From positions 30,112 through 94,111 of the forward strand of contig JAZUBS010000034.1 in NCBI GenBank assembly GCA_045638605.1: 64,000 nt of DNA, in the 5' to 3' direction. The notes below the pieces were generated by a model. The model was not told the origin of the DNA, searched no databases, and worked only from the letters and a program-made list of their open reading frames with translations. This DNA is from Candidatus Gastranaerophilaceae bacterium. GTDB taxonomy: Bacteria; Cyanobacteriota; Vampirovibrionia; Gastranaerophilales; Gastranaerophilaceae. The translations under genes were made by a program, and so were the position numbers. Positions within the stretch are counted from its first letter, which is position 1. The number at the start of each line of letters is the position of its first letter. This document shows positions 1 through 64,000 of this stretch, piece after piece.

Positions 1-1018
1 TTTTTTCTTTATCCGTATTTTCATCTAAAGCAAATGCTTGTTGGGTCATTGTAGTAGTTTTATCTCCTGTTTTCTTAGACACTACACCATTTTCACCTCT
101 TGTGTAGGTCGTTTCTGTCGCTTCTGTCTTGCCTTGTTTTGGAGTATAAACTGTTCTTGAAAGGAACATATTGTTAGATGGGTTATATGTTGTTTTTCTT
201 TCAAAAGTATCATTATTTTCGACCGTGTCTTCGTAAACCGTTGTTGTTTTGTCCTCTCTATCAGTTTCAGTTATTGTTTTGCCATCTGCGGTTATTTTTA
301 CACTCGTACCGTCTTTGAAGTTAATAGTTGTCACTCCGTCTTCACCCGTTACAGGTGTACCTTCAATACGTTTGTCTGCATAATTATCATTTAATGTTTT
401 TTGAACTGCTTCAGGTAAGTTTTTATCCTTGCCTTTAGCATCTTTACCTATAGAGTGTCCGCTTACAGTTTGACCAAAAGTTGTTTTTCTTTTGTTTTTT
501 ACTGCTTCTGTTTCTGCACCAGCAGATAACTTATCAACATCTATACCTTTTAGCATGACACGCATAGCTTTTTCCGCGTCTCGTTTATTGTTTTCAATCT
601 GTTTTTGACGTTCTTTAAATTGGTTATGTTTGTCCCCGTATAAACCATTCCAATCATAGTCCATTGCATTATTTAATTCGTAAAACGCTTTTTTCTCCGC
701 CTCGGTGTTATCAACCTCTTCATCCTCACGTCCTTTGTATTTATCAGCGGATGCGGTCTTTTTGTTCTCACTTTGTATTGCTTTAATTGCTTTTCTCATT
801 TCGTCTTCAGAAAGCTCCCCATTTCCATCTCCACCTTTGGCCTTAGAATCCCAAATGGAGATACTTCTACTCCCTGAATTAGTTGCAGACATAATAGCCG
901 CATTAAATACAGAGGCTAATTGTGTGCCTTTTAATTCTTGTTTTATTGTAACCCCTGATGTTGGTTTCTGAGAATCTATTTTTCCGGGTTGTACTGCTCC
1001 AGGTACTTGTGTTGACAT
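1..1018 (-). CDS. hypothetical protein, C-terminus cut by the window edge (>=339 aa), with one EF-hand-like loop
   Basis: ATG at 1016-1018 on the minus strand. The frame stays open to position 1 (checked by translation). N-terminus is MSTQVPGAVQPGKIDSQK. The segment GGDGNGELSEDE fits the EF-hand loop pattern xxDGNGxLxxxE. No family recognised. Confidence 0.6.
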   Translation of the reverse strand, partial: MSTQVPGAVQPGKIDSQKPTSGVTIKQELKGTQLASVFNAAIMSATNSGSRSISIWDSKAKGGDGNGELSEDEMRKAIKAIQSENKKTASADKYKGREDEEVDNTEAEKKAFYELNNAMDYDWNGLYGDKHNQFKERQKQIENNKRDAEKAMRVMLKGIDVDKLSAGAETEAVKNKRKTTFGQTVSGHSIGKDAKGKDKNLPEAVQKTLNDNYADKRIEGTPVTGEDGVTTINFKDGTSVKITADGKTITETDREDKTTTVYEDTVENNDTFERKTTYNPSNNMFLSRTVYTPKQGKTEATETTYTRGENGVVSKKTGDKTTTMTQQAFALDENTDKEK

Positions 1019-1193
1019 ATTCTATCCTTTCTTAAATAAATTATATATATCAATAAAGTATTTATGATATAAATAATTGCTTTTTTGATATACAAATATT
1101 AAGATTTGTAAATACAAAATAAATTTACTTTCAAAAGACATTTTCAAAAACCGCACAATTATTGAGTTCTATGCATATATATTTGTTCGGAAC

Positions 1194-1313
1194 GTAGGGT
1201 GACTTTAGTCTACCTTTGCTTTTATATAGTTTCAAAGATATAAATTTTAAGAGAAACTGTAGAGTGCAATTTATTTTTTTATCCTTGTGGTGCGTCAAAA
1301 CGACGCGCCCTAC
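1194..1313. repeat. pair of GTAG-headed palindromic (REP-like) units
   Basis: GTAGGGTGACTTTAGTCTACC at 1194-1214. GGTGCGTCAAAACGACGCGCCCTAC at 1289-1313. Same unit types recur at 28.8, 29.1, 42.1, 43.2, 55.9, 56.2, 61.9 and 63.6 kb. Confidence 0.75.
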
Positions 1314-1469
1314 ATTCCTGAAACAAGTTCAGCATGACGGTTTAGGTGGGGTTTCGTTTAAGATGCCGAAACAAGTTCTATAGTTGTCACTATAAGTGAC
1401 TTACTAATAACAAAACCAACACATTCATTTTCAATTGTAACAAATTCGTAACAAAACACATTCAAACTC

Positions 1470-1496
1470 TAAAGTTTTTAAAAATTATGCCGATAT
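1470..1496 (+). promoter_or_regulatory. sigma-28 (FliA/SigD)-type promoter
   Basis: TAAAGTTT (1470-1477), 11 nt, then GCCGATAT (1489-1496). This equals the published TAAA-N15-GCCGATAT (B. subtilis SigD) and TAAAGTTT-N11-GCCGATAA (enteric FliA) consensus. It lies about 90 nt upstream of the 1588 CDS. Confidence 0.7.
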
Positions 1497-1587
1497 ATAT
1501 ATTACAAGGAGCAAACCAAGTAAAATCGGTTAAACAATTCTAAGTAAGTAAAGTAAGTAAAAGTTAAGTCTGAAAAGGGGAACGACA

Positions 1588-2121
1588 ATGAACTTCGGTA
1601 TCAACAACGGGATATCCGCAATAGATTCTGCTGCAATCAAAGAAGTTGCGGGACAAATATTCTCAAATGCAACCAAAAAAGACGTGCAAGCGTTCAAGGT
1701 TGACTACTCAAAGTTCAACCGTGCATCACTTGGTGCGGACTTGTACGGTTCAAATTTGAACATAAATCAAGTTCAACAAATCTCTGTTAGAAATGCTGGA
1801 TTCGATTTAAACTTTCAACAAAATCAAGCAATTGTTGCAAGTGTTCAATATTTGAACAAAGTAAACGCCTACAACGCTTACGGTGTGCCATTAAATATGG
1901 ATGGCAAAATTAATCTTCCCCAAGAAGAATTACGTCAAAATTTGAACACACAAAATTTTTTCCAAACTCAATCAGCTACTTTGGTAGATGAAACACCAAC
2001 TCTGTTTGAAGGCGGAGAAAACCAAGGTTCAAATCCATTCAAATTCATTACTCTAAACTCAGTGGACTCTAATGAGAATGAACAAGACTCCCAAAACGCT
2101 AGCATATTTAAGCTAGCATAA
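1588..2121 (+). CDS. hypothetical protein, N/Q-rich, 177 aa, likely late flagellar-regulon member
   Basis: ORF with GGGG RBS (aaaaggggaacgacaATG), preceded by the sigma-28-type promoter and followed by an intrinsic terminator. No flagellin or FlgM motifs recognised. Confidence 0.7.
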   Translation: MNFGINNGISAIDSAAIKEVAGQIFSNATKKDVQAFKVDYSKFNRASLGADLYGSNLNINQVQQISVRNAGFDLNFQQNQAIVASVQYLNKVNAYNAYGVPLNMDGKINLPQEELRQNLNTQNFFQTQSATLVDETPTLFEGGENQGSNPFKFITLNSVDSNENEQDSQNASIFKLA

Positions 2122-2148
2122 CGTTCCACTTTTTACTTACTTGTTTAC

Positions 2149-2177
2149 AAGACAACCTTCCAGTTGTCTTTTTTTTT
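2149..2177 (+). terminator. intrinsic terminator
   Basis: Perfect 8-bp stem AAGACAAC/GTTGTCTT, 6-nt loop, followed by a run of T. Confidence 0.8.
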
Positions 2178-2191
2178 ATGTAAATAAACAA

Positions 2192-3205
2192 TTATTTAAT
2201 ATTTTTATCCACGATTGGAGCAATAGCTTGAAGTTTTTGATAAAGCTCATTAAATTGTTCTGGATAAAGCGATTGAGCGCCATCACACAACGCACATTCT
2301 GGACAATCATGAACTTCTATCATCAAACCATCTGTACCGGCTGCAACTGCCGCTTTTGACATCGGTGCAACTTTATCTCTCAAACCTGTACCATGACTTG
2401 GGTCAATAATAATTGGCAAATGGCTTAATTTTTTAACAACAGGTATCGCGCACAAATCTAAAGTATTTCTAGTTGCTCGCTCAAATGTTCTAATCCCTCT
2501 TTCGCAAAGAATTACATCTCTATTTCCACCAGACATAATATATTCAGCAGACATAAGCCATTCTTCGATTGTTGCAGATAAACCTCTTTTTACCATAACA
2601 GGTTTATTTACATGCCCCAATTCTTTCAACAAATTAAAGTTTTGCATATTTCTTGCACCAACTTGCAAAATATCCACATACTTTTCAAAAAGCGGGATTT
2701 GAGAAATCTCCATAACTTCTGAAGTAACAGCCATTCCATATTTATCCGCAACTCGACGAATTATTTGCAACCCTTCTTCTCCCAATCCTTGAAACGCATA
2801 AGGAGACGTACGAGGTTTAAAAGCGCCGCCTCTAAGTATTTTTACACCATATGATGAAAGTTTTTTAGCAACAGCTTCCATCTGTTCTTCTGACTCAATA
2901 GTACAAGGTCCGGCAATTATTCCGGCATGTTCTCCTCCGAATTTCACACCATTAACTTCAATTACCGTATCATTTTGCTGAAACATTCTACTACAAAGCT
3001 TATAACTAGAAGAAATTTTAATGACTTCTTTTACGCCATCTAACAATTCAACATCTCTTGGATCAATAACTTTACCACCAACAGCTCCGATTACTGTATG
3101 TAATTCTCCGTGCGAAATATGCGCATCAAAACCTTTACTTTTAATTAATGTTTCAACTGCTTTAATTTGCGCTTCACTAGCGCCGTGTCTCATTACTATT
3201 AACAT
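2192..3205 (-). CDS. 3-deoxy-7-phosphoheptulonate (DAHP) synthase, type I-beta with N-terminal ferredoxin-like regulatory domain
   Basis: 337 aa. N-terminal MLIVMRHGASEAQIKAV...HTVIGAVGG resembles the Thermotoga-type regulatory domain. The KDO8P/DAHP-synthase-like core includes GPCTIESEEQ, KPRTSPYAFQGLG and IIDPSHGTG. Confidence 0.9.
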   Translation of the reverse strand: MLIVMRHGASEAQIKAVETLIKSKGFDAHISHGELHTVIGAVGGKVIDPRDVELLDGVKEVIKISSSYKLCSRMFQQNDTVIEVNGVKFGGEHAGIIAGPCTIESEEQMEAVAKKLSSYGVKILRGGAFKPRTSPYAFQGLGEEGLQIIRRVADKYGMAVTSEVMEISQIPLFEKYVDILQVGARNMQNFNLLKELGHVNKPVMVKRGLSATIEEWLMSAEYIMSGGNRDVILCERGIRTFERATRNTLDLCAIPVVKKLSHLPIIIDPSHGTGLRDKVAPMSKAAVAAGTDGLMIEVHDCPECALCDGAQSLYPEQFNELYQKLQAIAPIVDKNIK

Positions 3206-3253
3206 AATCTAATTCCTTTTAATATTCTTAATATTTTAATTGTAAAACAAAAA

Positions 3254-3814
3254 TTAAAAACTTGTAAGTCTAAAATACATAGTATATTTGTTATTACCAA
3301 AATAATACACTATTTCCATAAAATTATTATCGAGTTGTTGAGCCTGAATAAAAGAGGTCGGTGGGTCTATTTTTTTCGTATTTTCAAATAAATTATCAAA
3401 AAAATGTGCTATTTTTTTCTTTGTTTTTTGTGTTTTATTTAATTTCTTTTGAGGAATTTTTCCCTTATAAGTATCTTCTAACACAATTTCTGTATCAACT
3501 ACCGGAATAATATACTTAACTTTTCCGCTAGCTTTGAAAAATATATAATCCTTATCTTTTATATTTCTTGCTGCTAACAAATAATACCCAGGGGGGATTG
3601 TTATATCTTTAAAATACAATGTTGTTGATGTTCTAAACAATGGATAAGGAGACCAAGCATAATTGAAATAATCCTCATCCTGATATGGATCTAAATCATG
3701 CATTAACTTAATTTGCGGCATTTGAGCCTCATTATATAATCGCTCATAATCTTTAGCCGCAAAACAAGGGTTTGCACAAACAAATATTAAAAATAAAATC
3801 ATTAACTTCTTCAT
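3254..3814 (-). CDS. secreted hypothetical protein
   Basis: N-terminal signal peptide MKKLMILFLIFVCANPCFA. No family recognised. Confidence 0.6.
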   Translation of the reverse strand: MKKLMILFLIFVCANPCFAAKDYERLYNEAQMPQIKLMHDLDPYQDEDYFNYAWSPYPLFRTSTTLYFKDITIPPGYYLLAARNIKDKDYIFFKASGKVKYIIPVVDTEIVLEDTYKGKIPQKKLNKTQKTKKKIAHFFDNLFENTKKIDPPTSFIQAQQLDNNFMEIVYYFGNNKYTMYFRLTSF

Positions 3815-3887
3815 ACTTATATAATAATAAAACTTTAAAAAATATCAAAATGTTGCAATTTGTTTAAAAAGTATTATTATTTAATGT

Positions 3888-4466
3888 ATGAAAAGATTTA
3901 TTGCAATAATATTATCAATTTTATTTACAACTCAATTTGCTTATTCATACGAAGATGAATTGAGGGCACCAATGCCTATTTTATTACAAAAAGGCGCTTT
4001 TATTAAAATAGTTAATATCAGAACAATATCAACTGCTATTGCAGATGAAGGCGATGAAGTAAGCTTTATTGTTCCAACTGATATTTGGTGCGCCGATGCC
4101 TTAATATTTCCTAAAAAAACAATATTTTATGGTTTTGTCGAAAAAATATATGAACCAGTACAAGGAACAAATGCAGCAATAAAACTAAAAGTAAACAAAG
4201 CAGTACTACCAGATGGAAGAGAATATGAATTAATCGGTTTTGTTACAAAAAATGGGGATGAAAAATTAGGCGGAGAGCTTACAGCACCTATGGAATACAC
4301 AAAAATTCCTCATTATATAGAATTCAGAACGGAACTCTCAAAAGGTGTTTTGCAATATGTTCCTGGGAAAAAAAGATTTTTTGGCAATCATTTGGTAATA
4401 AAACCAGGGCTTGAATTAGTTTTAGTTCTAAGCGAAGATTATAATGCTACAGTAATCAATTTTTAG
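3888..4466 (+). CDS. secreted hypothetical beta-rich protein (distant paralog of 4525..5241)
   Basis: Signal peptide MKRFIAIILSILFTTQFAYS. Shares a pattern with the next ORF: a short segment with a GD/acidic turn, then xPxxxxIxGxV, then a G-containing loop. Confidence 0.6.
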   Translation: MKRFIAIILSILFTTQFAYSYEDELRAPMPILLQKGAFIKIVNIRTISTAIADEGDEVSFIVPTDIWCADALIFPKKTIFYGFVEKIYEPVQGTNAAIKLKVNKAVLPDGREYELIGFVTKNGDEKLGGELTAPMEYTKIPHYIEFRTELSKGVLQYVPGKKRFFGNHLVIKPGLELVLVLSEDYNATVINF

Positions 4467-4524
4467 CAAAAAAATATAAATTGAAGTATAATATAAATTA
4501 AAGTAATTTGGAGGAGCATGATAT

Positions 4525-5241
4525 ATGAAAAAACAAATTGTTAACGCAATAGTATGTGTAGTAATTTCTACCGCCGCGTACGCAAATCAATATCCACAAA
4601 CGTACAATCAACCATATTATAATGCAAATCCGTACTCTAACGCTCAAGCGACCCTAAAAGGTTCGGTATTTATTGTTCCTGCTGGCTCCCAGTTTCCTGC
4701 AACGACAACAATGGAATTAAATTCCGGTAATTTACTACTAGGTCAAGCCGTAAATCTTTCATTGGGACAAGATTTTTATTATGATAACAAATTAGTTGCT
4801 CCTGCTGGAAGTATCATAAACGGCTCAGTTGTTCATCTTAAAAAAGCATCTTTTGCCGGCAGAAATGGACAATTACAAGTTAGATTTACAAGCATAACAA
4901 CTCCATTTGGTCAAATGATACCAATCTCAGGACAAATCAAAACAACAGATGCCACCGGCATACTAAAAGGTGGCACCGCAATGGATACAACTAAAGATTA
5001 CGCAAAAGATTTAACAATTGGCGCCGCAGGAGGCGCGTTAAGCGGACTAGTAATGGGTGCTGTTTCTGACGGTTCTGTTGGAAAAGGTGCTGCTATAGGA
5101 ACAGCAATCGGCGCTGGACTAGGACTAGGGAAATCAGTTATTGATAAAGGTCACAATGTTATAATCCCTGCAAATAGCTCAATTGCAATAGAAATTACTC
5201 AACCAATAACAGTAAACTCTGCCCAAACATATCAGTATTAA
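4525..5241 (+). CDS. secreted hypothetical protein with C-terminal glycine-zipper segment
   Basis: GGAGG RBS. Signal peptide MKKQIVNAIVCVVISTAAYA. Glycine-zipper-like GAAGGALSGLVMGAVSDGSVGKGAAIGTAIGAGLGLG. Confidence 0.65.
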   Translation: MKKQIVNAIVCVVISTAAYANQYPQTYNQPYYNANPYSNAQATLKGSVFIVPAGSQFPATTTMELNSGNLLLGQAVNLSLGQDFYYDNKLVAPAGSIINGSVVHLKKASFAGRNGQLQVRFTSITTPFGQMIPISGQIKTTDATGILKGGTAMDTTKDYAKDLTIGAAGGALSGLVMGAVSDGSVGKGAAIGTAIGAGLGLGKSVIDKGHNVIIPANSSIAIEITQPITVNSAQTYQY

Positions 5242-5319
5242 TCCATTTGGGGGTTATGAATAATTAATTTTTTAATTATTCTTTTAACAAACATAAATTT
5301 AAGAAACAAGAATTTAAAA

Positions 5320-6507
5320 ATGACAATTTTAGGAAAAATATCACAAACAACAGAAGATAACGAAAATCAACAAAAAGGTTTTGTTGTTCCTCGTTTATAT
5401 CAAAAAAAAGAAGAAGGCGTATCGTTTAAAAACTCACTGTTTTTATCATTTCTTCTTCATCCTGCATCTGTCGCTGCTGGATGGTTAATTATATTCATTT
5501 TAGCCTTGTTAGGAATTCATTTTGATGTTTTATCAAAACCTCAAACTCCTCAACGAGATATCGAATTTGTATTGGTTAATAACCCAGAAGCAGAACCTAT
5601 CAACAAAAACACAAAGAACAGAGCAGATAGAAATACTCAAGCCGGAGGGAAACACGACCCTAAAAAACCGCAAATCGAACCCTCTCCAGCTCCAGGGGCA
5701 CCTAGTGTACCTTCAGTGCAGCAACAAAAACCTGTGCAACAACCAAAACAAAAAGTTCAAACACCTAAACCTCAACCGAAGCCACAGCAACAACCTGTAG
5801 CCAAAACGGTTGAAAAACAAGTTTCAAAACCTGCTGAGCAACCAGCACCTAAAAATGTAACACCTAAACCAGTTCCGCCGGCACCAATACCGGCACCAAC
5901 GGTTAGTACCCCAAAAGTTGTTGACGTACCTAAAAGTGCAATGCAAATTCCTGTACCAAAAACAACCGCACCAAAACTAGCAGGCTCTTATGGAGGACCT
6001 GTTACTGGCACAAAATCAGGAATTGGCTCAACATCAACTGGCTCATCTAGTAGCGTAAATACAAGACCAGCTCCAACATTTACCCCATCATCAACTAGTT
6101 CAACATCAGGTTCTGCTGGTAGATTTTCAAGCGGGCAATATGGTAATGGACAAGCTGGAAATCCAAGCCCAGGAAACCCAAACGGTAGACCAGGAATAGA
6201 TGCAATAAAAGAACCAGACTTTGGTCCATATATGAGAGAATTACAACGTCGTATCAAAATGAATTGGGATCCTCCAAAAGGAAACGAATCAAAACGAGTT
6301 GTATTAATGTTCAAAATCGCTAGAGATGGACGATTATTATCTTGCAGAGTTAGTCGCTCATCAGGTGTTCAAGCAGCCGACAGAGCAGCAATTTCTGCAG
6401 TAGAGCTAACTGCTCCATTCAAACCACTGCCCCCTGAATTTAAAGGACAAAGTGTGGATATTCAATTTACGTTTGATTACAACGTATTTGGAGCGTCAAG
6501 ATATTAA
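5320..6507 (+). CDS. TonB/TolA-like energy-transducer protein
   Basis: One N-terminal TM helix and a long P/Q/K-rich spacer. The C-terminal domain YMRELQRRIKMNWDPP...RLLSCRVSRSSG...AAISAVE is typical of TonB_C/TolA_C. Sits upstream of exbB-exbD-exbD. Confidence 0.75.
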   Translation: MTILGKISQTTEDNENQQKGFVVPRLYQKKEEGVSFKNSLFLSFLLHPASVAAGWLIIFILALLGIHFDVLSKPQTPQRDIEFVLVNNPEAEPINKNTKNRADRNTQAGGKHDPKKPQIEPSPAPGAPSVPSVQQQKPVQQPKQKVQTPKPQPKPQQQPVAKTVEKQVSKPAEQPAPKNVTPKPVPPAPIPAPTVSTPKVVDVPKSAMQIPVPKTTAPKLAGSYGGPVTGTKSGIGSTSTGSSSSVNTRPAPTFTPSSTSSTSGSAGRFSSGQYGNGQAGNPSPGNPNGRPGIDAIKEPDFGPYMRELQRRIKMNWDPPKGNESKRVVLMFKIARDGRLLSCRVSRSSGVQAADRAAISAVELTAPFKPLPPEFKGQSVDIQFTFDYNVFGASRY

Positions 6508-6534
6508 AAAATGAGATAAATGAGGATATAAATT

Positions 6535-7170
6535 ATGGAATTATTATTACATTCAATTAAACTAGACTGGCCAGTATTATTGCCAATTTTCGTCTGTTCA
6601 ATATTGGTAGTTGCAGTTGCAATCAAAAAGATTTCTTTCTATCAAAAAAACAAACGAGATATTCAACCATTTATTAAATCAATGCATGCTGCTTTATCTG
6701 CAGGCAACATTGAAAAAGCACAAATGCTAAGTGAAAATTTAGGCGGAGTTTGTGGCGGAGTTGCTGATGAAGCATTAAGAATTTTCGTTGATCAAAAATC
6801 TGGTTTTTCTCGTTCTTTTGATATTTCCGCTAATTTTGCATCTCGTGAGCTTGAAAAATATTTAACAATACTTGGTACAATTGGTGGGGTTGCTCCATTT
6901 CTAGGGTTGTTTGGTACGGTTGTCAGAATTCTATACACATTCCAAGACCTAGCAACACAAGGTAACCAATCTGCAGCAGTTGCAATGGGTATTGGTTCTG
7001 CTTTGATAGCAACCGCATTTGGTTTGGGCGTTGCAATTGTAGCTGTTGTTTTCTACAACTATTTTCAATCTGTTGTAAAAAGATTTGAAGATGACTTCCA
7101 ACTTATCAAACTATTATTCTTAAGTTTTACGGATAGTAAAAATGAAACTTCTATTCAATCAAACGTATAG
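6535..7170 (+). CDS. exbB: MotA/TolQ/ExbB-family proton channel
   Basis: Three TM segments. Conserved LGTIGGVAPFLGLFGTV and GIGSALIATAFGLGVAI segments. Confidence 0.85.
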   Translation: MELLLHSIKLDWPVLLPIFVCSILVVAVAIKKISFYQKNKRDIQPFIKSMHAALSAGNIEKAQMLSENLGGVCGGVADEALRIFVDQKSGFSRSFDISANFASRELEKYLTILGTIGGVAPFLGLFGTVVRILYTFQDLATQGNQSAAVAMGIGSALIATAFGLGVAIVAVVFYNYFQSVVKRFEDDFQLIKLLFLSFTDSKNETSIQSNV

Positions 7171-7193
7171 TCTCAAATTTTGTAGGATAAATT

Positions 7194-7718
7194 ATGGCAT
7201 TTAGTTCAAATAAAAAAGGAAAATTATTTACAGAAATAAATATCACACCGTTAACTGATATTTTCTTGGTCTTACTAATCATTATGATGGTTATAGCCCC
7301 TAGTTTTCAGTCAATGGACAACAATATTTCTGTTCCCGAAATAAATAGTGGGATTTCTGTAGAACAGAAAAATGCTACGATTTCTATCACAAAAGAAGGT
7401 TCTTACTATATAAACGGCAAATCAATTCAACCAGAAACCCTTGTCGCAGAGCTTGAACAACTTAAACCTACTTTAGAAAAAAAAGAAGTTGTAGTTAAAG
7501 CTGATAAAGATACAAAAAGTCGTGAAATAATGAATGTAATGAATTCCGCACAAAACGCGGGTTATGAAAAATTAATTGTTGCCGGTGAACCACTTACAAA
7601 AAAAGAACAAAGAAAACTAAAAGAAAACTCGCAAATGTCTAACTACACAAGTGCTGTTCCAGAAATTGAACCACAAGAACAACAAAGACCACGAGTAAAT
7701 ATTCCACAAGAGGGCTAA
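7194..7718 (+). CDS. exbD: ExbD/TolR-family protein (long C-terminal tail)
   Basis: EINITPLTDIFLVLLIIMMVIAP TM signature followed by an ExbD periplasmic domain. Confidence 0.85.
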   Translation: MAFSSNKKGKLFTEINITPLTDIFLVLLIIMMVIAPSFQSMDNNISVPEINSGISVEQKNATISITKEGSYYINGKSIQPETLVAELEQLKPTLEKKEVVVKADKDTKSREIMNVMNSAQNAGYEKLIVAGEPLTKKEQRKLKENSQMSNYTSAVPEIEPQEQQRPRVNIPQEG

Positions 7719-7721
7719 AAA

Positions 7722-8111
7722 ATGTCATCAAAAAGACGAGATTGTTTTAATGAAATAAATATTACACCACTAACCGATATTTTCTTAGTGTTACTAATCA
7801 TTATGATGGTTATAGCACCTCTTTTAGACGAACAAGGGCTCAATCTTACAGTACCTGAAAATGTCGCAGAAGAAAAAGTTAAAGAGTCAAAGATTTTAAC
7901 TGTTTTGGTGGATGAACAAGGTCAATATTTTATAAACGAAGAACCAATTTTAGCTAAAGACCTAAGTTCAATTATTAAATCAAGCCTAACTCAATATCCA
8001 GATGGTTTAATGATTCAATCTGATGGAGAAGCAACTCACGGAGCTATAGTCAAGCTGATGGACGAAGCAAGAAATGCTGGCGTGAAAAATATTTCAGTTT
8101 CACAAATTTAA
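7722..8111 (+). CDS. exbD: ExbD/TolR-family protein
   Basis: Same 23-aa EINITPLTDIFLVLLIIMMVIAP segment as the preceding gene, then an ExbD domain. Confidence 0.85.
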   Translation: MSSKRRDCFNEINITPLTDIFLVLLIIMMVIAPLLDEQGLNLTVPENVAEEKVKESKILTVLVDEQGQYFINEEPILAKDLSSIIKSSLTQYPDGLMIQSDGEATHGAIVKLMDEARNAGVKNISVSQI

Positions 8112-8189
8112 ATTGTGTTAGTCTTTTAATGCACCTTAAGTTACTAATTGCCAAGCAATGTCTGAGCTACAACCTAACGCCCTAGGATT

Positions 8190-8519
8190 TTATTTATGCC
8201 AAGTTTTTATGTATTCACTCATTGATTCACGAGTTAAGGTCTTTGAACTAATAGGACACCAAGGCGCAAGCGCGTTTTTAATAAATCCTTTAAGCCCTCT
8301 TCCTATAGATTTTATTTTAAATGATAATACTCCATTAGAATTTGCGTTAATCAATAAATTGTAATTGGCTTTCTTTTTAAATTCAGCAACAACTTCCGAT
8401 GAAAGGAGTTTACATGTTTGCGTTAGACCAACTTTTAAAAAATTTTGTTCATTATGAAAAACAACACCTCTAAAAGACATTGAATTATTATTTGTATTAT
8501 TAACTGCGGCTAATTTCAT
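8190..8519 (-). CDS. hypothetical protein, tandem paralog of 8538..9014
   Basis: Shares SF[RG][GR]VxFHN...KIKSxGRGLxGFIxNxxAPW...YIxxWH with the upstream ORF. Confidence 0.6.
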   Translation of the reverse strand: MKLAAVNNTNNNSMSFRGVVFHNEQNFLKVGLTQTCKLLSSEVVAEFKKKANYNLLINANSNGVLSFKIKSIGRGLKGFIKNALAPWCPISSKTLTRESMSEYIKTWHK

Positions 8520-8537
8520 TTTTTATTCCCTTATAAA

Positions 8538-9014
8538 TTATATATCTTGCTTTTCTACCTTCGTTAACAGATTAAGATTTTCTTTTTCTTTTACTTTTTC
8601 TTCTGTTTGAATTTTTTGTAATCTTATTTTTCTAGTATTAGTATCAATTTTTTCTTGAGCCTTAGCCTTTTTATATGCGGCTTTACTAGGATGCCAAATA
8701 TCTATATAATCCTCACAATCAATTTTACTAAGTGCCGTTGTATAAAATCGTTTCCAAGGAGCGATAAAATTAGTAATAAACCCATATAAACCTCGTCCTA
8801 CTGATTTTATTTTATATTTAAAAATCTTTTCCTTAGTATTTGTTGTTATGTGTAAGTCAAAATCCTTTCTTTTAGAAAATTCTTTTACAGCACTAGTATT
8901 AACAAGATTATCAATGACTTCAGTGCTTAACTTTACTAAGTCTTTTTTATTGTGAAAATAAACTCTACCAAAAGAAGTCGTATTATTTGTTGTGCTTATT
9001 GAATTTATTTGCAT
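8538..9014 (-). CDS. hypothetical protein, tandem paralog of 8190..8519 with a Lys/Glu-rich tail
   Basis: See the paralog alignment above. Starts 9 nt downstream of the dxs stop, so it is probably co-transcribed. Confidence 0.6.
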   Translation of the reverse strand: MQINSISTTNNTTSFGRVYFHNKKDLVKLSTEVIDNLVNTSAVKEFSKRKDFDLHITTNTKEKIFKYKIKSVGRGLYGFITNFIAPWKRFYTTALSKIDCEDYIDIWHPSKAAYKKAKAQEKIDTNTRKIRLQKIQTEEKVKEKENLNLLTKVEKQDI

Positions 9015-9023
9015 ATCTTCCCC

Positions 9024-10787
9024 CTAACAAGACATACTTAGCATATCCCTAACGTCTTCTAAAATCAATTCTTTTTTAAGTCTGAAATTTGTATAAAGTT
9101 CGTCTAGCGGAGTTCTGTCCGTAAATTCTTTTTTAGCACCATAGCATAAAACTTTCATATCTGAGTTACCATAAAAACGAGCAATTTTTTCACCAAACCC
9201 ACCATTTAAAAGTCCGTCTTCTAAAGAAATTACAACGGAATGATTATGTTTTAATTCTTCAAGCATTTCTTCATCAATACCTGTAATAAACCTAGGGTTA
9301 ATCAATGTTGCGTCAATGTTCAATTTTTCTTTCAATTCAGATTTTACTTCTTTTGCTAAATGAAAGAAATTTCCAAGACCTAAAATTACAACTTTTTCCC
9401 CTCTTTCTTCCATTTTAAACTTATTTAAAATAGAATAATCAGTTTTGTCTTCAATTCCTGTTGAAATAACTTCGCTAAAAGGCACACGGATTGCCAATGG
9501 GTGAGAATTTTGTTGATAAGCATATTCTAACATTGCAATATATTCTTCTTTACAAGTTGGAGCAAGATAAACCATATTTGGAATATTTGAAATTAATGGA
9601 ATATCAAAACAGCCTAAATGAGTACAATCTGCACTAGAAATCACCCCCCAATAAACAAGCATTGTCATTGGTGATTTGTTAAGACACAAATCTTGTGATA
9701 ATTGGTCATACGTTCTTTGAACAAACGAGCTAAGTATTGCTAAAAATGGTTTTGAGCCAGTTTTTGCCATAGCTGACGCGCAAGCAATTGCATGTTCTTC
9801 TGCAATACCCACGTCCATATACTGTCTACCCAGTTTTTCTCTAAACTCTTTTGTAAATCCAGTAGCTCCAGGAGTTGCTGGTGTTATTGCCATAAGTGTT
9901 TTATCTTCTTTGGCTTTAGCAAGAATAAAATCTGTTGTAAGTTTTTCGTACGTTTCGCACGCCATTACTTGAGTATTTTGGGACTCATCCAAAATTCCAG
10001 GGCAAACCCAATGGAATTTTTCTTTATTTTGTTCTGCTTGTGATAGCCCACAGCCCTTAAGTGTCCTTACATGTACGATTATTGGATGGTCAATATCTTT
10101 TACTTTTTCAAAAATTTGAATTAATTTTTCAACATTGTTACCTTCATCAACATAAATATAATCAAACCCGATAGTTTTAAAGAAGTTATTTGTTGCTTTT
10201 CCTTTAGTATCACGCAATTCGGCTAAATTTGCATAAATTCCGCCAAAATTTTCTGCAATTGACATATCATTATCATTTACAACAATAATCATATTAGAGT
10301 CTAAAACGGCAGCATTATTTAAACCTTCAAGCGATTCTCCTCCTGTCAAAGAACCATCACCAATTAAAGCAATCACGTTATGTCTTTCATTCTTTAAATC
10401 CCTAGCTTTTGCAACACCTGTTGCCAAACTAACAGAGGTCGAAGTATGTCCAACAGTGAACAAATCATGTTCACTTTCTTGAGGTGCCGTGTAACCAGTA
10501 TATTTTAAATAATTTTGCGGATTTAAAAAGCCCTCTTTCCTACCTGTTAAAATTTTATGTGGATAACATTGATGTGAAACGTCAAAAATAATTTTATCAA
10601 ATGGTGAATTAAACACATAGTGCAAAGCCATCGTAAGCTCTACAACTCCTAAATTTGGTGCCATATGACCACCTGTTGTGTTTACTTTTTTTATTATTAA
10701 TTCCCGCATTTCTTGCGCTAATTCTTCCATTTCACTAATTGATAAAGTTTTTAAATCTTGAGGTGAATTAATTTTATCTAAAATCAC
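9024..10787 (-). CDS. dxs: 1-deoxy-D-xylulose-5-phosphate synthase
   Basis: 587 aa. Motifs: GGHMAPNLGVVELTMALH, DVSHQCYPHKILTGR, GHTSTSVSLATG, GDGSLTGGESLEGLNNA. Confidence 0.88.
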   Translation of the reverse strand: MILDKINSPQDLKTLSISEMEELAQEMRELIIKKVNTTGGHMAPNLGVVELTMALHYVFNSPFDKIIFDVSHQCYPHKILTGRKEGFLNPQNYLKYTGYTAPQESEHDLFTVGHTSTSVSLATGVAKARDLKNERHNVIALIGDGSLTGGESLEGLNNAAVLDSNMIIVVNDNDMSIAENFGGIYANLAELRDTKGKATNNFFKTIGFDYIYVDEGNNVEKLIQIFEKVKDIDHPIIVHVRTLKGCGLSQAEQNKEKFHWVCPGILDESQNTQVMACETYEKLTTDFILAKAKEDKTLMAITPATPGATGFTKEFREKLGRQYMDVGIAEEHAIACASAMAKTGSKPFLAILSSFVQRTYDQLSQDLCLNKSPMTMLVYWGVISSADCTHLGCFDIPLISNIPNMVYLAPTCKEEYIAMLEYAYQQNSHPLAIRVPFSEVISTGIEDKTDYSILNKFKMEERGEKVVILGLGNFFHLAKEVKSELKEKLNIDATLINPRFITGIDEEMLEELKHNHSVVISLEDGLLNGGFGEKIARFYGNSDMKVLCYGAKKEFTDRTPLDELYTNFRLKKELILEDVRDMLSMSC

Positions 10788-10852
10788 AATAAACTCCTTT
10801 GTTATCTAAACTTGAAATTATTATACAATAAAATTTATGTTATAATTCACCT

Positions 10853-11191
10853 ATGAAAAAGAAAATCAGATATTCAGAATTTGAGCAAGTAGGCGTTACA
10901 ATAGAACAGTTTGTAAAGTCGTCTAATTTAACTGGGAAACTGAAAAAATATAACCTTACAAAAGTATGGGGGCAAGTAGTAGGAAAACGATTTGAAACTC
11001 GTTCTTATCCTGCGACTTTATCAAATAAAACACTAAGAGTTGCCTGTGAAAATGCACAAATCACAAGCGAGCTTACATTGTCAAAAAGAATGATAATGCA
11101 AAAACTTCAACCGCTGGCTATGGCTATAGGATTGGATATTCAAGATATTATTTTTTCTCATAAAATTTGGAATCCTTCTGAAAATAACTAA
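10853..11191 (+). CDS. DUF721 (DciA-like) protein
   Basis: 112 aa. KVWGQVVGKRFETRSYPATLSNKTLRVACENAQITSELTLSK matches the DUF721 pattern by eye. Confidence 0.6.
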   Translation: MKKKIRYSEFEQVGVTIEQFVKSSNLTGKLKKYNLTKVWGQVVGKRFETRSYPATLSNKTLRVACENAQITSELTLSKRMIMQKLQPLAMAIGLDIQDIIFSHKIWNPSENN

Positions 11192-11261
11192 ATTTAGTTA
11201 CAAAATTTCACAATTTTTTGAAAATTAAGCACTTTTTTGTGTTTAGTTTTTTTATAATTGT

Positions 11262-12431
11262 ATGACTAATATAAAACCTATAATCGAAAATTTAGTAATC
11301 AAACCATCGCAAAAACATTGTGATAATTTTGTTGGCAAAATAACAGGCTCAATAGAAGAGTCTTCGAGCGGACCTCAAAAAATTTATGCCAAAAATTTAA
11401 ATGCTTTAGGTGTTTCTATACGAAAAAATTTTTCAGCTTTCAACAAATCTGAACTTGATAGCCGCGCGCAACAATTTACAAATAAGTTTTTTGATTTTTT
11501 ACAACTTCAGCCGCAACAAAAAGCTGTAGAGTACGTTTTAAAAGCATTAAATAATAAAATTTTTAAGTTTGTAGAAGCGTTGAGTATTGATGTAAGAAGG
11601 TACGACGAAAAAATCGCTCGGCTTAAAAATATTGTAGGTGAAGAAAATTTTAATACAAAAATTTTACCTGCTTTTAAACAAAATTATTCAAAATATTTAG
11701 ATAACCTATGGTTAAATGAAAATACATCACTTGATTATTTATTTACATTAAGACCAGATTGGTCTTTTAGAAAAATTATGACCAAAATGGATTTTACAAA
11801 GACAAAAAACTTTGGTAACTTACCAGATAATTTTGTCTCAGAAGAAAATTCTTCTATTTTATTTAATCGTTTATCAGAGTTAGCAAAACAACCTAAAACT
11901 CAAACATTAAATATTCCAGATTTTAACATTAATGGAACTAATTATAAGATTTTTAGGTTTACAGACGGCGCAAACAAACAAGGTGTTTTCCTTGTTAGTA
12001 ACGGAAATAAGGAATATGTTGTTAAAATAAACAAAGCTCCATACATGGATAGCGAGATAATGCCTGATGGAAAAATTAAAGCTTATCCTTCTCGCGAAAT
12101 ATTTTTGGATTATTTTTTAACGAAAAATAATTGTGCAGATGTTCCAAAACTTCATTATTATAGATTTGATGCTCAGAATAAATCTAATATAGCTATTTAT
12201 GAATATATAAAACCAGATAAAGAAATGAATTTAAACCAGAATGTAAAATTGTTTGATTTAGAAAAATTGAAGGTTAAATTTAACGATACTAGAGGTGATA
12301 ATAATATAATTTATCAAAATAAAAAACCTTTTTGCGTAGACAATGACGATTCCATTATATCAATGCCTTTCGACTTGTACAACTGGAATTATCATTACAC
12401 AAAAATGTCTGCTTTAACTATACCATATTAA
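11262..12431 (+). CDS. hypothetical protein (possible kinase-like fold, weak)
   Basis: 389 aa. YVVKINK, IYEYI, RGDNNIIY and CVDNDD are loosely reminiscent of the beta3-Lys, hinge, catalytic-loop and metal-loop order of kinase-like folds. The spacing is non-canonical. Confidence 0.5.
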   Translation: MTNIKPIIENLVIKPSQKHCDNFVGKITGSIEESSSGPQKIYAKNLNALGVSIRKNFSAFNKSELDSRAQQFTNKFFDFLQLQPQQKAVEYVLKALNNKIFKFVEALSIDVRRYDEKIARLKNIVGEENFNTKILPAFKQNYSKYLDNLWLNENTSLDYLFTLRPDWSFRKIMTKMDFTKTKNFGNLPDNFVSEENSSILFNRLSELAKQPKTQTLNIPDFNINGTNYKIFRFTDGANKQGVFLVSNGNKEYVVKINKAPYMDSEIMPDGKIKAYPSREIFLDYFLTKNNCADVPKLHYYRFDAQNKSNIAIYEYIKPDKEMNLNQNVKLFDLEKLKVKFNDTRGDNNIIYQNKKPFCVDNDDSIISMPFDLYNWNYHYTKMSALTIPY

Positions 12432-12849
12432 AATTGGCTAGAAAAATTTGCAAAAGACACAAAAATATTTTGTGGCAAAAGCGCGGTAGTGTCTAAACGA
12501 TCAACTTTTAAAATTGCATCTAAAATCCCATTTATTTCATCAGGGTTAAATAAGAAATTTAATAAGCATTGCTCGTTAATATTCATACCATTCCTATCTT
12601 CTAATCTGTAATTAATTCTACCAATTCTCTTTCTTGACTTACGCGACTTAAAATTTAGCTTCGTTAGCGTAAGCTACATTATCTAGTATCGTCAAAAGCA
12701 TAAAAAATAAATCACTCAAAAGTTGATTTTGTTTTTAAATTTTAAAACATTCAGAGGATAGAACTCAATTTTCTAATATTTTATGATGATATTTTTTATA
12801 ATTTGTTTTGTTTTTTTGGTAGAATAAAAAGAAAAAAGAGGATTTGATT

Positions 12850-13560
12850 ATGTTATTGGGTGTAAATATTGATCACGTTGCTACATTAAGAAATGCTCGC
12901 GGAGGTGAAGAACCTAGCGTTATAGACGCAGCAATGATTTGCGAAAAAGCTGGCTGTCATGGCATAACAACACATTTAAGAGAAGATAGACGACATATTA
13001 AAGATAAAGATGTGAATGCGCTTAGACCAATTTTAAAAACTAGATTAAATTTAGAAATGGCAGCAACTGAAGAAATGCAAAAAATTGCACTAGAATTAAA
13101 ACCCAATAACTGCTGTATAGTTCCAGAAAGAAGAGAAGAGGTTACAACCGAAGGTGGACTTGAAGTTGCCGGTCAACTTGAAAAAATAACCCAATTTGTA
13201 ACGCCCTTAGTTGATGCTGGTATTATTGTAAGCCTATTTATTGCGCCAGATGAAGAACAAGTTAGAGCTTCTGCAAAAACAGGAGCCCAGTTTATAGAAC
13301 TTCATACAGGTTCTTATTCAAATGCTTATGGGACACAGAACGAAGAAGTTGAATTTAACAGACTTAAAAATGCAGCTAAATTAGCTCAAGAGTTGGGGCT
13401 TAAAGTTAACGCCGGACACGGATTAAATTATGAAAATGTCCACAGAATGCATGAAATTGAAGGATTGTATGAATTAAACATTGGTCATAGCATAATATCT
13501 CGTGCAATTTTTACAGGACTTGAAAAAGCCGTTGAAGAGATGAAAAACTTGATTGCATAA
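12850..13560 (+). CDS. pdxJ: pyridoxine 5'-phosphate synthase
   Basis: MLLGVNIDHVATLRNARGG...HLREDRRHI...NAGHGLNY. AGAGGA RBS 7 nt before the ATG at 12850. The ORF-track start at 12844 is a TTG with no spacing to the RBS. Confidence 0.93.
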   Translation: MLLGVNIDHVATLRNARGGEEPSVIDAAMICEKAGCHGITTHLREDRRHIKDKDVNALRPILKTRLNLEMAATEEMQKIALELKPNNCCIVPERREEVTTEGGLEVAGQLEKITQFVTPLVDAGIIVSLFIAPDEEQVRASAKTGAQFIELHTGSYSNAYGTQNEEVEFNRLKNAAKLAQELGLKVNAGHGLNYENVHRMHEIEGLYELNIGHSIISRAIFTGLEKAVEEMKNLIA

Positions 13561-13632
13561 ACATTTATACGGACCTCATTTTAAATTTTACATTAATTTT
13601 TTAATAAAATTGTAAAGATTGTAAATTTTTAC

Positions 13633-13669
13633 GCAATTTATTTGCACAAATTGTTTTTATATAGATAAG
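13633..13669 (+). promoter_or_regulatory. conserved promoter-like motif GCAATTT-N18-TATATAGATAAG (copy B)
   Basis: Same motif with an identical 25-nt offset from the GCAATTT start to the TATATA start at 28306 and 34580. It ends 29 nt before the ATG at 13699. Confidence 0.55.
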
Positions 13670-13698
13670 AAGTGTTAGTAAATTAGTGTGGAGAAACC

Positions 13699-14355
13699 AT
13701 GTCAGTAGCAGCGGTTACATCAGCGACAGCATTAGCAACAGCAGCAACAACAATGACAAAATCATTATGCTTTGTGGGAACTAATACCGACAAATTCAAA
13801 GATGGTCAATATGGCCGTGGCTTAGTCGCTATTGCTCAAGCCGCTAAAGCTGGTGAAGCATTTGCTCAAACAGATTTAGCCGGTGCCAATAAATTGCAAG
13901 CTGGCGTAGACCATTTAGGAAAAGCTGCAAAGACATCAAAAACGCTTTCAGCTTGTGGCAAAACACTTAAATGGCTTAAAGCTAACATTAACCCACTTAT
14001 AACCGTTTGTGTCGGTGCCAAAATTATAACATCTAAAAACAAAGAAGAAGCTTTATTTGAAGATGGCACAGGTTTAGGTTGTATGTTTGCTGGAGAAAAA
14101 GCATATAAGTCTTTAGCAAAAACAAACACTGCACAAAACATATTTCTAAAAACAGAAAAATATGGAAACAAGATATTTAAAGGAGTCAAAGGGGGAAAAG
14201 CTGGGAAAATTTGTGCTGGAATAATTGAAGGCTTAGGATTTGTTGCAGCATCAATAGGAGCTTATGCAGGAGGGGCTAAACTTGGAGGCGCAGTGTACGA
14301 TATTAAACAAGAAGCTAAGTTAAAAAAACAAGCTAATTTTAGGGCAATCTGCTAG
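13699..14355 (+). CDS. hypothetical Ala/Gly/Lys-rich protein
   Basis: GGAG RBS, 218 aa, preceded by the shared promoter-like motif. No family recognised. Confidence 0.6.
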   Translation: MSVAAVTSATALATAATTMTKSLCFVGTNTDKFKDGQYGRGLVAIAQAAKAGEAFAQTDLAGANKLQAGVDHLGKAAKTSKTLSACGKTLKWLKANINPLITVCVGAKIITSKNKEEALFEDGTGLGCMFAGEKAYKSLAKTNTAQNIFLKTEKYGNKIFKGVKGGKAGKICAGIIEGLGFVAASIGAYAGGAKLGGAVYDIKQEAKLKKQANFRAIC

Positions 14356-15773
14356 GTCTCAAGTGTTATTTCTATTTCAAAAAATCTGTTCCAAGGAAAA
14401 TTGTAGCAGATTTTTTTTTGCTTAAAATCTAAAAATTTTTCAATTTTTTCTATATATGGTGACATTAAACGCTTAATTTCTTCACAATTAGGCTTGCTTA
14501 CAATATTTTTAAGATGCAATCTACAATTTGCTTGATACGCCCAATCATCTGCAAACCTGATAAATTGTTGCGCTTTAAATGAGTCAATATTTACTTGACA
14601 TTGAAGCTTAAACACAGCAGCGCAAATTGCGCTACCTAAAGAATTTGCACTAGTGTTCCATGCTGCAAATCCGCAATAATTATTAGTTAAAATTTGCTTT
14701 TCAAATAGTTTCTTAACAAATTGATTATCTGCACCATTAGCATATGCAACATCGATTATGACAAAAGGTTTATTAGGTAATGAAAAATCTCCACAAAATG
14801 GCTCTGTTGCAATATCCATAACCAATTCACCCTGCTCATCTTTGAAATTATTTATTATTAATAGCAAATCCGCATTTGCTTCCGCAGGTGATAATGTTGC
14901 ACCACACAATTCAATTTGCCCTTTTACGGAATCCAAAATTGAAACATCTTCATATTTTGAAATTAAATTTATTTCTTCAGGTCTTAAAAATTTAGGATAA
15001 ATTTTTAACTTAGATTTTTTAAAATCACACAAAGCTTTTGACATTAGACTTAGCGGTATTTCATCTGCACCAGTTTTTACAATCGCATTTGATTTATCTG
15101 TTATGATTTTTTCTTGTAGTTCTTCAGCTTCTGCTACATTTATACCAAATTGTGCGCAATCGTCTTTTGAAAAGACTAAGTATTTAAAAACACCTTCTTT
15201 TTGTAATTCCAAATAAAGTTTATTTAACTCAAAATTACGTTTTCGAGTAGAAAAATAATCTTCTAAAATTTCGGTTGGGATTATTTGTCTAATACAAGAA
15301 AATTTTGCATTACTATCATAGGATTTTGTTTTTTGGGCTTTATGAAGATTAAAAGAATAATCAAATATTTTTTTTCCCCAAATATTCCAATATTCTTTTT
15401 CTTCTTCATTTATATTATTATTTGAAATCCGCATTATACTCGAACACGCATAAGCCGTTATTCCTTTTTCTGTAATAATATTTTTAAGGCAATTTATTCT
15501 TTCTTTTATAGTTTCAAAATTATCATTACTTCTTCTTGATGAAACCAAACCACCATATGCAATAGTGTCTAGTGATACAATTAAAATATCAATTTCATTA
15601 AGCTCTTTAAGCCAAGATAAAATTTTATATATTTGCGCGCTGGAAGTAAGCCCTCCTAATAATTCGCGAGGAGGAAGATACAATTCAACATCTGTGCAAA
15701 AATCAATAATATCTTTTGGCAAACTATAGCATACTGGTCTATTATCGATAGGTATAAGCGCAATTTTTAACAT
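14352..15773 (-). CDS. DUF4127-like protein
   Basis: 473 aa. The N-terminus LKIALIPIDNRPVCYSLP resembles the DUF4127 signature (IPLDxRP). Called from memory only. Confidence 0.45.
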   Translation of the reverse strand: MLKIALIPIDNRPVCYSLPKDIIDFCTDVELYLPPRELLGGLTSSAQIYKILSWLKELNEIDILIVSLDTIAYGGLVSSRRSNDNFETIKERINCLKNIITEKGITAYACSSIMRISNNNINEEEKEYWNIWGKKIFDYSFNLHKAQKTKSYDSNAKFSCIRQIIPTEILEDYFSTRKRNFELNKLYLELQKEGVFKYLVFSKDDCAQFGINVAEAEELQEKIITDKSNAIVKTGADEIPLSLMSKALCDFKKSKLKIYPKFLRPEEINLISKYEDVSILDSVKGQIELCGATLSPAEANADLLLIINNFKDEQGELVMDIATEPFCGDFSLPNKPFVIIDVAYANGADNQFVKKLFEKQILTNNYCGFAAWNTSANSLGSAICAAVFKLQCQVNIDSFKAQQFIRFADDWAYQANCRLHLKNIVSKPNCEEIKRLMSPYIEKIEKFLDFKQKKICYNFPWNRFFEIEITLET

Positions 15774-16011
15774 AAATTTATTCTATTTCACATTGAAATA
15801 AAAATCAATTTAAAGAAGATTATTGTAAAAAATGGTTAGCATATTATTTGCAAAAAGGTGTTTTTATGATACATAAAGTATATAGTTTTTAAGATTAGAG
15901 ATTGCTTATTATTTGTAAATTTTTGTTACATGTTTTCAGCTAAAATAGCAAAGATAAATATTTACAAGGGTTTAGCATGATAGAAAAAAAACATGCGAAT
16001 GTGAGGTTAAG

Positions 16012-17052
16012 ATGATTTCTGCTGTTGGTCCACAGCAATGTACAAGAAACAAACCAAGTGAGTTTATTATTACTCCAGAGATGGAAGCTGAGTTTATGAA
16101 GTCCCATGCACATGTTGTTTCCGGTGACCCTATTAGCCAAGCTCGATACACCATGGATAAATTTCAAAACGCAATTTCTTTGTATCCATTAAAAGGCATG
16201 ACAGGAAGTGTAAATTCAAACTTTTATGAGTTTTTAACAATGGGAATGGTTCCTTATTTAATCGGCAGCGGCATGATGATTGCTATTTTTAATGCTGCGA
16301 CAAAATATTTTAAACCAAGCGAACAAAGATTTGCCAATCAAGTTGGACGCAAAATGGCGTTGGGCGTTATATTTTATGCTGCACTAAAAACTCTATCTAA
16401 AAAGTTTATAGAATTACCTATATATTTAAAAACCGGTGTAGATATAAATAAACCTTATAAAGATATGAAAGCTCAATTACCAGAAAATTCAGCAATGATT
16501 AATAACAATGTAAAACTAGTTGAGCATCATAAAGTATTTGAGAGTGTAGATTTTCCTCGTTGGGATTTGTTATATGATATAGAAAAAGACGAACCAAGAA
16601 ATTATTATTATGATAGAATTGCAAAAAAAATGGGACTAGGTAAGAACTTACCGGACTCAGATCAAGAAGTAAAACCTAAAATAAAAGAAACTGTGATTAA
16701 AACAAGAACATGGTCAACTATATCTTCATATATGTGGGCAGGACTTGGCGTAGCATTAGCAGCTCAAGACAGTTGGAATGAACTTTTTGAGGAAAAAACT
16801 ACTGAAATCAAATATTTTTCAAAAGATTTTGCTAATAAATTTGGACAAGCTTTTAAAAAAGCAGTAAAACAACTTTTAGAAGGTGGACCAAACAAGCGTC
16901 CAGGATTAGCACTAGCAGGGAAAATATATACCGCCACGACTGTTGCAAGTACTCTTTTTGGCATAACCGTTGCATCTTTTGATTTCTTTGGCAAGCATGC
17001 TGATATTAAAGACGCAAGAATAGACTATAACAAGGATTATACGGTGGGTTAG
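16012..17052 (+). CDS. hypothetical membrane protein, first gene of a 4-gene coupled operon
   Basis: GAGG RBS, several hydrophobic segments. The TAG stop is directly followed by the ATG of the next gene. Confidence 0.65.
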   Translation: MISAVGPQQCTRNKPSEFIITPEMEAEFMKSHAHVVSGDPISQARYTMDKFQNAISLYPLKGMTGSVNSNFYEFLTMGMVPYLIGSGMMIAIFNAATKYFKPSEQRFANQVGRKMALGVIFYAALKTLSKKFIELPIYLKTGVDINKPYKDMKAQLPENSAMINNNVKLVEHHKVFESVDFPRWDLLYDIEKDEPRNYYYDRIAKKMGLGKNLPDSDQEVKPKIKETVIKTRTWSTISSYMWAGLGVALAAQDSWNELFEEKTTEIKYFSKDFANKFGQAFKKAVKQLLEGGPNKRPGLALAGKIYTATTVASTLFGITVASFDFFGKHADIKDARIDYNKDYTVG

Positions 17053-19620
17053 ATGAATATATTAAATACAATAATACAAAAACCTAACACTAACATATAC
17101 CCTGTTAAACCTCAAGAGAAAAAAGAGGTTAAACGCAATGTTTTTACACCGATTGATACAACAAACCTGATAAAACCCGATAGACCAACAAAATCATATA
17201 TAATTAACGACCCATTTTATATGGCACCAGTTAATTTTTTAACAGATATAAAAGAAAATGTTGTAAATATTGCAAAAGCAACAACTGGCAAATCAAATGA
17301 CCATGATTTAGGCAGAATTAATGATTTTTCAATGAAAGCTGGAGCATTGGCGTTAGCTGGATATTTATTTGCTCATGGTAAAACATCATTATCAAAGTCA
17401 ATGGAATTTGTTGGATTTGGCACATTTTTTGCATCTATGGCTCTATGGCCTAAATTATTTATTCAAGCACCATTAAAAGCAATGTATGGTATAGATGTTC
17501 ATCAAAAATATATGGACAATGAAGGTCGTAAAAAAATGTTCTTCCAAGACCCTCAATATATTCCTTGGGACTTATATACAGATGAACAATTATCACAATT
17601 AGGTGATCGACTTGGTGTACCTAGAGATATCCACAATAGAAATGAAGTAATAAAAAAGAAAGCACATAAAATAGCATTACAAGGAAATACCCTATGGATG
17701 TTAACGGCTGGTTTTGCTACACCGTTGATGAGTGCTTTAATGTGTAATGGTATTGAAAAAATTGTTACACCAAGAAGTGAAAGAACAAGTTTCCCAAATA
17801 ATATTTTTGGTGCATTTGCGTCTAGCATAGAAAAAATGCGAATTGATAAAATTGAAAAGATGATGAAAAATCTTGATAATAATGTAGCAAAGAAAGTTGC
17901 AACATTGGATGATTCAGAATTGAGTTCTTATCTAAGATGCTTTGAAGGATCTGAAATGGATGAAGTTGCATTTGATGATCTTTTAGATAAAATGCAAAGT
18001 AGCACAGATGTAAATGAGTCCGCAGCAAAAAGAGCTCAGGTTATGGAATTATTTGAAGTAACCAAGGTAGAGCCAAAGGCAGATGCTGAATATATTGATG
18101 AATTTTGGCAAAAATACAATGTACAAAAAGTTGCAAATAAATATCAAACAACTTGGAGTGAATTATTATCCAAAGAACAATTAGAAGCATTAGCAAAAGA
18201 AAATGGCGAAACTGTTTCAGTAAGAACATTTTGGGAAAAATTAACAGCTTATATTGACTCTAAGCAATTTGGTATGGATGAAGGGCTTGTATACAAGACA
18301 AATATATCAAAAATTATAGGTGATTATAAAACAACCGAAAAAAGAATAGTTACCAAAGATTTTATTCAAAATGTTTTGCGTTTAAATAGAAAAATTTATG
18401 AGCACTCTTTACGCTTGAACGCAATGGATAAGTATTATGACTTGTTTATGGGCAATGACTCTATTATTGTTAATCGTCGTACAAATGTACAAAATGCGTT
18501 TTTTAACTCTTTAGAATATACAAAAAAAGAAATTGCACAAGCAAGATTACAAGGAGTAATGCCATTAGAACTTTTACAATCGAAAATAGAAGCACTAGTA
18601 GCAAATATCAAGCCAAAAGACGGCGAAGAAGCTGTAGACGCAACTAAATATACAGAAGCAGTAAGAAAAATTCACAGAGCAATTCTAGATTTTGATACAA
18701 TATTTTTGCCAGATAGTCCAGATGGTTCCCCACAAGGTGTTAAAAAAACATACCTTGATATGGTAAATAAATTCATAAAAAGAGAATCTCAAATGTTTGA
18801 AGACGCTGGTTTTACAAAAATGAGTGAACGTATAATTGGTTCAAAAGAAACAAATCTTGGTTCTTTAGGCTCAAATATGATAGATAGAGCAGTTCGTCGT
18901 ATAGATGAAATTAGAGATGGTATGTATAAATTACTTTATACTCTAGATTTCTTTAGACGCACAACTGACATAAAAAAAGGAAATATACCGCAGTCTGAGT
19001 TTGTCCGAGCATATAAAAACTTTGATTTTAATAAATATAATCAATTACCACATGAATATTCTGATAATGCACTTTTAGATGAAATACAAAAAATGAAACG
19101 AATAATGCTAGAAGCAACAAGTTCAGAACATGTTACTAAATTAGACTGTAAGGAACGTGGTATTTATGTAAGAATGATGAATTTACTTTATTCTACAAAT
19201 TTAGATGATATGACAAATAAAGCATTAGGTGCAATTGGAGATGACGCTTCAAATGCTCATAAACTAGGAAATACAACATTTATTCAATCATTTAAAAAGA
19301 CAATAAATGAAGTGTTAAATAATTTAGGTGATTTTATTTATCCGCATAATGATAGCTTAGTTTTAAATACCAATGACGAATTAGAGAACCTTAAAAAAGT
19401 AAGACTATCTGGTGATGCTGGCGTTAGAGATTCAAAAACAGCTGAAAGCATTCTTAATTCAGCTAGAGACTGGGCGTCTCAAAAGTATAATTCATCTAAA
19501 TGGTTTGGAAAGTTTGGCACTATGGGCGTTGTTTTAGTTGGCGTAACCTTGTTGTCTCAGGTTTTCTTCGGCAAAATAAATAAAGAAGATTTAGAATATG
19601 TGCGAAAGGATAATAATTAA
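17053..19620 (+). CDS. large hypothetical membrane protein (855 aa)
   Basis: TM segments near the N-terminus (ALALAGYLF..., FVGFGTFFASMALW) and at the C-terminus (GTMGVVLVGVTLLSQVFF). Its stop overlaps the next start (TAATG). Confidence 0.65.
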   Translation: MNILNTIIQKPNTNIYPVKPQEKKEVKRNVFTPIDTTNLIKPDRPTKSYIINDPFYMAPVNFLTDIKENVVNIAKATTGKSNDHDLGRINDFSMKAGALALAGYLFAHGKTSLSKSMEFVGFGTFFASMALWPKLFIQAPLKAMYGIDVHQKYMDNEGRKKMFFQDPQYIPWDLYTDEQLSQLGDRLGVPRDIHNRNEVIKKKAHKIALQGNTLWMLTAGFATPLMSALMCNGIEKIVTPRSERTSFPNNIFGAFASSIEKMRIDKIEKMMKNLDNNVAKKVATLDDSELSSYLRCFEGSEMDEVAFDDLLDKMQSSTDVNESAAKRAQVMELFEVTKVEPKADAEYIDEFWQKYNVQKVANKYQTTWSELLSKEQLEALAKENGETVSVRTFWEKLTAYIDSKQFGMDEGLVYKTNISKIIGDYKTTEKRIVTKDFIQNVLRLNRKIYEHSLRLNAMDKYYDLFMGNDSIIVNRRTNVQNAFFNSLEYTKKEIAQARLQGVMPLELLQSKIEALVANIKPKDGEEAVDATKYTEAVRKIHRAILDFDTIFLPDSPDGSPQGVKKTYLDMVNKFIKRESQMFEDAGFTKMSERIIGSKETNLGSLGSNMIDRAVRRIDEIRDGMYKLLYTLDFFRRTTDIKKGNIPQSEFVRAYKNFDFNKYNQLPHEYSDNALLDEIQKMKRIMLEATSSEHVTKLDCKERGIYVRMMNLLYSTNLDDMTNKALGAIGDDASNAHKLGNTTFIQSFKKTINEVLNNLGDFIYPHNDSLVLNTNDELENLKKVRLSGDAGVRDSKTAESILNSARDWASQKYNSSKWFGKFGTMGVVLVGVTLLSQVFFGKINKEDLEYVRKDNN

Positions 19621-21389
19621 TGCTAGGTTCTATTAGTCAATTTAATAGTTTAAACAATCCTAAAGTTAAACATGTTTCATTGGGAAATGGAATTGCGCAA
19701 CCACAAGGGAGTAGTTCCGAATCGACTTTGCAAAAAACTTTTGAGCTTGCAAATATGCCAACGACTAATATGTTAGCGCAATATGCTAAAAAAGTAGAAT
19801 ATTCTAAACCAATTAACTTGTTGCAACCGCTTGAACGATATGAATGGAAAAATGATCTTAGAACTTTAATTCAAGATAATAAAGCCGTAATATGGGCAAT
19901 GATACCTAGAACATTTAATGCTAAAGATACTGATAGAAATGATTTAATTCAAGAAGGCGAAGAAAAAGGAACTTTTCTAAATGCAATAGGAAGATTGGAC
20001 GAACTAGTTGCATTAGGAGTTAATACTTTGCATGTTTTACCAATCCATCCCCCTGGAGAAATTAATGCGATGGGACTTTCAGGGTCTGTCTATGCTCCAT
20101 TAAATATGCTAGAAATTGATCCAGAACTTAGAGATGTAAATAATCCAAGAAGCGTAAAAGATCAATTTAAAATGTTTATAGATGAATGCCATAAGAAAGG
20201 TATTCGCGTAATGTTGGATTTGCCTAGTTGCGCATCTTGTGATTTGTTCCACGCTAGACCTGAATTAATGGCATATGAAAGAAATGGCGAAGCTAAAACA
20301 CCTCAAGGTTGGAATGATATTAGAATGTTTGAACCTTGGCAAGATGAAACAAAAAAAATATTAAACCCTCATCTTATTGAATTGCATAAAAAATATGTGG
20401 ATATGTGTATTGATTTAAAAATAGATGGGATAAGAGCTGATGTAGCCAGAGCTAAACCTACAGAGTTTTGGGATATAATTATTCCATATTCAAGATCCAA
20501 AGATCCTAACTTTGCGTGGTTAGCAGAAACATATACCTATGAAGATGCTTCTCCTCAGTTAAATATGATGTATGATAGACCTAAAGATTCTTTAAAAGCT
20601 GGTTTTGACACATATTATGGTCAATATCATATTTTTAATGAATGGACAAAAGCTCAAGAATTAATAGATTATGTTAAATTTAATTTGGAAATGTCTCAAG
20701 AAAAAGGATTAGATGCAAAAAAATCTTTGATAGGTTCTTTTGCTACGCATGATGATATTTCACCAATGTACCATGGTGGAGTTGATTATTGTAACTTAAC
20801 AACAGGTATTCAAGCAACGTTACCGATGTTGAACCCTTATTTTGTTGATGGATTTCAATCTGGAGACGAATATTTATATCAATATGAAAACTCAATAACT
20901 AAAGACCTAGCCCCAAATAGCGAAAAAAGAAAATATGATGTTCACCGTGGCAAATTAGATATATTCAATCATTCAAGAAAACCAGCTGGAGACAATCCGG
21001 AAATTGGTGAATATATGAAATCCGTAATGAAAGTTCGCAAAGAACATGAAGATGTAATAACAAAAGGTTCTTTTATTCCTTTAAATACAACAGAAAATGC
21101 AGATGACCAAATTATCACTTATGCTCGACACTTAAATGGTAAAACATTGTTAGTTGTGGCAAACAGAGATGTTAATAAACGTCAAAAAGGTGTAGTTGAA
21201 GTTCCTGGACTTAAAGCAGGAACAAAACTCGTTAACTTGACACCTAAGTATGGTGAAAACAGCTATTTCCAAGTTCGTCAAAATGGAAAACTTTCTGTAG
21301 ATATGGGCAAAGCAAGATTTCACTTGTTTGAAATAGACACACCCAACATTGAAAACTCTGGACTAGAAGTTTTGAGGCAAAAATTATAA
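19620..21389 (+). CDS. GH13 (alpha-amylase superfamily) glycoside hydrolase/transferase with unknown ~80-aa N-terminal extension
   Basis: GH13 conserved regions are present: IRVMLDL (I), DGIRADVAR (II, nucleophile Asp), AWLAETY (III, Glu), FATHDD (IV). Confidence 0.8.
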   Translation: MLGSISQFNSLNNPKVKHVSLGNGIAQPQGSSSESTLQKTFELANMPTTNMLAQYAKKVEYSKPINLLQPLERYEWKNDLRTLIQDNKAVIWAMIPRTFNAKDTDRNDLIQEGEEKGTFLNAIGRLDELVALGVNTLHVLPIHPPGEINAMGLSGSVYAPLNMLEIDPELRDVNNPRSVKDQFKMFIDECHKKGIRVMLDLPSCASCDLFHARPELMAYERNGEAKTPQGWNDIRMFEPWQDETKKILNPHLIELHKKYVDMCIDLKIDGIRADVARAKPTEFWDIIIPYSRSKDPNFAWLAETYTYEDASPQLNMMYDRPKDSLKAGFDTYYGQYHIFNEWTKAQELIDYVKFNLEMSQEKGLDAKKSLIGSFATHDDISPMYHGGVDYCNLTTGIQATLPMLNPYFVDGFQSGDEYLYQYENSITKDLAPNSEKRKYDVHRGKLDIFNHSRKPAGDNPEIGEYMKSVMKVRKEHEDVITKGSFIPLNTTENADDQIITYARHLNGKTLLVVANRDVNKRQKGVVEVPGLKAGTKLVNLTPKYGENSYFQVRQNGKLSVDMGKARFHLFEIDTPNIENSGLEVLRQKL

Positions 21390-21593
21390 ATGAAAGTAAT
21401 TTCAGTTGATGCAAAAAACCAAACGAAAAATTTAAAAAGAGACTCTTTGATGCGACACCCATTTGGAGCCCCACTAAAACAAGAAAATGACTCTTTTAAC
21501 AACAGTAAACAACACGCAAAAAACCTTTGTCGCTTTGTTGCTCTATGCGGTTTTGTTATTGCAAGTATTATGCTAATTTTTAAAAAGAAATAA
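21390..21593 (+). CDS. small C-terminally anchored membrane protein
   Basis: 67 aa. ATG directly after the GH13 stop codon. C-terminal TM segment LCRFVALCGFVIASIMLIF. Confidence 0.5.
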   Translation: MKVISVDAKNQTKNLKRDSLMRHPFGAPLKQENDSFNNSKQHAKNLCRFVALCGFVIASIMLIFKKK

Positions 21594-21607
21594 AACACGA
21601 GATATAA

Positions 21608-21647
21608 AGAGGGTAAATTCTAATATTAGAATTTACCCTCTTTTATT
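21608..21647. terminator. bidirectional intrinsic terminator
   Basis: Perfect 15-bp stem AGAGGGTAAATTCTA/TAGAATTTACCCTCT with a 4-nt loop and flanking T/A runs, between convergent genes. Confidence 0.85.
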
Positions 21648-21660
21648 ATTTAATTAATTA

Positions 21661-23037
21661 TTATTGACCTAAGTATACTAAACTTTGCATAACTTGGTTA
21701 GCGGTGTTAAATACCCTACTGTTTGCTTCAATAGCACGCTGAGCAATAATCATATCAGCGAATTGTTTTGTTAAATCAACGTTAGACGCTTCTAAACCAC
21801 CGCTTTTTATCCCGCCAAAAAGACTTGAGTTTGCAACGCCATAGATAGCTTCACCGGTATTAATCCCAATACTAAAAAGGTTGTTTCCTTCTTGCTCAAG
21901 ACCATCTGGATTCATAAAATGAGCTAATTGGATTTGTAGGTTTCCAACAGTTGCAACATCTTCACTAACTTTAATTTCTTTACCTCTCATTACAACACCT
22001 TCACTTGTTGTATATTGAAACTCCATTTGAGTAGTTCCATCAATTTGCATAACTCTTAATTTATCACCATTTGAATATGTTACTTCAATTGAACCATTTT
22101 CATAAATTTCATAACCAGAAGCAGAAAGGTCTAATTGTTTGTTAACACTAGGACTAAGCGAGCCTGTCCAGTCTAAAACTTTTGATTGAATAATACCATT
22201 TTTATCAGATTCTCCAACTTCCAACTCAGTTTCTGTTAAAAAGTTAGATGTTCCGGGAACCATATTCATTGAAGTTGCTGGAGCTTCACATTTTAGCTGG
22301 AATTTACCATCTACTACAGTGGCTACTACTTTATTATCCAAAGCATCCGGCGCAGCTGTATTAAAAGCGTTGTTAAAAGCATTACATATTTCATTAAGCG
22401 TTTTTGCGCCAGTAATATCAGTGGTTACTGAAAGTTCTTGAGTATTTCCTGCATCATCAGTATAATAAACCATTACACCAAAAGTACCTTTTGTAACTCC
22501 ATCAATACCGTTTAACTTAGTTATATCTTTAGAACCAGCATCAGCGTTAGGAACAACTTCAGAGTGCACAAGTTGAGGAATTCTAATCGGAAAATCATCA
22601 CTTGTTGTACCAAAAGAAGAATCAGTTCCTAAAACTTTGAAACCGTTAGGATTTACAAGAAATCCTTCTGTATCAACAGAAAAATTACCTGCTTTAGTAT
22701 ATCTCATATCACCACCTGGAGTCATTACCGTAAAAAATCCATTACCCTGAATCATCAAATCAGTAGTAATACCAGTTGATTGAAATGTACCAGTATTAAA
22801 ATTTTGTGAAATCTGAGATACTTGTGTACCATAACCAACTTCTTTAGGGTTAACACCACCACTTGTCGGAGTTGAAGGTGAACCTGCAGAAAGTTGTCCA
22901 TAAAAAACATCTGCAAAATTTACAGAAGATTCTTTAAACGCAACTGTGTTCATATTTGCAATGTTGTTTGAAACAACATTGATTTGTGTTTGTGCAGCTG
23001 ACATACCGCTTGCGGATGTGTACATTGCTTGTGACAT
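21661..23037 (-). CDS. flgE: flagellar hook protein FlgE
   Basis: N-terminal SGMSAAQTQINVVSNNIANMNT rod/hook signature and C-terminal DLTKQFADMIIAQRAIEANSRV. Confidence 0.88.
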   Translation of the reverse strand: MSQAMYTSASGMSAAQTQINVVSNNIANMNTVAFKESSVNFADVFYGQLSAGSPSTPTSGGVNPKEVGYGTQVSQISQNFNTGTFQSTGITTDLMIQGNGFFTVMTPGGDMRYTKAGNFSVDTEGFLVNPNGFKVLGTDSSFGTTSDDFPIRIPQLVHSEVVPNADAGSKDITKLNGIDGVTKGTFGVMVYYTDDAGNTQELSVTTDITGAKTLNEICNAFNNAFNTAAPDALDNKVVATVVDGKFQLKCEAPATSMNMVPGTSNFLTETELEVGESDKNGIIQSKVLDWTGSLSPSVNKQLDLSASGYEIYENGSIEVTYSNGDKLRVMQIDGTTQMEFQYTTSEGVVMRGKEIKVSEDVATVGNLQIQLAHFMNPDGLEQEGNNLFSIGINTGEAIYGVANSSLFGGIKSGGLEASNVDLTKQFADMIIAQRAIEANSRVFNTANQVMQSLVYLGQ

Positions 23038-23069
23038 TAATTTATTCCTCCCATATATATTTAATTATT

Positions 23070-23540
23070 TTATATTAATTTTTCATTTTTATTTTCATTA
23101 TTTGATGACGGATTTGCTTCAACACCAATCAGTAAATTAATCGGATATTCTTTATCTCCAATAACCAACTGCGCAGAACCGCCACTAAACGTAACTGCTG
23201 AAACCTCTCCTGATATTGTTCTTGTTGTATCATTAGGGTCAGTTAAAGTAACATACTCACCCATTAAAGAACAAGCCTGCGTAACTTGTGAACTTACATT
23301 TACTGCATCATTCAATTTTTGTAACTCACTAACTTGAGTAAACGCAGCCTGTTGTGCTAAAAACTCAGTATTGCCTACAGGTGCAAGTGGATCTTGATAT
23401 TTTAATTGTTCCATCATCAACATCAAGAATGCATCTTGTCCTAATTCTTGAGAAGCGCCATTTTTTGCTAATTCCTGACCTTTCATTATATTTGTGTTAC
23501 TTTGCATTTGCGTAACTTGATTTTGAATACTTGAACTCAT
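23070..23540 (-). CDS. flgD: flagellar hook assembly/capping protein FlgD
   Basis: LGQDAFLMLMMEQLKYQDPLAP motif. Position between fliK and flgE. Confidence 0.85.
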   Translation of the reverse strand: MSSSIQNQVTQMQSNTNIMKGQELAKNGASQELGQDAFLMLMMEQLKYQDPLAPVGNTEFLAQQAAFTQVSELQKLNDAVNVSSQVTQACSLMGEYVTLTDPNDTTRTISGEVSAVTFSGGSAQLVIGDKEYPINLLIGVEANPSSNNENKNEKLI

Positions 23541-23567
23541 TTATATTACCTCTTCTCCCATTTTTGT

Positions 23568-25370
23568 TTAAACCATAATACTTATTGAACCACTATTATT
23601 ATCTTTTATTTGTTCTGGTTCCTTTGTTTCTGTATTTTCAATTTCATTTACTATATTGCTGGAAGCTTCTTCATCTTGAAAATTGTTTTCAGAATTGAAA
23701 GCATGCGAATTTCCAGAATTTTTTTGTTGATTTTGGTTAGATTGATTAGCTGCTTCGCGATTAAATTGTTCTTGTTCAAATCCGAAACCTGCATTTTGAG
23801 ATGCTGTTGTTTCTTCAACTTTTACACTGATATTGTTAACATTTACACCTTGAGAAGCTAGCGTGTTTTTTAGACTCTCAACACTTTTATCTAATAAATC
23901 CTTCACCTGAGCTGTATCTGCAACTAGCTTAGCAACAATACCTTCTTTGGTTTGTGTAATTTCAACAGAAACTTTGCCTAATTGCTCTGGTTGTAAAATG
24001 ATATTAACTTTATTTACTATGTTGTCTTGCGGTAACGTTAATTTATTGTTAATTTGACTCAATATTTCATTATCAGATAATTGTTGAGTTTGTGGTTGTT
24101 GTATTAAACTTGTATTCGTTGTAGCTTTTAGATTAAAATCAACATTTGAATTAGTTGATAAAACATTTGTTGTATCCGTTAGATTTTGACCTAATTGAGT
24201 CAACTCAAAAGTTGTTGTTTCTGTAGTATCCACAGATGCATTTTGTAGAGACATTTTTATAATATTTTCTTGCGCATTTCCATGTTGATTTCCTGCCAAG
24301 TTAGAAAAACTTTGACCGTTCTCATTGTGCATTTTTTGCTTATCACTAGATACAACTGATTTCACAACAACATCTAAATCTTCAATAACTTCTTGAGAAA
24401 TTTTGGAAGTATCTTTTGTTTCAGTTTTTGTATTGACACTTAAATCATCAACGGCTAGCTCTACAACATCATCTGCTTTAACCAATGTATCATTGCTTAA
24501 ATCCTGGATATTTGTATCTTCAATTAACATATTTTCACTTGACTCTACATTCAAAATATTATTATCCATATTGAATAATTTTGTTTGTTTTAGACTATCA
24601 ATCGTATCGTTAGATTTTATAGCCAAATCCGTTTTATCTATTATTTTTTCTGTAGGTTTTAAATCACTTTTGATATCATCTTGACCTTGAACAGCTATTT
24701 GCGCCTCAATATTTTGTTTTTCCACCTTAGTTGTATCTGTTTTTACATCCAACACAAACTCGGTTTCTTTCTGAGAGCCATCATCAAGCATTGTGTCTTC
24801 TATATTAGATATTTCATCAATATTTTCTTTTGTTTCAATATCATACTCAGAATTTTCTTCATCATTATTAGTAAAAGATGAATGTCCCAATATTATATTA
24901 TTTAATATATTTTCAGATAATTTAATATTTGTATCCGCACTTAAATTTGAAGTTGTCTGACTTTTTTCAAATTCAACATCTTCCACCGCAACAACTGCTT
25001 CTTTGTTTGTTACATTTTGTTCAACATCTGCTTGAGTCTGTTCATCCACTGTGCTTATTTCATTATTTTCTATTATTTGATGTCCTTGATTTGACTCAAC
25101 ACGATTTGAACTAACATTACTTGTCTCAATTTGTTTTTTACTATCATGAAAAACTGTGTTTTTAGTAGTTCTTTTCTCAGCACCAATAAAAGACTCGCCA
25201 TTTTTTAATTGAGCAGCGTCTTTAGACACATATTTTGATTTAGCAGAATCCAAAAGATTAGAAAATTTTTCATTTCGACCATCATCTAATAAACTTTGAT
25301 TTGTTGTTTTAGACGCATCCATTCTTTTAGTAGTTGTTGGTATCAAATTTTGCAATATTTCTGTAGTCAT
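23568..25370 (-). CDS. fliK: flagellar hook-length control protein FliK (long N/D/E/T-rich spacer)
   Basis: C-terminal Flg_hook-like segment ILQPEQLGKVSVEITQTKEGIVAKLVADTAQVKDLL. Synteny fliJ-fliK-flgD-flgE. Confidence 0.72.
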   Translation of the reverse strand: MTTEILQNLIPTTTKRMDASKTTNQSLLDDGRNEKFSNLLDSAKSKYVSKDAAQLKNGESFIGAEKRTTKNTVFHDSKKQIETSNVSSNRVESNQGHQIIENNEISTVDEQTQADVEQNVTNKEAVVAVEDVEFEKSQTTSNLSADTNIKLSENILNNIILGHSSFTNNDEENSEYDIETKENIDEISNIEDTMLDDGSQKETEFVLDVKTDTTKVEKQNIEAQIAVQGQDDIKSDLKPTEKIIDKTDLAIKSNDTIDSLKQTKLFNMDNNILNVESSENMLIEDTNIQDLSNDTLVKADDVVELAVDDLSVNTKTETKDTSKISQEVIEDLDVVVKSVVSSDKQKMHNENGQSFSNLAGNQHGNAQENIIKMSLQNASVDTTETTTFELTQLGQNLTDTTNVLSTNSNVDFNLKATTNTSLIQQPQTQQLSDNEILSQINNKLTLPQDNIVNKVNIILQPEQLGKVSVEITQTKEGIVAKLVADTAQVKDLLDKSVESLKNTLASQGVNVNNISVKVEETTASQNAGFGFEQEQFNREAANQSNQNQQKNSGNSHAFNSENNFQDEEASSNIVNEIENTETKEPEQIKDNNSGSISIMV

Positions 25371-25378
25371 AATTTTCC

Positions 25379-25828
25379 TTAATTAGCCCTTATATATCGA
25401 ACAGTGGCTATCTCATCTAACTCTCGATTTTCATACGCAAGAAACTCTTTATAAAATCTTTCTTGGTCTTTTTCTTTCAGGTTTTCCAAAACTTTTTTCT
25501 CTTTTAAAGCCTCATTCACTTCTTCTCGTTTTGCCTGAACAAAGTATTCAATGTTTTTAATTTTTTCACGTTGTGCAATAATTTTTGTACCAAGATTTCC
25601 CCAGTAACCACGTGAATTTTGAATTTCAAACAGACTTTGTGGTGTATCCATTGAACTGATTTCAACGATTTTACTTTGCAAGGTGTTTTGCTCAATAATA
25701 AGCTGTTTTTCGATCTCAACTTCTTTGTTTAAGGTGTCAACAATTCGAGCAAGCTCCAATAGTTTTTGCTCTAATTTTTTCGCCTTGATATCAAGAACAG
25801 TCTGCAGTCTGAACTTGTATTTCTTCAA
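25379..25828 (-). CDS. fliJ: flagellar export chaperone FliJ
   Basis: 149-aa coiled-coil. N-terminus KFRLQTVLDIKAKK and C-terminal RELDEIA are typical of FliJ. Synteny supports the call. Confidence 0.65.
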   Translation of the reverse strand: MKKYKFRLQTVLDIKAKKLEQKLLELARIVDTLNKEVEIEKQLIIEQNTLQSKIVEISSMDTPQSLFEIQNSRGYWGNLGTKIIAQREKIKNIEYFVQAKREEVNEALKEKKVLENLKEKDQERFYKEFLAYENRELDEIATVRYIRAN

Positions 25829-25935
25829 TTTTCCTCACCTTCAAAGTCTATTTTGATACATTTTATATTAACGCATGCTTTACAATTTCACGTCATACAA
25901 ATTGAGGATTTTTATTTTTTATGTATAATATTTGT

Positions 25936-27201
25936 ATGTTTTTAGATAAAGCAAGAATTAAAATTTTATCAGGCAAAGGCGGAAACGGAATGGTCGCTTG
26001 GAGACGAGAAAAATACGTCGACAAAGGCGGTCCGGCTGGTGGTGACGGCGGAAAAGGCGGTGACGTCTACTTAGTTGCAACCACTGATATTTCTACTCTT
26101 TTGGATTTTCAGCATCAATCTATATTTAAAGCTGAAAACGGAGAAAATGGTCGTGGAAAATCTCAACATGGACATTGCGGCAAAGATATTTATATAAGAG
26201 TTCCATTAGGTACTATTGTTAAAGATGTCACAACCGGTAAAGTTATTGCAGACTTAACAGAAGATGGGCAAGTTGTATTAGTTGCAAAAGGCGGACGTGG
26301 TGGACGCGGTAACGCTAGATTTGCAACCTCTCAAAAAAGAGCCCCACAGTTCTGCGAACCTGGAGAATCAGGCATCGAAAGAACACTTGATTTAGAATTA
26401 AAACTTATAGCTGACGTTGGTTTATTAGGAATGCCAAATGCCGGTAAATCAACTCTTATAAGCGTTATAAGCTCAGCGAAACCTAAAATTGCAGATTACC
26501 CATTTACTACACTTGTTCCAAATCTTGGCGTCGTAAAAAAACATGATGGAGACAGCTATGTTGTTGCGGATATCCCTGGATTAATAGAAGGAGCTTCAGA
26601 AGGAACAGGGCTTGGACACGAATTTTTGCGTCACGTAGAAAGATGTCGTTTTTTATTACATATTGTTGATTTATCATTGGAAAACCCTATGGAAAATTAC
26701 AAAAAAATCAACGAAGAACTTGCAAAACACGATACAAGATTAAGTGAAGTCTATCAAATTTTAGTTTTGAACAAGATAGATGCGATTACGGAAGAAAATA
26801 AAGAAAAATATTTAAACGAATTTAGGTCTGTAGCCAGTGATGTTTTCTTAATTTCAGCAGCTACAAAACAAGGATTAAACGAGTTACTTAATTTTATGGC
26901 AACAAAAGTTGATGAAATTCCAAAACCTGAAATTGAAGTTGAAGTAGAAGAAGACGATGCTGCATTTGACAATGATGACAGTGCATTTAGTGTTTATAAA
27001 GTTGATAAAAACAGTTTTGTTATTGAAGGCGGTAAATTGTTTAGACTCGCAAATGTTACAGACGCAAGGAATGCAGAACAGATTTATAGATTTCAAAATA
27101 TATTAAAAGCTATGGGCGTTTTTGAAGCTTTAATTCAAGCAGGTGCAAAAGACGGTGATAACGTAAAAATCGGACATATTGAATTTGATTATTATGAATA
27201 A
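25936..27201 (+). CDS. obg: GTPase Obg/CgtA
   Basis: MFLDKARIKILSGKGGNG Obg fold, G1 GMPNAGKST, G3 DIPGLIEGA, NKID, and a C-terminal OCT domain. The in-frame ATG at 25921 is possible but gives an atypical N-terminus. Confidence 0.95.
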   Translation: MFLDKARIKILSGKGGNGMVAWRREKYVDKGGPAGGDGGKGGDVYLVATTDISTLLDFQHQSIFKAENGENGRGKSQHGHCGKDIYIRVPLGTIVKDVTTGKVIADLTEDGQVVLVAKGGRGGRGNARFATSQKRAPQFCEPGESGIERTLDLELKLIADVGLLGMPNAGKSTLISVISSAKPKIADYPFTTLVPNLGVVKKHDGDSYVVADIPGLIEGASEGTGLGHEFLRHVERCRFLLHIVDLSLENPMENYKKINEELAKHDTRLSEVYQILVLNKIDAITEENKEKYLNEFRSVASDVFLISAATKQGLNELLNFMATKVDEIPKPEIEVEVEEDDAAFDNDDSAFSVYKVDKNSFVIEGGKLFRLANVTDARNAEQIYRFQNILKAMGVFEALIQAGAKDGDNVKIGHIEFDYYE

Positions 27202-27233
27202 ATAATTTTATAAAAACATTTAAATAGATAAAA

Positions 27234-27265
27234 AAGGTGCGTATAATCGCACCTTTTGATTTTTA
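27234..27265. terminator. bidirectional intrinsic terminator (obg / fabD)
   Basis: Stem AAGGTGCG/CGCACCTT, loop TATAAT, with A-run and T-run flanks. Confidence 0.8.
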
Positions 27266-27276
27266 TTTTCAATTCA

Positions 27277-28203
27277 CTATTTCAAAGCTTCGACTGTAGC
27301 ATTTAGGCTTTCCACGTCATATACGTTAAAAGTTTTAACTTCTGCATTAATCTTTTTAACAAGTCCTGTTAAAACTTTACCTGGTCCTATTTCAATAATA
27401 GTATCTACGCCATTTTCAACCATATTATTAATAGTTTGAGTCCAATAAACAGAAGAATAAATTTGTTCTGGCATTTTCTTTTTAAAATCCGCCCCCAATG
27501 TAGTCTCTGCAGCGTCCGCATTAGTAATAACAGTACAATTTGCATCATTTACGTCGAATTTATCAACAAAAGTTGCAAATTCATTAGCAGCATCTTTCAT
27601 CAACGCACTATGAAATGCACCGGAAACTGGCAGAGGAATAACTCTTTTAGCTCCCGCTTCTTTTAAGTTTTCACAAGCTTTTTCAATAGCTTTAGTTTCA
27701 CCTGTGATAACAATTTGTGCAGGTGAATTATAGTTAGCAACAGAAACAATGCCTTCACTTTGCGCAGCATTAACACATTTTTCAACTTGTTCTTGCGGCA
27801 TTCCTATTACTGCAGCCATAGAACCAGTTGCAGCAGCATTCATTAACTCTGCACGTTTTTGAACTAATTTTAAAACATCATCTAAATCCAATGCCCAAGC
27901 CGCATACAATGCTGAATATTCTCCTAAACTGTGTCCTGCTACATAATCAGGCTTAATATTAGTTCTCTCTTTAAATGCTTCTAATGCCGCAATAGAAGTT
28001 GTTAAAATTGCAGGTTGTGTATTAATTGTTTGTTTTAAGTCTTCATCTGGACCTTCAAAACACATATTTGAAATACTTTTACCCAAAACCACATCAGCTC
28101 TATCAAAAACTTCACGAGCTGATGAAAAATTCTCGTATAAATCTTTTCCCATCCCAACAGATTGAGAACCTTGTCCTGGGAATACAAACGCTATTTTACC
28201 CAT
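27277..28203 (-). CDS. fabD: malonyl-CoA:ACP transacylase
   Basis: FVFPGQGSQ, active site GHSLGEYSAL, and a VSGAFHS motif. Confidence 0.95.
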   Translation of the reverse strand: MGKIAFVFPGQGSQSVGMGKDLYENFSSAREVFDRADVVLGKSISNMCFEGPDEDLKQTINTQPAILTTSIAALEAFKERTNIKPDYVAGHSLGEYSALYAAWALDLDDVLKLVQKRAELMNAAATGSMAAVIGMPQEQVEKCVNAAQSEGIVSVANYNSPAQIVITGETKAIEKACENLKEAGAKRVIPLPVSGAFHSALMKDAANEFATFVDKFDVNDANCTVITNADAAETTLGADFKKKMPEQIYSSVYWTQTINNMVENGVDTIIEIGPGKVLTGLVKKINAEVKTFNVYDVESLNATVEALK

Positions 28204-28305
28204 AAATATCTCCTTTTCTATAATAGTATTATTATCTCAAAAATTTACTTTTTATTCAAATTCTTATCTCATATTTGAATAAATGTAAATAAATTTTATT
28301 TTTGC

Positions 28306-28342
28306 GCAATTTTTATTTTAAAAAACACTTTATATAAATAAG
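28306..28342 (+). promoter_or_regulatory. conserved promoter-like motif GCAATTT-N18-TATATAAATAAG (copy A)
   Basis: Identical architecture to 13633 and 34580. It ends 19 nt before the ATG at 28362. Confidence 0.55.
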
Positions 28343-28361
28343 TGGAAGTGGAGGCTGTTTT

Positions 28362-28724
28362 ATGACTAATACAGTGGATTTTTTTACTCAAGGTTTTTGT
28401 GAAAATTACGCAAGTAATTTTTTCAAAAATGGAGAATTACGACTCGATTTAGTTGAAAAATATGGTTCTAAGTTTGGATTATCAAAAAATGATTTAAAAG
28501 GTAATGAAACTATTTTTGAATTAGCACAAATTATTTTTGAAAAACAAATAAATAATAATTTTGGAGGAACAGACCCTATTAAAAAAGGAATTTCTCAAAA
28601 GAAAAACTCTATCTTCCTTGAAGATAAAAAAATTCAATATGGGACAAACGATAAATACTCATTAGATGTTGTTGGTCGAGAATTTTTCGACACAAAAAAT
28701 CGAAAACTACAAATAATAACTTAA
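28362..28724 (+). CDS. hypothetical protein (120 aa)
   Basis: GGAGG RBS, the shared promoter-like motif upstream and a terminator downstream. Confidence 0.6.
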   Translation: MTNTVDFFTQGFCENYASNFFKNGELRLDLVEKYGSKFGLSKNDLKGNETIFELAQIIFEKQINNNFGGTDPIKKGISQKKNSIFLEDKKIQYGTNDKYSLDVVGREFFDTKNRKLQIIT

Positions 28725-28751
28725 TTTTTAACTTCAATTCCTTTCAAAAGA

Positions 28752-28781
28752 AAAGTCGACTTAGCAATAAGTCGGCTTTTT
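28752..28781 (+). terminator. intrinsic terminator
   Basis: 11-bp stem AAAGTCGACTT/AAGTCGGCTTT (one G-U pair) with T residues at the 3' end. Confidence 0.65.
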
Positions 28782-28788
28782 AGTAAAA

Positions 28789-29150
28789 GTAGGGGGCGTC
28801 GTTTGACGCACCGCAAGAATGTAGAATTGGATGCAGTAATGGTAGGGTGCAATTTATTGCACCGCAAGGTCTTTTGCGCACCGCAAGGTCTTCACCGTCA
28901 TCCCGAACTCGTTTCGGGATTCCATGACGATGATGTCAACTAATTCAAGATTTTGGGATTAAATGGTTTTGTGGATTGTGCTCGGTTGGGATGTAGAAAC
29001 GAGTTTTGCCTGACAATTTTGATGAGGTTTGTTAGAGATGCCCAAACAAGTTCAGTATGACGATTTTGATGGGTCGGAGGGGAGTTTTAGTAGCAAATAG
29101 GTGAAATTTGTTGGGGTATATTTTGTGGTGCGTCAAACTACACACCCTAC
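28789..29150. repeat. composite repeat cluster bracketed by inverted REP-like units
   Basis: GTAGGGGGCGTCGTTTGACGCACC (28789-28812), GTAGGGTGCAATTTATTGCACC (28842-28863), direct GCACCGCAAGGTCTT x2 (28859-28873 and 28878-28892). Hairpin CGTCATCCCGAA..TTCGGGAT..ATGACG (28896-28929). AACAAGTTCAGTATGACG module (29044-29061, within 29040-29062). Closing unit GGTGCGTCAAACTACACACCCTAC (29127-29150). Confidence 0.75.
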
Positions 29151-29189
29151 TTTCTGGAAAAACAAATAAAAACCTTTTAATTTTTAATT

Positions 29190-29468
29190 TTAAAAAGAAT
29201 TTACATCTTGCATTACTTGGTTTTTATAAGCAATCAAACATTTTGCAAGCTGATCAGGACAACTAGTATTTTTCGCCCCACAAGTTATTCCACTTAATTT
29301 TGAAATAACATCATCTATTTTCATACCTTTAATAAGTGATTTTATACCATTTAAGTTCCCATTACAGCCACCTAAAAATTCAGCATTAAGAATAATATCT
29401 TTTTCTACTTCAACTTGCATAATTTGACAACAAGTGCCTGTTGTTTTGTATTGAATTGTTTGACCCAT
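29190..29468 (-). CDS. TSCPD-domain protein (TIGR03905-like)
   Basis: 92 aa from the ATG at 29468: MGQTIQYKTTGTCCQ...GGCNGNL...CGAKNTSCPDQLAKCL, containing the eponymous TSCPD motif. The longer track ORF (to 29657) adds an implausible F/Y/K-rich AT-driven extension. Confidence 0.7.
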   Translation of the reverse strand: MGQTIQYKTTGTCCQIMQVEVEKDIILNAEFLGGCNGNLNGIKSLIKGMKIDDVISKLSGITCGAKNTSCPDQLAKCLIAYKNQVMQDVNSF

Positions 29469-29643
29469 AATAAACCTCATTTTTATAAATATATTAAAAT
29501 AATAACAAAAATAAAATTTATTATGTAAAATATTATACAAATACGATTGTATTTTTTTGAAAAATTTGTAAAAATAAAAGGAAAGTAATAGGTCTTTAAA
29601 TTTAAATAAAAGTTCTGCACAAAAAATGGGAAGAAGGAGTATT

Positions 29644-29883
29644 ATGTCTAAAGTCAATCCAATAACACAAAACTACGCATATATTAAAAGAACACCAAGT
29701 TTTAAAAAGAACTTATATCATCAAAATATTGAAACAGCAAAAAAAAATAAAAGTTTTATAACAAAAAAAAGAGTAATCTTAAGTATTGGATTAACTGCGG
29801 CAATAGTCGGATTGTATTTATATTTCAGAAAAGAACCAGATAAGGATTATATGGCTAAATTAAGAAGAACAGTCGTAGCATAA
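29644..29883 (+). CDS. small single-pass membrane protein
   Basis: GAAGGAG RBS 6 nt before the ATG at 29644. TM segment ILSIGLTAAIVGLYLYF. N-terminus is MSKVNPITQNY. Confidence 0.5.
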   Translation: MSKVNPITQNYAYIKRTPSFKKNLYHQNIETAKKNKSFITKKRVILSIGLTAAIVGLYLYFRKEPDKDYMAKLRRTVVA

Positions 29884-29944
29884 AAACAGTGTTTTAAAAT
29901 TTATTATTTAAGCTATAATTATATGGTATATTTTTGGAGCTAGA

Positions 29945-30499
29945 ATGATTAATTTTATAGATAAATATTTTTCAAATTTAAAAACCTGTATTGATAAAAT
30001 TGATAAAAAAGAAATAGAAAAATTTTTAGAAATTCTTATTGACGCAAGAGATAACAACAAAACCATATTTATTATGGGCAATGGCGGCTCAGCTTCTACT
30101 GCAAGCCATTTTTGCTGTGAACTTAACAAGGGTGCAAGTTATAACAAAGACAAAAAATTCAAAGTTATTTGTTTAAACGATAGTATTTCAACGATTTTAG
30201 CTTATGCAAATGATGTTAATTTTGAAGATATTTTTAAAGAACAATTGAAAAATTTTGTACAAAAAGGTGATGTAGTAATTGGAATTTCAAGCAGTGGCAA
30301 TTCAAAAAATATATTATCCGCTATTGAGTATGCAAATAAAGTTGGCGCAATTACTATAGGATTGACGGGTAGAGATGGCGGCGAACTAAAAAAACTTTCT
30401 AAATATAGTGTTAATCCTAACTATGACGACTTGCAAATATCAGAAGATATTCATATGATAATTGTGCATTTGATATATCGTTATTTAATAGAAAAATAA
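29945..30499 (+). CDS. gmhA: SIS-domain phosphoheptose isomerase-like protein
   Basis: IFIMGNGGSASTASHFCCEL, GISSSGNSKNIL, GLTGRDGG and ISEDIHMIIVH match GmhA-type SIS proteins. Confidence 0.78.
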   Translation: MINFIDKYFSNLKTCIDKIDKKEIEKFLEILIDARDNNKTIFIMGNGGSASTASHFCCELNKGASYNKDKKFKVICLNDSISTILAYANDVNFEDIFKEQLKNFVQKGDVVIGISSSGNSKNILSAIEYANKVGAITIGLTGRDGGELKKLSKYSVNPNYDDLQISEDIHMIIVHLIYRYLIEK

Positions 30500-30500
30500 A

Positions 30501-32573
30501 TTATACTTGTTTCAATCCTGCTAAATTAGGATCAAGAAGGCGTCTACCAACTTCTTCAAATTGGATTGAACAAAGTGTTTTGTTTCCATAATTCATTATC
30601 TTTTCAATAACACCCCGTCCATATTTTTCATGGTAAATAATATTCCCCTCTGTAAATTCTGGTTCTATTTCATTATCTAATTCTGGAACAGAATAAACAG
30701 GGATTGGCTGTGAAGAATATTCATCATCAGATTTTTCTTTATCCTCAGGGTCATACTCTTCCTTATATTCTTCATCTTCAAAATTTTCTTCTTCAAGACT
30801 CTCTTCATCATGTTGAATTTCTTCAATTTCATAAACAATAGATTGTTCTTTTTGTTCTTCAGACGTTTCTTCTAACTCATTTTCATAACTTAATTGAGTT
30901 TCTTCTTCAATCTCATCTATATTTATACCTTGTTCAATATCTCCAACATTATATTCTTGCATATTTTTTTGTTGTTCAATATTTTCCTGAATTTCGTTAA
31001 ATTCTGTTTGCTCTTCTTCAATTTCAATATTATTTTCGTCTAAATCTTCGTTAGTATATTCAGAATCCAATTCGTCCAACATATCTAAATCAGAGTCTTC
31101 AAACACAAATTCTTCATTATTTTCAACAGCTTCTTGCTCTTGATAAGAATCCATTTGCTCAATAAAATCTAAATCTTCATCTGTTGTTTTAAATTCATCA
31201 TTATAATTTTGTTGCGAAATAGAGGTTTTATTGTCTTCTATAGAAACATTATTTGATAACTGTTGATTTTGCGGCACCGAATAATTTTGTGCACCTGCAC
31301 GATACAATTTATCAACATCTTTTTGTATTTGTTCTTCTATATAATCAGGTGCCATATTTGAGTCTATATAGGTTAATCTAACAAGGAATGATAAATACAA
31401 AGTATCTTCACCACAAACAACATATTCGTCACGATTTAACTTTTGAACAAATGAACTATAAATTGCAAAATCATTCAATAATTGAATAGGTGGAAATAAA
31501 ATCATATTTTTAGCAATAGATTTCATCACATTTACATATTGATGAGAATAACAAGATACTAAAACAGGATTTATATTTTGATTGTTATATATATCCAAAA
31601 TAGTTTTCTTATCAGAATTATCATCTTCTAATTTTGCAATAAATAAACATTTTTCATTTATGTTTTTTGCTAGATAATTCAAAATCAAACGATGCCATAT
31701 AAACTCAACACAAGTTGCATCTATCACTACAATATCGTTTTCTCTTATTGCTTGATTTAAATACTCAAAATCTGATTTATTTTCTGCAAAAATACCTTGT
31801 TGCGCATATTTTACAAATTTATTCTTAAACAACATTAACTCAGGAATTTTATTCTCTTCATACTGTGAATAAATTACACTTTTAATAGTAGAAAAAGGCA
31901 AAAAACCTGCGCTCAAGGTTTTAATATACTCCTGTAATTCAATAATAATATCTTGAACTACAGCTTGAGTCGACAAAGACTCTTCTTTTAACTCTGTTTC
32001 ATAAATATAATTTAAAGTATCGTAAGATAAAGGTAATTTAAAATCTTCTCCCGGAGTTACATAAAAAGCATTATCAATTTTTAAACAACCATCAAAATCG
32101 ACTAAAACTGTTTTCTTCCCTAATTTTGAATTAGAATAAACTAAATTATTTGCAATTACATTATAATTTGCATAATCGTCCATCAAAATTAACGGTTTGT
32201 TTTCTAAAATATTTTTTTCAGTTTTAAACAATACATTATCATGTTGTGCTAAATAACCCCATTCTACAGCAGAAACTCCTTTTTCACACAACATTGAAAT
32301 AACTTGGTCTTGAGAAACCAACGTAATTTCCGCGCCAGTAGAAGGACTAAACCCGATGTAAGGATTAATTTTTCCTGTATCATCCACTGAAAGACAGCCT
32401 TTTAAAACAGCGATATTTATATCTTTTTCTTTAGATGATTCTATACCAATAACTTGGGTTAAAATCGACTTAGCGCCTTCTGTAACCAATAAAAAGTCAG
32501 ATAACAACAAACCGTTTTGAAACGGAGAATACGCCAATTTTAATATATCATTCCTTACTTCGATTATCTGCAC
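30501..32573 (-). CDS. hypothetical protein with acidic linker and C-terminal PcrA/UvrD-type Tudor-like domain
   Basis: 690 aa. ~420-aa unknown N-terminal region, ~200-aa D/E-rich linker. C-terminal GNIIYHEKYGRGVIEKI...IQFEEVGRRLLDPNLAGLKQV resembles the C-terminal Tudor domain of PcrA/UvrD. Confidence 0.6.
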   Translation of the reverse strand: MQIIEVRNDILKLAYSPFQNGLLLSDFLLVTEGAKSILTQVIGIESSKEKDINIAVLKGCLSVDDTGKINPYIGFSPSTGAEITLVSQDQVISMLCEKGVSAVEWGYLAQHDNVLFKTEKNILENKPLILMDDYANYNVIANNLVYSNSKLGKKTVLVDFDGCLKIDNAFYVTPGEDFKLPLSYDTLNYIYETELKEESLSTQAVVQDIIIELQEYIKTLSAGFLPFSTIKSVIYSQYEENKIPELMLFKNKFVKYAQQGIFAENKSDFEYLNQAIRENDIVVIDATCVEFIWHRLILNYLAKNINEKCLFIAKLEDDNSDKKTILDIYNNQNINPVLVSCYSHQYVNVMKSIAKNMILFPPIQLLNDFAIYSSFVQKLNRDEYVVCGEDTLYLSFLVRLTYIDSNMAPDYIEEQIQKDVDKLYRAGAQNYSVPQNQQLSNNVSIEDNKTSISQQNYNDEFKTTDEDLDFIEQMDSYQEQEAVENNEEFVFEDSDLDMLDELDSEYTNEDLDENNIEIEEEQTEFNEIQENIEQQKNMQEYNVGDIEQGINIDEIEEETQLSYENELEETSEEQKEQSIVYEIEEIQHDEESLEEENFEDEEYKEEYDPEDKEKSDDEYSSQPIPVYSVPELDNEIEPEFTEGNIIYHEKYGRGVIEKIMNYGNKTLCSIQFEEVGRRLLDPNLAGLKQV

Positions 32574-32681
32574 AACTAATTCTCTTTAATTATTGCTAAA
32601 TTAATTATACATAAAAAAGTAAAAACGTAAAGCCTTGAATTGTATTAAAAATACAAAATTCCTAATAAAAATAGATGATTT

Positions 32682-34061
32682 TTAATTTTCATTCAATTTT
32701 TTATCAATATTAAGCAAGGCGGTCAACAAAGGATCAATCGAAGGTGAAAATGGCGGCGCATACGTCATATCAAGATTAACTAAATCACTAACCGTTTTAT
32801 TACTCATAATAGCACCCGTTACAGTGTTTATTCTTTTATCTGCATCTCCACAGCCTATTGCTTGGGCACCCAAAATCTTTTTTGTTTTTTTATCAGCAAT
32901 AACCTTTATTGTTATATTTTTGACTTCTGGCATATAACCGGCTTTATCTTTTTTAGTAATGGTTTCAGTTATAACCTCAAATCCATTTTCAATTGCTTCT
33001 TTTTCATTGAGTCCTGTTTTTGACATAGTAAAACCGTTAAAACGAGTGACAGCAGAGCCTAAAACTCCTGAAAAAACTTCTTTTGTCCCAGCCAAATTTA
33101 TGGCACAAGTTCGCCCTTCTTTGTTCGCAGTAGAACCTAGTGGTATCCAGCAAGGTTTTTGTGAAACAATATGAGTTTTTTCTGCACAATCGCCAATTGC
33201 CCATATATTAGGAATGTTTGTTTGCAAATATTTATTTACTTTAATTGTATTTTTTATGCCAAATTCAATACCACTATTAACAATATAATCAGTAGTAGGT
33301 TTAACCCCAACACACAAAACAACAAAATCGGCTTCTATTTCTCTGCCATCTTGCAATTTTATAGCCTTAACAGAACCATTTTCACCAATAAACTCTTCTG
33401 CAATAGAAGATTTTATTATTTCAACCTTGTCAGAAGATATTTCTAAAATGTGTTTTTCAATTTTATCTGACATATCTTCATCAAAAACATTTATAATTTG
33501 CGAAGCCCCTTCTATCAACTTAACATTTAATCCATTTCTAACAAATGCTTCTAATAGCTCAATTCCAATATAACCTGCACCAATTATTGCTGCAGTTTTT
33601 GATTTTAACATCTGTTCTTTTATTTCTATGCCATCATTAACATGTCTTAAACTAAATATATTCTTTAATTCAATATTTTTTAAATTTGGAATAATTGGCT
33701 TAGCACCTGTTGCTAAAACTAATTCATCAAAGTTATCTTCAAAAATTTTATTATTTTCTATATCCAAAACTTTGATTAATTTTTTATTTGCGTCTATAGA
33801 AAGTAATTTATGTTTAAGTTTTAAATCAATACCTGCTTTTAAATAGTCTTCTGGTTTCCTAATAATCAAATTTTCACTACTTTTTATCTGACCACCAATA
33901 AAATAAGGTAGCCCACAAGCTGAATAAGAAACCATATTTTCTTCTGTATAAACAAGAATATCCCACTTGGGTTGTTCTCGTTTAAGCTTAAACGCACACT
34001 TTGAACCTGCTGCAACAGCACCAATTATTACTATTTTCTTTGTCTCATTCATAGTAAACAT
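32682..34061 (-). CDS. pyridine nucleotide-disulfide oxidoreductase, NADH oxidase / CoA-disulfide reductase family
   Basis: GAVAAG dinucleotide fold, redox Cys in SYSACGLPY, second GAGYIGIE fold, GDCA motif. Start may be the Met 3 codons downstream. Confidence 0.85.
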   Translation of the reverse strand: MFTMNETKKIVIIGAVAAGSKCAFKLKREQPKWDILVYTEENMVSYSACGLPYFIGGQIKSSENLIIRKPEDYLKAGIDLKLKHKLLSIDANKKLIKVLDIENNKIFEDNFDELVLATGAKPIIPNLKNIELKNIFSLRHVNDGIEIKEQMLKSKTAAIIGAGYIGIELLEAFVRNGLNVKLIEGASQIINVFDEDMSDKIEKHILEISSDKVEIIKSSIAEEFIGENGSVKAIKLQDGREIEADFVVLCVGVKPTTDYIVNSGIEFGIKNTIKVNKYLQTNIPNIWAIGDCAEKTHIVSQKPCWIPLGSTANKEGRTCAINLAGTKEVFSGVLGSAVTRFNGFTMSKTGLNEKEAIENGFEVITETITKKDKAGYMPEVKNITIKVIADKKTKKILGAQAIGCGDADKRINTVTGAIMSNKTVSDLVNLDMTYAPPFSPSIDPLLTALLNIDKKLNEN

Positions 34062-34234
34062 TTTTATTTATTTAGAAAAATTTTTCATCACTCAAATAGG
34101 CTAACTTTTTATAAACAAAATACGTCATATCAATGAAAAAACAATTACATACTTGTCAAACACAAAGAAAAAAGCTATAATACCACTGTTGAATACAGCT
34201 TTGTATTCATTATGACAAACTAGGAGATACCATT

Positions 34235-34498
34235 ATGTACCAAGATGAAAAGCTCATTTGTGAAGACTGTGGAGCTGAATTTATCTTCACACAAGGCGAA
34301 CAGGAATTTTATGCAGAAAAAGGTCTTGTTAATAAGCCAAAAAGATGTCAAGATTGCCGTAAAGCAAGAAGACAAAAATCTAAAAAAAGACTTTATGACA
34401 CTGTTTGCTCAGCATGTGGTGCAGCAACTAAAGTTCCTTTTAAACCAATTGAAGGAAAAGAAGTTTTTTGCAGAGACTGCTACGCTAAAAACAAATAG
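34235..34498 (+). CDS. zinc-ribbon protein (CxxC x4)
   Basis: 87 aa with CEDCG...CQDCR...CSACG...CRDCY. GGAG RBS and a strong terminator downstream. Confidence 0.65.
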   Translation: MYQDEKLICEDCGAEFIFTQGEQEFYAEKGLVNKPKRCQDCRKARRQKSKKRLYDTVCSACGAATKVPFKPIEGKEVFCRDCYAKNK

Positions 34499-34522
34499 GC
34501 TTTTTGTTTTTAATAGATTTTT

Positions 34523-34549
34523 AAAACCCCGATTAAATCGGGGTTTTTT
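34523..34549 (+). terminator. intrinsic terminator
   Basis: AAAACCCCGAT-taa-ATCGGGGTTTT followed by a T-run. Confidence 0.88.
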
Positions 34550-34579
34550 GTTGATTTTTAATTTTTGTAAATTAATTAG

Positions 34580-34616
34580 GCAATTTTTCCGCTAAAAATG
34601 TTTTTATATAAATAAG
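34580..34616 (+). promoter_or_regulatory. conserved promoter-like motif GCAATTT-N18-TATATAAATAAG (copy C)
   Basis: Identical spacing to copies A and B. It ends 15 nt before the ATG at 34632. Confidence 0.55.
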
Positions 34617-34631
34617 GTAGTTAGGGGTAAT

Positions 34632-36719
34632 ATGACTAATTTGAATTTACATAATTATAATAATCAATATCCAATCAATGCTTATCCGCAACAAATGGCA
34701 GCGTATACTCCTAATATGCAAGGCGTACCTCCTTCTATGCAAGGGTTGGATTATGATACATTAAAACTTCAAACGCAAGACAGTGCGCTTGGTCAAGCAA
34801 CAAGACACTACAGCACTGAAACCCCTGAAGCTACACTAAGCACAATGTTAAAAAGTTTAGCCTGCAGTTTATTAATGAGTATCGGATTTACCGGCGCAAC
34901 AAACTGGTTAATGAGTTCAAAAAAAATAGCTGATGGGGCTTCTAACGCGAAAGACTTCGCGCAAACAAGATTGTATAAAGCCGGACAAGTCCTTGATGAT
35001 AAAATTGGAGACTCAACAATTGTAAAAGGCGTACAAAACGCTGCAAATGGAATTAAAGGATTTTTCTCTAAAATTACGCCAGCACCATTAAAAGAAGCAT
35101 TTGCCAAAATGCAAACAGGAAGTATCGCTGTTTGGGACAAACAAGGTATGTTCCATTTAGGAAAAGGTGCAGAGGCGTTAAATGATTTTGTTGATGCAAC
35201 AACAAAAGTCCCATCTGACAAAATTACAGCATTATTAAAAAACAACGGTGCTGGACACAAAGTCGATGAAGTTTTAGATATTATTAATAAAGTTAAAAAA
35301 GGTTCTATTCGCGGCACTGCAGCGTTTGAAAAGTTGTACCCGATATTTGATAAAATGCCGGCAAAAGAATTAGCAAAACTCAATGAGCAGGGTTGGTTTG
35401 GCAAACTGCTTGGTTTGAAAACGGACTTAAGTAATGGCTTGCATAAAGCAAAATTCTTTAATGGTTCATTGAATAAAGCCCAAGGTCCCGTTGCGAAATT
35501 ATTCCAAAAAATGTCTGCCCTTGTTGGTGAAGCATCTGGAAACGGCGTTTTAGGCGGAAAAATGGCTCTATTTATGGGCTCATTTGGTTTAATGCAAGGC
35601 TTTACTGCTGCAGCCAAAGCAGAAAAAGGTGACAAGCTTAAAGCCTTTATGGAAGATTATATCGGATTTACATTAGGTTCTTATTTAATGTCATTCGTTG
35701 TTGGTACTTGGTTTAACAAATTCTTAGGTGTAACTGAATTAGGTATGGATGTCAATTCAAAAGCATTCAAAGATATTTGTACAAAATTAAAGCTAGACCC
35801 TAAAACAACCAAACGAGTCCAAGAAGCAGTAATTGCATTTAACAAAGAATTTAAAGATATTAGAAAAGCAAAAAAAGTTATAGAACAACTAAAATCTGGT
35901 AAAATTACAAAAGATGTTGCCTATAAACAAATCAAAAACTTAGTAGATACAAAAAATCTAAAAATTGATAATTTGTATGAATCAATTTCTCAATCACGAT
36001 TGATAGACAAAGTTGAAACTAGGATGGCAGAATTTGGAACCAAGGGAACTCTTCGTCAAGCAATAAAAAATTCTATGAAGTCTAAATTAACAATAAAAGA
36101 AGCCGGTATCGGTAAATACATTGTCCAAAAACCACTTGAATTAATGGGTAAGTTGTTCTCTGTTGGTCGTTATAATATGATGGATGGCAGCAAATTCTCA
36201 TTCAAGAGCATAAGAAAAGCCGCATCACGTTGGGGTGGAGGTATCGGTAGAATGATACTTGTAGGATTTGTTTTAGTTGAACCATTTAGAAAAGGTTTTG
36301 TAAAACTTTCTCACGCTATTTTTGGTAAACCTAAAAACTCAACATTAGATGATGGTAAAAAAACGAAGACTGAAGAATTACCAAACCAACAACTTGCTCA
36401 ACTTCAGCAAATGGCACAACAGCAACAAACACCTCAACCACAACAAATTCAACCCGCACAACAACCTATGGCAGCTGCTCCAATGAACAATTCTCAGCCA
36501 ATTGCATCTGCGCCAATAAATGCACAAACTCAAAACAAAACACCAACGATTGAAGATGAAATAGCAGCAACGGAATTAAAACGTTCTTATATTCCATCTG
36601 CTCAACCCTCTCAGTTTGCGCTTCAAAAAGATCCAAGAGAAGCAGAAGTTGAAAATGCAATCTTAAAAGCACAAAAAGCTGAAAATGCTGCTCAAAACTT
36701 TTTATCTAGCGGATTTTAA
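34632..36719 (+). CDS. large hypothetical membrane-associated protein with Q/P-rich C-terminal region
   Basis: 695 aa, GGGG RBS, hydrophobic segments (LACSLLMSIGF, GFTLGSYLMSFVVGTWF, ILVGFVLV). No family recognised. Confidence 0.65.
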   Translation: MTNLNLHNYNNQYPINAYPQQMAAYTPNMQGVPPSMQGLDYDTLKLQTQDSALGQATRHYSTETPEATLSTMLKSLACSLLMSIGFTGATNWLMSSKKIADGASNAKDFAQTRLYKAGQVLDDKIGDSTIVKGVQNAANGIKGFFSKITPAPLKEAFAKMQTGSIAVWDKQGMFHLGKGAEALNDFVDATTKVPSDKITALLKNNGAGHKVDEVLDIINKVKKGSIRGTAAFEKLYPIFDKMPAKELAKLNEQGWFGKLLGLKTDLSNGLHKAKFFNGSLNKAQGPVAKLFQKMSALVGEASGNGVLGGKMALFMGSFGLMQGFTAAAKAEKGDKLKAFMEDYIGFTLGSYLMSFVVGTWFNKFLGVTELGMDVNSKAFKDICTKLKLDPKTTKRVQEAVIAFNKEFKDIRKAKKVIEQLKSGKITKDVAYKQIKNLVDTKNLKIDNLYESISQSRLIDKVETRMAEFGTKGTLRQAIKNSMKSKLTIKEAGIGKYIVQKPLELMGKLFSVGRYNMMDGSKFSFKSIRKAASRWGGGIGRMILVGFVLVEPFRKGFVKLSHAIFGKPKNSTLDDGKKTKTEELPNQQLAQLQQMAQQQQTPQPQQIQPAQQPMAAAPMNNSQPIASAPINAQTQNKTPTIEDEIAATELKRSYIPSAQPSQFALQKDPREAEVENAILKAQKAENAAQNFLSSGF

Positions 36720-36869
36720 TTAATAATTATATTTAAAAAAATAATTTATTTTGAACTGAACCCCTAAGACAAAACACAAAAATTTGTTTTAGGGGTCGTT
36801 CATTTAAACTTCAATGTTTTTATTGGTTTTACAAAATCAGAAATCCTGTTTACAAAAATTTAATATTTA

Positions 36870-36898
36870 TTGACAAAATCGAAAATTAGCTTTAGGAT
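36870..36898 (+). promoter_or_regulatory. sigma-70-like promoter of the rSAM operon
   Basis: TTGACA (36870-36875), 17 nt, then TAGGAT (36893-36898). GGAG RBS at 36911-36914, ATG at 36921. Confidence 0.5.
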
Positions 36899-36920
36899 TA
36901 TTATACAAAAGGAGAAGAAT

Positions 36921-37160
36921 ATGCCGTCTATTAAACCTGTATCCAATATTATATTAACTCAATTTAAAAAGAATTATTCTAAAGTTTCATTACCTCAAAC
37001 GCGAGTGCACGATTTCCACGCTGATATAAAAACAAAAAAATATATATCTGACCCTTTTGCAGATGATGACGATGATATTATTGTAGGTTCAGCTGGTGGC
37101 GATAGTTGGTCTTTTTGTGGAGACTTAGAACTTGGTTGTCTTCCTCTTCTAAGTTTTTAA
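36921..37160 (+). CDS. candidate RiPP precursor peptide (79 aa)
   Basis: MPSIKPVSNIILTQFKKNYSKVSLPQTRVHDFHADIKTKKYISDPFADDDDDIIVGSAGGDSWSFCGDLELGCLPLLSF. Good RBS and its own promoter. Lies 16 nt upstream of an rSAM/SPASM gene. The C-terminal part has 2 Cys, 1 Trp and a GG. Confidence 0.6.
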   Translation: MPSIKPVSNIILTQFKKNYSKVSLPQTRVHDFHADIKTKKYISDPFADDDDDIIVGSAGGDSWSFCGDLELGCLPLLSF

Positions 37161-37176
37161 TATAATTTAAATTTTT

Positions 37177-38343
37177 ATGTCTATTGATTTATCTATAGAA
37201 AAATGCTTTAAGTACACTTATATAAAAAAAAGCAAACAAGATGAAAAGTCTGTTTTCAGTGGATATCTAAGTGCACTACCTAAAGATTTTATATATCATT
37301 ATCCCCCAAATATCATTTGGAAGTTGACTTCTGCGTGTAATTTAAGATGCAAACATTGTTTTTATTATACAAATAAATCAATGTTTAATACACAAAACGA
37401 CCTGACAAAAGAAGAAGCGTTTAATCTTGCCAAATATTTAGTTGATGAATTTAATATTTTGTCTGTTTTGTTAACTGGTGGAGAAGCTATGTTAACACCT
37501 TATTTTTTTGATTTACTAAAATACTTTAAATCTAAAAATATATGTGTGAATTTGTTTTCAAATGGAACATTAATTACAGAAGAAATTGCTGATAAACTTT
37601 CATTATTACTCAACCCCAAATACGATAATATTCAAATTAGTTTAGATGGACCAAATGCAAAAATTCATGATATTACAAGAGGAGAAGGCACATTTTTTAA
37701 ATCAATTAATGCTATAAAACTTTTAAATCAAAAAGGACTTAAAACAACTATTGCCTGCACAGTGACGTCTGAAAATGTAAATTCATTAGAAGAGTTTTCT
37801 CAAATATATCAAAACTTCGATATAAAGGAATTGCGTCTAGGAAAATATAAAGTTTTTTCGGAAGAACAAGCATATTTATCACCAAATCCAGATGATTTAT
37901 TTGTTAACTATGCCAAACTGATTAAAAAAAACATACCTGTTTCAAAAAGTTTTTTTACAGCTTATGATTTTCTAAATTATCCGCTTGGTGAAGAACTATT
38001 TAAAAAATATAATCCGCCCAAAAAATATGGTTGTAACAAACTATGCCATAATCACAATAAAGTTTTTATTTCAGCAGACGCAAAACTTTATTTGTGTACA
38101 AGTTCAGAAACCGCAAATTTATGCATTGGAGATTTGCGAAAAGAAAGTTTTGAACAAATATGGGCTCAAAGACATAACCATCCACTATTCAAACCAAGAG
38201 TTGATTTTGTTTGTAAAAAATGCCAATATAGTAAATGGTGTAATGCTGGATGTGCGGCTTTAGCATGTTTAAACACGGGAAATTCTTGTAACGCGCCTAC
38301 TGAATGTTTATACCAACACAAATTGGAGAAAGTTAATGTTTAA
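37177..38343 (+). CDS. radical SAM enzyme with C-terminal SPASM-type Cys-rich domain
   Basis: CNLRCKHCFY (CxxxCxxC), a GGE motif in LLTGGEAML, and a C-terminal Cys cluster CNKLC...LCTS...CKKCQYSKWCNAGC...C...C. Confidence 0.88.
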   Translation: MSIDLSIEKCFKYTYIKKSKQDEKSVFSGYLSALPKDFIYHYPPNIIWKLTSACNLRCKHCFYYTNKSMFNTQNDLTKEEAFNLAKYLVDEFNILSVLLTGGEAMLTPYFFDLLKYFKSKNICVNLFSNGTLITEEIADKLSLLLNPKYDNIQISLDGPNAKIHDITRGEGTFFKSINAIKLLNQKGLKTTIACTVTSENVNSLEEFSQIYQNFDIKELRLGKYKVFSEEQAYLSPNPDDLFVNYAKLIKKNIPVSKSFFTAYDFLNYPLGEELFKKYNPPKKYGCNKLCHNHNKVFISADAKLYLCTSSETANLCIGDLRKESFEQIWAQRHNHPLFKPRVDFVCKKCQYSKWCNAGCAALACLNTGNSCNAPTECLYQHKLEKVNV

Positions 38344-38635
38344 AAATGATACTATTCTTGTCCTAAACAAAAATGTGTTAAAACGTTTTGAACCAAACTT
38401 AGAAGATGGAACTCTTTTTTTATTTAATGTGCAAACTGAAAAATATTGGAGTGGAAATGCGGCTGTAGATTGCCTCATTAGAATGTTGGATGGTCAAAAT
38501 ACACTTCAAACTATATATGATTACTTGTTTGAAATTTTTGAAAATTACACTAAAGAAGAAATCTGTGAAAGCTTTGATAATATTATTAAAATACTCTTAG
38601 AAGAAGGTTTTTTGGTGATTAAAGATGACATTTAA
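38336..38635 (+). CDS. PqqD-like stand-alone peptide-binding (RRE) protein
   Basis: 99 aa. LFLFNVQTEKYWSGNAAVDCLIRMLDGQNTLQTIYDYL...ILLEEGFLV fits the PqqD-family pattern. Its ATG overlaps the upstream stop (ATGTTTAA). Confidence 0.7.
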   Translation: MFKNDTILVLNKNVLKRFEPNLEDGTLFLFNVQTEKYWSGNAAVDCLIRMLDGQNTLQTIYDYLFEIFENYTKEEICESFDNIIKILLEEGFLVIKDDI

Positions 38636-39764
38636 AGATATAACAAAAGAAGATGCTAAGATTTTTATAAAAAAATTTGTTAATCATAAAAACAATAAAT
38701 CACCGGAACTTCGTTTTATGGAGCACATTACAAAAAGTGGAATAAAAACCTTTTCAACGCCTTACAATGTTTCTTGGGAAATTACAGCTGGATGTAATTT
38801 GAGATGTAAACATTGTTGTTTTGCCAAAGAGTCATATAACGAAAAAAACGATGTTCCAACTAATATTGCTATAGATTTTGCAAATCAACTTGTAGATAAT
38901 GATTTAGTAAAAATAATGCTAACCGGTGGTGAACCATTCTTGAGAAATGATTTACTTGATATTATTTCCACTTTAAAACGTAATAATGCAATAATTGAAC
39001 TTACAACTAACGCTACTTTAATAAATGAAGATAATGCAAGAAAATTATCAGAATTGTTTAACCCACTGTATGATTTTGTTCAAGTGAGTCTTGATGGAGC
39101 AACTGCACAAACACATGAAAAAACTAGGGGCAAAAATACTTTTCAAAAAGCTATTGAAGGAATTAAATTGCTTATAAAAAACAACATAGTCGTAACTATT
39201 AACTGTGTTGTTACAACTGAAAATTTGTATGAAATGATTGAGCTTTACGAGCTTGCAATGGGCTTGGGTGTTAAATTGATAACTTTTAGCCGTATCCATT
39301 CAGAAGATACTAATTTAATTCCGGATAAAGATATTTTGTTTAAAGAAATGATAAAATTGCTTAAACATGAAAAAGACGCACTTAAGATAGATTTGAGGTT
39401 ATTCAACATTCCAGAACTAATCTCAATTCCATTAATAAAAGATAATTTACCAAACAAAAACACAAAAATTATGGATTTTTCATGTAATAAACGTGAAAAA
39501 CTCCACATTAGAAAAGATGGCGAAGTTTTTTTATGTCTTTATGCTTCAACAAAAAATGTCCTACCATTAGGCAACATAAAAACAAACACGCTAGAAGAAA
39601 TTATCAATAATGCAAATACAAACCCTTTGTTTCAAAGACGATTTCTTAAAGATACAAAATGCAACAACTGCGCAGGACAATATTATTGCAAAGCAGGTTG
39701 TCCAGTAAATGCATATATTCAAAGTAATACAATTAACGCTATAGATTTATCTTGCCAAAATTAA
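38625..39764 (+). CDS. second radical SAM / SPASM-domain enzyme
   Basis: CNLRCKHCCF, MLTGGEPFL, and a C-terminal C...CLY...CNNCAGQYYCKAGCPVNAY...C. Overlaps the PqqD-like gene by 11 nt. Confidence 0.88.
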   Translation: MTFKDITKEDAKIFIKKFVNHKNNKSPELRFMEHITKSGIKTFSTPYNVSWEITAGCNLRCKHCCFAKESYNEKNDVPTNIAIDFANQLVDNDLVKIMLTGGEPFLRNDLLDIISTLKRNNAIIELTTNATLINEDNARKLSELFNPLYDFVQVSLDGATAQTHEKTRGKNTFQKAIEGIKLLIKNNIVVTINCVVTTENLYEMIELYELAMGLGVKLITFSRIHSEDTNLIPDKDILFKEMIKLLKHEKDALKIDLRLFNIPELISIPLIKDNLPNKNTKIMDFSCNKREKLHIRKDGEVFLCLYASTKNVLPLGNIKTNTLEEIINNANTNPLFQRRFLKDTKCNNCAGQYYCKAGCPVNAYIQSNTINAIDLSCQN

Positions 39765-40168
39765 ACTACAATATTTTCATTACTCATTGGCAAAGTTTTT
39801 ACATTAAACTTTTTTTTGATTTTTGTGTCTAAAGAATTAGATACTATAGCCATAACACAAGAAATGGTAATGCAGCTCAAAATTGCGGTAATTGTACCAA
39901 TTCCGGTCTTTTTAAGGATAGATGGAGGTTGTTCTTTTGAAAATTTATTTACAAGCTTACTTCCCAAAACAAAACCAATAGGAGCAGATGCAACTACAGC
40001 AATCCCATCAATAAGCGCATTTTTATCATGCATTTTTTTATATGAAGTTACAAATTCATCTTTTTGATTATTTGGAACAATTAATTTTCTTTGTATATAT
40101 TTACTATAATTCACAGTATACTCTGTATTAGTGCCATTTACACCACTCTCTTGAATTCGTATCGTCAT
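39761..40168 (-). CDS. small membrane protein
   Basis: AAAGG RBS before the ATG at 40168 (MTIRIQESGVNGTN...). Two TM segments. Convergent with the rSAM operon, overlapping its stop by 4 nt. Confidence 0.55.
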   Translation of the reverse strand: MTIRIQESGVNGTNTEYTVNYSKYIQRKLIVPNNQKDEFVTSYKKMHDKNALIDGIAVVASAPIGFVLGSKLVNKFSKEQPPSILKKTGIGTITAILSCITISCVMAIVSNSLDTKIKKKFNVKTLPMSNENIVV

Positions 40169-40278
40169 ATAAAACCTTTCCACGCAAAATCTTTTATTGT
40201 TATAATAAGTGAAAATAAAATATTTTGATAGAGCTTTAACAATAATTTACAAAAATCAAAATCGCTTACAGAGGAAAT

Positions 40279-40485
40279 ATGCAAAAAATAGAAATTGGAA
40301 AAATATATCAACATTATAAAGGTAATGAATACAAAATTATAGCCTTAGCAAAACATTCAGAAACTTTAGAGGAAATGGTGGTCTATCAATCAATAAAAGA
40401 TAAGCAAGTGTGGGTGCGACCAATATCAATGTGGAATGATATTATAAATGAACACAAAACACTAAGATTTACTCTTAAAAATTAG
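40279..40485 (+). CDS. DUF1653-like protein
   Basis: 68 aa. YQHYKGNEYKIIALAKHSETLEEMVVYQ...WVRPISMW matches DUF1653 by eye. Confidence 0.7.
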   Translation: MQKIEIGKIYQHYKGNEYKIIALAKHSETLEEMVVYQSIKDKQVWVRPISMWNDIINEHKTLRFTLKN

Positions 40486-40505
40486 TTATTATAAATAATA
40501 ACAAA

Positions 40506-40534
40506 AGACGAGAAGCCTGAAGTTCTCGTCTTTA
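40506..40534. terminator. bidirectional intrinsic terminator
   Basis: Stem AGACGAGAA/TTCTCGTCT with A/T-run flanks, between convergent genes. Confidence 0.75.
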
Positions 40535-40557
40535 CTTAATAAAAATATTTGAAAGAA

Positions 40558-41931
40558 CTATCTTGAACAAATAGTTCTTGCTGCATGGATACCCGATGCT
40601 GACGCTTGAATGAGTCCTCTTGTAACACCTGCGCCATCACCAATTGCAAACAAGTTTTTTACACCTTCTGTTTCTAGTTCATTAGTTAACTTAACTCTTG
40701 CTGAGTAGAATTTAACCTCTATACCATACAACAATGTATATCTTGAAGCGGTTCCAGGTGCGATTTTATCAAGCGCATAAATCATTTCTATGATACTTAA
40801 CATTTGACGATAAGGAATAACCAAGCTTAAATCTCCAGGTGTTGCACAAGTAAGCGTTGGTGTTATTATGCTTGATTTTATTCTCTCTGGAGTTGAGCGT
40901 CTACCTTCTAGCAAGTCACCAAATCTTTGAACAAGAACACCGCCCGCAAGCATATTTGCAAGACTTGCAACATGTTGACCGTATTGAATTGGCTCCTTAA
41001 ACGGTTCAGTAAATTTCTTACTCACAAGTAATGCAAAGTTTGTATTATTTGTTGTTTTTTCTGCATAACTATGACCATTTACGGTGGAAATTCCGTTGTA
41101 GTTTTCTTGTACAACTTCACCATTAGGATTCATACAGAATGTTCTAACTTCATCACCAAAAGTTGGCGAGTAGTAAACTAATTTTGATTCATAAAGTTTT
41201 GAAGTAAGTGGTTCAAAAACAGGAGCTGGAAGTTCAACACGAACACCAACATCCACTGCGTTGTTTACAAACCCAATTTTATTTTTATCAAATTCTTTTG
41301 TTAACCAATCAGCACCTTCTCTTCCTGGCGCAATAATTGTATATTCAGCACGGATTGTTTCACCATTATCTAAAACAATACCTTTTACTTGTTCACATTC
41401 TACAATCAAATTCTTAGCGCAAACATTGTTTATTATTGTAATTTTTTCATCAAGATAATCTTGCATTCCTTTCAGTACATCAAGACTTCTTTCCGTTCCA
41501 AGATGCCTTACCGGAGAATGAACAAGTTTTAGTTCAGCCAACGCTGCTTGTCTTTCAATTTCTTGGAAAACTTTTTTGTCTGTTCCAAAAACTTCATCTG
41601 TTGCGCCAAATTTTAAGTATAAATCATCCGCATATTTTATTAAATCTTCAACTTTTTCACGAGACATATAATCAATAAGATGCCCACCAACATCTGGAGT
41701 AAGAGTAAGTTTTCCATCAGAAAACGCACCGGCTCCGCCCCAGCCGCAAAGAAGTCCGCATTTTTTACAAGTTGGGCATTTTTCATAGCCTTCTCTTAAA
41801 AGGCATTTTCTTTTCTCAATTTTTTGTCCTTTTTCAATTAATACTACTTTCCAATCCGGTTTAAGTTTAGTAATTTCTAAAGCCGCAAAAATCCCAGCTG
41901 GACCAGCACCAATAATCGCTACGTTATACAT
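40558..41931 (-). CDS. FAD-dependent oxidoreductase (COG2509-like)
   Basis: N-terminal VAIIGAGPAGIFAA Rossmann motif, a CPTCKKCGLLCGWGGAG Cys cluster and C-terminal GDGAGVTRG. Confidence 0.8.
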   Translation of the reverse strand: MYNVAIIGAGPAGIFAALEITKLKPDWKVVLIEKGQKIEKRKCLLREGYEKCPTCKKCGLLCGWGGAGAFSDGKLTLTPDVGGHLIDYMSREKVEDLIKYADDLYLKFGATDEVFGTDKKVFQEIERQAALAELKLVHSPVRHLGTERSLDVLKGMQDYLDEKITIINNVCAKNLIVECEQVKGIVLDNGETIRAEYTIIAPGREGADWLTKEFDKNKIGFVNNAVDVGVRVELPAPVFEPLTSKLYESKLVYYSPTFGDEVRTFCMNPNGEVVQENYNGISTVNGHSYAEKTTNNTNFALLVSKKFTEPFKEPIQYGQHVASLANMLAGGVLVQRFGDLLEGRRSTPERIKSSIITPTLTCATPGDLSLVIPYRQMLSIIEMIYALDKIAPGTASRYTLLYGIEVKFYSARVKLTNELETEGVKNLFAIGDGAGVTRGLIQASASGIHAARTICSR

Positions 41932-42083
41932 ATCTAGACTTCCTCACTAAAATATTCTTACTTACATATTTTACCTTTAAAATCTTTGTATGTCTATTGA
42001 GAATTATTTTGACTTCATAATGTAAAATTTGATTAATTGTAATTTATTATCAAGAATTTTATAATCTATAGTTTTTTACAGAC

Positions 42084-42356
42084 AAATTATAATTTAGCGG
42101 TGTAAATAAAATCAAAAATTAGCAAACAGTAGGGTGCTGTCTTTAGACGCACCACAAGATTTGAAAAACAAACGGTGCGTCAAACGACGCACCCTACATA
42201 ACTGGCGTTGCCAGCATAAGTTGAAATACGTTATACTGCTAAATTATAATTTAGAATGTAGGGTAGACTAAAGTCTACCTTTATTTTTATATAATTTTTG
42301 AGCAGCTAAATTTTTCGCTAGATTAAAATCTACCTTACGTTCTACCCTACGTTCTG
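42084..42356 (+). repeat. modular repeat element, copy A, containing a REPIN-like inverted doublet
   Basis: AAATTATAATTTAGCGGTGTAAATAAAATCAAAAATTAGCAAACA, then GTAGGGTGCTGTCTTTAGACGCACC (42129-42153), a 20-nt spacer and GGTGCGTCAAACGACGCACCCTAC (42174-42197). Further modules follow. Near-identical to 61880-62027 and inverted at 43196-43313. Confidence 0.85.
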
Positions 42357-42443
42357 TCGGAATGACTTACGAAAAAATTTTTATTTGTTTATTACCGTTT
42401 AACCTAGTGGTGCTTTTTTTATTGTATGTTTATTTTGGATTTA

Positions 42444-42992
42444 TTATGCTTCAGGTGTTTCTTTCTTTTTAGTTGCTAAATATGTGCCTAATCCAAGCAC
42501 AGCCGCACCAATCGAACCATAAATTGCAGCATGTTTGAATTGGATGCTTTGAGCTGCTTTTTTAAATATTTGTCCGTCTTCGTCATCACAATTTATAAAT
42601 GTTTTCTTTGTACTATCCCAATAATCGGCAAAATGTTTTTTTAATTTATTCATACAATCAACATAGCCAGCTTTTATATCATTTTTAATTTCGCCAATAG
42701 GTTTGCCCAAAAAATCTTCATCAATCTCCTCACCAGGACGGAATTTTAAAGCAAGGTTTTTTATTTCTTCATTTGATTTTGCTTTTTCAATATTGTTAAG
42801 AAATTTTGGGAAACCAGGCTCATCTATATCAATAACTTTTTTAATAAAGCTATCTGTTGGCACGCCATCTTTTGTTAAAAATGGTCTGGATAAATATCCA
42901 TAAGCCGTTCCTACGCCGCCACCAATTACGGCAGCTCCTGTTGTATAAATACCTGCGTTGCTGTTTGCGTTGTTTACACCACTAACTGTCAT
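42444..42992 (-). CDS. hypothetical two-TM protein, flanked by inverted repeat copies
   Basis: AAAGGA RBS before the ATG at 42992 (MTVSGVNNANSNAGIYTTGAAVIGGGVG...). C-terminal TM segment AAIYGSIGAAVLGLGTYLA. Confidence 0.6.
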   Translation of the reverse strand: MTVSGVNNANSNAGIYTTGAAVIGGGVGTAYGYLSRPFLTKDGVPTDSFIKKVIDIDEPGFPKFLNNIEKAKSNEEIKNLALKFRPGEEIDEDFLGKPIGEIKNDIKAGYVDCMNKLKKHFADYWDSTKKTFINCDDEDGQIFKKAAQSIQFKHAAIYGSIGAAVLGLGTYLATKKKETPEA

Positions 42993-43195
42993 AAAAAGGT
43001 CCTTTCGTTTTTCATGAAAAAATGTATTTTTACTATTATATACGCAAGAAAACATGAAAAGATTTATAATTGCTAATAAAATAAAATAAAACAAAATAAA
43101 ATTTGTATAATTCAGTGGGGGCTTGAAAAATTTACATTTACAATTTGTAACAAAATTTGCTCAAATTCCAATTATGATTTAATTGGAATTTAGTA

Positions 43196-43313
43196 ATGTA
43201 GAACGTAGGGTAGATTTTCATCTACCACAAAATTTAGTAATGTAGGGTGCGTCTATAGACAGCGCCCTACTGTTTGCCAATTTTTGATTTTATTTACACC
43301 CCTAAATTATAAT
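43196..43313 (-). repeat. modular repeat element, copy C (inverted, shorter)
   Basis: The reverse complement reads AATTATAATTTAGGGGTGTAAATAAAATCAAAAATTGGCAAACAGTAGGGCGCTGTCTATAGACGCACCCTAC...GGTAGATGAAAATCTACCCTACGTTCTAC. It is collinear with copies A and B. Confidence 0.85.
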
Positions 43314-43353
43314 TCAATATAAATCAAAATCAAAAATTCAATTAAATTAAAAA

Positions 43354-43383
43354 AACCGACAATTTTTTATATTGCCGGTTTTT
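43354..43383 (-). terminator. intrinsic terminator of yebC
   Basis: On the minus strand: AACCGGCAAT-loop-ATTGTCGGTT (one G-U pair) followed by a T-run. Confidence 0.75.
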
Positions 43384-43402
43384 ACTTAATCTTTTATAAG
43401 AA

Positions 43403-44149
43403 TTAACCGATTTTTTCTGCTAATTCATCATCTATATCAACGTTAGAATAAACATTTTGAACATCATCATGTTCTTCAAGTTTTTCTAACAATAATAAGA
43501 TTTTTTTAGCCGTTGCTTCATCAGTAATTTCTAAATCATTTTCAGGCAATCTTGTTAAATCAGCACTTACACTTTTAAAGCCTTCAGCTTCAAGTCCTTC
43601 AAAAACAGATTGGAAATTTTCAACAGAAGTTATTACTCTGTATTCTTCTTCATCTTCTTCAATATCATCAGCACCAAAATTGATGGCTGCTTCAAACAAT
43701 TTCTCATAATCAGTGCTTAAATCAAAGGTAAGAAGCCCTACAGGTTTAAACATCCAGCCAACACACCCAGTTTCGCCTAAGTTGCCGCCATATTTTGTGA
43801 AATAACTTCTAATATCACCAGCAGTGCGGTTTCTGTTATCTGTCATTGCTTCAATAAAAATAGCAACTCCGCCAGCGCCGTATCCTTCGTAAGTTAACTC
43901 TTCATAGTTATCTTGGTTTGATGCACCAGAACCTTTTTCTATAGCTCTTTTAATATTATCTGCTGGAAGTCCTGCTGCTTTTGCCCTATCTATTGCGGTT
44001 TTAAGACGAAAATTTGCACTTGGATCAGGTCCACCCATTTTTGATGCGACCATTAATTCTCTTGAAAATTTTTGAAATTCCGCAGCTCTTGCTGAATCTA
44101 CTTTTGCTTTTTTACGTTTAATTGTTGACCATTTTGAGTGTCCTGACAT
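43403..44149 (-). CDS. yebC: YebC/PmpR-family transcriptional regulator
   Basis: MSGHSKWSTIKRKKA..., 248 aa, with the full-length family pattern. Confidence 0.95.
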   Translation of the reverse strand: MSGHSKWSTIKRKKAKVDSARAAEFQKFSRELMVASKMGGPDPSANFRLKTAIDRAKAAGLPADNIKRAIEKGSGASNQDNYEELTYEGYGAGGVAIFIEAMTDNRNRTAGDIRSYFTKYGGNLGETGCVGWMFKPVGLLTFDLSTDYEKLFEAAINFGADDIEEDEEEYRVITSVENFQSVFEGLEAEGFKSVSADLTRLPENDLEITDEATAKKILLLLEKLEEHDDVQNVYSNVDIDDELAEKIG

Positions 44150-44233
44150 GTATTTAATCCTTTTTTACTAAGTTCGTGTTTTTATTGTATTATAAAATTA
44201 TAAAAATGAGAATAATTTATAAAGAAGGTAAAT

Positions 44234-44989
44234 ATGAGTAAAGTTGAATTGGCGTTGGAAACATTTAAAAAAGGCGAGTATAATGAGTCGTTAGAACTTT
44301 TTAAAGAAGCTTTGGCAATTGATAATAACAATCCTCATATTTTAAATAATATGGGTTTATGTTATTTATACTTGGAAGATGAAGAAAATGCTGAAAAGAC
44401 TTTTCTAGAAGCACTTGCATTGGATGACAAAATTGTTCAAGTTTATATTAATTTAGCAGATTTATATTATCGTCAACATGAGATGCTAAAAGCTATTGAA
44501 ATTTTACAAAATGGTGTATATAAATTGCCTGATAATCCAGCATTGAGACATTATTTGGCTCGTGTTTATATAGATGATTCTAGATACGATATTGCTATCG
44601 ACCAATTAGATACAGTGTTAGAAATTTCACCTAAAAATTACGACGCATATTGGGATTTGGGTAGAGTATATTTTGAACTTGGGGTTTGGGATATGGCTAT
44701 AGCAAATTATGAAAAGGTACTTGAATTTGTTGATACAAATCCTCTTATTTATTACAATGTTGCACTTGCTTATGAAGCAAATGATGAAGTAGATAAGGCT
44801 ATCTCAAACCACTTAAAAGCAATTTCTGTAAATTCTGATTTTGTTCATTCATATAAAAATTTGGGAGTTCTTTTTCTTGCTAGAGGAGAAAAGGAAGACG
44901 CTAAAGAATATTTTGAAGATTATATAAAATTTGATCTTCCTCAAGAAGAAAAAGATACGATTTCTGGAATATTAAAAAAACTTAATTAA
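44234..44989 (+). CDS. tetratricopeptide (TPR) repeat protein
   Basis: Repeated 34-aa A/Y/L pattern (e.g. NNMGLCYLYLEDEENAEKTFLEALALD, YWDLGRVYFELGVWDMAIANYEKVLE). Confidence 0.85.
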   Translation: MSKVELALETFKKGEYNESLELFKEALAIDNNNPHILNNMGLCYLYLEDEENAEKTFLEALALDDKIVQVYINLADLYYRQHEMLKAIEILQNGVYKLPDNPALRHYLARVYIDDSRYDIAIDQLDTVLEISPKNYDAYWDLGRVYFELGVWDMAIANYEKVLEFVDTNPLIYYNVALAYEANDEVDKAISNHLKAISVNSDFVHSYKNLGVLFLARGEKEDAKEYFEDYIKFDLPQEEKDTISGILKKLN

Positions 44990-45013
44990 GCTTAATTTTT
45001 CTATCTAAAACCA

Positions 45014-45042
45014 TTGCGAAATGCCTATATTTGTGCTATTAT
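45014..45042 (+). promoter_or_regulatory. sigma-70-like promoter
   Basis: TTGCGA, 17 nt, then TATTAT, about 70 nt upstream of the 45116 CDS. Confidence 0.45.
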
Positions 45043-45115
45043 GAGGCAGATATTTTAATGGTCATTTTTTTTACAAACGAGAAAAGCTAATATAGGAAAA
45101 TGGAGACTGAGTATT

Positions 45116-47824
45116 ATGAAAATTGAGTTTTTGTCTTCACGATTACATTCTATTCAATCTAATCACAATATTAGTCAAAAATTAACAACTAGATGCCCTC
45201 AAAATTTAAACAATTCAGAACGATTAGGTCCGGTTGTGCGGATAAGTTTTCGTGGTAATTTTGATAAAAATGCCAAACAATTTATTAACATAGCTGCAGA
45301 AGATAAAGGATTAGGTCTTAAAGAATACAGTAAAGGCGGCTTAGCCGTTGTTGTAAAAGAAGCAAATGAAAGTTGGAATAATACTCTAGATGCTGATTCA
45401 AGAGTTATCTTGCCTTACCACGCCCCAGACAACGCCGGAGGAAATGTTAAGGTTTTAATGAAAATTGAGTATGATAAAAATGGCAAACAAATCCTTAGAG
45501 CTAATACAATGGATATAAAACCCGTTCCTGTGGATTATAGGTTGGCTGATGGTGAAATTTTTATATTGCAATCTATTCCCGATGAAAATGGTGTTTCAAA
45601 ATACTTACCTATTGAAAGATTAGATATTCATGGATATGTGAAAACGTTTGAGAATAATAGTTTAAATGTTATAAATGAACCATATCAATTATTTAAAGTT
45701 ATAGAACCTAATGCATCGAAAAATACTGTTACAAGGTATTTAATGCATACACGTAATTTAGCACGGGTAGCTCATTCATATGGATATTCCGCCACAGATA
45801 ATATTGATATGGCAGCTTATGGAAAAAATTTAAAATCCGATTTATTATATTCTATTCATAATAAAGCAATAGCCGATGCCTTACCAAAGTTAAATACAGA
45901 AAAACATGGCTATTTTAACCCTGCTAATATATGGCTACATGATAGACAGGCTTTTTCAACATTGATAGATATTGCAGATAGAAGTAATTCTGGAGATGCT
46001 TATTATAATGGCTTTAAGATACATTCTACTTTTCATAATAATGGACGCTCGTATCAAGGTTTTTACTCTGACCCGTTAGAATTCTTTAGAATAGTTGCAA
46101 CTAATCGTTCAATTGCAGAGTTGAAAATTCATCCTCGGTATAATGAATTAAAAGAAATTGAAGCACGACGCATAGCCGGTAAAATGACAAAAGATGATAT
46201 AAATATAGCAAAAGAAATATTGAAAGATGTCATCGATCCTTATTTAGATAGCGAAGGAACTTATAATGTTACAAAAATTGCTTTACATGGAGCAAATGTA
46301 AATCCTAATAATATGACTTGTGGGACAGTTTCTTTAAACTATGGCAAAGAATCACGTTGCGCTAATACTTATGATATAACACTAGGATTAACAGATGATT
46401 TTGCAAAAACCAAAACAATTGATATTACTAACGGTTCTTCTCAAGCAAGTTTAGAATTAGATAACCCTTATGCCGATTTTGGACATGGAAAAAATGGACT
46501 AAGTGCTAATAAATCTACTTTTAATGTATTTAAGTATGATAAATCTGAAAAATTTTTGATGACACCTAAAGAAGTTATTGAAACTAAAAAAGCCAATACA
46601 AAATGGCTATTAAATTTAATAGGTAATGCAGATACAAGTAAAAATCAAAATGCATTATTAGATTTATTTTTTAATCCAGAGCAAAAAAAAGTTTTTTCAA
46701 TTTTGGGTCAATTATCACCTTATAAGGATGGCGATATATTAATTATGGGATGGGGAAGACCTGATCCACAAAAGGGTATGCCAACAACACTAGAAGCCTT
46801 TCTGAAATTCTTACAAGATGAAACTGTACCAGAAGATATAAAATTAAAAACAAAACTTTTAGCCGGTGCTGGTGTTTGGGATGAAGGGACAAGAGATTGG
46901 AATAATATTCAAAAATTTGTAAGACAAATTCAAACAATGGATAAGGGAAAATATTATCATAATGTAATGTACATTAATGGTTTTTTCCCTAATAGATTAG
47001 CAGCTTGCGCAACTTATTCGCTTTTTACTTCTGTATTTGAACCTTGTGGTTTAACGCCATTAGAATCATATACAGCGCATACCCCTGTTATTTCTATAAA
47101 TACAGGCGGAGCTCCAAATTTTATTAAAAGCTTAACATCTGAAGCAAATTCTGTTACAGATGAAACTGGATTCTTATCGAAAAGCCCATATCTATTGAAT
47201 TTTGATAACAAAAATTTTTCTTATACAAATGAAGAAAAAATTCAATTGTCAAAGGATAAAAATTTTGATATAAAATGGCAAATTGTTGATAATAAACGCA
47301 GAGAATTAGCATCAGAAGAAATTTCTAAATGTATAAAAAAAGCCGTTCTTTTAGATCCAGATAACTATGAAAAAATGGTTGCTAATACTATGAAACAAAA
47401 AATTGGCTGGCATGAAAACTCGGCTTATAATATTGATTTACATACCCAAAAACTTATTGCTACAACAATAGACTACAATGAAATAAATAATCCTCTAAGC
47501 GCAAATGGACGTTATATGGGCGAAGTTTTTGAGGTTACAATAGGAGAAAATAGGAAATTAACCGGTGATTTTCTTAAACCACGTTTTGTTGAAAATCTTA
47601 AACGCTTAAGTGGATTTAATGAAAGATTTTCTGAAGCTATGAAAAAAGCTGAAATTATGCAATCGGCTAAGGCTACAAGATACGGGAAAATAGTTACAGC
47701 TTCAGCTCTTGGTATTATAGCATTAAGCACAGGCGTTTTGCTGTATTTAAGCAAATTTAGAAATTCTTTATCTATTGTTTCAGACTTGTCTAAAAACAAG
47801 CAAAAAATAGATAAAATAGCATAA
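45116..47824 (+). CDS. divergent GT5 (glycogen/starch synthase-like) glycosyltransferase with N-terminal leader and C-terminal TM anchor
   Basis: 902 aa. INIAAE...SKGGLAVVV is a KxGGL-like donor motif. GWGRPDPQKGMPTTLEAF and FEPCGLTPLESY...GGAP are typical of the GT5 C-terminal lobe. Last ~40 aa contain the TM segment IVTASALGIIALSTGVLLYL. Confidence 0.7.
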   Translation: MKIEFLSSRLHSIQSNHNISQKLTTRCPQNLNNSERLGPVVRISFRGNFDKNAKQFINIAAEDKGLGLKEYSKGGLAVVVKEANESWNNTLDADSRVILPYHAPDNAGGNVKVLMKIEYDKNGKQILRANTMDIKPVPVDYRLADGEIFILQSIPDENGVSKYLPIERLDIHGYVKTFENNSLNVINEPYQLFKVIEPNASKNTVTRYLMHTRNLARVAHSYGYSATDNIDMAAYGKNLKSDLLYSIHNKAIADALPKLNTEKHGYFNPANIWLHDRQAFSTLIDIADRSNSGDAYYNGFKIHSTFHNNGRSYQGFYSDPLEFFRIVATNRSIAELKIHPRYNELKEIEARRIAGKMTKDDINIAKEILKDVIDPYLDSEGTYNVTKIALHGANVNPNNMTCGTVSLNYGKESRCANTYDITLGLTDDFAKTKTIDITNGSSQASLELDNPYADFGHGKNGLSANKSTFNVFKYDKSEKFLMTPKEVIETKKANTKWLLNLIGNADTSKNQNALLDLFFNPEQKKVFSILGQLSPYKDGDILIMGWGRPDPQKGMPTTLEAFLKFLQDETVPEDIKLKTKLLAGAGVWDEGTRDWNNIQKFVRQIQTMDKGKYYHNVMYINGFFPNRLAACATYSLFTSVFEPCGLTPLESYTAHTPVISINTGGAPNFIKSLTSEANSVTDETGFLSKSPYLLNFDNKNFSYTNEEKIQLSKDKNFDIKWQIVDNKRRELASEEISKCIKKAVLLDPDNYEKMVANTMKQKIGWHENSAYNIDLHTQKLIATTIDYNEINNPLSANGRYMGEVFEVTIGENRKLTGDFLKPRFVENLKRLSGFNERFSEAMKKAEIMQSAKATRYGKIVTASALGIIALSTGVLLYLSKFRNSLSIVSDLSKNKQKIDKIA

Positions 47825-47914
47825 TATAGTAATATATTTGAGCTTTTTGTATAGCCAATTTACCAATATAAAAATTTTTAATTATTTTATAAAATTTAAG
47901 AAAAGGAGGATTTT

Positions 47915-48169
47915 ATGAAAATAGAATTATATACAGTTGATTATTGCCCTTATTGCAAAAAAGCACTTAATTTTTTAAATGAAAAAAATGTACAATACAC
48001 AAATTATGACATAACAGAAAACGAAGATGAGATGAGAAAAAAAATAGGCGAAAAATATGACTTACAAGGCTATGTGACTGTTCCTCAAATAATTATCGAT
48101 GGGAAAAATATTGGAGGGTATACAGATATGATAAATTTATATAGTACTGGGAAATTAAGTTTTGATTAA
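47915..48169 (+). CDS. glutaredoxin
   Basis: 84 aa, CPYC active site, TVPQIIIDGKNIGGY motif, AGGAGG RBS. Confidence 0.9.
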   Translation: MKIELYTVDYCPYCKKALNFLNEKNVQYTNYDITENEDEMRKKIGEKYDLQGYVTVPQIIIDGKNIGGYTDMINLYSTGKLSFD

Positions 48170-48204
48170 TTTTAAGATTAATTAAAAATCATTTTATTAT
48201 AAAC

Positions 48205-48231
48205 TTGACACTGTACCTTGTGTTTTATAAT
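48205..48231 (+). promoter_or_regulatory. putative promoter of tRNA-Cys
   Basis: TTGACA (48205-48210) and TATAAT (48226-48231) with a short 15-nt spacer, ~15 nt upstream of the tRNA. Confidence 0.45.
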
Positions 48232-48245
48232 ATTAATAAAGGTAC

Positions 48246-48316
48246 GGCGGCATGGCCAAGTGGTAAGGCAGGAGCCTGCAAAGCTTTTACCCCCAGTTCG
48301 AATCTGGGTGCCGCCT
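48246..48316 (+). tRNA. tRNA-Cys (anticodon GCA)
   Basis: Cloverleaf folded by hand. Acceptor GGCGGCA/TGCCGCC, 3-bp D stem GCC/GGC, anticodon stem GGAGC/GCTTT with loop CTGCAAA, T arm CCCAG-TTCGAAT-CTGGG. No encoded CCA. A T-run follows. Confidence 0.9.
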
Positions 48317-48445
48317 TTTTATTAGAAATACTTTAATTGAAAGACATTTGCATTATGCGGATGTTTTTTTGTTTTTAAATCATCTAAATAAAGGATTAAA
48401 AATACAAAAAAATCGCTCATCCTGATAAAAAAGGGAGGGGATAAA

Positions 48446-48676
48446 ATGGCTGTAAATACATATTATGATTACAATATTTTTGTTCCACAAAATAATGGAG
48501 AGCTATCAGACTCTATTTTACAAAACTGGACTGAACAAGCTTTAGAATGTTACAAATTATGTGGAAATTGCACGCAATGTTCTATTTCAAAGGGAAATTA
48601 TTCATTTGTTTGTCAAATGTCGAAGGTAGTAAAAAAATTGTTAAGCACAGTCGGGCAACCAACACTGGAGGAGTAA
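48446..48676 (+). CDS. small Cys-rich hypothetical protein
   Basis: 76 aa, strong GGGAGGGG RBS, motif CYKLCGNCTQCS-x10-C. Confidence 0.55.
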   Translation: MAVNTYYDYNIFVPQNNGELSDSILQNWTEQALECYKLCGNCTQCSISKGNYSFVCQMSKVVKKLLSTVGQPTLEE

Positions 48677-48695
48677 AACAAAATAAGCACAAAAA

Positions 48696-48729
48696 ACGGG
48701 CTAATCTTTTTATTAAGCCCGCTTTTTTT
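48696..48729 (+). terminator. intrinsic terminator
   Basis: CGGGCT..AGCCCG stem followed by T7, between convergent genes. Confidence 0.7.
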
Positions 48730-48768
48730 ATCGATTTTTTACGTATATTTACTTAAAAATAAATTTTT

Positions 48769-50130
48769 CTAAATTTTTTCCAATATTGTAACGTTTTCTA
48801 TATGAAAAGTATGACAAAACATATCAACAGGTTGAATATATTGTGCTTTAAAGCCATATTCCCTAAATAGTTTCAAATCCCTTGCCAACGTTGTTGGATT
48901 GCAACTCACATAAACAATTAAATTTTTACTTAACTGTGTTGATGTTTTAACTGCTTCTGGTGCTAGTCCTTTTCTTGGAGGGTCCACAATAACTACATCA
49001 AATTGTTTTCCTTGCTTTTTTAGCTTTTCCAGATGCATAGCTGCATCACCGGTCAAAATTTCAAAATTTTTGTATCCATTAAGTTCGATATTTTTTAATG
49101 CATCAGCAGTTGCAGGTGGATAGTCTTCCACACAGACAACTCTTTTGGCTATATCGCCTAAATAAATCCCAAAACTTCCAACACCAGAATACGCATCTAA
49201 AATTTCAGGGTTTTGTATCCTCTCAGTAATCATCGCTTTTACTGTATCTAAAATATTTTTTGCAGAATTTGGATTAACTTGAAAGAACGAACCAGCACTA
49301 ACTTGATAAAGTTTATCACCAATTTTTTCTGTATAAAAATCTTGACCGACAATGCTTTTGGTTATATCACCTAATATAGAATTTGTTTTTTTATTATTAA
49401 AATTTACAAGACAGCCAATGACGTTTTTATAGGTTTCAAAAACTTTTGCCGCCAACGCCTTCACCTGATTTCTCAATTTTAAATCATTTACAACAAATAT
49501 TACCAAAATTTCATCACAAGCAACTGAATGACGAAAAACAATGTGTCTTAAATCGCCTTTATGTTTAGCTTCATCATAACCTGAAACATTACAATTTTTA
49601 GCCTCTTCTCTTATAAATTCAACTATCTCATCAATTTGCACAGGCTGTATAGGACAATGTTTAATATTTACTAATTCATGAGTGTTTTTCTTGTAATAAC
49701 CTGCAAGAATACGTTTTGAAACCTTTGTTTGAGCTACAGGGTATTGAATTTTATGTCTAAATTCTGTATTTTGTGGCGAAGGTATAACTTCTTTAATCTC
49801 AATTTCTTCACCTGCAAATTTTTTTATTGCTTCTTGAACAATTTGTTTTTTTTGTCTTAATTGCTCTTCATAGCTAACGTGTTGCCAACAACATCCCCCA
49901 CAAACATTCGCCATTGAACATATTGGTTTAACTCGATTTGGGGACGCGTCTAATATTTCCAGAAGTTGAGCTTTAGCGTAATTTTTATTAACAGAAAGGA
50001 TTTGCGCTAGAACTTTTTCTTGTGGGGCAACTCCTTCAATAAACACAGGCATTCCCTCATAACGAGCGAGTCCTGCACCCTCAAAAAGAAGTTTTTCAAC
50101 AAAAAGCTCTAGCTTGTCACCTTTTTTCAT
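48769..50130 (-). CDS. rlmD: 23S rRNA (uracil-C5)-methyltransferase RlmD/RumA family
   Basis: N-terminal TRAM domain, 4-Cys cluster C-x6-CGGC...C, SAM motif LDAYSGVGSF, catalytic YVSCNP. Confidence 0.9.
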   Translation of the reverse strand: MKKGDKLELFVEKLLFEGAGLARYEGMPVFIEGVAPQEKVLAQILSVNKNYAKAQLLEILDASPNRVKPICSMANVCGGCCWQHVSYEEQLRQKKQIVQEAIKKFAGEEIEIKEVIPSPQNTEFRHKIQYPVAQTKVSKRILAGYYKKNTHELVNIKHCPIQPVQIDEIVEFIREEAKNCNVSGYDEAKHKGDLRHIVFRHSVACDEILVIFVVNDLKLRNQVKALAAKVFETYKNVIGCLVNFNNKKTNSILGDITKSIVGQDFYTEKIGDKLYQVSAGSFFQVNPNSAKNILDTVKAMITERIQNPEILDAYSGVGSFGIYLGDIAKRVVCVEDYPPATADALKNIELNGYKNFEILTGDAAMHLEKLKKQGKQFDVVIVDPPRKGLAPEAVKTSTQLSKNLIVYVSCNPTTLARDLKLFREYGFKAQYIQPVDMFCHTFHIENVTILEKI

Positions 50131-50131
50131 T

Positions 50132-51202
50132 TTATAAACTCATAACCTTTAAAATATCATCAAGGTTTGAAGATGTCTTTTTAACATCAGCACCTGAATA
50201 TTTAATTGCGCTATCTGGGTCTTTTAATCCATTACCTGTTAAAATACAAACAATTTGTTTGTTATCTTCAATAAGACCTAATTTTTTAGCTTTAATTACG
50301 CCTGCAACACTAGCCGCAGATGCTGGTTCCGCCAACACTCCTTCTGTTTTTGCAAGCAATTTATATGCTTCAATAATTTCGTCATCACTAACAAAATTAA
50401 TCACGCCACCGCTTTTATCTCTAGCATTTTCAGCTTTTTCCCAGCTTGCAGGGTTTCCAATACGAATAGCCGTTGCAATAGTTTCGGGTTTCATAATTCT
50501 TTCACCTTTAACGATTGCAGCCGCACCTTCTGCTTCAAAGCCCATCATTTTAGGCAATTTTTTCGCTTTTCCTTGCTCAAAATATTCTTCATAACCTTTC
50601 CAGTATGCTGTAATATTGCCCGCATTACCAACAGGAATAAAATGGTAATCAGGCGCATCACCTAAAGCTTCTACGATTTCAAAAGCGCCTGTTTTTTGAC
50701 CTTCAATTCTATATGGGTTTACAGAATTTACCAATTTTACAGGATATTTTTCAGAAATTTCTCTAACAACTTCTAATGCTTCATCAAAGTTGCCATCAAT
50801 AGCAATAATTTCAGCTCCATACATCATAGCTTGAGAAAGCTTACCTAATGCAATGTATCCATCAGGGATTAAAACAAAAGTTCTCATTCCAGCTTTTGCG
50901 CCATATGCAGCGGCAGCCGCTGAAGTATTTCCAGTAGAGGCGCAAATAATCGCTTTTGCGCCTTCTTCTGCTGCTTTTGAAACAGCCATTGTCATACCTC
51001 TATCTTTAAAACTTCCTGTGGGGTTCAAACCCTCAAGTTTTAAATAAATTTCTCCATTATACCCGATTTCTTTTGCAAGATTTTCTGCTTTAACTAATGG
51101 TGTATTACCCTCATTTAACGTTACAACAGGTGTTGCTTCTGTTACTGGAAGATTTGCTCTATATTTATTTATTAATCCTTGATAATGTTTTTCTGTGCTC
51201 AT
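50132..51202 (-). CDS. thrC: threonine synthase
   Basis: PLP Lys motif [23 protein letters not shown], 356 aa. Directly downstream of hom. Confidence 0.92.
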
Positions 51203-51211
51203 AATTCACTC

Positions 51212-52489
51212 CTAGTCCATTACTCTTATTAAACTTTTAACTTCTTTTATGCAATCATTTGCTTGTAGTTCTTCAATGGCTTTTTGTATATCTGATTCCA
51301 AGGCTTCTGCGGTTATTACAACAACTTCAGCGCTTTGTGCTTCAGTTTCAGCTGCATCTTTTTGTAATAAGCTTGCAAAGTTAATGTTATGTTTGCCGCA
51401 AATTGTACCAATAGTACCAATTACCCCGGGTTTATCATTAACATCCATTAAAATGTAATACTTGTTTTTCGTATCTGAAATATTAATAGGTGTTGCATTT
51501 TCATTATGGCAACAACGCATCATTGGAAGCATTGCAGTTGAGTTTTGCTCTAATTCAGAACAAATTGTAACAATATCACCAACAACTGAACTCGCGGTAG
51601 GAAACTCACCAGCCCCAGGTCCTGAAAGAATAACCTGTCCTACAGGAAATCCTTCTAATAATACGGCATTTGTTACTCCGCTTATATGCGCTAACGTATG
51701 GTTTGATTTAACCAACATTGGATGCACTCTAACATCCGCTTCATTATTATTCATTTTTGCTAAAGCTATCAACTTAATTTTGTAGCCTAACTGTTTTGCA
51801 TAAGCCATATCTTTAGCTGAAATTTTTGTTATACCTTCTCTGTGAATATTTTGGATTTTTACTCGTTTTTTAAACGCAATCGTTGCTAACGTTGCAATTT
51901 TATAAGCCGCATCAAAACCTTCAACATCTCCAGTTGGATCAGTTTCTGCATAACCTAATTTTTGCGCTTCAGCTAAAACTTCTGAATAATCAGCGCCCTC
52001 TTCATCCATTTTTGTAAGAATGTAATTTGTTGTACCGTTTAATATAGCCGCAATTTTATCAATTCTGTTAGCTGATAATGTCATTTTAACTGGCATTATA
52101 ATAGGAATTCCACCGCCAACTGCAGCTTCATACATTATTACAACGTTATTTTCAGACGCAAGTTTAAATAATTCCTCACCATGTTTTGCTAAAAGTTCTT
52201 TGTTGGCCGTTACTATATGTTTTTTGTTTTGAATAGCTGTTTTAAGCAAATCAAAAGCAGGATTTACACCACCTATAACCTCTACAACAATATCAATTTC
52301 TGGGTCATTCACAATTGAAAAAATATCCGTCGTTAACATGGCTTCATCAAGATTATCAATATTTCTTTTTTTGTTTAATGATTTTACTGCAATTTTTTTG
52401 ATGTTAATGTAGTCAAAATTACGTAATGTCTTAACTACGCCGGTTCCAACTGTTCCTAAACCGATTAATCCAATGTTAACTCTCTTCAT
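51212..52489 (-). CDS. hom: homoserine dehydrogenase with C-terminal ACT domain
   Basis: GLIGLGTVGTGV NAD fold, ANKELLA, GYAETDPTGDVEGFDAAYK, C-terminal ACT-like segment. Confidence 0.92.
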   Translation of the reverse strand: MKRVNIGLIGLGTVGTGVVKTLRNFDYINIKKIAVKSLNKKRNIDNLDEAMLTTDIFSIVNDPEIDIVVEVIGGVNPAFDLLKTAIQNKKHIVTANKELLAKHGEELFKLASENNVVIMYEAAVGGGIPIIMPVKMTLSANRIDKIAAILNGTTNYILTKMDEEGADYSEVLAEAQKLGYAETDPTGDVEGFDAAYKIATLATIAFKKRVKIQNIHREGITKISAKDMAYAKQLGYKIKLIALAKMNNNEADVRVHPMLVKSNHTLAHISGVTNAVLLEGFPVGQVILSGPGAGEFPTASSVVGDIVTICSELEQNSTAMLPMMRCCHNENATPINISDTKNKYYILMDVNDKPGVIGTIGTICGKHNINFASLLQKDAAETEAQSAEVVVITAEALESDIQKAIEELQANDCIKEVKSLIRVMD

Positions 52490-52753
52490 ACTGTCTCCTC
52501 TTTTGTGAATTCTATAATTAAACCATAAATTTCAAATCTTGTCACGCTTTTATAGGTGTATTATTCACAATTAATTGCATTGATTAAAAATCAAACTTTA
52601 CAAAAGTTAACATACCAAAGTCAAAATAGCAATTTTTATTTTTCAGGAGCATTAAAAAAAATGTACAAACTCCTCTATAAACTCCATAAACTAATTCTAT
52701 CCATCTCGGCTTAAGGTTCACACCAGCCGATTTTTTTTATTGAAAATCTTGCA

Positions 52754-52797
52754 GTAAAAAAAGCAACCATCTTTCAAATCAGGATGGTTGCTTTTTT
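52754..52797. terminator. bidirectional intrinsic terminator (after the FtsH-like gene)
   Basis: AGCAACCATC-loop-GATGGTTGCT, flanked by an A-run and a T-run. Confidence 0.8.
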
Positions 52798-52809
52798 ATC
52801 AATTTATAA

Positions 52810-55800
52810 TTAATTTTTATGACAAATTATACCTTTTTTAGTGTATTCAATAATTTCTAATATTGATGAATCTAGTTTTTTGAATAGGTCTTGTTTTTCT
52901 TGAGGTTGTTTTGCCTTCCATTCATTAAACATTTGCCAGAATTCGTCTTTGTGAATTATGCAATTACCAGTTCCTACTCTTGATGCATACTTTTTAGTAA
53001 ATTCTCTATTAAAATCAGCATATACTTCAGTAATCAAATCAGAAACCAATTGACCGTTTTTAAGTATTACATCAATATCTTTGTTTATTTTTAATTTATC
53101 TTCATCTGATAAGAAATTAACACCTTTTATAGATTTTTTACCAAAATGTTTACCTTGTCCCATTACTGTGACCATTTTTGTAGCTGCATCTGTTGCCATT
53201 TTCATATCAGTAGTGATTCCCCAGCTACCATCCTGATTATAGAACTTATGTTCGCAAGAGTTTCCTCCGAAACAAAGAACAATATTTGAGAACATTTTTT
53301 CAAAAGAACATTCTGAGTTTTCAATATCTGAAGCAAAAACGCATCCACCATAGAAACCTCGAGGATCTAAAGTTATGAAATTAAGTTTTTCACCTCTGTG
53401 CCAAGGTTGTCCTTTTTTTTCAGCCAAATCAAACATTATTGTCGTATTTAAAGCGTGACCGCATTCGTGTGAGGTAACCATTTCCTTTTCATATTGAGGC
53501 ATATTTGAGATAGAGGGTCTGCCATATAAAAGCTGCAAAAAGGCTTCAGTAAAGTCACTTTTTTCTATTAATTTATGATTTCTTTCTTTTGCAATAGTTT
53601 GAGCTTTGTCTAATATTGTTAATATTTCGATATATGATGAATATTCTGTTATTAACTTAATGTGTTCTTTTATATTTTGCTGGTCTTGATTACTTCCAGC
53701 AAGTTTTATTCCTTTTTTATTAATATAGTAGTCAATAACTTCACTTCTTGCTTTTTCGTTATATCCGGGCGTTTCAACCTCAATTTTGTCTATAAATTTA
53801 AAAGATTTAGAAGTTGCTTCACCGATATTACCGGCATCAAACATTGACCCCATAACAATGATATTCAACCCTTGTTCTTGCGCTTTATTCATTTCTCTGA
53901 TAAGTTGTGACATTGCTTTTTCGTGGTATTGTGAAACAGCTTCACCATATGAAAAATAATCAAAGTTTTCTACAAACAAAATAGTTGATTTATATGGATT
54001 TGTCTCAGCTTGAGCCTTAACCATTCCAAATAGCTTCTTCATAGAGGCTTCAGGACTAAGATTTACATCATCAAACAAATCAACATCTTTTGTACCAAAA
54101 TCAACAGCGTTAATTTCAATATATGGTATTTTGGCTTCGCCGGCTATAGCTTGAGCCGTATATTTTCTTCCTGCTCCAACCGTACCGTCTTGAGAATAGA
54201 TAATAAATCCTTTTGTTCCGATAGATTTATCTTTAATTCTGGAAACAATAGACGCAGCTTCTTTTTTAGTAGCTGGAACACCAACCATGTCTTTAAGTTT
54301 TACACCAGTATCAAACACAACTTTAATAGCAGCATCATTTTCTACAGGTTTAAAAATTTCTTTTGCTTCTTTTACATAATTTTGTACATCTTTTAGTGTT
54401 ATTTTATCTTTATCTACATAGTACGCTGCAATTAATTCCATAACTTTTTGTGCTTTTTCAGGATATGTACCTTTTAATTGATTAGATATTTCAACAGCTT
54501 TATCAATCGCTTGTTTTGTAAAAGGCTTTTTAATTTTTTCCAAAAGTTTCGGTTGTTCATTAAACATTTTTTTTGCTTGAGCCATATTCATCAAAGGCAT
54601 TGAAACTTCGCCAAAGTCCGAGAAAAATAATGACACTGTTCCTTTTGTACTTTGGTTATAATACTTGTCCTTGTCTGCCACCATTAAAAATTTAATATTC
54701 TTAGGTGCTTTTATAAATTCAGGTACATTTATCTCATCAATTGCCAACGCATTTAAACCTCTATCCATTGCAGACATAACCATAATATAGTTTTTATCTT
54801 TGTTTTTTCCTAGTTTATACATTTTTTGAGAAAGATAATTTATATCTAATGCGCCATTATCATTAAAATTAATAATCTCCGTATTCTTTTTGTTTAACTT
54901 ACCAAACCCATCTTTACTATTTTCAAATACATGCAAAAAACTGTTTATTAAGTGACTTGGTTGAATATCTTTATCGTGAAGAATCATCATATTTGTACCT
55001 ATAGCCAAGTTTTTCCAAATGTTCAAGGCTTTGGCATCATAAAATGATAAATGTGTACGCTGAGATAAAGGTTTTTTATCTAATTGAATTTCATCTTTTA
55101 AATCATTTCTAAAAGGTATTGTGATTTCTTTTTTGACCTTGTCATTGTTAGAAAACATTGCAGCTTCAAAAATTGTGTAATCATGAACAAGTCCATCTCC
55201 ACCCATATCATCTTTTTCGTTTGCTTGGTTGTATAAACTATAAATGTCATTTAAAAAATCTTTTGATAGAGGTATATCTTTTGATTTTACAGATGTATTG
55301 ATTATACGCATTTCACTTAATTTTTTATCTAATATTTCAATTTCTTTTTCAATAACTGGTTTGATTTTATCTCTTTTGTTTTTTTCTTTAAAAATATCAT
55401 CCCCAATTTCATCTTCTAAAACTTCATAAGAACTAAAAGAAGATTCATCATTATAATTAACTTCTCCTGAATCTAAGTCATCAATATATTTTTTTATACT
55501 TTCCAATCCTGCTTTTAGGACATGAACTTGTGTGATTTGAGCATGATTATTCTTTTTCGCTATTAATTTCGCATCATCTAATAATTTTTCACCATAATAT
55601 GAAAGGTTTTCGTCTATTTCCAGAGCTTTATCACAAACTTCTTCAGATTTTGTTGTTTTTTTCCCCGAAAAACTAACATAATAATTGTTTAAAAATTCTC
55701 CATTTACCGGGGCTTTAGCTGTATCGTTTATTTCTTGTGCTTGTGTATTTACAATTGGATTTGTCTTTTTATTAGTGTATTTTGTATTATTAACTGAAAC

Positions 55801-55827
55801 CGAATACGGTGCTATTTTTTGAATCAT
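52810..55827 (-). CDS. soluble FtsH-like M41 metalloprotease with degenerate AAA+ module and Clp_N-like N-terminal region
   Basis: GTVGAGRKYTAQAIAGEAKIPY aligns to FtsH [22 protein letters not shown] (Walker A K->R, T->K). ILFVENFD vs IIFIDEID (Walker B). SRH Arg residues absent. HECGHA zinc motif and downstream GGNSCEH and TTDMKMAT are conserved. No TM helix seen. Start chosen at the ATG at 55827, 6 nt after AAGGA. Confidence 0.7.
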   Translation of the reverse strand: MIQKIAPYSVSVNNTKYTNKKTNPIVNTQAQEINDTAKAPVNGEFLNNYYVSFSGKKTTKSEEVCDKALEIDENLSYYGEKLLDDAKLIAKKNNHAQITQVHVLKAGLESIKKYIDDLDSGEVNYNDESSFSSYEVLEDEIGDDIFKEKNKRDKIKPVIEKEIEILDKKLSEMRIINTSVKSKDIPLSKDFLNDIYSLYNQANEKDDMGGDGLVHDYTIFEAAMFSNNDKVKKEITIPFRNDLKDEIQLDKKPLSQRTHLSFYDAKALNIWKNLAIGTNMMILHDKDIQPSHLINSFLHVFENSKDGFGKLNKKNTEIINFNDNGALDINYLSQKMYKLGKNKDKNYIMVMSAMDRGLNALAIDEINVPEFIKAPKNIKFLMVADKDKYYNQSTKGTVSLFFSDFGEVSMPLMNMAQAKKMFNEQPKLLEKIKKPFTKQAIDKAVEISNQLKGTYPEKAQKVMELIAAYYVDKDKITLKDVQNYVKEAKEIFKPVENDAAIKVVFDTGVKLKDMVGVPATKKEAASIVSRIKDKSIGTKGFIIYSQDGTVGAGRKYTAQAIAGEAKIPYIEINAVDFGTKDVDLFDDVNLSPEASMKKLFGMVKAQAETNPYKSTILFVENFDYFSYGEAVSQYHEKAMSQLIREMNKAQEQGLNIIVMGSMFDAGNIGEATSKSFKFIDKIEVETPGYNEKARSEVIDYYINKKGIKLAGSNQDQQNIKEHIKLITEYSSYIEILTILDKAQTIAKERNHKLIEKSDFTEAFLQLLYGRPSISNMPQYEKEMVTSHECGHALNTTIMFDLAEKKGQPWHRGEKLNFITLDPRGFYGGCVFASDIENSECSFEKMFSNIVLCFGGNSCEHKFYNQDGSWGITTDMKMATDAATKMVTVMGQGKHFGKKSIKGVNFLSDEDKLKINKDIDVILKNGQLVSDLITEVYADFNREFTKKYASRVGTGNCIIHKDEFWQMFNEWKAKQPQEKQDLFKKLDSSILEIIEYTKKGIICHKN

Positions 55828-55915
55828 AATCATTCCTTTTTTATATCTATCAATAGCTGTAAAACTCAAGCCAAATATAATTTGCTATTTTTATTAACTT
55901 TTATTAACTAGTAAT

Positions 55916-56260
55916 GTAGGGTACGTCATTGCCAATATCGTAGACGAAGAAATGTGCCGTACGAAAGAGCAAAATCAGGCGGGCGAGCCCCCCCATTCAA
56001 AGCGTCTTGAAATTCCTTATCGCTCAGAAGTTTCGCCTAATGCCATCCGTGCAAGCAGGCTCATTTTCTTCGCTTACCAAACTAATGTTCGTCTGGAATT
56101 TCGCAAAACCACATTTTTGCATAGCGCTTGTATTTCAAGAGAGATATGCAGCCAGCTAGAAGTTTTATTTGAGCATAGCGAAAACTACAATTCTGCGTGC
56201 ATACTTTGACTCACCTATTATTTTTTTAATCTTGAGGGGCGTCAAAACGACCCACCCTAC
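55916..56260. repeat. REP-bracketed GC-elevated non-coding insert
   Basis: GTAGGGTACGTC at 55916 and GAGGGGCGTCAAAACGACCCACCCTAC ending at 56260 are inverted relative to each other. The ~300-bp interior is visibly more GC-rich than its surroundings and has no convincing ORF. Confidence 0.6.
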
Positions 56261-56396
56261 CTTACTGCAAAGTATACATCATTTGACAAGCCAAAAGATT
56301 TAGACTATAAACTTTAACTTACTCACTTTTACCAAAACGCAAATAAAAAGACGTTCCTAAAAATTAGAAACGTCTTTAAATATTTTAAACAAAAGC

Positions 56397-57734
56397 TTAC
56401 TCTTTCAAGAAGCTTTCATATTGTTTTGCTAAAAGATGCGTTTTAACTTGGTTTATCAAATCTAACGCAACCCCAACCATGATGATTAGAGAAGTAGCTC
56501 CGATACCTTGGAAAGTAGTTATATTAGTAACTTTACTAGCCAAAGATGGTATTAAAGCAATCAAACCTAATGCCATAGCTCCTATAAAGGTAGTTCTTGT
56601 AAGAATTCTATCTAAGGCTTCTGAAGTTGGTCTACCAGGCTTAACACCAGGAATTGATGAACCATGTTTTTTGAGGTTATTTGCAATATCCTTTGGTTGC
56701 ATATTTGGCATAATTGACGCATAGAAGAAAGTCAAAAGCACAATCAAACCAAAATAAATTGCATAATAAGTAAATCCGGTAGGACTCAATACTTGAGTTA
56801 AGTGTTCAAATACAGTTTCCAATGATTTACCTCTAAACGCTTGTCCCAAAAACTGAAGAACAGTAGCTGGGAAATACAATATTGCAACAGCAAAAATGAT
56901 AGGCATAACCCCACCAGGATTAAGTTTAAATGGAATATGCGTATTCATACCACCATAAATCTTATTACCAACCTGTCTTTTAGGGTTAACAATTATCACT
57001 TTTCTGATAGCTTCTTGCATAATTACAATCAACACCATTGTTGCTGCAAAAATACCAAGCAAAAGAACCAAGTTCATTTGCATACCTGCATCATTTGCAA
57101 TAAGTTGTCCTGTTTTTGAAGCATAAACAGGAATACCTGCTAAAATACCTGCAAAAATCAATAAAGAACCGCCATTACCGATTCCACGTTCAGTAATCAA
57201 CTCAGAAAGCCACATTACAAACACAGCTCCTGCAGTTAAAATAAGCATTGAACCAACAAAGAAAAGCCCTTTAGAAATTCCCGGCAAAATAGCCATTGGT
57301 GCTTGATGCGTAAGATAAGACAAGAACACACCACCTTGAAACATTGCAATAAATACAGTCAAAACTCTACTGTATTGAGAAAGTTTGCGTCTTCCCGCTT
57401 CGCCTTCTTCTTTTTGCATTTGTTCCCACTTAGGAACGATAACCGCCATCAATTGCATAACAATAGATGCAGTGATGTAAGGTCCAATTCCTAAAGCAAT
57501 AATAGAAACTTTACCTAACGCACCACCAGAGAATAAATCTATGAAAGCGATTAAGTTATTTCCTGTTGCTAATTGAGCAAACACAGCATTATCGATACCA
57601 AATAATGGTACTTGTGCTAAAAATCTAAACACTGCTATTGCAAGTAGTGTAAATATTGCTTTTTCTTTCAAGCCCGACGCCTTAACCATACCCATAAGAG
57701 CATCAGGAGTCGGTTGCATGTAATTGTTTTTCAT
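56397..57734 (-). CDS. secY: preprotein translocase subunit SecY
   Basis: 445 aa, 10-TM pattern, GIGPYITASI and GGVMPIIFA motifs. Follows rplO. Confidence 0.95.
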   Translation of the reverse strand: MKNNYMQPTPDALMGMVKASGLKEKAIFTLLAIAVFRFLAQVPLFGIDNAVFAQLATGNNLIAFIDLFSGGALGKVSIIALGIGPYITASIVMQLMAVIVPKWEQMQKEEGEAGRRKLSQYSRVLTVFIAMFQGGVFLSYLTHQAPMAILPGISKGLFFVGSMLILTAGAVFVMWLSELITERGIGNGGSLLIFAGILAGIPVYASKTGQLIANDAGMQMNLVLLLGIFAATMVLIVIMQEAIRKVIIVNPKRQVGNKIYGGMNTHIPFKLNPGGVMPIIFAVAILYFPATVLQFLGQAFRGKSLETVFEHLTQVLSPTGFTYYAIYFGLIVLLTFFYASIMPNMQPKDIANNLKKHGSSIPGVKPGRPTSEALDRILTRTTFIGAMALGLIALIPSLASKVTNITTFQGIGATSLIIMVGVALDLINQVKTHLLAKQYESFLKE

Positions 57735-58186
57735 TATACTAATTCAGCCTTTCCGCCAGCTTTTTCAATTTTTTCTTTTGCAGATGCACTAAAGTGAGCT
57801 GCTTTAACAGTAACAGCTGTAGATATTTCACCATTACCTAAAACTCTCAAAGCTTTAGCAGAGTTACGAACTTTGCCTGCTTCTTGTAAACAGCACAAGC
57901 AAACTTCTTTCATGCCATATTTTTCAAGGTCAGAAACGTTAATTTCAGCGTATTCAATTTTGTTAATAACTTGGAAACCTTTTAATTTAGGCATTTGTCT
58001 GTAACCAGGCATTTGACCACCTTCAAAACCTCTTTTTGCAGAGCTACCTGAACGTTGCCCTTCACCGTTATGTCCACGACAAGATGTTTTACCATGTCCT
58101 GATGAACGACCACGACCTACTCTTTTAGATTTTTTAGTAGAACCTTCTGCAGGTCTTAAATCTTCTAATGTTATCATTTCTGTCAT
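57734..58186 (-). CDS. rplO: 50S ribosomal protein L15
   Basis: KRVGRGRSSGHGKTSCRGHNG signature. Its stop overlaps the secY start. Confidence 0.93.
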   Translation of the reverse strand: MTEMITLEDLRPAEGSTKKSKRVGRGRSSGHGKTSCRGHNGEGQRSGSSAKRGFEGGQMPGYRQMPKLKGFQVINKIEYAEINVSDLEKYGMKEVCLCCLQEAGKVRNSAKALRVLGNGEISTAVTVKAAHFSASAKEKIEKAGGKAELV

Positions 58187-58214
58187 TTTTATATTACCTT
58201 TCGATTAGTTTTAA

Positions 58215-58394
58215 CTATTTAACGATTTCAACTAGGTGAGAAACCTTGTTAACCATACCCATAACAATAGGTGTGTCATATTGTTCAACAACTTGGTTTA
58301 CTTTTTTCAAGCCAAGGCTATGAACAACTTTAATTTGCTTTTCGGTTGAACCGATAAGACTTCTTTTAAGTTTAATTTTTATTTGATTTGCCAT
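58215..58394 (-). CDS. rpmD: 50S ribosomal protein L30
   Basis: 59 aa from the ATG at 58394: MANQIKIKLKRSLIGSTEKQIKVVHSLGLKK. Confidence 0.88.
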   Translation of the reverse strand: MANQIKIKLKRSLIGSTEKQIKVVHSLGLKKVNQVVEQYDTPIVMGMVNKVSHLVEIVK

Positions 58395-58454
58395 TTTTAT
58401 TTTCCTTATATTATTTAACATCAAAGATGTTTAGTAATCCTATTAGCCAACCGA

Positions 58455-59072
58455 CTAGTTAAGCATATCTTTCAATGCCAAGCCACGACGTCTAGCAACA
58501 TCGTTGAACATTCTTAATGATTTTAAAGCTTCCATTGTAGCGTTAGCAGCGTTTAATGGAGATTTAGAACCTAAAGATTTGCTCAAAATGTTTTCGATAC
58601 CAGCAAGTTCAAGAACTGAACGAACTGCACCACCTGCGATAACCCCTGTACCTTCAGAAGCAGGTCTTAACATTACGCTACCAGCACCTGAACGACCAGT
58701 GATAGGGTGAGGAATAGTTGTTTTGAAAATAGGCACTGTAATAAGGTTTTTTCTACCATCAGCGATAGCTTTTTGGATAGCTACTATAACTTCAGCAGCT
58801 TTTGCACAACCTACGCCAACTTGACCTTTTTTGTTTCCTACGATAACAATCGCACGGAAGCTTAATTTCTTACCGCCTTTAACAACTTTTGTTACACGGC
58901 TAATTTGAACAACTCTTTCTTCCCATTCTGAAACAGGTTTTTCAACTTCTGTTGTTTCAATTCTTCTTTTTTTACCACGTTTTTGTGGTTTTTCTGTTTG
59001 TTCAGCTGCAGCTTCAACTTCTACAGTTTCTTCTACAACTTCAACTACTTCATTTAATTTTTCTTCTGACAT
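58455..59072 (-). CDS. rpsE: 30S ribosomal protein S5 with ~40-aa charged N-terminal extension
   Basis: Core [27 protein letters not shown]...[11 protein letters not shown]. The N-terminus [37 protein letters not shown] is extra. Confidence 0.92.
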
Positions 59073-59113
59073 TTATTTTTCCTTTTTTCAATGTAAATGT
59101 ACTACTACTTTAA

Positions 59114-59262
59114 ACAAAAAAACATGCTCAATACGCGTAAGTTCTGATTTTCATCTTCAAGACCTTTGGGTAAGATCTTTGGAACCTAGCTGAGTGCATG
59201 TTCGAATTTTGGATTTTAATTTTCTGACTCTTTTATTATATTAAATAAATATTTATGTGCAA
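59114..59262 (-). promoter_or_regulatory. promoter plus structured 5' leader of the rpsE-rpmD-rplO-secY operon
   Basis: Minus strand: TTGCAC (59262-59257), 16 nt, then TATAAT (59240-59235). In the leader, a long-range stem AACATGC/GCATGTT encloses ~60 nt with an inner hairpin (AAGATC..GGTCTT). A run of 7 U follows, ~40 nt before the ATG. Confidence 0.4.
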
Positions 59263-59294
59263 GTAATCAAAAAGTTATTGTAACAATGAATTAA

Positions 59295-59328
59295 GCAAAA
59301 ATGCGGGTACATTTTGTTGCACCCGCAT
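59295..59328 (-). terminator. intrinsic terminator of hppA
   Basis: Minus strand: ATGCGGGT-loop-ACCCGCAT followed by TTTTTGCTT. Confidence 0.8.
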
Positions 59329-59347
59329 TTAATAATAAACTGTTTTT

Positions 59348-61762
59348 TTATTTATCTGATTTTATTCTCATACCGTAGAATGAGCGGTAAACAAAGAATA
59401 ACGCTACAAAGAAGAACACTGTGCCTACATAAGGCGCATATTCTTTAAAGCTTTCTGAAATAGCGATTTCCATAGCTAACAAACCAAACAATGTTGTAAA
59501 TTTAATAATTGGGTTCATCGCAACGGAAGAAGTATCTTTAAATGGGTCTCCCACTGTATCACCAACAACTGTTGCTTCATGCAAAAGAGTTCCTTTTTCA
59601 GCTAAATCAACTTCAACTATTTTTTTACCGTTATCCCAACATCCGCCTGCGTTTGCCATAAATACAGCTTGGAACAAACCAAATACAGCAATTGCAATCA
59701 AATAGCTTACAAAGAACGCAACTGGTTCATTTGAGCCAACAGGAGCTGAGAAAAACGCAAACGCTAACGCAAATGAGAACAATGCTATAAAGATATTAAG
59801 CATACCTGATTGCGCATATTGTGTACAAATTTTTACAACTTCTTTTGAGTGTTCTGTTGCAGCTGTAGCAGAACTATTATCATCAAGATTAATATGTTCT
59901 TTAATGTATTTTACAGCTCTGTATGCACCAGTTGTAACTGCTTGCATTGAGCTTCCTGTAAACCAATAAATAACCGCTCCACCTAAGATAAATCCTAGAA
60001 TAGTATATGGGTTAAGCAAGTTCAAAATAGCTTCTGGCTGAATCCCCAAAGTATCTCTAATTACCAAGATTAATGAGAAAATCATTGTTGTTGCACCAAC
60101 AACAGCTGTTCCAATTAATACTGGTTTAGATGTTGCTTTAAAGGTGTTTCCAGCACCATCATTAGCTTCTAATAATTTTTTAGCTTTATCAAATTTAGGT
60201 TCAAAACCAAAATCATTTTCAATTTGTTTATCAATTCCTTCGATATTTTCAATCAAAGATAATTCATAAACAGATTGAGCGTTATCGGTAACTGGCCCAT
60301 AACTGTCTACTGCAATTGTAATTGGACCCATTCCCAAAAATCCAAATGCCACCAAACCAAATGCAAAGACAGATGCATAAACCATTAATTCTGATGGGAT
60401 ATAAAGGCTTGCAAAATAAGCAACAGCCATCAATACAACGATTGTTAAACCAATCCAAAAACCAGAGAAGTTACCAGCAACTAAACCGGAAAGAATAGTT
60501 AATGAAGAACCACCTTCACGAGATGCTGTAACAACTTCTTGTGTATGTCTTGCTTTTGTACTTGTGAATACTTTTGTAAATTCAGGAATTAACGCTGCAC
60601 CCAAAGTACCACAAGAAATAATTACTGACATAATTAACCATAAGTTATTACCCATAGAACCTAATTGCCAATAGCTTACGCCAAATGTCATAATGATTGA
60701 CAAGATTGATGTTATCCAAATTAAAGAAGTCAATGGAGCTTCAAAATCCATATCTTCAACTTTTGAATATTTAAATTTACCAATAATATCGTTAACTTTG
60801 TAAGCGATTACAGAAGTAACAATCATTAAGAATCTCATTGTGAAAATCCAAGTTAACAAAGGAATTCTTGATTCTTCTGATACCCCTAACAAAATGAAAC
60901 TAACAAGAGCAACACCGGTTACCCCATAAGTTTCAAATCCATCTGCAGTTGGTCCAATAGAATCGCCCGCATTGTCGCCTGTGCAGTCTGCAATTACGCC
61001 TGGGTTTCTTGGATCATCTTCTTTGATGTTGAATTGAACTTTCATCAAGTCAGAACCAATATCAGCAATTTTAGTAAATATTCCACCAGCTACACGCAAA
61101 GCTGATGCACCTAATGATTCACCAATTGCAAATCCGATAAAACAAGCGCCAGCTAAATGTCCAGGAACAAAAAGCAAAATTGTAAGCATCAAAATCAACT
61201 CAACACTTACAAGAATTACACCAATGCTCATACCAACTTGAAGAGGTATTCCTAAAATATCATAAGGTTTTCCTTTTAGTGCAACGAAAGCTGTTCTTGA
61301 GTTTGCCAAAGTATTCATTCTAATACCATACCAAGCAACCCCATAAGAGCCTAAAATACCGATTACAGACCAAGCCAAAATCATTAATACGCCTTTTGCG
61401 TCAAGGTCTTGTAATACACCAAAGTAAAAACCAATACAAATCGCTATTAATACTTCTAATAATACTAAGAATTTACCTTGTTGAACAAGATAAGTTTTAC
61501 AAGTTTCAAAAATCAAATTACCAACCATTAGCATTGATTTATGTGCTTTAATATTTTTTACATTAAAGTATTGAATAATACCAATGATAATACCCAAAGC
61601 ACTGATTACAATACCAGCTACTAGTAGATTATAGCTGTCTTGATGCGCTGCAAATGATGGAACAACTAAGTCTGCTTCTCCTGCCAAAGCTGGCATTGTT
61701 GAAAAAAGCAGGGTACTTAGCATAGCAAACATTGCAAACACAAAATTTTTCAAATGTTTCAT
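59348..61762 (-). CDS. hppA: membrane-bound proton/sodium-translocating pyrophosphatase
   Basis: 804 aa, polytopic. Motifs: GDNAGDSIGPTADGFETY, DNVGDN-like ADCTGDNAGD, GDTVGDPFKDTSSVAMNPIIKF. Confidence 0.95.
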   Translation of the reverse strand: MKHLKNFVFAMFAMLSTLLFSTMPALAGEADLVVPSFAAHQDSYNLLVAGIVISALGIIIGIIQYFNVKNIKAHKSMLMVGNLIFETCKTYLVQQGKFLVLLEVLIAICIGFYFGVLQDLDAKGVLMILAWSVIGILGSYGVAWYGIRMNTLANSRTAFVALKGKPYDILGIPLQVGMSIGVILVSVELILMLTILLFVPGHLAGACFIGFAIGESLGASALRVAGGIFTKIADIGSDLMKVQFNIKEDDPRNPGVIADCTGDNAGDSIGPTADGFETYGVTGVALVSFILLGVSEESRIPLLTWIFTMRFLMIVTSVIAYKVNDIIGKFKYSKVEDMDFEAPLTSLIWITSILSIIMTFGVSYWQLGSMGNNLWLIMSVIISCGTLGAALIPEFTKVFTSTKARHTQEVVTASREGGSSLTILSGLVAGNFSGFWIGLTIVVLMAVAYFASLYIPSELMVYASVFAFGLVAFGFLGMGPITIAVDSYGPVTDNAQSVYELSLIENIEGIDKQIENDFGFEPKFDKAKKLLEANDGAGNTFKATSKPVLIGTAVVGATTMIFSLILVIRDTLGIQPEAILNLLNPYTILGFILGGAVIYWFTGSSMQAVTTGAYRAVKYIKEHINLDDNSSATAATEHSKEVVKICTQYAQSGMLNIFIALFSFALAFAFFSAPVGSNEPVAFFVSYLIAIAVFGLFQAVFMANAGGCWDNGKKIVEVDLAEKGTLLHEATVVGDTVGDPFKDTSSVAMNPIIKFTTLFGLLAMEIAISESFKEYAPYVGTVFFFVALFFVYRSFYGMRIKSDK

Positions 61763-61879
61763 ATATGCCTCCTATAAACTAATAAACAAATTTCATCTTA
61801 AATTATACTATATTTTACAAAAAAATGATAATTTATTTATAGGATAATTAAATTTTTAGCCTATAGGCTAATTATATTT

Positions 61880-62027
61880 AAATTATAATTTAGCGGTGTA
61901 AATAAAATCAAAAATTAGCAAACAGTAGGGTGCTGTCTTTAGCCGCACCACAAGATTTGAAAAATAATCGGTGCGTCAAAACGACGCACCCTACATAACT
62001 AAATTTTTCGCTAGATTAAAATCTTCC
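61880..62027 (+). repeat. modular repeat element, copy B, with REPIN-like doublet
   Basis: Near-identical to 42084 onward. Units at 61925-61949 and 61970-61994 are separated by 20 nt. It lacks the ~105-bp module inserted in copy A after CTACATAACT. Confidence 0.85.
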
Positions 62028-62110
62028 CTACGTTCTGGTATAATTGCAACCCTCTACACACGAAGTCAATTGCGACTTTATGTTTTTAAATCTGACATTT
62101 CTTGGCGAAA

Positions 62111-62521
62111 CAACGAAAGAGGAGCCATTTGTTTGAGCGAAGCGAGTTATGGCTCCTTGGGTTGAGCCTTGAAATGACGAGAGAAAAACATCCAGTCGCT
62201 AGCCTTTTGCTTACTTTTGCGCAATGGCAAAAGTAAGTCGCAAGGGCTTCAGCCCGCGAAAAATTGTTTTTGAATTAAATTATATGTTACATTTTTCTTT
62301 TGTTGCGTGCAAAAGAAAAACGTAACGCAAAAAGAAAACACGCCGACCGTTAGAGAGAGTAACGATTTTGCTGGAATTTTTTAATGCTTTTTTTGCAAAA
62401 AAGCTCGAAAAAAATTCTGGCGCAAAATCGAACTCTCTCTATCCCGAAGTTAGGTCAGGTGGGCTCAAGCCGCCCCCCTGAAACCCCTTGCTAAAGCGGC
62501 AACGCCGCTATGGCGGAGATT
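62111..62521. other. hairpin-dense GC-elevated non-coding segment (candidate structured RNA or nested palindromic elements)
   Basis: Stems found by hand: 62111-62146 (8 bp), 62200-62227 (11 bp), 62234-62245, 62276-62316 (17 bp, 1 mismatch). Also 62342-62430 (89-nt three-tier hairpin), 62485-62499 and 62503-62521 (8 bp). No plausible ORF. Confidence 0.5.
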
Positions 62522-62747
62522 TCATCTCCGCTATTGTCTCCATTCGTAAAATTTATATTTAAATTATCATGGACAGTAATGGAATTCATTTCAGCATCTG
62601 TCGGAAAGGCTTTCGGAGAATGATTTAGGGTTTTCTTTTTCTAAAGATAATAATTTTTTCCCTAGTTCTCCCTCCAGATCTCGAAACAGTCCGAAGTAGG
62701 TTTGTAACAAAATGTAAACGTAAATTTAAAACAGCCTCAAACCCTTA

Positions 62748-62780
62748 TAAAATCGACGAATAGAATAGAATAGAATAGAA
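62748..62780. repeat. pentanucleotide microsatellite (GAATA)x6.6
   Basis: gaatagaatagaatagaatagaatagaatagaa, ~85 nt upstream of the 62865 start codon. Confidence 0.95.
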
Positions 62781-62864
62781 TAGAATAGAAATCCCTATGA
62801 CAATTTATAAAGTTCATTTGTTTTGTATAAATGTAAACTATGAAAAATGCGAAAGGGAAAAGTT

Positions 62865-63515
62865 ATGTGCAATAATGTAGTTATGCGTCCGACAAGTAGG
62901 GCTTTAGCTGAATTACGTTCGGCAATGAATAAGGCCGCAACCGCCGTTAAGACAAGTCCACGACGTGATAAATTAACTGATATTTTAAATGAAATAAGTC
63001 TTAGAACAAATCCAATTTCTGAAAAAAATCGTGAACTTATTGAATATAGCCGATATAATGGGCAGTTAGTGCGCACATCAAGACGCTTGTACACAAAGCA
63101 AGAAATGTTAGACCTGTTTGCATACGAAAAACAGCGCTTATCAGGAATCATTGAGGATCTGAGCAAAGAGCGTACTGAGTTGAAAGAAGAATTAAAAAGA
63201 TGGCATAGTATGATAGATCGTATTAAACTTGAGGGCGTAGATGCAAATTTAGCGTTTGCTAGTTCTTGTTTGGCTAAACTAAAAAGTTTGGATATCAATA
63301 AAGTACCTAAAATCGGTAAGTTTTATGATTATCATCATAACTCAGAAAATGTCTTTTATCGATCAGTTTCAAAAGAGGAAGTTTTAAAGATGTTGTCTCC
63401 TTCTGATGCAAAAGTTTATAAAATAGCGTGCGAAAAAGGTGTTGATTGGGATACCGCTGTTAATATGGCTAATGATATTGCTAATAATAAAAAACCTTGG
63501 TGGCGTTTTTGGTAA
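62865..63515 (+). CDS. hypothetical coiled-coil protein ending in KKPWWRFW
   Basis: AGGGA RBS 6 nt before the ATG at 62865 (the in-frame ATG at 62847 lacks an RBS). Natural K/E/L-rich composition, unlike the S/L/R/F-rich antisense ORF 62795..63298. Confidence 0.6.
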   Translation: MCNNVVMRPTSRALAELRSAMNKAATAVKTSPRRDKLTDILNEISLRTNPISEKNRELIEYSRYNGQLVRTSRRLYTKQEMLDLFAYEKQRLSGIIEDLSKERTELKEELKRWHSMIDRIKLEGVDANLAFASSCLAKLKSLDINKVPKIGKFYDYHHNSENVFYRSVSKEEVLKMLSPSDAKVYKIACEKGVDWDTAVNMANDIANNKKPWWRFW

Positions 63516-63559
63516 TTTTGAAGGTTGAGTGAAACCCAATAAATTATGAATTTAGAATG

Positions 63560-63583
63560 AAAGGTAGACTTTGGTCTACCTTT
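63560..63583 (+). terminator. REP-family hairpin acting as a likely terminator
   Basis: Perfect 10-bp stem AAAGGTAGAC/GTCTACCTTT, loop TTTG, followed by GCTATTTTTATT. Same module as 42258 and 1201. Confidence 0.6.
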
Positions 63584-63915
63584 GCTATTTTTATTCAACA
63601 ATTTGTTGTATATTTTAAAAATTTTTATTAATTTTTGTAAAACTTTTCGAAAATTTATTAAGAAATTATTACAATTTTAATAAATTTTTGAAGTTAGCAA
63701 TTGACGCCAAATCATGTTTATTATACATTTAACTATACACTAGCGGGAATGGGCTAAGAAGTTGGGGCTGGTGACTGAAACAAATAAGGTCAAGCCAAAA
63801 CTAAATAACTCAAGCTAGAGAGGCGAAAAGCCAGTTCGTTGAAAATGGAATTAAGGATATTGCCTCACGTAGCTCCGCAAGTAAAGTTACTAAGTAAACA
63901 AAAGGTAAGAACTGA

Positions 63916-63999
63916 AATGAGTACAACAAGACAAAGAATCAGAGTTTGCTTAAAGGCATATGATCATAAGCTAATCGATGTATCAGCTGAAAAAATCGT
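63916..63999 (+). CDS. rpsJ: 30S ribosomal protein S10, N-terminal part (runs off the window)
   Basis: MSTTRQRIRVCLKAYDHKLIDVSAEKIV matches the S10 N-terminus (RIRIRLKAFDHRLID...). Confidence 0.88.
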
Positions 64000-64000
64000 A

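Follow-up and report, generated by a model that had tools for sequence, protein, structure and literature searches.

Late flagellar genes are transcribed from Class 3 promoters, which are recognized by sigma-28 factors (FliA, SigD or WhiG) and conform to the consensus TAAAGTTT-N11-GCCGATAA. Expressed as a criterion, this corresponds to a -35 element TAAA(GTTT) and a -10 element GCCGATAA set 11 nt apart, with 15 nt between TAAA and GCCGATAA. One of the small proteins of flagellar systems is FlaG (PF03646), which in Campylobacter jejuni antagonizes the docking of FliS-flagellin on FlhA and restricts the length of the filament (PMC11536152). Cyanobacteria possess another type of promoter element, the HLR1 or RpaB box, in which two copies of (G/T)TTACA(T/A)(T/A) are separated by N2 and from which RpaB activates transcription when it is placed from -66 to -45 (PMC6525291). 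Homologues of both RpaB and NblS have been reported in the Melainabacteria, where their role without photosynthesis is not known (Di Rienzi et al. 2013, PMC3787301). The Gastranaerophilales, an order of gut bacteria related to cyanobacteria, are widespread and uncultured, and their flagellar system is poorly understood.

The genome under study (2.02 Mb, 31% G+C, 35 contigs) was assigned from its relatives to this order of non-photosynthetic ‘Melainabacteria’. The window, that is the whole stretch of 64,000 nt that was analysed, corresponds to C34:30112-94111 (contig and positions, as for all other contigs below). It contains a gene for a 177-aa protein, which together with its signals is predicted to be a stand-alone, one-gene transcription unit with its own terminator, read by FliA (sigma-28). 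Its features are the following, with positions counted from the first nucleotide of the window:

1434..1452, + strand: two octamers in tandem, ATTGTAAC at 1434-1441 and TTCGTAAC at 1445-1452, repeating every 11 nt; candidate response-regulator site
1470..1477, + strand: sigma-28 -35 element TAAAGTTT, read from the sequence, with TAAAG conserved in orthologues
1489..1496, + strand: sigma-28 -10 element GCCGATAT, 11 nt past the -35 octamer and the top-information block of the 46-locus profile
1503..1587, + strand: inferred 5′ leader of ~85 nt, A/G-rich, with its length taken from an inferred start near 1503-1505
1504-1511, + strand: 5′-proximal leader motif ACAAGGAG, read from the sequence
1540-1569, + strand: AAGT-rich tract ctaagtaagtaaagtaagtaaaagttaagt, read from the sequence and variable in length between species
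1577-1580, + strand: strong ribosome-binding site GGGG, the ATG then being at 1588
1588..2121, + strand: open reading frame of 177 aa plus stop, from an unnamed Gastranaerophilales-specific family
2149..2179, + strand: intrinsic terminator with an 8-bp stem (AAGACAAC / GTTGTCTT), the hairpin at 2149-2170 being followed by a T-run

An earlier, sequence-only reading of this DNA had proposed most of this arrangement, namely a sigma-28 consensus promoter at 1470-1496, a leader of ~85 nt with an AAGT-rich tract, a well-formed ribosome-binding site in front of a 177-aa frame, and a clean terminator. All of these elements were recovered, with the leader length depending on the inferred start. The explanation that best combines the observations presented below, to which we assign a probability of roughly 0.55, is that of a sigma-28 late gene whose product would be exported late by the flagellar apparatus or would act as a regulator linked to that export, and whose expression would be modulated through HLR1 and RpaB.

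The promoter itself is the most firmly grounded part of this explanation. Specifically, 1470-1496 agrees with the sigma-28 consensus at 15/16 positions, and both elements as well as their spacing are those of Class 3 promoters. The window contains a single copy of the pattern TAAA-N14-16-GCCGATA where 0.07 would be expected, which bears out the earlier remark that no second correctly spaced GCCGATA box is to be seen there. Genome-wide, the same pattern is found 19 times compared with 4.1 in shuffled sequences, and its TAAAG version 14 times compared with 0.63. The genome encodes a FliA ortholog (C23:29304-29966), the one sequence above the NCBIfam cut-off of TIGR02479 (234.6 bits, cut-off 189.6). 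A flagellin gene of the same genome, at C18:18747 (PF00669, 130.9 bits; one of six Flagellin_N-bearing frames), carries TAAAGTAT-N11-GCCGATAT upstream, so that a known late flagellar gene shares the motif. The sequence-only reading had itself asked for a fliA gene and for a late flagellar gene with this motif, and had named the lack of a FliA ortholog, or a different motif at late flagellar genes, as grounds for giving it up; since FliA is present and the flagellin has the same box, neither ground applies. Within the order, testing the co-occurrence of the gene with FliA carries no information, FliA being universal (59/61 genomes).

Comparison between species provides the strongest line of evidence. 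At 46 orthologous loci from different species, the 150 nt preceding the start codon were scanned, and a sigma-28-type box was found at all of them (46/46), correctly spaced from the start codon. The boxes comprise 31 strict, 11 medium and four loose cases, where strict denotes TAAAG-N14-16-GCCGATA, medium a -10 element with one or two deviations, and loose a still looser match; the strict pattern was absent from the control segments taken from the same loci (0/3295). In an information profile of the 46 loci anchored on the -10 element, the highest conservation of the region falls on GCCGATA. It could be argued that the sigma-28 match is incidental and that another promoter is used, e.g. one for the housekeeping sigma factor activated through the upstream octamers, given that the transcription start is inferred from sequence and that the tandem octamer also precedes other promoter types in the genome. 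However, the box recurs at the right distance in every orthologue, the -10 GCCGATA tops the conservation of the region, and no sigma-70-like site was found on the + strand between 900 and 2400, so that an incidental match is hardly credible. A sigma-70 promoter built from the upstream octamers themselves was also considered and rejected, because the spacing is wrong and no site was found. The dependence of the promoter on sigma-28, as judged from these comparisons, is therefore regarded as very probable. Unlike classical Class 3 promoters, the one described here drives a protein without relatives among the known flagellar proteins, and most orthologues add to it an HLR1-like tandem repeat, set at a constant distance upstream.

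This repeat is, in the window, the pair of octamers at 1434..1452, which on the opposite strand reads GTTACGAA-N3-GTTACAAT and resembles the cyanobacterial HLR1 / RpaB box; its centre lies at about -61 from the inferred transcription start. The pattern [AT][AT]TGTAA[AC]-NN-[AT][AT]TGTAA[AC], i.e. the exact reverse complement of the HLR1 consensus, is present at 37/46 orthologous loci with its first base 35-36 nt 5′ of the -35 T, and a relaxed pattern is present at 41/46, compared with 0/10,920 control segments. In most orthologues both the octamer pair and the N2 spacing thus match those of cyanobacterial HLR1 promoters, within the zone from which RpaB activates. Here, in contrast to those promoters, the core promoter is of the sigma-28 type, the host is non-photosynthetic, the element is reversed and, in the clade of the window, the period is 11 nt. 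More specifically, the copy in the window has a 3-nt spacing (an 11-nt instead of a 10-nt period) and one mismatch, the second repeat in this clade beginning with C instead of T, and the close relatives L010, L012 and L014 have the 11-nt period too. Because of the altered period and the one differing base, a function of the element is less certain in this clade than in the main clade.

The exact HLR1 consensus is frequent in the genome (27 copies versus 1.1 in shuffles) and is found ahead of several promoter types. A half-site occupies the same position in 7/21 of the sigma-28 promoters of the genome, and the flagellin promoter has no HLR1-like element. A suitable regulator appears to be available: an RpaB-like response regulator is encoded at C3:18949-19656, with 69% identity over 236 aa to Synechocystis RpaB and 34-39% for the next paralogues, the query having been in both cases a manually entered sequence. 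The box at a fixed distance and the RpaB-like regulator together suggest that the promoter is under dual control by FliA and this regulator; in most species, and probably in this one, an RpaB-type regulator would modulate the sigma-28 promoter through the HLR1-like octamers. The HLR1-like tandem repeat is a previously unreported element of this promoter, and its position beside a sigma-28 core, together with the 69%-identical RpaB homologue, makes it a concrete candidate RpaB target in the absence of photosynthesis.

The 177-aa protein had been described beforehand as N/Q-rich, and indeed N and Q account for 23.7% of its residues, compared with 10.2% in the long open reading frames of the genome; Cys, Trp and His are missing from it altogether. 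The family to which it belongs consists of 332 clusters at 90% identity, all of about 165-180 aa and unnamed or hypothetical in every source. It is present, in one copy each, in 54/61 Gastranaerophilales genomes (43/45 of the high-quality ones) and in 31/32 genera of the order, with orthologues 35-40% identical across the order as a whole. The class's other orders were represented by 115 genomes; 78 of these encode FliA, and none of the 115 has a member of the family. Judged from these searches, it is a new, order-specific family. Neither paralogues of the protein nor an N-terminal module that it shares with other sigma-28-driven proteins could be found in the genome.

Over 76 members of the family, Cys and Trp make up 0.02% and 0.04% of the residues, respectively. 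The N-terminal 110 residues are strongly conserved and both termini are recognizable throughout, as M-[SAG]-[LIF]-[GN]-[IV], often continued by LNTN, at the start and as [NS]-I-F-A at the end. Internal conserved motifs include IDxxAxxEVxxQIF, SKF(N/R)RxxxGxDLY, RNAGLD, QYLNxxAA and (V/M)(E/D)GK, and an invariant NPF is located in the tail (residues 149-151). The N-terminal sequence of the 177-aa protein shows no hydrophobic stretch that would mark a Sec signal peptide.

The surroundings of the gene change from clade to clade. In the window its neighbours are a 409-aa orphan and aroF, and no homologue of the divergent 409-aa neighbour adjoins any of the orthologues, whose flanking genes vary by clade (e.g. 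FtsH-like, MiaB-like or HD-GYP protein). No conserved neighbourhood, with flagellar genes or otherwise, was detected across the orthologous loci. Since the neighbours differ between clades and the sigma-28 box persists, the unit is best read as a mobile monocistronic cassette, which apparently changes its chromosomal place with the sigma-28 promoter as its constant companion. Furthermore, as flagellated, FliA-bearing sister orders lack the family, the protein is evidently not a general flagellar part. Of the earlier suggestion of a ‘lineage-specific flagellar or motility component’, it is thus the restriction to the order that holds, whereas the flagellar part does not gain support, given the absence from FliA-bearing sister orders and the lack of a flagellar neighbourhood.

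A similar separation applies to the proposal that the product is a late-class member of the flagellar regulon. Sigma-28-type boxes were found upstream of about 21 genes in the genome, and, flagellin and two HD-GYP-type signalling proteins apart, nearly all of these encode proteins without a Pfam domain. The boxed genes include giants, i.e. orphan proteins of 1027, 2246 and 3987 aa, as well as three members of a family that starts with MG(M/L)(S/A)ASQAR..., and the 177-aa gene is the most conserved sigma-28-driven ‘orphan’ seen in the genome. Many of the proteins under sigma-28 control in this lineage are probably non-flagellar, and membership in the regulon does not by itself imply a flagellar role. 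The proposal therefore stands with regard to the sigma-28 promoter, for which FliA, the flagellin box and all 46 orthologues speak, but not with regard to the flagellar role, because so many of the orphans under the same control probably have none. At the same time, a single-copy, near-universal gene found in this order only offers a clean entry point to the purpose of the enlarged sigma-28 regulon.

As to what the protein is, the statement that it is not flagellin, FlgM, FliS, FliD or FlaG agrees with negative results from Pfam, NCBIfam and profile comparison. More generally, Pfam produced chance matches only for the 177-aa protein and 49 members of its family, NCBIfam gave no match to the protein, and a sequence profile search of the PDB returned no match at E<=10. 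Two AlphaFold2 (AF2) runs, with 49 and 76 sequences, yielded pLDDT values of 54 and 59.5 and pTM values of 0.18 and 0.20, a low confidence that could stem from the shallow alignment (Neff about 2.8) rather than from true disorder. The same three helices were predicted in both runs (14-31, 59-69 and 80-98, with local pLDDT about 70-78), the C-terminal half being disordered and no global fold being apparent. At the N-terminus, pLDDT is below 50 at residues 1-4 and the first helix does not begin before residue 14. A Foldseek comparison of the AF2 model with the PDB resulted in a single, meaningless match (E 9.4).

FlgM (PF04316, TIGR03824) resembles the family in being small, largely disordered, sigma-28-dependent and devoid of Cys, with helices that probably fold on a partner. 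The family protein is, however, about twice as long, its conserved part is N-terminal whereas that of FlgM is C-terminal, and there is no sequence or profile similarity between the two: PF04316 and TIGR03824 give nothing at E<=1 against the 177-aa protein, and hhalign assigns a probability of 0.5% to the comparison of the family with FlgM. The idea that the family replaces FlgM as the anti-sigma-28 factor of the lineage draws on the shared properties, FlgM being likewise exported, and on the scarcity of recognizable FlgM, for which Pfam finds nothing convincing across the genome and exceeds its cut-off in 1/61 genomes of the order. Against it, a divergent FlgM-like frame of 114 aa is present at C8:2070-2414; it shares homology with the FlgM matches, weak or positive, obtained in relatives, and FlgM motifs from both B. 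subtilis and Salmonella can be aligned with it. In addition, one genome (G007) encodes both FlgM and the 177-aa family. The missing profile match and this separate FlgM-like frame rule out the family as FlgM, and its service as a substitute is largely refuted and very improbable.

For FlaG, 0/49 family members match PF03646. A replacement of FlaG was also considered and discarded, since in no fewer than seven other families of the order true FlaG occurs alongside the 177-aa protein. Like the family, FlaG is a small late protein co-expressed with flagellin, and it can serve as a model for a domain-less protein that acts on the export gate. With flagellin, the likeness is confined to the first ~10 residues, where the ..LNTN of the family recalls the MSIVVNTN of flagellin; Flagellin_N, Flagellin_C and Flg_bb_rod domains have no Pfam match in the family.

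With these identities set aside, the question becomes which role fits the properties of the protein. The features expected of a late export substrate are there, in that no Sec signal is visible, the N-terminus is disordered, and Cys and Trp are scarce. Combined with the conserved termini and late expression, disorder and the lack of Cys and Trp form the signature of a substrate or regulator of flagellar type III export, export as such being read from composition, disorder and conserved termini only. A late substrate of flagellar export, or a regulator linked to that export and folding on a conserved partner, is accordingly the most likely role, at not quite even odds. In such a scheme a largely unfolded protein would be produced once the hook-basal body is complete, and would either be exported via the flagellar type III channel or, as a regulator of the late stage, dock on this channel or on its chaperones. 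The mode of action would resemble those of FlgM and FlaG without homology to either, and the three helices of the conserved N-terminal 110 residues would probably fold only on a conserved partner.

The same conservation, in an otherwise unstructured protein, can also be accommodated by a sigma-28-dependent regulator or adaptor that stays in the cytoplasm, is never exported, and folds on a conserved intracellular partner, for example CsrA/FliW, a sigma factor or a c-di-GMP enzyme. The gene belongs to the single-copy core of the order, a pattern more in keeping with housekeeping regulation than with a diversifying effector; moreover, CsrA and FliW are encoded, and the two HD-GYP-type signalling proteins are driven by sigma-28 as well. 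This reading nevertheless seems unlikely, because a near-total lack of Cys and Trp, a flagellin-like N-terminus and conservation up to the very C-terminus would rather be expected of flagellar export substrates, and neither a DNA-binding domain nor any known regulator domain was found with Pfam or NCBIfam.

Flagella can secrete proteins, with Cia, Fed and FlaC of Campylobacter as examples for comparison. The 177-aa protein might accordingly be secreted, non-flagellar cargo acting on the host or on other microbes, within an expanded sigma-28 ‘orphan’ regulon whose promoter class also drives the giant orphans of 1027, 2246 and 3987 aa and other Pfam-less proteins. The absence of a Sec signal and the export-substrate-like composition would suit this, and the tail, which is disordered, contains the invariant NPF, a conceivable short linear interaction motif. 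But both the presence and the copy number of effectors tend to be variable, and the strict single copy, the near-universality and the 35-40% identity point to purifying selection imposed by an internal partner, so that secreted cargo is rather improbable.

The preferred reading, i.e. a late export substrate or export-linked regulator, can be carried to a more specific form, which as a whole is improbable. The protein, made late by virtue of FliA and tuned by a two-component system of RpaB/NblS type through the HLR1-like box, would then be a gatekeeper, specific to the order, of flagellar type III export; it would dock on the gate or a chaperone by its three helices and its NPF/IFA tail and time the export of flagellin and of the orphan and giant proteins. 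If this were true, it would provide the first RpaB target set in non-photosynthetic relatives of cyanobacteria.

The leader of the transcript varies considerably between species. A long leader is restricted to the clade of the window, and distant orthologues have a short one of 23-37 nt, AGTACAAGCAATAAGGGGT. An alignment of the leaders of six close relatives shows conserved ends, TACAAGGAG at the 5′ side and GTCTGAAAAGGGGAACGA at the 3′ side, and a middle AAGT tract of varying length; we read the tract as a putative slippage-prone spacer, not a specific element. With a minimum free energy of -5.8 kcal/mol (z +1.76 versus shuffles), the leader is less structured than shuffled sequences, and Rfam detected no known leader RNA between 900 and 2300, its one match there being a chance match inside the open reading frame.

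In the case of B. subtilis hag, two GGA sites in the leader, one of them overlapping the ribosome-binding site, are associated with CsrA/FliW. Distant orthologues of the 177-aa gene have a GGA site at the ribosome-binding site only, and the predicted structure of the leader in the window contains no hairpin that presents the GGA motifs. Two GGA motifs are found in this leader, in ACAAGGAG (1504-1511) and AAAGGGGAA (1574-1582), ~65 nt apart, and with CsrA and FliW both encoded in the genome, a putative CsrA-controlled leader comparable to that of hag is possible.

Roughly 21 sigma-28-type promoters occur in this genome, and the majority of them drive products without Pfam domains, including giant proteins of 1027, 2246 and 3987 amino acids. 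Three sigma-28-driven proteins carry the motif MG(M/L)(S/A)ASQAR.L.LTAR, and several N-termini in the regulon share an M-x-I-N-G-I-like start. Representative promoters or genes lie at the following loci (C-numbers are contigs of this genome):

C23:128686; C28:19604, minus strand; C26:54753, minus strand; C12:70040
C9:2799, minus strand; C11:28275, minus strand; C23:143038; C24:106340

The regulon also includes proteins with EF-hands or EF-hand-like loops (the protein at C12:64498 and the 409-aa neighbour of the 177-aa gene). The 177-aa protein itself has an invariant motif in its disordered tail. The positions in the window are:

Window 2032-2040: NPF motif, residues 149-151 of the 177-aa protein
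Window 2-1018, minus strand: K/T/E/D-rich ORF of 409 aa, divergent from the 177-aa gene (full ORF C34:29900-31129)

In eukaryotes, NPF is bound by EH domains, which consist of an EF-hand pair, and one idea, offered by analogy, is that the EF-hand proteins of the sigma-28 regulon might be the partner of this motif. For the 409-aa neighbour, the sole domain match is a marginal EF-hand-like one (E 0.098). Its homologue was found beside none of the orthologues of the 177-aa gene, and the pairing of the two genes is therefore local to this genome. Between them, at window 1270-1400, lies a G+C-rich intergenic element, a dispersed repeat that resembles a REP- or MITE-like element: parts of it recur at 53 genomic sites with identities of 76-100%.

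The 177-aa family was not found in any of the three sampled genomes of one genus within the order (G023, G028 and G032), yet all three have FliA. Among the sampled genomes of the order, only G023 has a FlgM match above the Pfam cut-off. In the genome under study, a divergent FlgM-like gene is present:

C8:2070-2414, minus strand: FlgM-like ORF, 114 aa

Two palindromes, TAGACCACATGGTCTA and TAGACCAAATGGTTGTA, lie upstream of this ORF, and a gene whose 411-aa product resembles a TPR protein on visual inspection lies downstream. Comparable palindromes are retained 5′ of FlgM-like genes in two further families of the order (loci L062 and L064), and are candidates for an operator.

The genome contains 27 exact copies of the cyanobacterial HLR1 (RpaB-box) consensus, versus 1.1 in shuffled sequences, and they lie upstream of multiple promoter classes:

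C26:14483; C2:1454, minus strand; C35:30488, minus strand: exact HLR1 copies (examples)
C3:18949-19656, minus strand: RpaB-like regulator, 69% identical to an RpaB query sequence

Together, the 27 sites and the regulator are candidates for an RpaB regulon in an organism that is related to cyanobacteria but not photosynthetic.

Several public MAG records (L012, L015, L024, L025 and L035) have Muribaculaceae, Clostridium sp. or Clostridia in their titles. They bear the Gastranaerophilales-specific 177-aa gene with the same promoter architecture, and are probably mislabelled.

Follow-up and report, generated by a model that had tools for sequence, protein, structure and literature searches.

A probable lineage-specific promoter class upstream of dispersed orphan-protein genes in Gastranaerophilales

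Genomic context of the three elements

The window, i.e. the whole stretch of DNA analysed here, comprises 64,000 nt of contig JAZUBS010000034.1 (positions 30,112 to 94,111 of the forward strand) from a Candidatus Gastranaerophilaceae bacterium. It has a G+C content of about 32% and carries chromosomal genes including pdxJ, dxs, fabD, obg, secY and those of ribosomal protein S5 and a proton-pumping pyrophosphatase. A flagellar operon, fliJ-fliK-flgD-flgE, is encoded on the minus strand at 21661-25828. The closest relatives of the window's PdxJ are found in a gut MAG (76% identity) and in Candidatus Gastranaerophilales (68%), and DNA of the region is present in animal gut and faecal metagenomes.

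Three copies of the pattern GCAATTT-N18-TATATA[AG]ATAAG are located on the plus strand, each upstream of a gene for an orphan protein without a Pfam match. Copy 1 (13633..13669; GCAATTT ATTTGCACAAATTGTTTT TATATAGATAAG, full letters GCAATTTATTTGCACAAATTGTTTTTATATAGATAAG) contains a -35-like block GCAATT at 13633-13638 and a -10-like block TTTATA at 13656-13661. It scores 35.1 bits against the matrix of the motif family, and its predicted start site lies at about 13668-13673 (+). The gene that follows (gene 1, 13699..14355, +) encodes a 218-aa protein rich in Ala, Gly and Lys. Copy 2 (28306..28342, +; GCAATTT TTATTTTAAAAAACACTT TATATAAATAAG, full letters GCAATTTTTATTTTAAAAAACACTTTATATAAATAAG; 41.1 bits) has its predicted start site at about 28341-28346 (+) and precedes a gene for a 120-aa protein (gene 2, 28362..28724, +). 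Copy 3 (34580..34616, +; GCAATTT TTCCGCTAAAAATGTTTT TATATAAATAAG, full letters GCAATTTTTCCGCTAAAAATGTTTTTATATAAATAAG; 45.3 bits), with a predicted start site at about 34615-34620 (+), is followed by a gene for a 695-aa protein that has several hydrophobic segments and ends rich in Q, N and P (gene 3, 34632..36719, +). Relatives of each of the three proteins number only 3-4 among 5.8 billion proteins (3 for gene 1). The gut metatranscriptome X25 contains the organism, and the three motif genes are covered there in scraps only. Sequencing runs with a mouse-gut relative proved to be of DNA.

An earlier note on this DNA had reported three identically spaced copies at these positions that end 15-29 nt ahead of start codons. 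Both statements are exact, the measured distances being 29, 19 and 15 nt for copies 1, 2 and 3, respectively (ATGs at 13699, 28362 and 34632). With up to two mismatches allowed, the pattern matched the same three sites only, all on the plus strand, and the mean number of matches in 100 dinucleotide shuffles of the window was 0.01. Whereas the window contains 46 occurrences of GCAATTT, the 12-mer TATATARATAAG is limited to three, all of them 25 nt after a GCAATTT.

The next ORFs after genes 1 and 2 lie on the opposite strand, the one after gene 1 being convergent, so that both transcription units look monocistronic. No sigma-70-like match was found on the plus strand between pdxJ and the gene at 13699. 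An intrinsic terminator of the preceding gene (34523..34547, +; 11-bp stem followed by a T-run) is located 33 nt before copy 3, which therefore appears to head a transcription unit of its own.

Two weaker sites were considered. A possible fourth copy, GCAATTA-N15-CTTTATTGATATATA, is located at 1044..1080 on the minus strand, 25 nt before an orphan ORF (2..1018, -; 339+ aa). It shows the correct spacing and the ATACTTTAT hallmark and may belong to the family, at a score of 11 bits that is within the range of shuffled windows. The site at 15839..15878 (+), put forward in the earlier note as a looser relative, was rejected as a family member. Against the family-built matrix, its scores range from -11 to -46 bits over all registers. 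It reads GCATAT for GCAATT with a one-base offset and is separated from its start codon by 133 nt, compared with 14-31 nt in most members.

Distribution across genomes

The exact pattern was searched in one genome per species, covering 185,579 species, and at least 119 stretches matched. Among the 80 matches listed, 48 are labelled Gastranaerophilales, Melainabacteria, gut 'cyanobacterium', Vampirovibrio, Caenarcanum, Limenecus or Spyradomonas, 18 belong to gut or rumen MAGs without a taxon label, and 14 bear other labels. Five of these 14 (Zhongshania, Prevotellaceae, Bacillales, Virgibacillus and Ruminococcaceae) come without the flanking hallmarks and look like chance matches. The remaining nine carry the hallmarks, and most of them are probably mis-binned or mislabelled contigs. 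A locus labelled 'Methanobacteriaceae' (L151) is nearly identical to one labelled 'Melainabacteria' (L108), and a 'Muribaculaceae' locus (L155) encodes an orthologue of the 695-aa protein of the window. As hallmark contigs occur in Muribaculaceae, Methanobacteriaceae and Gammaproteobacteria bins, the motif could be used as a check in MAG binning that flags melainabacterial contigs.

Six exact matches are located in viral contigs. Because five of the six are without the CTT/TTT hallmark and the DNA has a G+C content of 22-30%, these matches look like chance, and a phage origin or use of the motif was rejected. With the same moderate confidence that attaches to the promoter-class explanation as a whole, we regard the motif as lineage-specific and used throughout the Gastranaerophilales, i.e. 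the non-photosynthetic Melainabacteria/Vampirovibrionia.

Architecture and spacing of the motif

A family logo was built from 123 distinct copies, largely selected by the exact pattern; the set free of that selection comprises 38 sites only. Conservation extends to positions on which no selection had been made, namely T8 (101/123), T9 (90/123), an A-tract at positions 16-20, C23 (77/123, with T in 37), T24 (118/123) and T25 (120/123). Position 38 is a purine in 79% of the copies, and an A is found at position 41 in 85 of 123. The A-tract and T-tract that the earlier note had seen in the spacers of the window copies are thus both real features of the family.

With a softened matrix, 180 matches above 12 bits were obtained in 0.95 Mb of related loci, compared with 3 for the reversed matrix; the frequency is higher than AT-rich chance, the level at which the earlier note would have given up its reading. 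The matrix added 56 sites, among which ATACAGGGG and ATGTAAGGG are common alternatives at the 3' end, which identifies ATAAG as the variable part of the motif.

The spacing was assessed independently of the seed copies at 1,297 other [CT]TTTATA sites. GCAATT is the commonest hexamer at a distance of 22 nt (29 occurrences, the next hexamers reaching at most 7), and it occurs no more than three times at any other distance between 10 and 39 nt. T30, A31, A33, T34 and A35 are likewise kept in the non-seed sites. On this evidence, the real core of the putative promoter is GCAATT-N16-(C/T)TTTATAtaaATA at fixed spacing, which leaves 17 bp between GCAATT and TTTATA. The earlier note had held the upstream element to be unlike a -35 hexamer in both sequence and distance. 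The former holds, GCAATT being non-canonical, but the latter does not, as the block is located exactly 17 bp before the invariant TTTATA (positions 24-29). In the predicted promoter, the geometry is that of a normal -35/-10 pair (17 bp) and the sequences of the blocks are abnormal.

The motif is oriented towards genes. A same-strand ORF is found downstream of 111 of 124 copies, mostly with a gap of 14-31 nt to the start codon and a mode of 22 nt. The sequence directly 3' of the motif is rich in purines and in G, with a 48-fold enrichment of GTTAGG.

Conservation upstream of orthologous genes

Orthologues of the window genes were sought by protein alone, without use of the motif. For the 695-aa protein (34632), the exact motif is kept at L200, which is located on the same contig as L155. 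At a second orthologue (L202, 46% amino acid identity) GCAATTT-N15-CTTTATA is kept and the 3' part is changed, and at a third (L201, 42%) the motif is degenerate (GTCAATT ... TTTTTATTAAAG). The orthologue of the 218-aa protein (13699; L209, 56% amino acid identity), which is syntenic with DUF4127, is preceded by a motif with one mismatch, identical spacing and a different spacer, and both reverse boxes upstream of it are kept. At three orthologues of the 120-aa protein (28362; L211, L212 and L213, 68-73%), TGTAAA, GCAATT, the A-tract and TTTATATAAAT are retained in register, and the leader is conserved as well. The remainder of these intergenic regions has diverged, and TGTAAA is invariant in a four-way alignment with copy 2. 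Orthologues of all three window genes thus keep the motif, apart from the degenerate copy at L201, which is the outcome that the earlier note had anticipated for a shared regulon.

Among the pattern-selected copies, the 96 downstream proteins fall into at least 57 unrelated clusters. Within protein families, the motif is retained even where members share only 27-72% identity, and spacer and flanks have diverged there. This pattern suggests that the motif has been retained through selection and not through duplication.

Comparison with known promoter classes

Housekeeping promoters of the clade were examined at tRNA genes. Near-consensus TTGACA-N17-TATAAT promoters precede the tRNA genes in the related loci as well as the window's tRNA-Cys gene. 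When 95 nt were scanned for TTGACA-N16-18-TATAAT, at least 9 of 12 positions matched in 67% of the tRNA upstream regions and at least 10 of 12 in 38%. The corresponding values are 14% and 0% for the motif loci and 12% and 2% for random DNA of the same loci. Conversely, the GCAATT-type motif was found in none of 24 tRNA upstream regions. A -35 element near TTGACA is not present at the motif loci, where the block in the -35 position is GCAATT, and no TAnnnT hexamer is contained in consensus positions 24-38. The sole TAnnnT of the -10 zone, T34-T39, occurs in 34% of the copies compared with 29% at random. In its spacing, exactly 17 bp between GCAATT and TTTATA, the motif falls within the 16-18 bp of sigma-70/SigA promoters.

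Over regions 2-4, the products of two RpoD-like genes in the loci share 61-63% identity with E. coli RpoD, and the predicted primary sigma factor of the clade is an ordinary one. A tblastn search of 0.95 Mb of related loci matched only a hybrid histidine kinase and two primary RpoD-like genes; neither an alternative sigma factor nor an OmpR-type regulator was among the matches.

Class 3 promoters recognized by sigma-28 (FliA/SigD) have the consensus TAAA-N15-GCCGATAA. A perfect site of this type (TAAAGTTTTTAAAAATTATGCCGATA, TAAA-N15-GCCGATA) is located in the window at 1470-1495, ahead of the gene at 1588. Like sigma-28-type regulons, the GCAATT motif is bipartite, strictly spaced and highly conserved, coexists with canonical housekeeping promoters, and marks dispersed monocistronic genes, many of whose products are without signal peptides. 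Its sequence, in contrast, is unrelated to that of sigma-28 promoters, and the sigma-28 hallmark CCGATA was found at 0 of 120 motif loci. Since the tRNA promoters are canonical and the sigma-28 consensus site is a separate one in the window, the GCAATT motif would represent a third promoter class.

[quoted passage not shown] Some motif copies, including copy 3 of the window, similarly read TAGGCAATTT. A SigF-type promoter was nevertheless rejected, because TAGGC is present at only 5 and GGTAA at only 9 of 120 motif loci and, where both are present, they are about 39 nt apart instead of about 20 nt. Activation of the NtcA/CRP type was rejected as well: GTA-N8-TAC was found at 3 of 120 loci, compared with 1% at random, and inverted box pairs are spaced 12-13 nt centre-to-centre, which is not the NtcA spacing. 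Late promoters of phage T4 (gp55) have TATAAATA at -10 and do without a -35 element. Consensus positions 28-35 of the motif read exactly TATAAATA, and A41 (85/123) is found where a T4-type start would fall. Unlike T4 late promoters, the motif has a conserved block in the -35 position and upstream boxes, its genes are chromosomal and scattered among housekeeping genes, and viral contigs are without a convincing exact pattern.

HLR1-like boxes upstream of the motif

In cyanobacteria, the response regulator RpaB binds HLR1, a direct-repeat pair of the unit (G/T)TTACA(T/A)(T/A) (KTTACAWW) separated by 2 nt, and at RpaB-activated promoters of Synechocystis PCC 6803 and Synechococcus PCC 7942 the centre of HLR1 lies between -66 and -45 relative to the start site (PMC6525291). 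Melainabacteria have been reported to encode homologues of RpaB, RpaA and NblS of unknown role (PMC3787301, PMC4040986).

Upstream of the motif, TTACA/TAACA clusters at -31/-30, -21/-20 and -11/-10 relative to G1, and the complement TGTAA at -33, -23/-22 and -13/-12. The HLR1 18-mer with at most three mismatches is found at 50 of 122 copies, six of them perfect. The value for random positions is 4.5%, and column-permuted motifs average 12/122. Its offsets peak at -32/-31 and -22/-21 from G1. If transcription starts at the predicted motif positions 37-38, the HLR1-like centres would be located at about -60 and -50, i.e. inside the interval of -66 to -45. Box pairs of the same orientation are 10 bp apart (an FF spacing of 10 in 15 pairs), and both orientations occur. 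TTACA is itself similar to a -35 hexamer, and a part of the boxes may be elements of promoters that point the other way.

In the window, copy 1 is preceded by two HLR1-type octamers on the minus strand (13609-13616 and 13618-13625; ATTGTAAA, minus strand reading TTTACAAT). The two perfect units, spaced by 9 bp, begin 24 and 15 nt upstream of G1, and both are conserved at L209. Copy 2 has a single octamer at 28282..28289 (-; AATGTAAA), starting 24 nt before G1, and copy 3 one at 34564..34571 (-; TTTGTAAA), starting 16 nt before G1. As only reverse-strand units are present, either as a 9-bp pair or singly, none of the window copies has a textbook HLR1 pair.

The motif loci share with RpaB/HLR1 promoters the matching upstream octamers, here in a 10-bp register, and the use of both strands, as in Synechocystis. 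They differ from the described RpaB targets in the core GCAATT-N17-TTTATAtaaATA, which has no counterpart there, and from RpaB/HLR1 systems in general in their non-photosynthetic hosts and in arrays of one to three boxes instead of a single pair.

Proteins encoded downstream of the motif

Pfam matches are few among the 96 proteins of the putative regulon. They comprise CHAP, GH108, SLT, phage-type lysozyme, peptidoglycan-binding and TPS domains, and further transglutaminase-like, ADP-ribosyltransferase, outer-membrane beta-barrel, HD and ABC1 matches. A signal-peptide-like N-terminus was found in only one of the 96 proteins, compared with 78 of 646 background ORFs, and the first 25 residues contain 3.3 charged residues compared with 5.4 in the background. 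These properties fit proteins that act outside the cell and would leave it by a non-Sec route. It is conceivable that the flagellar export genes of the window would make a flagellar exit route for them. DTVEIS-like N-terminal strings occur in 4-5 of the 96 proteins and 0-1 of the 646 background ORFs, which is too few to define the regulon.

Proposed mechanism and alternative explanations

In our view, the three elements are probably promoters and belong to a lineage-specific class that marks a dispersed regulon of orphan proteins. The shared regulon proposed in the earlier note, under an alternative sigma factor or an activator combined with an extended -10 element, gains support from a motif that is clade-wide, gene-oriented, strictly spaced and distinct from both sigma-A and sigma-28 promoters. 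Each promoter would consist of GCAATT(T) in the -35 position, a 17-bp spacer with a T-tract and an A-tract, and (C/T)TTTATA in the -10 position, followed by TAAATA(AG). Transcription would start at motif positions 36-41, within a few bases of the motif end: at A36/G37 if TTTATA occupies -12 to -7, at G38 if TATATA does, or at A41 if the T4-like TATAAATA is used. The resulting leader of 15-30 nt would carry the ribosome-binding site. Because the -10 block is without TAnnnT and the housekeeping promoters of the clade are canonical, the core would most likely be read by a non-housekeeping sigma factor. Initiation would probably be aided by a response regulator, with RpaB as the obvious candidate, that occupies the phased upstream TTACA/TGTAA octamers. 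The output would be a dispersed regulon of fast-evolving, mostly unannotated proteins without signal peptides, possibly exported by a non-Sec route.

A possible but clearly less probable explanation is an activator-dependent promoter on the housekeeping sigma factor, with GCAATT either as a factor site or as a third, variant half-site of the box-binding regulator. This factor would stand in for the absent -35 contact, with the AT-rich TATATAAATA serving sigma-A as a poor -10 element. Activator-dependent promoters of cyanobacteria are known to do without a -35 consensus. The phased boxes upstream of the motif are at activator positions, five of the eight positions of aGGCAATT agree with the HLR1 unit TTACAATT, and the sampled loci contain no alternative sigma gene. 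Region 2 of sigma-70-type factors, however, flips out two bases, the A at -11 and the T at -7, and the -10 zone of the motif offers no hexamer with both, whereas the tRNA promoters of the clade have them; this is the chief ground on which we favour a non-housekeeping sigma factor. Moreover, GCAATT is separated from the nearest box by 8-9 bp instead of 10 bp and is thus out of register as a repeat. Sigma-specific promoters typically show conservation as tight as this across 35 bp, at an invariant 17-bp spacing.

The other explanations carry far less weight. That the motif is a housekeeping promoter in an unusually strong, constitutive form, found at highly expressed genes instead of defining a regulon, is very unlikely: its AT-rich, phased A- and T-tracts are as in curved, UP-element-like DNA and its leaders are short and purine-rich at the start, but the tRNA genes of the clade use near-consensus TTGACA/TATAAT with the motif in 0 of 24 upstream regions, no motif locus reached 10 of 12 positions in the sigma-70 scan, and the downstream genes are orphans of the lineage instead of housekeeping genes. 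A repressor operator or dyad-symmetric dimer site overlapping an unrecognised promoter is suggested by copy 1, which contains the perfect 6-bp inverted repeat CAATTT-N8-AAATTG centred at position 11.5, and by the T-tract that faces the A-tract in most copies. Across the 123 copies this symmetry shrinks to T5-9 versus A16-20, G1, C2 and C23 are without symmetric partners, and copy 2 has no dyad, which leaves this explanation highly improbable. In a genome of about 32% G+C TATA-like strings are common, so that chance AT-rich similarity could be considered, as could a small dispersed repeat (mobile DNA) without a role in transcription. The probability of this explanation is negligible, as the results already contradict it: 0.01 copies are expected, spacers and flanks are unrelated between copies while blocks and spacing are fixed, and the motif is directed towards genes, mostly 14-31 nt away, and conserved at orthologues across species.

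Implications for Gastranaerophilales

Gastranaerophilales are common in human and animal guts and uncultured, and we know of no published account of their transcription control. A literature search found no published description of a GCAATT-type promoter.

A strict promoter class would allow co-regulated proteins, most of them of unknown function, to be listed from sequence and set apart from housekeeping and sigma-28 targets. A more far-reaching proposal, which we consider rather unlikely at present, is that the promoter class is the main output of an orphan NblS-RpaB pair of non-photosynthetic Melainabacteria together with a dedicated sigma factor and drives several dozen to about 100 effector-like proteins exported via the reduced flagellar type III apparatus retained by these bacteria. 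The effector set would then comprise peptidoglycan hydrolases, ADP-ribosyltransferase-like and transglutaminase-like proteins and many orphans, all fast-evolving and without signal peptides. The putative RpaB-like boxes offer a testable answer to the question, raised in 2013, of what role RpaB and NblS have without photosystems. If the proposal is true, RpaB would gain an ancestral role that predates photosynthesis, and a widespread gut lineage would gain a new secretion regulon.

Motif copies within and beyond the window

A degenerate copy of the melainabacterial promoter motif (GCAATTA-N15-CTTTATTGATATATA) is found on the minus strand at 1044-1080. Its spacing is correct, and it scores only 11 bits against the matrix built from the motif family. 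The start of an orphan ORF (2-1018, minus strand), which encodes at least 339 aa and extends past the window edge, lies 25 nt downstream.

Among the related loci found by the exact-pattern scan of the contigs, several exact promoter copies have no ORF within ~140 nt downstream, namely L084, L172 and L187, and also L127, L142 and L149 (two copies). In the first three, the predicted transcribed region is conserved (GCAAGG...AATGGTGGTAACATA...CTTAGGAGG), which suggests that the transcript from this promoter may be a small RNA or begin with a long leader.

The full promoter hallmark is also present in at least eight contigs from MAGs labelled as Muribaculaceae, Gammaproteobacteria, Methanomethylophilaceae or Methanobacteriaceae (L104, L107, L111, L122, L133, L151, L155, L160). 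As L151 is nearly identical to the Melainabacteria contig L108, these contigs appear to have been misbinned or mislabelled.

Regulon proteins and the 120-aa gene

A subset of unrelated proteins encoded downstream of motif copies (L089, L098, L104, L124, L162, L165) shares a D-T-V-E/S-I/F-S string ~40-55 residues from the N-terminus, often preceded by F-x-G. The string is found in 4-5 of the 96 regulon proteins versus 0-1 of the 646 background ORFs.

Downstream of the 120-aa gene (28362-28724, plus strand), the otherwise AT-rich spacer holds GC-rich repeated strings (gcaccgcaaggtc...) at 28849-28900, which are similar to REP-type elements.

Sigma-28 site and flagellar operon

A perfect match to the sigma-28/FliA consensus promoter (TAAAGTTTTTAAAAATTATGCCGATA) is located at 1470-1495 on the plus strand, ~90 nt upstream of a gene (1588-2121) whose 177-aa product has no Pfam match. 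As judged from this consensus, the site shows a putative second alternative promoter class at work in the window, distinct from the GCAATT motif.

A flagellar operon assigned by Pfam (FliJ, FliK, FlgD, FlgE; 21661-25828, minus strand) is flanked by ordinary housekeeping genes. The flagellar export and hook apparatus is therefore retained, at least in part, in this organism.

Follow-up and report, generated by a model that had tools for sequence, protein, structure and literature searches.

The locus lies in a 64,000-nt stretch of DNA from a Candidatus Gastranaerophilaceae bacterium (the window; positions are counted from its first letter), where four genes follow each other on one strand: a gene for a small peptide, a first radical SAM/SPASM enzyme (r1), a PqqD-like protein and a second radical SAM/SPASM enzyme (r2). 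The features are as follows.

36752 to 36802, plus strand: stable hairpin 3' of the upstream 695-aa gene, terminator-like by RNA folding
36870 to 36898, plus strand: promoter-like TTGACA-17 nt-TAGGAT, score 10 of 12, assigned from its position only
36911 to 36914, plus strand: GGAG ribosome-binding site, by direct sequence reading
36921 to 37160, plus strand: precursor peptide gene, 79 aa (translation, family alignment, codon variation)
37116 to 37157, plus strand: codons of the conserved core at the C-terminus, C66-F79 (alignment, codon table)
37177 to 38343, plus strand: r1, radical SAM/SPASM enzyme, 388 aa (Pfam; CX3CX2C at 54-61, GGE at 101, CX2CX5CX3C at 346-359)
38336 to 38635, plus strand: PqqD-like protein, 99 aa, presumed RiPP recognition element, RRE (Pfam, family members)
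38625 to 39764, plus strand: r2, radical SAM/SPASM enzyme, 379 aa (Pfam; CX3CX2C at 57-64, GGE at 101, seven-Cys SPASM)

Layout and start signals of the cassette

The arrangement agrees in its details with the first-pass annotation of this DNA, which had read the four genes as a candidate RiPP pathway: the small ORF has its ATG at 36921 and a translation identical to the one quoted there, GGAG lies 6 nt 5' of the ATG, the peptide stop and the r1 start are 16 nt apart, the ATG of the 99-aa ORF lies in an 8-nt overlap with the r1 stop (ATGTTTAA), and r2 shares 11 nt with the 99-aa ORF. The promoter that had been assigned to the small ORF fared less well. TTGACA (36870-36875) and the TAGGAT that ends at 36898 are present, and the site is one of three in 36.5-40.4 kb with 10 of 12, the top score there, but promoter-like sites number 18, against 21.5 ± 4.7 in shuffles of this AT-rich DNA; since this is no more than chance gives, a promoter of the peptide gene is plausible rather than proven. 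Upstream of it, the hairpin has a folding energy of -23.4 kcal/mol (z = -5.7; none of 200 shuffles was equally stable), lacks a clean U-run and was not called by a consensus terminator scan. It separates the 695-aa gene from the cassette, which fits a peptide gene that starts its own transcription unit.

As had been noted, neither a protease nor an exporter is encoded in the operon, and the same holds for the 14 flanking genes scanned with Pfam (at 27.3-36.7 kb and 39.8-50.1 kb); at the window locus and the relatives' loci inspected, no protease, exporter or immunity gene was found with consistent linkage. This would be unusual for an exported antimicrobial RiPP, and to that extent counts against the RiPP explanation given below.

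The precursor peptide and its C-terminal core

The precursor peptide matches no Pfam or NCBIfam family. A profile search with the peptide family gave 11 matches of 63-80 aa in 1.84 billion protein representatives; the family is very rare. All 16 distinct peptides end in C-G-x-x-[ES]-x-x-C-x-[PAI]-L-L-S-F-stop, and the 14-residue core form given for the family is C-G-[DSN]-x-[ES]-x-x-C-x-P-L-L-S-F-stop. In the window peptide the core spans approximately residues 63-79 (SWSFCGDLELGCLPLLSF), of which C66, G67, C73, L76, L77, S78 and F79 are invariant in the alignment. The leader (approximately residues 1-62) has diverged to about 27% identity while the L-L-S-F-stop end stays invariant; P6 and L24-P25 are invariant in it, and two short motifs are conserved, [IV]-x-P-[VI] close to the N-terminus and L-P-x-E at about residue 24.

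Across the family AGT, AGC, TCT and TCA all serve as codons for the invariant Ser, and synonymous variation is also seen at Pro, Leu, Cys, Gly and Phe of the core. Invariant residues with differing synonymous codons point to selection on the protein, and the small ORF can thus be regarded, beyond chance, as a protein under selection. The RiPP reading of the first-pass annotation had been made to depend on conservation of this ORF; the ORF is conserved, with selection at the protein level.

Not all of the peptide features singled out earlier hold for the family. The alignment shows no conservation of the GG ahead of the core, so that this GG does not speak for cleavage at a double glycine. The DDDDD patch, as DDDD(D), is present in the window's subclade but absent as a family-wide feature. 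A core with two Cys and one Trp is right with respect to both Cys, which are invariant, whereas the Trp reflects only a preference for an aromatic 2-3 residues before the first Cys: an aromatic residue stands 1-3 positions ahead of it in 14 of 16 peptides. The preference is not universal; P0125 and L005 have N-C-S-P-C, and P0135 has F-L-E-C, where the aromatic residue stands three positions ahead of the Cys. All 16 of the PLLSF peptides have an acidic residue two, three or four positions after their first Cys, and two invariant Cys with an acidic residue nearby would be compatible with Cys sulfur being joined to the alpha, beta or gamma carbon of an acceptor residue.

The enzymes, their PqqD-like partner and their relatives

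Both enzymes are radical SAM/SPASM proteins, as the first-pass annotation had claimed: CNLRCKHC is found at 54-61 in r1 and 57-64 in r2, the GGE at 101 in both is the SAM-binding motif, and the Pfam cut-offs are passed by r1 and r2 for Radical_SAM (PF04055; 87 and 90 bits, cut-off 29.5) and for SPASM (PF13186; 23.7 and 36 bits, cut-off 21.5). The seven SPASM cysteines of r2 (C287, G299-x4-C304, C346-x2-C349-x5-C355-x3-C359 and C377) are invariant in 28 homologues, and r1 retains CX2CX5CX3C along with conserved C290, C307 and C316. The stretch before the CxxxCxxC had been put at 55-65 aa; it is indeed short, but the estimate was slightly high, since the first Cys is C54 of r1 and C57 of r2, and a fused RRE would seem not to fit in so few residues. 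r1 and r2, 34% identical, are old paralogues, and in the tree they form two clades that lie jointly apart from the sequences included to represent MftC, ScmE and StsB. In the PDB the best sequence match of r1 is SkfB (E = 2.6e-15). With the AF2 model of r2 (pLDDT 90.9) as query, the solved structures closest in fold are SuiB (TM 0.70), SkfB, PqqE, anSME and CteB; these matches to a model point mostly to peptide-modifying SPASM enzymes.

The assignment of the 99-aa protein to the PqqD family depends on its relatives: alone it reaches 19.8 bits (E = 1e-3), under the Pfam cut-off of 23.4, but all 13 family members collected match PqqD (PF05402; best E = 7e-6), and with these matches it is best classed as a PqqD family member. 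A model built from its single sequence has a low pLDDT of 56 and shows strands and helices such as an RRE would have, and a fold search with this model gave no significant match. The earlier proposal that this discrete protein serves both enzymes is supported by a Margulisbacteria locus (L167) in which a PqqD-like domain is fused to the N-terminus of a radical SAM enzyme; the relatives all have a PqqD-family partner, either as a separate protein or as a fused domain.

Conservation of the small ORF beside homologous enzyme pairs had been another point on which the RiPP reading hung. In four independent loci out of four (L002, L003/L004, L005 and L006, r2 50-71% identical) the enzyme pair has the adjoining conserved small ORF, with peptide, r1, PqqD and r2 in identical order, and the precursor gene lies directly 5' of r1 in the window and in L001-L006, L001 being a strain with 98% identity. 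The flanks of the relatives are unrelated (ClpB; HMG-CoA reductase and GH35; DUF1749 and HMGL-like; a large unannotated ORF and an M16 peptidase). The cassette is a genuine, conserved four-gene unit. Named genomes with a close cassette all belong to Candidatus Gastranaerophilales or Melainabacteria, gut relatives of the cyanobacteria, and occurrence is patchy within the one order; sister cassettes of the same lineage carry quite different cores.

Some relatives have one enzyme only. An r1-type enzyme occurs alone, as peptide-r1-PqqD, in L008, L010, L011 and L169, and an r2-like enzyme alone, as peptide-PqqD-r2, in L166 and L171; both modules are combined in L168, where each comes with a separate PqqD. 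Taken with the PqqD fusion in Margulisbacteria, these solo systems suggest two modules, one per conserved cysteine. Differences between r1 and r2 HMM scores in the distant single-enzyme systems are -28 to +14 bits and the r2-like class is weak, so that the assignment of modules to sites rests on few loci. Cys is present in every C-terminal region of the superfamily and is the only residue type always there. Cores with a single Cys occur solely with a single radical SAM enzyme (L008, L166, L172 and L173), all two-enzyme systems have at least two Cys, and the number of radical SAM genes is never above that of core Cys.

These distributions bear on whether r1 and r2 have separate sites at all. 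In thuricin CD and ruminococcin C there are several genes for precursors, and transport and immunity have genes of their own; the four-gene cassette differs in its single precursor, its discrete RRE shared by both enzymes and the lack of linked transport. What they have in common with it is two paralogous radical SAM enzymes in one RiPP locus, TrnC/TrnD for thuricin CD, described as acting synergistically (PMC12093266), and RumMC1/RumMC2 for ruminococcin C (PMC8188230). By the same logic r1 and r2 could form an obligate complex that works on the same links, or one of them could be a non-catalytic scaffold, and translational coupling via the shared PqqD gene, with its 8-nt and 11-nt overlaps, would agree with this. 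We regard both as improbable: CX3CX2C, GGE and the SPASM cysteines are kept in both enzymes, and each paralogue has relatives that stand as the sole enzyme beside a peptide and a PqqD partner, so that each can apparently function without the other.

Curated families and the proposed product

No cassette protein reached the cut-off of any NCBIfam family, and the cassette matches no curated family tested. The top matches include the peptide maturases ScmE, StsB, WgkB and MftC and the heme enzymes NirJ and AhbD. The literature searched contained no report on this cassette or peptide family, and none of a characterised RiPP from the gut Melainabacteria lineage.

A close match to anaerobic sulfatase maturases or cofactor enzymes, which the first-pass annotation had held to speak against a RiPP role, did not appear, all NCBIfam matches being far under their cut-offs. 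This also bears on a pathway that does not involve the peptide, namely protein or tetrapyrrole maturation (anSME, AhbD, NirJ) or viperin-type defence with the small ORF incidental. The similarity to NirJ, AhbD, anSME and pVip models on which such a pathway could be based is that of a generic radical SAM core: anSME scores 66-83 bits against 349 and NirJ 99-114 against 515, prokaryotic viperin was rejected for r1 (67 bits against 180, with a SPASM domain present), and the PADLOC pVip match (77 bits) covers the radical SAM core only. With a small ORF that is conserved, selected and always adjoining, and a PqqD-family partner that never fails, we consider a non-peptide role very remote.

SynChlorMet (ScmC, ScmD, ScmE and ScmF, NCBIfam TIGR04248-TIGR04251) is similar in having two PqqE-like radical SAM/SPASM paralogues and one small PqqD-related protein per cassette; ScmE is the best NCBIfam match of both r1 (126 bits) and r2 (133 bits), and ScmD the only one of the 99-aa protein. 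Membership was rejected on the scores (ScmE cut-off 400; ScmF 90 and 98 against 400; ScmD 13 against 100). Both enzymes are closer to ScmE than to ScmF and thus not an ScmE/ScmF pair, and the one ScmE-annotated sequence included in the tree (P0042) falls outside the r1 plus r2 clade. The gene order also differs, a conserved precursor is identified in the window cassette, and ScmC is absent from the four-gene operon and its immediate neighbours, the 695-aa and 140-aa ORFs, which are without any NCBIfam match.

Mycofactocin and PQQ biosynthesis were likewise rejected: MftC gives 123 (r1) and 110 (r2) bits against 265, and the precursor ends in P-L-L-S-F, not G-V-Y; PqqE gives 91 bits for r2 against 381 and is outside the top 25 for r1. 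The likeness to mycofactocin lies in a discrete PqqD-like MftB that acts with a SPASM MftC on the conserved C-terminus of a short peptide, and an MftC annotation is carried by many of the database sequences that match at 27-33% identity, whereas the window has two radical SAM enzymes instead of one and differs in lineage and distribution. An invariant extreme C-terminus is commoner in cofactor precursors such as MftA than in antibiotic cores. One may therefore ask whether the C-terminal residues are excised and used inside the cell as a redox cofactor or other small molecule, by mycofactocin or PQQ logic; the MftC and PqqE families among the better matches, the discrete PqqD-type partner, the invariant L-L-S-F-stop behind a diverged leader and the unlinked exporter, immunity gene and dedicated protease would all suit this. 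We nevertheless judge it quite unlikely, given the low scores, the lack of MftD/E/F-type and PqqB/PqqC domains among the 14 flanking genes in a general Pfam scan, a rarity, patchiness and want of synteny unlike those of a core cofactor, and the differing cores of sister cassettes, which is the pattern of natural-product RiPP diversification.

Similarity to sactipeptide and ranthipeptide systems (AlbA, SkfB, StsB, CteB, PapB) consists of SPASM radical SAM enzymes, a PqqD-family RRE and a Cys-containing core, and by sequence and structure the window enzymes have SkfB and CteB among their closest matches. PapB-type maturases are described as linking Cys to Asp or Glu (PMC9413430), which the acidic residue 2-4 positions past the first Cys of the window peptide recalls. 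The characterised maturases themselves were rejected (StsB 120-127 bits against 625, PapB 64-85 against 340, SkfB 64 against 300 for r1, AlbA 72 against 850 for r2). In the window the RRE is encoded by a gene of its own instead of being fused to the enzyme's N-terminus, the precursor has no curated family, transporter and protease are unlinked, and the thioether is putative.

SuiB is a Lys-Trp C-C cross-linker and PqqE also makes C-C bonds; that these two are among the best structural matches, and that structure or sequence similarity cannot tell C-S from C-C or C-O cross-linkers, both count against the RiPP explanation with thioethers. A RiPP with C-C or C-O cross-links, as in streptide, darobactin and PQQ, could link aromatic or aliphatic side chains, for which the W or Y before the first Cys, the C-terminal Phe, or Leu and Pro are candidates, with the cysteines in a disulfide or another role. 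SuiB as the best r2 match, WgkB among the top NCBIfam matches, the aromatic residue in most cores and the invariant Phe argue for it. We find it unlikely, though less so than a cofactor, in view of the upstream aromatic missing or shifted in P0125, L005 and P0135, Cys as the only residue type common to all superfamily C-terminal regions, and a radical SAM gene number that never exceeds that of core Cys.

The RiPP reading of the first-pass annotation is thus supported by sequence comparison, and a radical-SAM-modified ribosomal peptide system is very probable. In the full explanation, which we favour with some reserve, the four genes make up a self-contained RiPP cassette that belongs to Candidatus Gastranaerophilales (Melainabacteria). 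The PqqD-like protein would bind the leader and present the peptide's C-terminal core to both enzymes, and in each enzyme a 5'-deoxyadenosyl radical would take a hydrogen, leading to one intramolecular cross-link; the links would most probably be thioethers from Cys sulfur to carbon, of sactipeptide or ranthipeptide type. The r1 site would be the first, C66-G-D-L-E, and the r2 site the C-terminal one, C73-L-P-L-L-S-F, a division for which we see slightly less than an even chance. A pair of thioethers, formed at the two invariant cysteines, is a more tentative proposal still. Genes outside the operon would provide leader removal and export, if any. The most likely product, judging its chemistry from the comparisons above, is a C-terminal peptide bearing two radical SAM cross-links, probably thioethers; as the first-pass annotation had it, the two may differ chemically.

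We speculate, as a rather doubtful extension, that the product is a RiPP or peptide-derived cofactor of a chemically new class specific to gut Melainabacteria, with at least one undescribed type of link. Two SPASM paralogues that share one free-standing RRE would then install two different links on CG..C.PLLSF, and the undescribed one could involve, for example, the C-terminal Pro-Leu-Leu-Ser-Phe tail.

Operon layout and selection on the precursor peptide

The cassette lies on the forward strand, and the elements described for it in the first-pass annotation (a small ORF with its ribosome-binding site and promoter-like site, two radical SAM genes, here called r1 and r2, and a 99-aa ORF) are each present in the ORF list or the raw sequence:

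36752–36802, +: stable hairpin ending the upstream gene (-23.4 kcal/mol, z = -5.7)
36870–36898, +: promoter-like TTGACA-17-TAGGAT, scoring 10 of 12
6 nt 5' of the peptide ATG, +: GGAG, seen in the raw sequence
36921 (ATG) to 37160 (end of stop), +: peptide ORF, 79 aa
37177–38343, +: r1, radical SAM enzyme, 388 aa, starting 16 nt past the peptide stop
38336–38635, +: PqqD-like ORF, 99 aa, with an 8-nt overlap with the r1 stop
38625–39764, +: r2, radical SAM enzyme, 379 aa, with an 11-nt overlap with the 99-aa ORF

The promoter-like sequence has the top score in the region, where it is one of three 10-of-12 sites; such sites show no excess over shuffles in the surrounding AT-rich DNA.

Because a word search with the peptide alone returned a single relative, a 97%-identical strain variant, the family was searched for via its enzymes. 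Homologues of r2 comprise 13 at 46–72% identity, with the next tier at 29–40%. Four independent first-tier loci (L002, L003/L004, L005 and L006, whose r2 is 71%, 60%, 52% and 50% identical to that of the window) share the four-gene set and its order with the window cassette, within unrelated flanks, and the co-occurrence of a small ORF with the radical SAM pair, which had been put forward as a check on the earlier reading, holds at all four. The small ORFs upstream of r1 at these loci are little alike in their middles and have identical ends (...FCGDVSLGCIPLLSF, ...YCGSVELMCVPLLSF, ...PCGSTEDYCIPLLSF and ...GCGCEDWCTPLLSF). A profile built from five peptides returned 12 peptides from 5.8 billion proteins, and an exhaustive HMMER search of 1.84 billion cluster representatives with a 13-peptide profile (E <= 1e-3) gave 11 matches, all of 63–80 aa. 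Every retrieved peptide (15 besides that of the window) terminates in L-L-S-F, and in this PLLSF family P6, L24, P25, C66, G67, C73, L76, L77, S78 and F79 (window numbering) are invariant. The peptide has no Pfam or NCBIfam match, the cluster look-up gave no name for these peptides from any source, and no record in the contig collection matched r1 exactly.

The invariant residues carry differing synonymous codons across five diverged loci, with Ser drawn from both codon families (AGT, AGC, TCT, TCA) and Pro written as CCT, CCG and CCA. Selection thus acts on the amino-acid sequence of the peptide, not on the DNA. Against the closest strain, L001 (98.2% DNA identity), there are three synonymous differences and two non-synonymous ones, the latter both located in the leader; these are too few for dN/dS, which was dropped in favour of the codon table over the diverged loci. 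A non-peptide or defence role for the cassette is effectively excluded, and the defence-system reading was rejected after comparison with PADLOC.

The two SPASM enzymes and the PqqD-like protein

Both r1 and r2 score above the Pfam threshold for Radical_SAM and SPASM, and both retain CX3CX2C and GGE. The SPASM motif of r2 is the canonical seven-Cys motif, invariant across 28 homologues, and that of r1 has CX2CX5CX3C together with additional conserved cysteines. The AlphaFold model of r2 is confident (pLDDT 90.9), and the solved folds closest to it (SuiB, with a TM of 0.70, SkfB, PqqE, BlsE, anSME and CteB, at 18–21% identity) are mainly SPASM enzymes that modify peptides or proteins; a sequence search of PDB ranks PqqE, CteB and SkfB highest for r2, with SkfB leading for r1.

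In the June 2026 release of NCBIfam, the top match of r1 and r2 is ScmE of the SynChlorMet (SCM) cassette, at 126 and 133 bits vs a cut-off of 400, followed by MftC, StsB, NirJ, AhbD and WgkB, and no NCBIfam cut-off is approached by either enzyme. By NCBIfam membership, the cassette is not SCM, a sactipeptide or ranthipeptide maturase equivalog, mycofactocin, PQQ or viperin. A cofactor-like product, made in the fashion of mycofactocin, is a main rival reading; the place of MftC among the better enzyme matches speaks for it, and the lack of mycofactocin membership speaks against it. In a neighbour-joining tree, r1-type and r2-type enzymes form two clades, which jointly stand apart from the tree's representatives of MftC, ScmE and StsB. 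HMM scores separate the two types cleanly in the close family (a gap of >400 bits), moderately for distant r1-type enzymes (+65 to +140 bits) and scarcely for distant r2-like enzymes (-28 to +14 bits). The SynChlorMet-type layout likewise has two radical SAM enzymes and a PqqD protein, and the window cassette is a counterpart that includes the precursor. We know of no substrate identified so far for the SynChlorMet cassette, and a literature search found no mention of that cassette.

The 99-aa window protein matches Pfam PqqD slightly below threshold (E = 1e-3), and all 13 aligned PqqD-like proteins from related loci match the same family (best E = 7e-6). In a Candidatus Margulisbacteria MAG (GCA_028715625.1, locus L167, 5001–6572) a related radical SAM/SPASM enzyme carries a PqqD-like domain as an N-terminal fusion (523 aa in total), which argues that the two proteins are functionally linked. 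The gene upstream of the fused enzyme encodes a 193-aa protein ending in ...WGHDKYSCCEAPVD, possibly an unusually long precursor. AF2 modelling of the 99-aa window protein from its sequence alone gave a poor structure (pLDDT 56), whose strand and helix content is compatible with a RiPP recognition element (RRE). Foldseek placed the RREs TbiB1, CteB and a lasso-peptide B1 protein among the top matches of this model, none of them significant (all at E > 0.1), and we do not count them as evidence; a PqqD-like profile gave noise only against PDB sequences, with PqqD (5sxy) at E = 2.1.

Modular relatives and a model of cross-linking

The second-tier loci follow the same logic as the window cassette with different cores.

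Second-tier loci, with gene order and peptide C-terminus
L007: peptide, peptide, r1, PqqD, r2; ...GGGCPSYVPPCMIPA and ...GGGCGASYTPACAPW
L168: peptide, PqqD, r2, r1, PqqD; ...GDCNGSNYYWTDPCPGP
L008: peptide, r1, PqqD; ...DFDCGEGNNYEYFIHLA
L010: peptide, r1, PqqD; ...RYCGSDFACSLLY
L011, L169: peptide, r1, PqqD; ...MKCSDYE...
L166: peptide, PqqD, r2, then MFS transporter; ...WQIGTACFGPM
L171: peptide, PqqD, rSAM; ...RCWCAPGEYSFW
L172, L173: peptide, PqqD, rSAM; ...RPC[SR]...

Most of these leaders keep an M-x-[IV]-x-P-V-like N-terminal start. Within these small numbers of loci, Cys is the sole residue type found in every C-terminal region; a core with just one Cys is always paired with a lone radical SAM enzyme, and all systems with two enzymes have at least two Cys. 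The r1-type systems have in common a first site resembling C-[GS]-[DSE], and most r2-containing systems have, close to the C-terminus, a Cys with a Pro within the three residues after it, again in small numbers. The PqqD gene of the window is placed between r1 and r2, the order expected if an 'r1-PqqD' and a 'PqqD-r2' module shared one PqqD. At L007 (2526–3096) two tandem precursor genes with differing cores (...GGGGGGCPSYVPPCMIPA and ...GGGCGASYTPACAPW) lie 5' of one r1-PqqD-r2 set, and a Gly run precedes the core in these precursors vs an Asp run in the window's subclade.

The components of the cassette, how conserved they are and the families they belong to are demonstrated. The cassette would operate like known RiPP pathways that combine radical SAM/SPASM enzymes with an RRE, and for leader binding, site assignment and bond type we infer the following four steps as the best-supported reading. 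The PqqD-like protein would bind the leader through its conserved motifs, [IV]xP[VI] and LPxE, and hand the C-terminal core to the two SPASM enzymes; each of these would install one cross-link, most probably a thioether, r1 from C66 and r2 from C73; and the candidate acceptor would be an acidic residue 2–4 positions past C66, by analogy with PapB (PMC9413430). Cross-links of the C-C or C-O kind, such as SuiB or PqqE form, are a main rival, with the fold of r2 on their side and the recurrence of Cys on that of the thioethers. Another main rival is that r1 and r2 cooperate obligately, like TrnC/TrnD (PMC12093266). There are natural one-enzyme as well as two-enzyme variants, which make the assignment of enzyme to site testable.

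Were the links of our cross-linking model ordinary thioethers, the cassette would contribute a new family of precursor and enzymes, along with a clean case of one discrete RRE set between two maturase genes; with links of another kind, it could represent a RiPP class of its own or make a peptide-derived cofactor specific to the lineage. Uncharacterised radical SAM RiPP clusters turn up often. This compact, testable four-gene system, with its defined invariant 14-residue core, stands out by an unusually invariant extreme C-terminus and by its host lineage, Gastranaerophilales, for which we found no literature on RiPPs or radical SAM peptide maturases. Full-text searches found no paper on the peptide family, its PLLSF motif or Melainabacteria RiPPs of such type, and we rate the precursor family, the enzyme clades and the two-module layout with the PqqD gene between the enzymes as new.

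Distribution and neighbouring genes

Gastranaerophilales are uncultured, non-photosynthetic cyanobacterial relatives living in animal and human guts. Among 185,579 GTDB species, each represented by one genome, relatives at >33% identity were confined to MAGs of Candidatus Gastranaerophilales, Gastranaerophilaceae and Melainabacteria (L006–L011), and the r2 profile added no locus from JGI metagenomes, where the closest match had 28% identity. GC is flat at 0.28–0.34 across 30–46 kb, with no local anomaly; the window is ordinary low-GC chromosome, and a horizontally acquired island finds no compositional support.

The flanking genes scanned, among which no protease or exporter was found, include those for malonyl-CoA:ACP transacylase-like acyltransferase, SIS-domain, pyridine-nucleotide-disulfide oxidoreductase and TPR proteins, a glycosyltransferase and a tRNA methyltransferase. 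At L006 (7260–9061) an M16 (insulinase-type) peptidase and an M14-like carboxypeptidase are encoded 3' of r2 on the same strand; they might conceivably act in leader removal, and we rejected them as system parts, as they lie 3' of the cassette only there, with homologues absent from the window and the remaining fetched loci. MFS or MatE transporters, close to the cassette only in L003 and L166, were rejected likewise. A ~200-aa protein or domain with no Pfam match (pairwise E 1e-5 to 1e-52) lies no farther than about 2.5 kb from each of five cassettes, one of the PLLSF family (L003) and four distant:

L003, 1374–1985
L166, 3578–4255
L010, 7462–8151
L011, 7413–9500 (C-terminal third)
L169, 5552–6187

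It is missing from the window and was rejected as a system component; an accessory or immunity-type membrane protein is one possible reading, a mere lineage-specific neighbour another.

A 140-aa ORF with hydrophobic, possibly membrane-spanning stretches (39761–40183, -) converges on r2, and their stop codons overlap (TTAA), leaving no space for a terminator. Neither Pfam nor NCBIfam nor PADLOC has a family for it; a 51%-identical counterpart occupies the same place in L002 (7137–7541), where L003 has a GH35 gene, and it is probably lineage synteny, not a cassette component. Directly upstream of the cassette, a 695-aa protein with Gln/Pro-rich ends (34632–36719, +) likewise has no Pfam, NCBIfam or PADLOC family; large ORFs lacking Pfam matches adjoin the related cassettes L007, L168, L169 and L171, with no detected homology to it. 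Small conserved genes also lie in the flanks:

34235–34498, +: protein of 87 aa that has two zinc-finger domains of the treble-clef type (zf_Tbcl, zf_Tbcl_2)
40279–40485, +: 68-aa DUF1653 protein, also found downstream of the L002 cassette

Follow-up and report, generated by a model that had tools for sequence, protein, structure and literature searches.

The intergenic DNA of this Candidatus Gastranaerophilaceae contig contains repeated GC-rich palindromes headed by GTAG, which raises the question of whether they are mobile repetitive extragenic palindromes (REPs) or hairpins serving the neighboring genes. We analyzed the window, i.e., the whole 64,000-nt stretch of DNA. An earlier note, made from the sequence alone, had read the hairpins as REP/REPIN-like. 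It held that they would instead be regulatory or terminator elements if the motif were confined to the window, if it occurred equally inside coding sequences, or if the genome had no Y1-transposase-like gene and the copies were fixed in all relatives. None of these situations applies, and the same hairpin flanks REP-associated tyrosine transposase (RAYT) genes in related genomes, which supports the original reading. The hairpins are best explained, with a probability of roughly 0.8, as GTAG-tagged REPs of three classes (T1, T2, and T3) that are mobilized by a RAYT and subsequently recombine.

GTAG-tagged hairpins form a multi-copy family outside genes

The window is AT-rich (~32% GC overall, 28 to 36% in 2-kb bins) and contains ~17 GTAG-headed GC-rich hairpins in seven intergenic clusters, located at roughly 1.2, 28.8-29.15, 42.1-42.35, 43.2-43.3, 55.9-56.3, 61.9-62.0, and 63.56 kb (Table 1). 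The heptamer GTAGGGT is present 14 times in the window against an expectation of 2.3, and none of 100 shuffles reached 14. For GGTGCGTC with at most one mismatch there are 38 occurrences (8.4 expected), and for the full 24-nt motif with at most three mismatches there are four (0.00 expected). A generic finder for any GC-rich hairpin preceded by GTAG identified 14 sites in the window, compared with 4.0 in Markov-1 simulations. All nine of the strict, GTAGGG-type sites map outside long ORFs, to the noncoding 16% of the window, and the five finder sites within CDSs, at about the chance rate, are sequences unrelated to the REP family. Within the 64-kb window the multi-copy family is extragenic, with no member inside a gene, so that equal occurrence inside CDSs does not hold.

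The units fall into three classes: T1, GTAGGGTGCGTC-N4-5-GACGCACC; T2, GTAGGGTAGAC-N4-GTCTACC; and T3, GTAGGGTGCAAT-N3-ATTGCACC. They are hairpins of the REP type, with stems of 7 to 8 bp and loops of 4 to 5 nt, and their folds as single-stranded DNA have z scores of -3.4 to -7.3 relative to shuffled sequences. Every coordinate given in the earlier note holds a unit of the form described there, with small corrections. The unit at 28842-28863, taken as one of the main type, is headed by GTAG but differs in its stem (GGTGCAAT/ATTGCACC) and represents the third class, T3. The unit at 55916 is present, although only as a degenerate 5' half. Units of the sister type, our T2, were found at all four listed positions (1194, 42258, 43205, and 63560), but the last, at 63559-63580, has a GAAA head and not GTAG. 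The listed unit at 43242-43270 is in fact a full palindrome, tagged with GTAG and CTAC at its two ends.

In 76 low-GC loci from other genomes, the GTAG/CTAC tag of T1 is found on one side only in 87 of 100 units, on both sides in three, and on neither side in ten. Most units of the window are likewise tagged on one side; the palindrome at 43242-43270 is tagged on both, and the tag is mutated in 63559-63580 (GAAA) and in the remnant at 42317-42338 (CTTAC). Decayed units are found at 55916, 1260, 29127, 63559 (the GAAA head), and 42306-42355. The units face both directions, whatever the direction of the neighboring gene. A search of the window with Rfam at gathering thresholds returned only a tRNA-Cys and no RNA family at the repeats.

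Table 1. Repeat units and composite elements of the window, in window coordinates
Feature	Position	Strand	Basis and components
T2 REP unit GTAGGGTGACTTTAGTCTACC (GTAG head, hairpin with one base deleted)	1194..1214	+	direct read; direct-repeat family D7; blastn match to 42254-42297
Degenerate GTAG-outside pair	1260..1313	.	GTAGAGTGCAATTTATT, decayed T3-like (+), then T1 GGTGCGTCAAAACGACGCGCCCTAC at 1289-1313 (-); repeat D2/I5
362-nt REP-bounded element	28789..29150	.	T1(+) 28789-28812, T3(+) 28842-28863 GTAGGGTGCAATTTATTGCACC, T1(-) 29127-29150; arms form inverted repeat I8
119-nt composite element (doublet)	42085..42203	+	bounds from alignment A1; arm 42085-42128, T1(+) 42129-42153, 20-nt spacer, T1(-) 42174-42197, tail ATAACT
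T2 REP unit GTAGGGTAGACTAAAGTCTACC	42258..42279	+	T-rich tail; scores terminator-like
Inverted, partly decayed T2-type units with linker (…GCTAGATTAAAATCTACCTTAC GTTCTACCCTAC…)	42306..42355	-	direct-repeat family D6; 95% identity to 61999-62036
T2 REP unit GTAGGGTAGATTTTCATCTACC	43205..43226	+	within inverted repeat I3 with 61983-62036
Inverted composite copy, single-hairpin form	43242..43317	-	palindrome GTAGGGTGCGTCTATAGACAGCGCCCTAC 43242-43270, arm 43271-43317; inverted repeats I1 and I2 at 92-94%
345-nt stretch between T1 units	55916..56260	.	degenerate T1(+) half GTAGGGTACGTC at 55916; T1(-) GGGGCGTCAAAACGACCCACCCTAC 56236-56260
Second composite copy	61881..62000	+	arm, T1(+) 61925-61949, 20-nt spacer, T1(-) 61970-61994, ATAACT tail
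T2-type REP unit, inverted, GCTAGATTAAAATCTTCCCTAC	62010..62031	-	families D6 and I3; direct read
T2-like hairpin GAAAGGTAGACTTTGGTCTACC, GAAA head, T-rich tail	63559..63580	+	directly 3' of ORF 62847-63515; D7, 86%

The doublets are parts of a larger composite repeat

The two inverted doublets previously described as facing each other across a conserved 20-nt spacer are both real, and their spacers, ACAAGATTTGAAAAACAAAC and ACAAGATTTGAAAAATAATC, match at 18 of 20 positions. Both are parts of a larger repeat: 42084-42184 and 61880-61980 are 97% identical over 101 nt, and an inverted copy is found at 43246-43317. When the three copies in the window are aligned with contigs of the same species, the bounds of the composite fall at AATTATAATTTAG … CTACAT(A/T)ACT, a length of 119 nt, with an asymmetric 44-nt arm followed by a T1 unit with GTAG on its left, the spacer, and a T1 unit with CTAC on its right. 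This degree of identity, within otherwise unrelated intergenic DNA, supports a probable recent copying of the composite. The three composite copies did not suffice to define a target-site signature or a cleavage dinucleotide.

As single-stranded DNA, each doublet folds into a single long hairpin, at -21.6 kcal/mol (z = -7.3) for 42129-42197 and -17.4 kcal/mol (z = -5.1) for 61925-61994; the single-form copy, 43242-43317, folds at -8.8 kcal/mol (z = -4.5). With inverted REPs, a short conserved spacer, and one hairpin as the minimum free energy structure, both doublets have the geometry of a REPIN. The GTAG…CTAC palindrome at 43242-43270 corresponds to a doublet from which the stretch between two direct GACGCACC octamers is missing.

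The window as a whole contains singlets, REPIN-like inverted doublets with GTAG outside, and mixed, BIME-like clusters. Its T1 units are arranged as two tight doublets, two wide GTAG-outside pairs that enclose ~350-nt stretches (28789-29150 and 55916-56260), one single palindrome, and one degenerate pair. In 42085-42355 and 61881-62036, T1(+), T1(-), T2(+), and T2(-) are combined with common linkers (D6 and I3), and these two clusters therefore have the mixed REP classes, alternating orientation, and conserved linkers that define a BIME. T1 also forms heterodimers with a unit designated T4 in the loci L035, L088, and L096. In the 76 related low-GC loci, T1 units are mostly singlets: the 100 units include 19 neighboring pairs, of which six have GTAG outside, two have GTAG inside, four are in the same orientation, and seven involve an untagged unit. 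The proposal that the inverted doublet is the mobile unit therefore has only partial support: the geometry agrees with it, but doublets do not predominate in these loci.

T1 repeats flank RAYT genes in other genomes

A scan of GTDB species-representative genomes for GGTGCGTC-N3-6-GACGCACCCTAC identified at least 117 stretches. Among the matches listed, most are from Planctomycetota, with others from Anaerolineae/Chloroflexi, Lyngbya, Floridaenema, Lysobacterales, and other Pseudomonadota; also among the matches listed are exact T1 copies in Candidatus Gastranaerophilales MAGs and in low-GC rumen 'RUG' genomes. One genome of the latter kind, RUG14326 (CADBUY01), has T1, T2, and T3 in common with the window. 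A scan of metagenomes with low-GC loop variants yielded 64 further stretches, mostly of 27 to 39% GC. Exact copies in both sets place the motif well beyond the window.

An all-against-all BLAST of the ORFs from the 117 loci revealed only one family tied to the motif, a small cluster of RAYT proteins of ~195 aa. The other recurrent neighbors of the motif were ABC ATPases and other generic families. In L019 (Planctomycetota), the ~195-aa ORF is bracketed by two inverted units, and in L002, also from Planctomycetota, it is adjoined by one; both ORFs have weak Pfam matches to Y1_Tnp, the IS200-like family. Among the 64 metagenome stretches, tblastn detected RAYT genes in four (L173, L186, L188, and L168), all in low-GC contigs of the rumen type. 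The order in L173 is GTAGGGTGCGTCGTTTGACGCACC, 25 nt, a 175-aa ORF, 24 nt, and GGTGCGTCAAAACGACGCACCCTAC, with GTAG on the outside as in the window doublets, and the layout of L186 and L188 is the same; these three loci are assigned to the order of the window solely by GC content and common REP classes. In L168, a T1 unit lies in frame within the RAYT ORF.

The RAYT proteins, of 175 to 195 aa, score 140 to 185 bits with the NCBIfam model NF047646, 'REP-associated tyrosine transposase' (cutoff 80), and 31 to 43 bits with the IS200 model, under its 55-bit cutoff. Their sole PDB match is the E. coli TnpA-REP structure 4ER8 (E = 8e-24), with the HUH (LPDHIH) and YIHYNP tyrosine motifs aligned. Judged by these scores and motifs, the flanking ORFs are RAYTs rather than classical IS200 TnpA proteins. 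No tnpB-like ORF is found next to the RAYT gene in L173 or L195.

A homology search returned 1254 relatives, one of which, the RAYT homolog P0227, is named Candidatus Gastranaerophilaceae. The YebC protein of the window (43403-44149) has a graded series of homologs, among them a Candidatus Gastranaerophilaceae protein with 75% identity. Together with the common repeats, this protein similarity makes Gastranaerophilales the most likely source of the window. The RAYT P0170 (locus L195) appears to be encoded on the same 254-kb contig as a YebC 76% identical to that of the window, as inferred from the entries of two tables and not from the two genes seen in one locus. A proposed link between the L194 RAYT and a YebC 99% identical to that of the window was dropped; the L194 contig, of 4756 nt, carries no YebC. 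The L195 RAYT is bracketed by GTAGGGTGCGG-ATTTAA-CCGCACC, and the L194 RAYT by GTAGGGTGCGT-CACA-CGCACC. Their REPs have the GTAGGGTGCG start in common and differ in the tips of the stems (…GG-ATTTAA-CC… versus …T-CACA-…). Since each stem variant flanks its own RAYT, the REP stem covaries with the RAYT lineage, and such covariation of REP and RAYT has been described for Stenotrophomonas (PMC2817692).

No RAYT-like gene had been seen in the window itself, and tblastn with six RAYT proteins agrees, with a best E value of 0.05 and neither a gene nor a remnant. The stretches 28813-29126 and 55940-56235, considered as decayed RAYT genes, were rejected after the same six queries matched nothing in them under E = 0.05, and an 85-aa ORF inside 55916-56260 has no Pfam match. 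RAYT genes are reportedly (in work by Bertels from 2017) usually single-copy, so absence from 64 kb of a far larger genome is to be expected. The search for a Y1 transposase flanked by the units, suggested in the earlier note, was answered in the low-GC relatives, where RAYT genes have T1 units on both sides (e.g., L173, L186, and L188) or, in L194 and L195, their own REP variant.

Repeat sites differ between strains

Related contigs were recognized by proteins 94 to 100% identical to the YebC or the pyrophosphatase of the window. They are heavily rearranged relative to the window, with DNA identity of 72 to 94% over aligned segments. In ~81 kb of non-redundant sequence from these relatives, at 77 to 94% nucleotide identity, there are no GTAGGG-type units, and about nine clusters would be expected at the density of the window. 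With its closest sampled relatives free of the repeats, the window genome could carry a relic population. Exact-protein look-ups with the FAD-dependent (GidA-like) protein of the window and with ORF 1588-2121 found no record.

Same-species contigs were defined by an identical YebC or an identical 120-aa protein, together with identical flanks; the samples with these identical proteins are ERZ27318250, ERZ28594964, ERZ1767608, and ERZ27317339. At the site 3' of YebC, the window has a single palindrome and the same-species contigs L118 and L119 have a doublet, from which each continues into a different sequence. Throughout L118-L120, the contig either stops in or just past the repeat, or the repeat is joined to differing downstream sequence. 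L118 continues into sequence that is found at 62041-62101 in the window, a junction that would be expected if the oppositely oriented clusters at 43.2 and 61.9 kb had recombined and inverted the DNA between them, but that could also be an assembly chimera. At another site, L200-L202 have, in place of the REP-bounded segment 28789-29126 (~340 nt), ~345 nt of unrelated DNA with a 94-aa ORF; the flanks are identical, and the right junction of the replacement falls inside a T1 unit. REP copies thus vary among strains, as single palindrome versus doublet, as a segment swap, and as an inversion-like junction. The presence/absence comparison proposed in the earlier note shows that the copies are not fixed, both in the ~81 kb of relatives and at REP sites within the species.

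Two further observations were not taken as REP activity. The inversion of 13.6-43.3 kb relative to L122-L129 has only one breakpoint at a REP cluster, with DNA identity of 72 to 81%, and a REP-mediated origin is not claimed. A 211-aa ORF variably present beside YebC in L122 was considered as a RAYT and rejected, being pilin-like (N_methyl).

Proposed mechanism and alternative explanations

In the mechanism that we propose, a RAYT (TnpA-REP, an HUH/Y1 single-strand DNA nuclease-ligase) encoded elsewhere in the window's own genome would act in trans as the mover of the copies. It would bind the folded REP hairpin on single-stranded DNA through the GTAG head and the stem, cleave near the hairpin, and rejoin the DNA. 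New intergenic sites would thereby receive copies of REP units and of composites, e.g., the 119-nt arm-doublet. The dispersed copies would then act as short homologies for recombination, which could produce single-to-doublet conversion, segment replacement, and inversions. RAYTs from E. coli, S. maltophilia, and Marinomonas are known to act in this manner on folded single-stranded DNA (PMC8266576, PMC3479197).

The REPs could be real but left over from a lost RAYT, their copies decaying, persisting, and only recombining homologously. The lack of a RAYT in 64 kb, the decay of several units, and the lack of any copy in ~81 kb of the nearest sampled relatives are what such a relic population would produce. 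We consider it unlikely, however, given that the two composites retain 97% identity and that several units are perfect, that a single-copy RAYT is easily missed in 64 kb of a much larger genome, and that RAYTs flanked by the identical REP are present in several low-GC contigs. That the hairpins are miniatures of the IS200/IS605 type (palindrome-associated transposable elements), driven by a conventional TnpA present in multiple copies and perhaps also by TnpB, is highly improbable. The flanking ORFs do match the Pfam Y1_Tnp, IS200-like family, and the ~350-nt GTAG-hairpin…hairpin-CTAC stretches resemble internally deleted elements; yet the interiors of those stretches lack similarity to a transposase, the ORFs fit the RAYT equivalog and fall below the IS200 cutoff, TnpA-REP is their only PDB match, and no tnpB-like ORF accompanies them in L173 and L195. 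The GTAG head is, in addition, a hallmark of REPs (PMC3733652, PMC8266576).

A different kind of explanation is that the hairpins are host regulatory modules, i.e., terminators, mRNA stabilizers, or terminator-plus-promoter insulators, with their repetition reflecting selection for function. On the minus strand, the T1 hairpin 42193-42174 receives a terminator-like score when read together with its T-rich spacer, T-rich tails follow the T2 units at 42260 and 63559, the unit at 63559 is directly 3' of ORF 62847-63515, and the 44-nt arm contains TTGATT-N18-TATAAT directed toward the starts of genes 40558-41931 and 59348-61762. Such promoter-like matches, however, are about as frequent as the background for DNA this rich in AT (11 versus 8.9 expected). 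In the terminator scan, T1 42193-42174 (minus) and T2 42260 were terminator-like, and a sense-oriented position directly 3' of a gene is found only for the T2 units at 1194 and 63559. Canonical intrinsic terminators are found between gene ends and REPs at 28750-28785, 43351-43383, and 56340-56375; with terminators already in place at three REP sites, the T1 hairpins are not needed for that purpose. The orientation of the units is independent of gene direction, the sites are missing from the orthologous regions of relatives, and the same 24-nt sequence is present in phyla of 27 to 69% GC, as well as beside RAYT genes. A purely regulatory role is therefore distinctly unlikely as the primary explanation. 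Secondary co-option is possible, as one strand of the composite has a hairpin resembling a terminator and, after it, TTGATT-N18-TATAAT directed at the next gene.

Mobilization by a RAYT followed by recombination, our preferred reading, can be extended, tentatively and with more doubt than confidence, to the idea that T1 REPs and their RAYTs form one ancient or horizontally spreading clade, whose copies in gut Melainabacteria would also be hot spots at which strains come to differ by replaced or inverted segments. T1 is the same at all 20 of its specified bases in Planctomycetota, Chloroflexota, Cyanobacteria, Melainabacteria, and Gammaproteobacteria, with GC contents of 27 to 69%, and the RAYT proteins have only ~43% identity. 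If the idea is correct, it would imply either very strong protein-DNA co-constraint or transfer of REPtrons between phyla. The prevailing view is that REPIN-RAYT systems are vertically inherited.

The hairpins are a known type of selfish DNA and not a new kind of element. Less routine are the constancy of 20 T1 bases across phyla and the strain-level structural variation at REP sites. Gastranaerophilales belong to Candidatus Melainabacteria, within the Cyanobacteriota/Melainabacteria group, and to our knowledge almost all studies of REPs and RAYTs have been in Proteobacteria; our literature search found no paper tying REP or RAYT to Melainabacteria or Gastranaerophilales. The range of this pairing of a domesticated transposase with its repeats now includes an AT-rich sister lineage of Cyanobacteria from the gut and rumen. 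The repeats account for metagenome assemblies that break or rearrange at REP sites, as in L118-L120, and the sites are natural strain markers. A near-invariant REP found across phyla also offers a tractable case for studying whether RAYT-REP specificity is conserved or transferred.

Comparison with known systems

Protein partners of E. coli BIMEs include IHF, gyrase, and Pol I. BIMEs are mosaics of the REP classes Y and Z with conserved linkers (PMC2817692), and the clusters of the window resemble them in mixing T1, T2, and T3 in alternating orientation with conserved linkers; E. coli REPs (group 2) differ in having a bulge in the stem. BIME association and the bracketing of RAYT genes by REPs had already been described (PMC2817692).

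GTAG-tagged REPs and HH dimers with conserved spacers are known in Cyanobacteria, Chloroflexi, and the PVC group, and the families GTAG-15 and GTAG-16 are from the cyanobacteria Anabaena, Nostoc, and Cyanothece (PMC3733652). The repeats of the window are like GTAG-15 and GTAG-16 in being GTAG-tagged REPs, in a sister phylum, a likeness by tag and host and not by sequence; GGTGCG is absent from the supplements of Di Nocera 2013. Among the matches listed, Lyngbya and Floridaenema, both cyanobacteria, have exact T1 copies. In the literature, the string GTAGGGTGCG was matched only by unrelated primers.

The doublets can be compared with the REPINs of Pseudomonas fluorescens SBW25 (PMC3116915) and the 'HH dimers' of GTAG repeats of Di Nocera et al. 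2013 (PMC3733652). In common are inverted REPs with GTAG outside, a conserved spacer, folding into one long hairpin, and the same orientation as the REPs around a RAYT gene. In contrast to those systems, the spacer here is only 20 nt, an asymmetric 44-nt arm is copied as well, and doublets do not clearly exceed singlets in related loci.

In sequence, T1 is close to Haemophilus REPs, which Nunvar et al. 2010 gave as GTAGGGTGGGTCTTGACCCACC for H. parasuis and GTAGGGTGGGCTT(c/t)AGCCCACC for H. influenzae (PMC2817692, Table 1). T1 has the GTAGGGTG start and the overall architecture in common with them, and appears to be essentially one compensated stem pair away from the H. parasuis REP (GGTGCGTC/GACGCACC versus GGTGGGTC/GACCCACC). 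They differ in phylum, loop, and copy organization, and the likeness is one of sequence, which could reflect homology or convergence. The window copy at 56236 carries the H. parasuis-type GACCCACC.

The S. maltophilia REP is a 23-nt sequence with an 8-bp perfect palindrome and a 3-nt loop, associated with TnpA-REP in a Group 3-type REPtron (PMC8266576). The T1 repeats are similar to this Group 3 system in their GTAG head, perfect 8-bp GC-rich stem, and short loop, and, in related genomes, in a RAYT gene that lies between two inverted REPs and encodes the HUH motif and catalytic Tyr. They differ from it in their AT-rich (32% GC) melainabacterial host and loop of 4 to 5 nt, and the likeness is one of architecture and motifs rather than of RAYT phylogeny.

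Segment differences and possible rearrangements at REP clusters

L118, a contig of the same species, carries a YebC identical to that of the window, and at L118:1016-1159 the YebC-side doublet of GTAG-headed hairpins (REPs) is joined to the sequence of window 62041-62101. Such a junction would fit either an inversion of 18.6 kb involving the two inverted REP clusters (window 43195-43317 and 61880-62101) or a chimeric metagenome assembly. Among the relatives L122-L129, the genes matching window 13.7-23.5 kb come after YebC. This order implies that a segment at roughly 13.6-43.3 kb is inverted between the window and these relatives; only its 43.3-kb breakpoint coincides with a REP cluster.

The site 3′ of YebC in relatives is occupied by a different palindrome, AACTAAAACCCTAAAAC…GTTTTAGGGTTTTAGTT. 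At the same site, one strain encodes a 211-aa pilin-like ORF with an N_methyl motif, which is absent from the other relatives.

The REP-bounded segment at window 28789-29126 is exchanged in the same-species contigs L200-L202 for an unrelated stretch of approximately 345 nt between identical flanks, and the right junction of the swapped segment lies within a REP. The replacement stretch encodes a 94-aa ORF with no match on record in Pfam.

Sequence elements within and beside the REP units

An outward-facing TTGATT-N18-TATAAT sequence lies in the composite element's 44-nt arm; in two of the three copies it is directed towards the beginning of the following gene, namely 40558-41931 and the pyrophosphatase gene at 59348-61762. 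Promoter-like matches occur in the window DNA at background frequency.

REP units in the window are adjoined by a second small repeat, AAACAAGTTCAG(C/T)ATGACG…, and by the hairpin CATCCCGAACTCGTTTCGGGATTCC. A GTAG-headed hairpin, GTAGAGGCGCAAATAATCGCTTTTGCGCCT, with a 10-bp GC-rich stem, is found inside the ORF at 50132-51202 (window 50934-50963); its sequence bears no relation to those of the REP classes. Approximately 20-70 nt 5′ of three start codons in the window there is a conserved motif, TT(A/G)(C/G)GCAATTT…AAAA(T/C)…TTTATATA(G/A)ATAAG; relatives have a copy upstream of the orthologous ORF, and the motif could act as a common promoter or operator.

Positions of repeats, motifs and breakpoint regions
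Feature	Window	Other contigs
Implied inversion breakpoint regions, window versus L122-L129	13560-13700 and 43100-43400	
YebC-downstream palindrome/211-aa pilin-like ORF site in relatives		L123:10775-10830; L122:10801-11436
TTGATT-N18-TATAAT in composite-element arm	42086-42115 (-); 61882-61911 (-); 43284-43313 (+)	
Second small repeat and hairpin CATCCCGAACTCGTTTCGGGATTCC	1321-1350, 28997-29026, 29044-29073; also 28895-28925	
TT(A/G)(C/G)GCAATTT…ATAAG motif	13629-13669, 28302-28342, 34576-34616	L122:11520-11560
T1/fourth-class heterodimers		L035:258-1916; L088:4222-4283; L096:3404-3465

A fourth REP class and a REP within a RAYT gene

A fourth REP class, GTAGGGTTTGGTTTTAACCGAACC, pairs with class T1 as heterodimers with GTAG outside and a spacing of 11-13 nt. 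In L035 this heterodimer is present three times, approximately 800 nt apart.

The ORF of a REP-associated tyrosine transposase (RAYT) at L168:6528-7022 (contig Ga0247611_10002145) contains a T1 REP (GGTGCGTCAAAACGACGCACCCTAC) in frame, from which the peptide …DGASKRRTLQ… is encoded. Here the REP sits as an insertion in the gene for the transposase presumed to be its own, with the reading frame unbroken.
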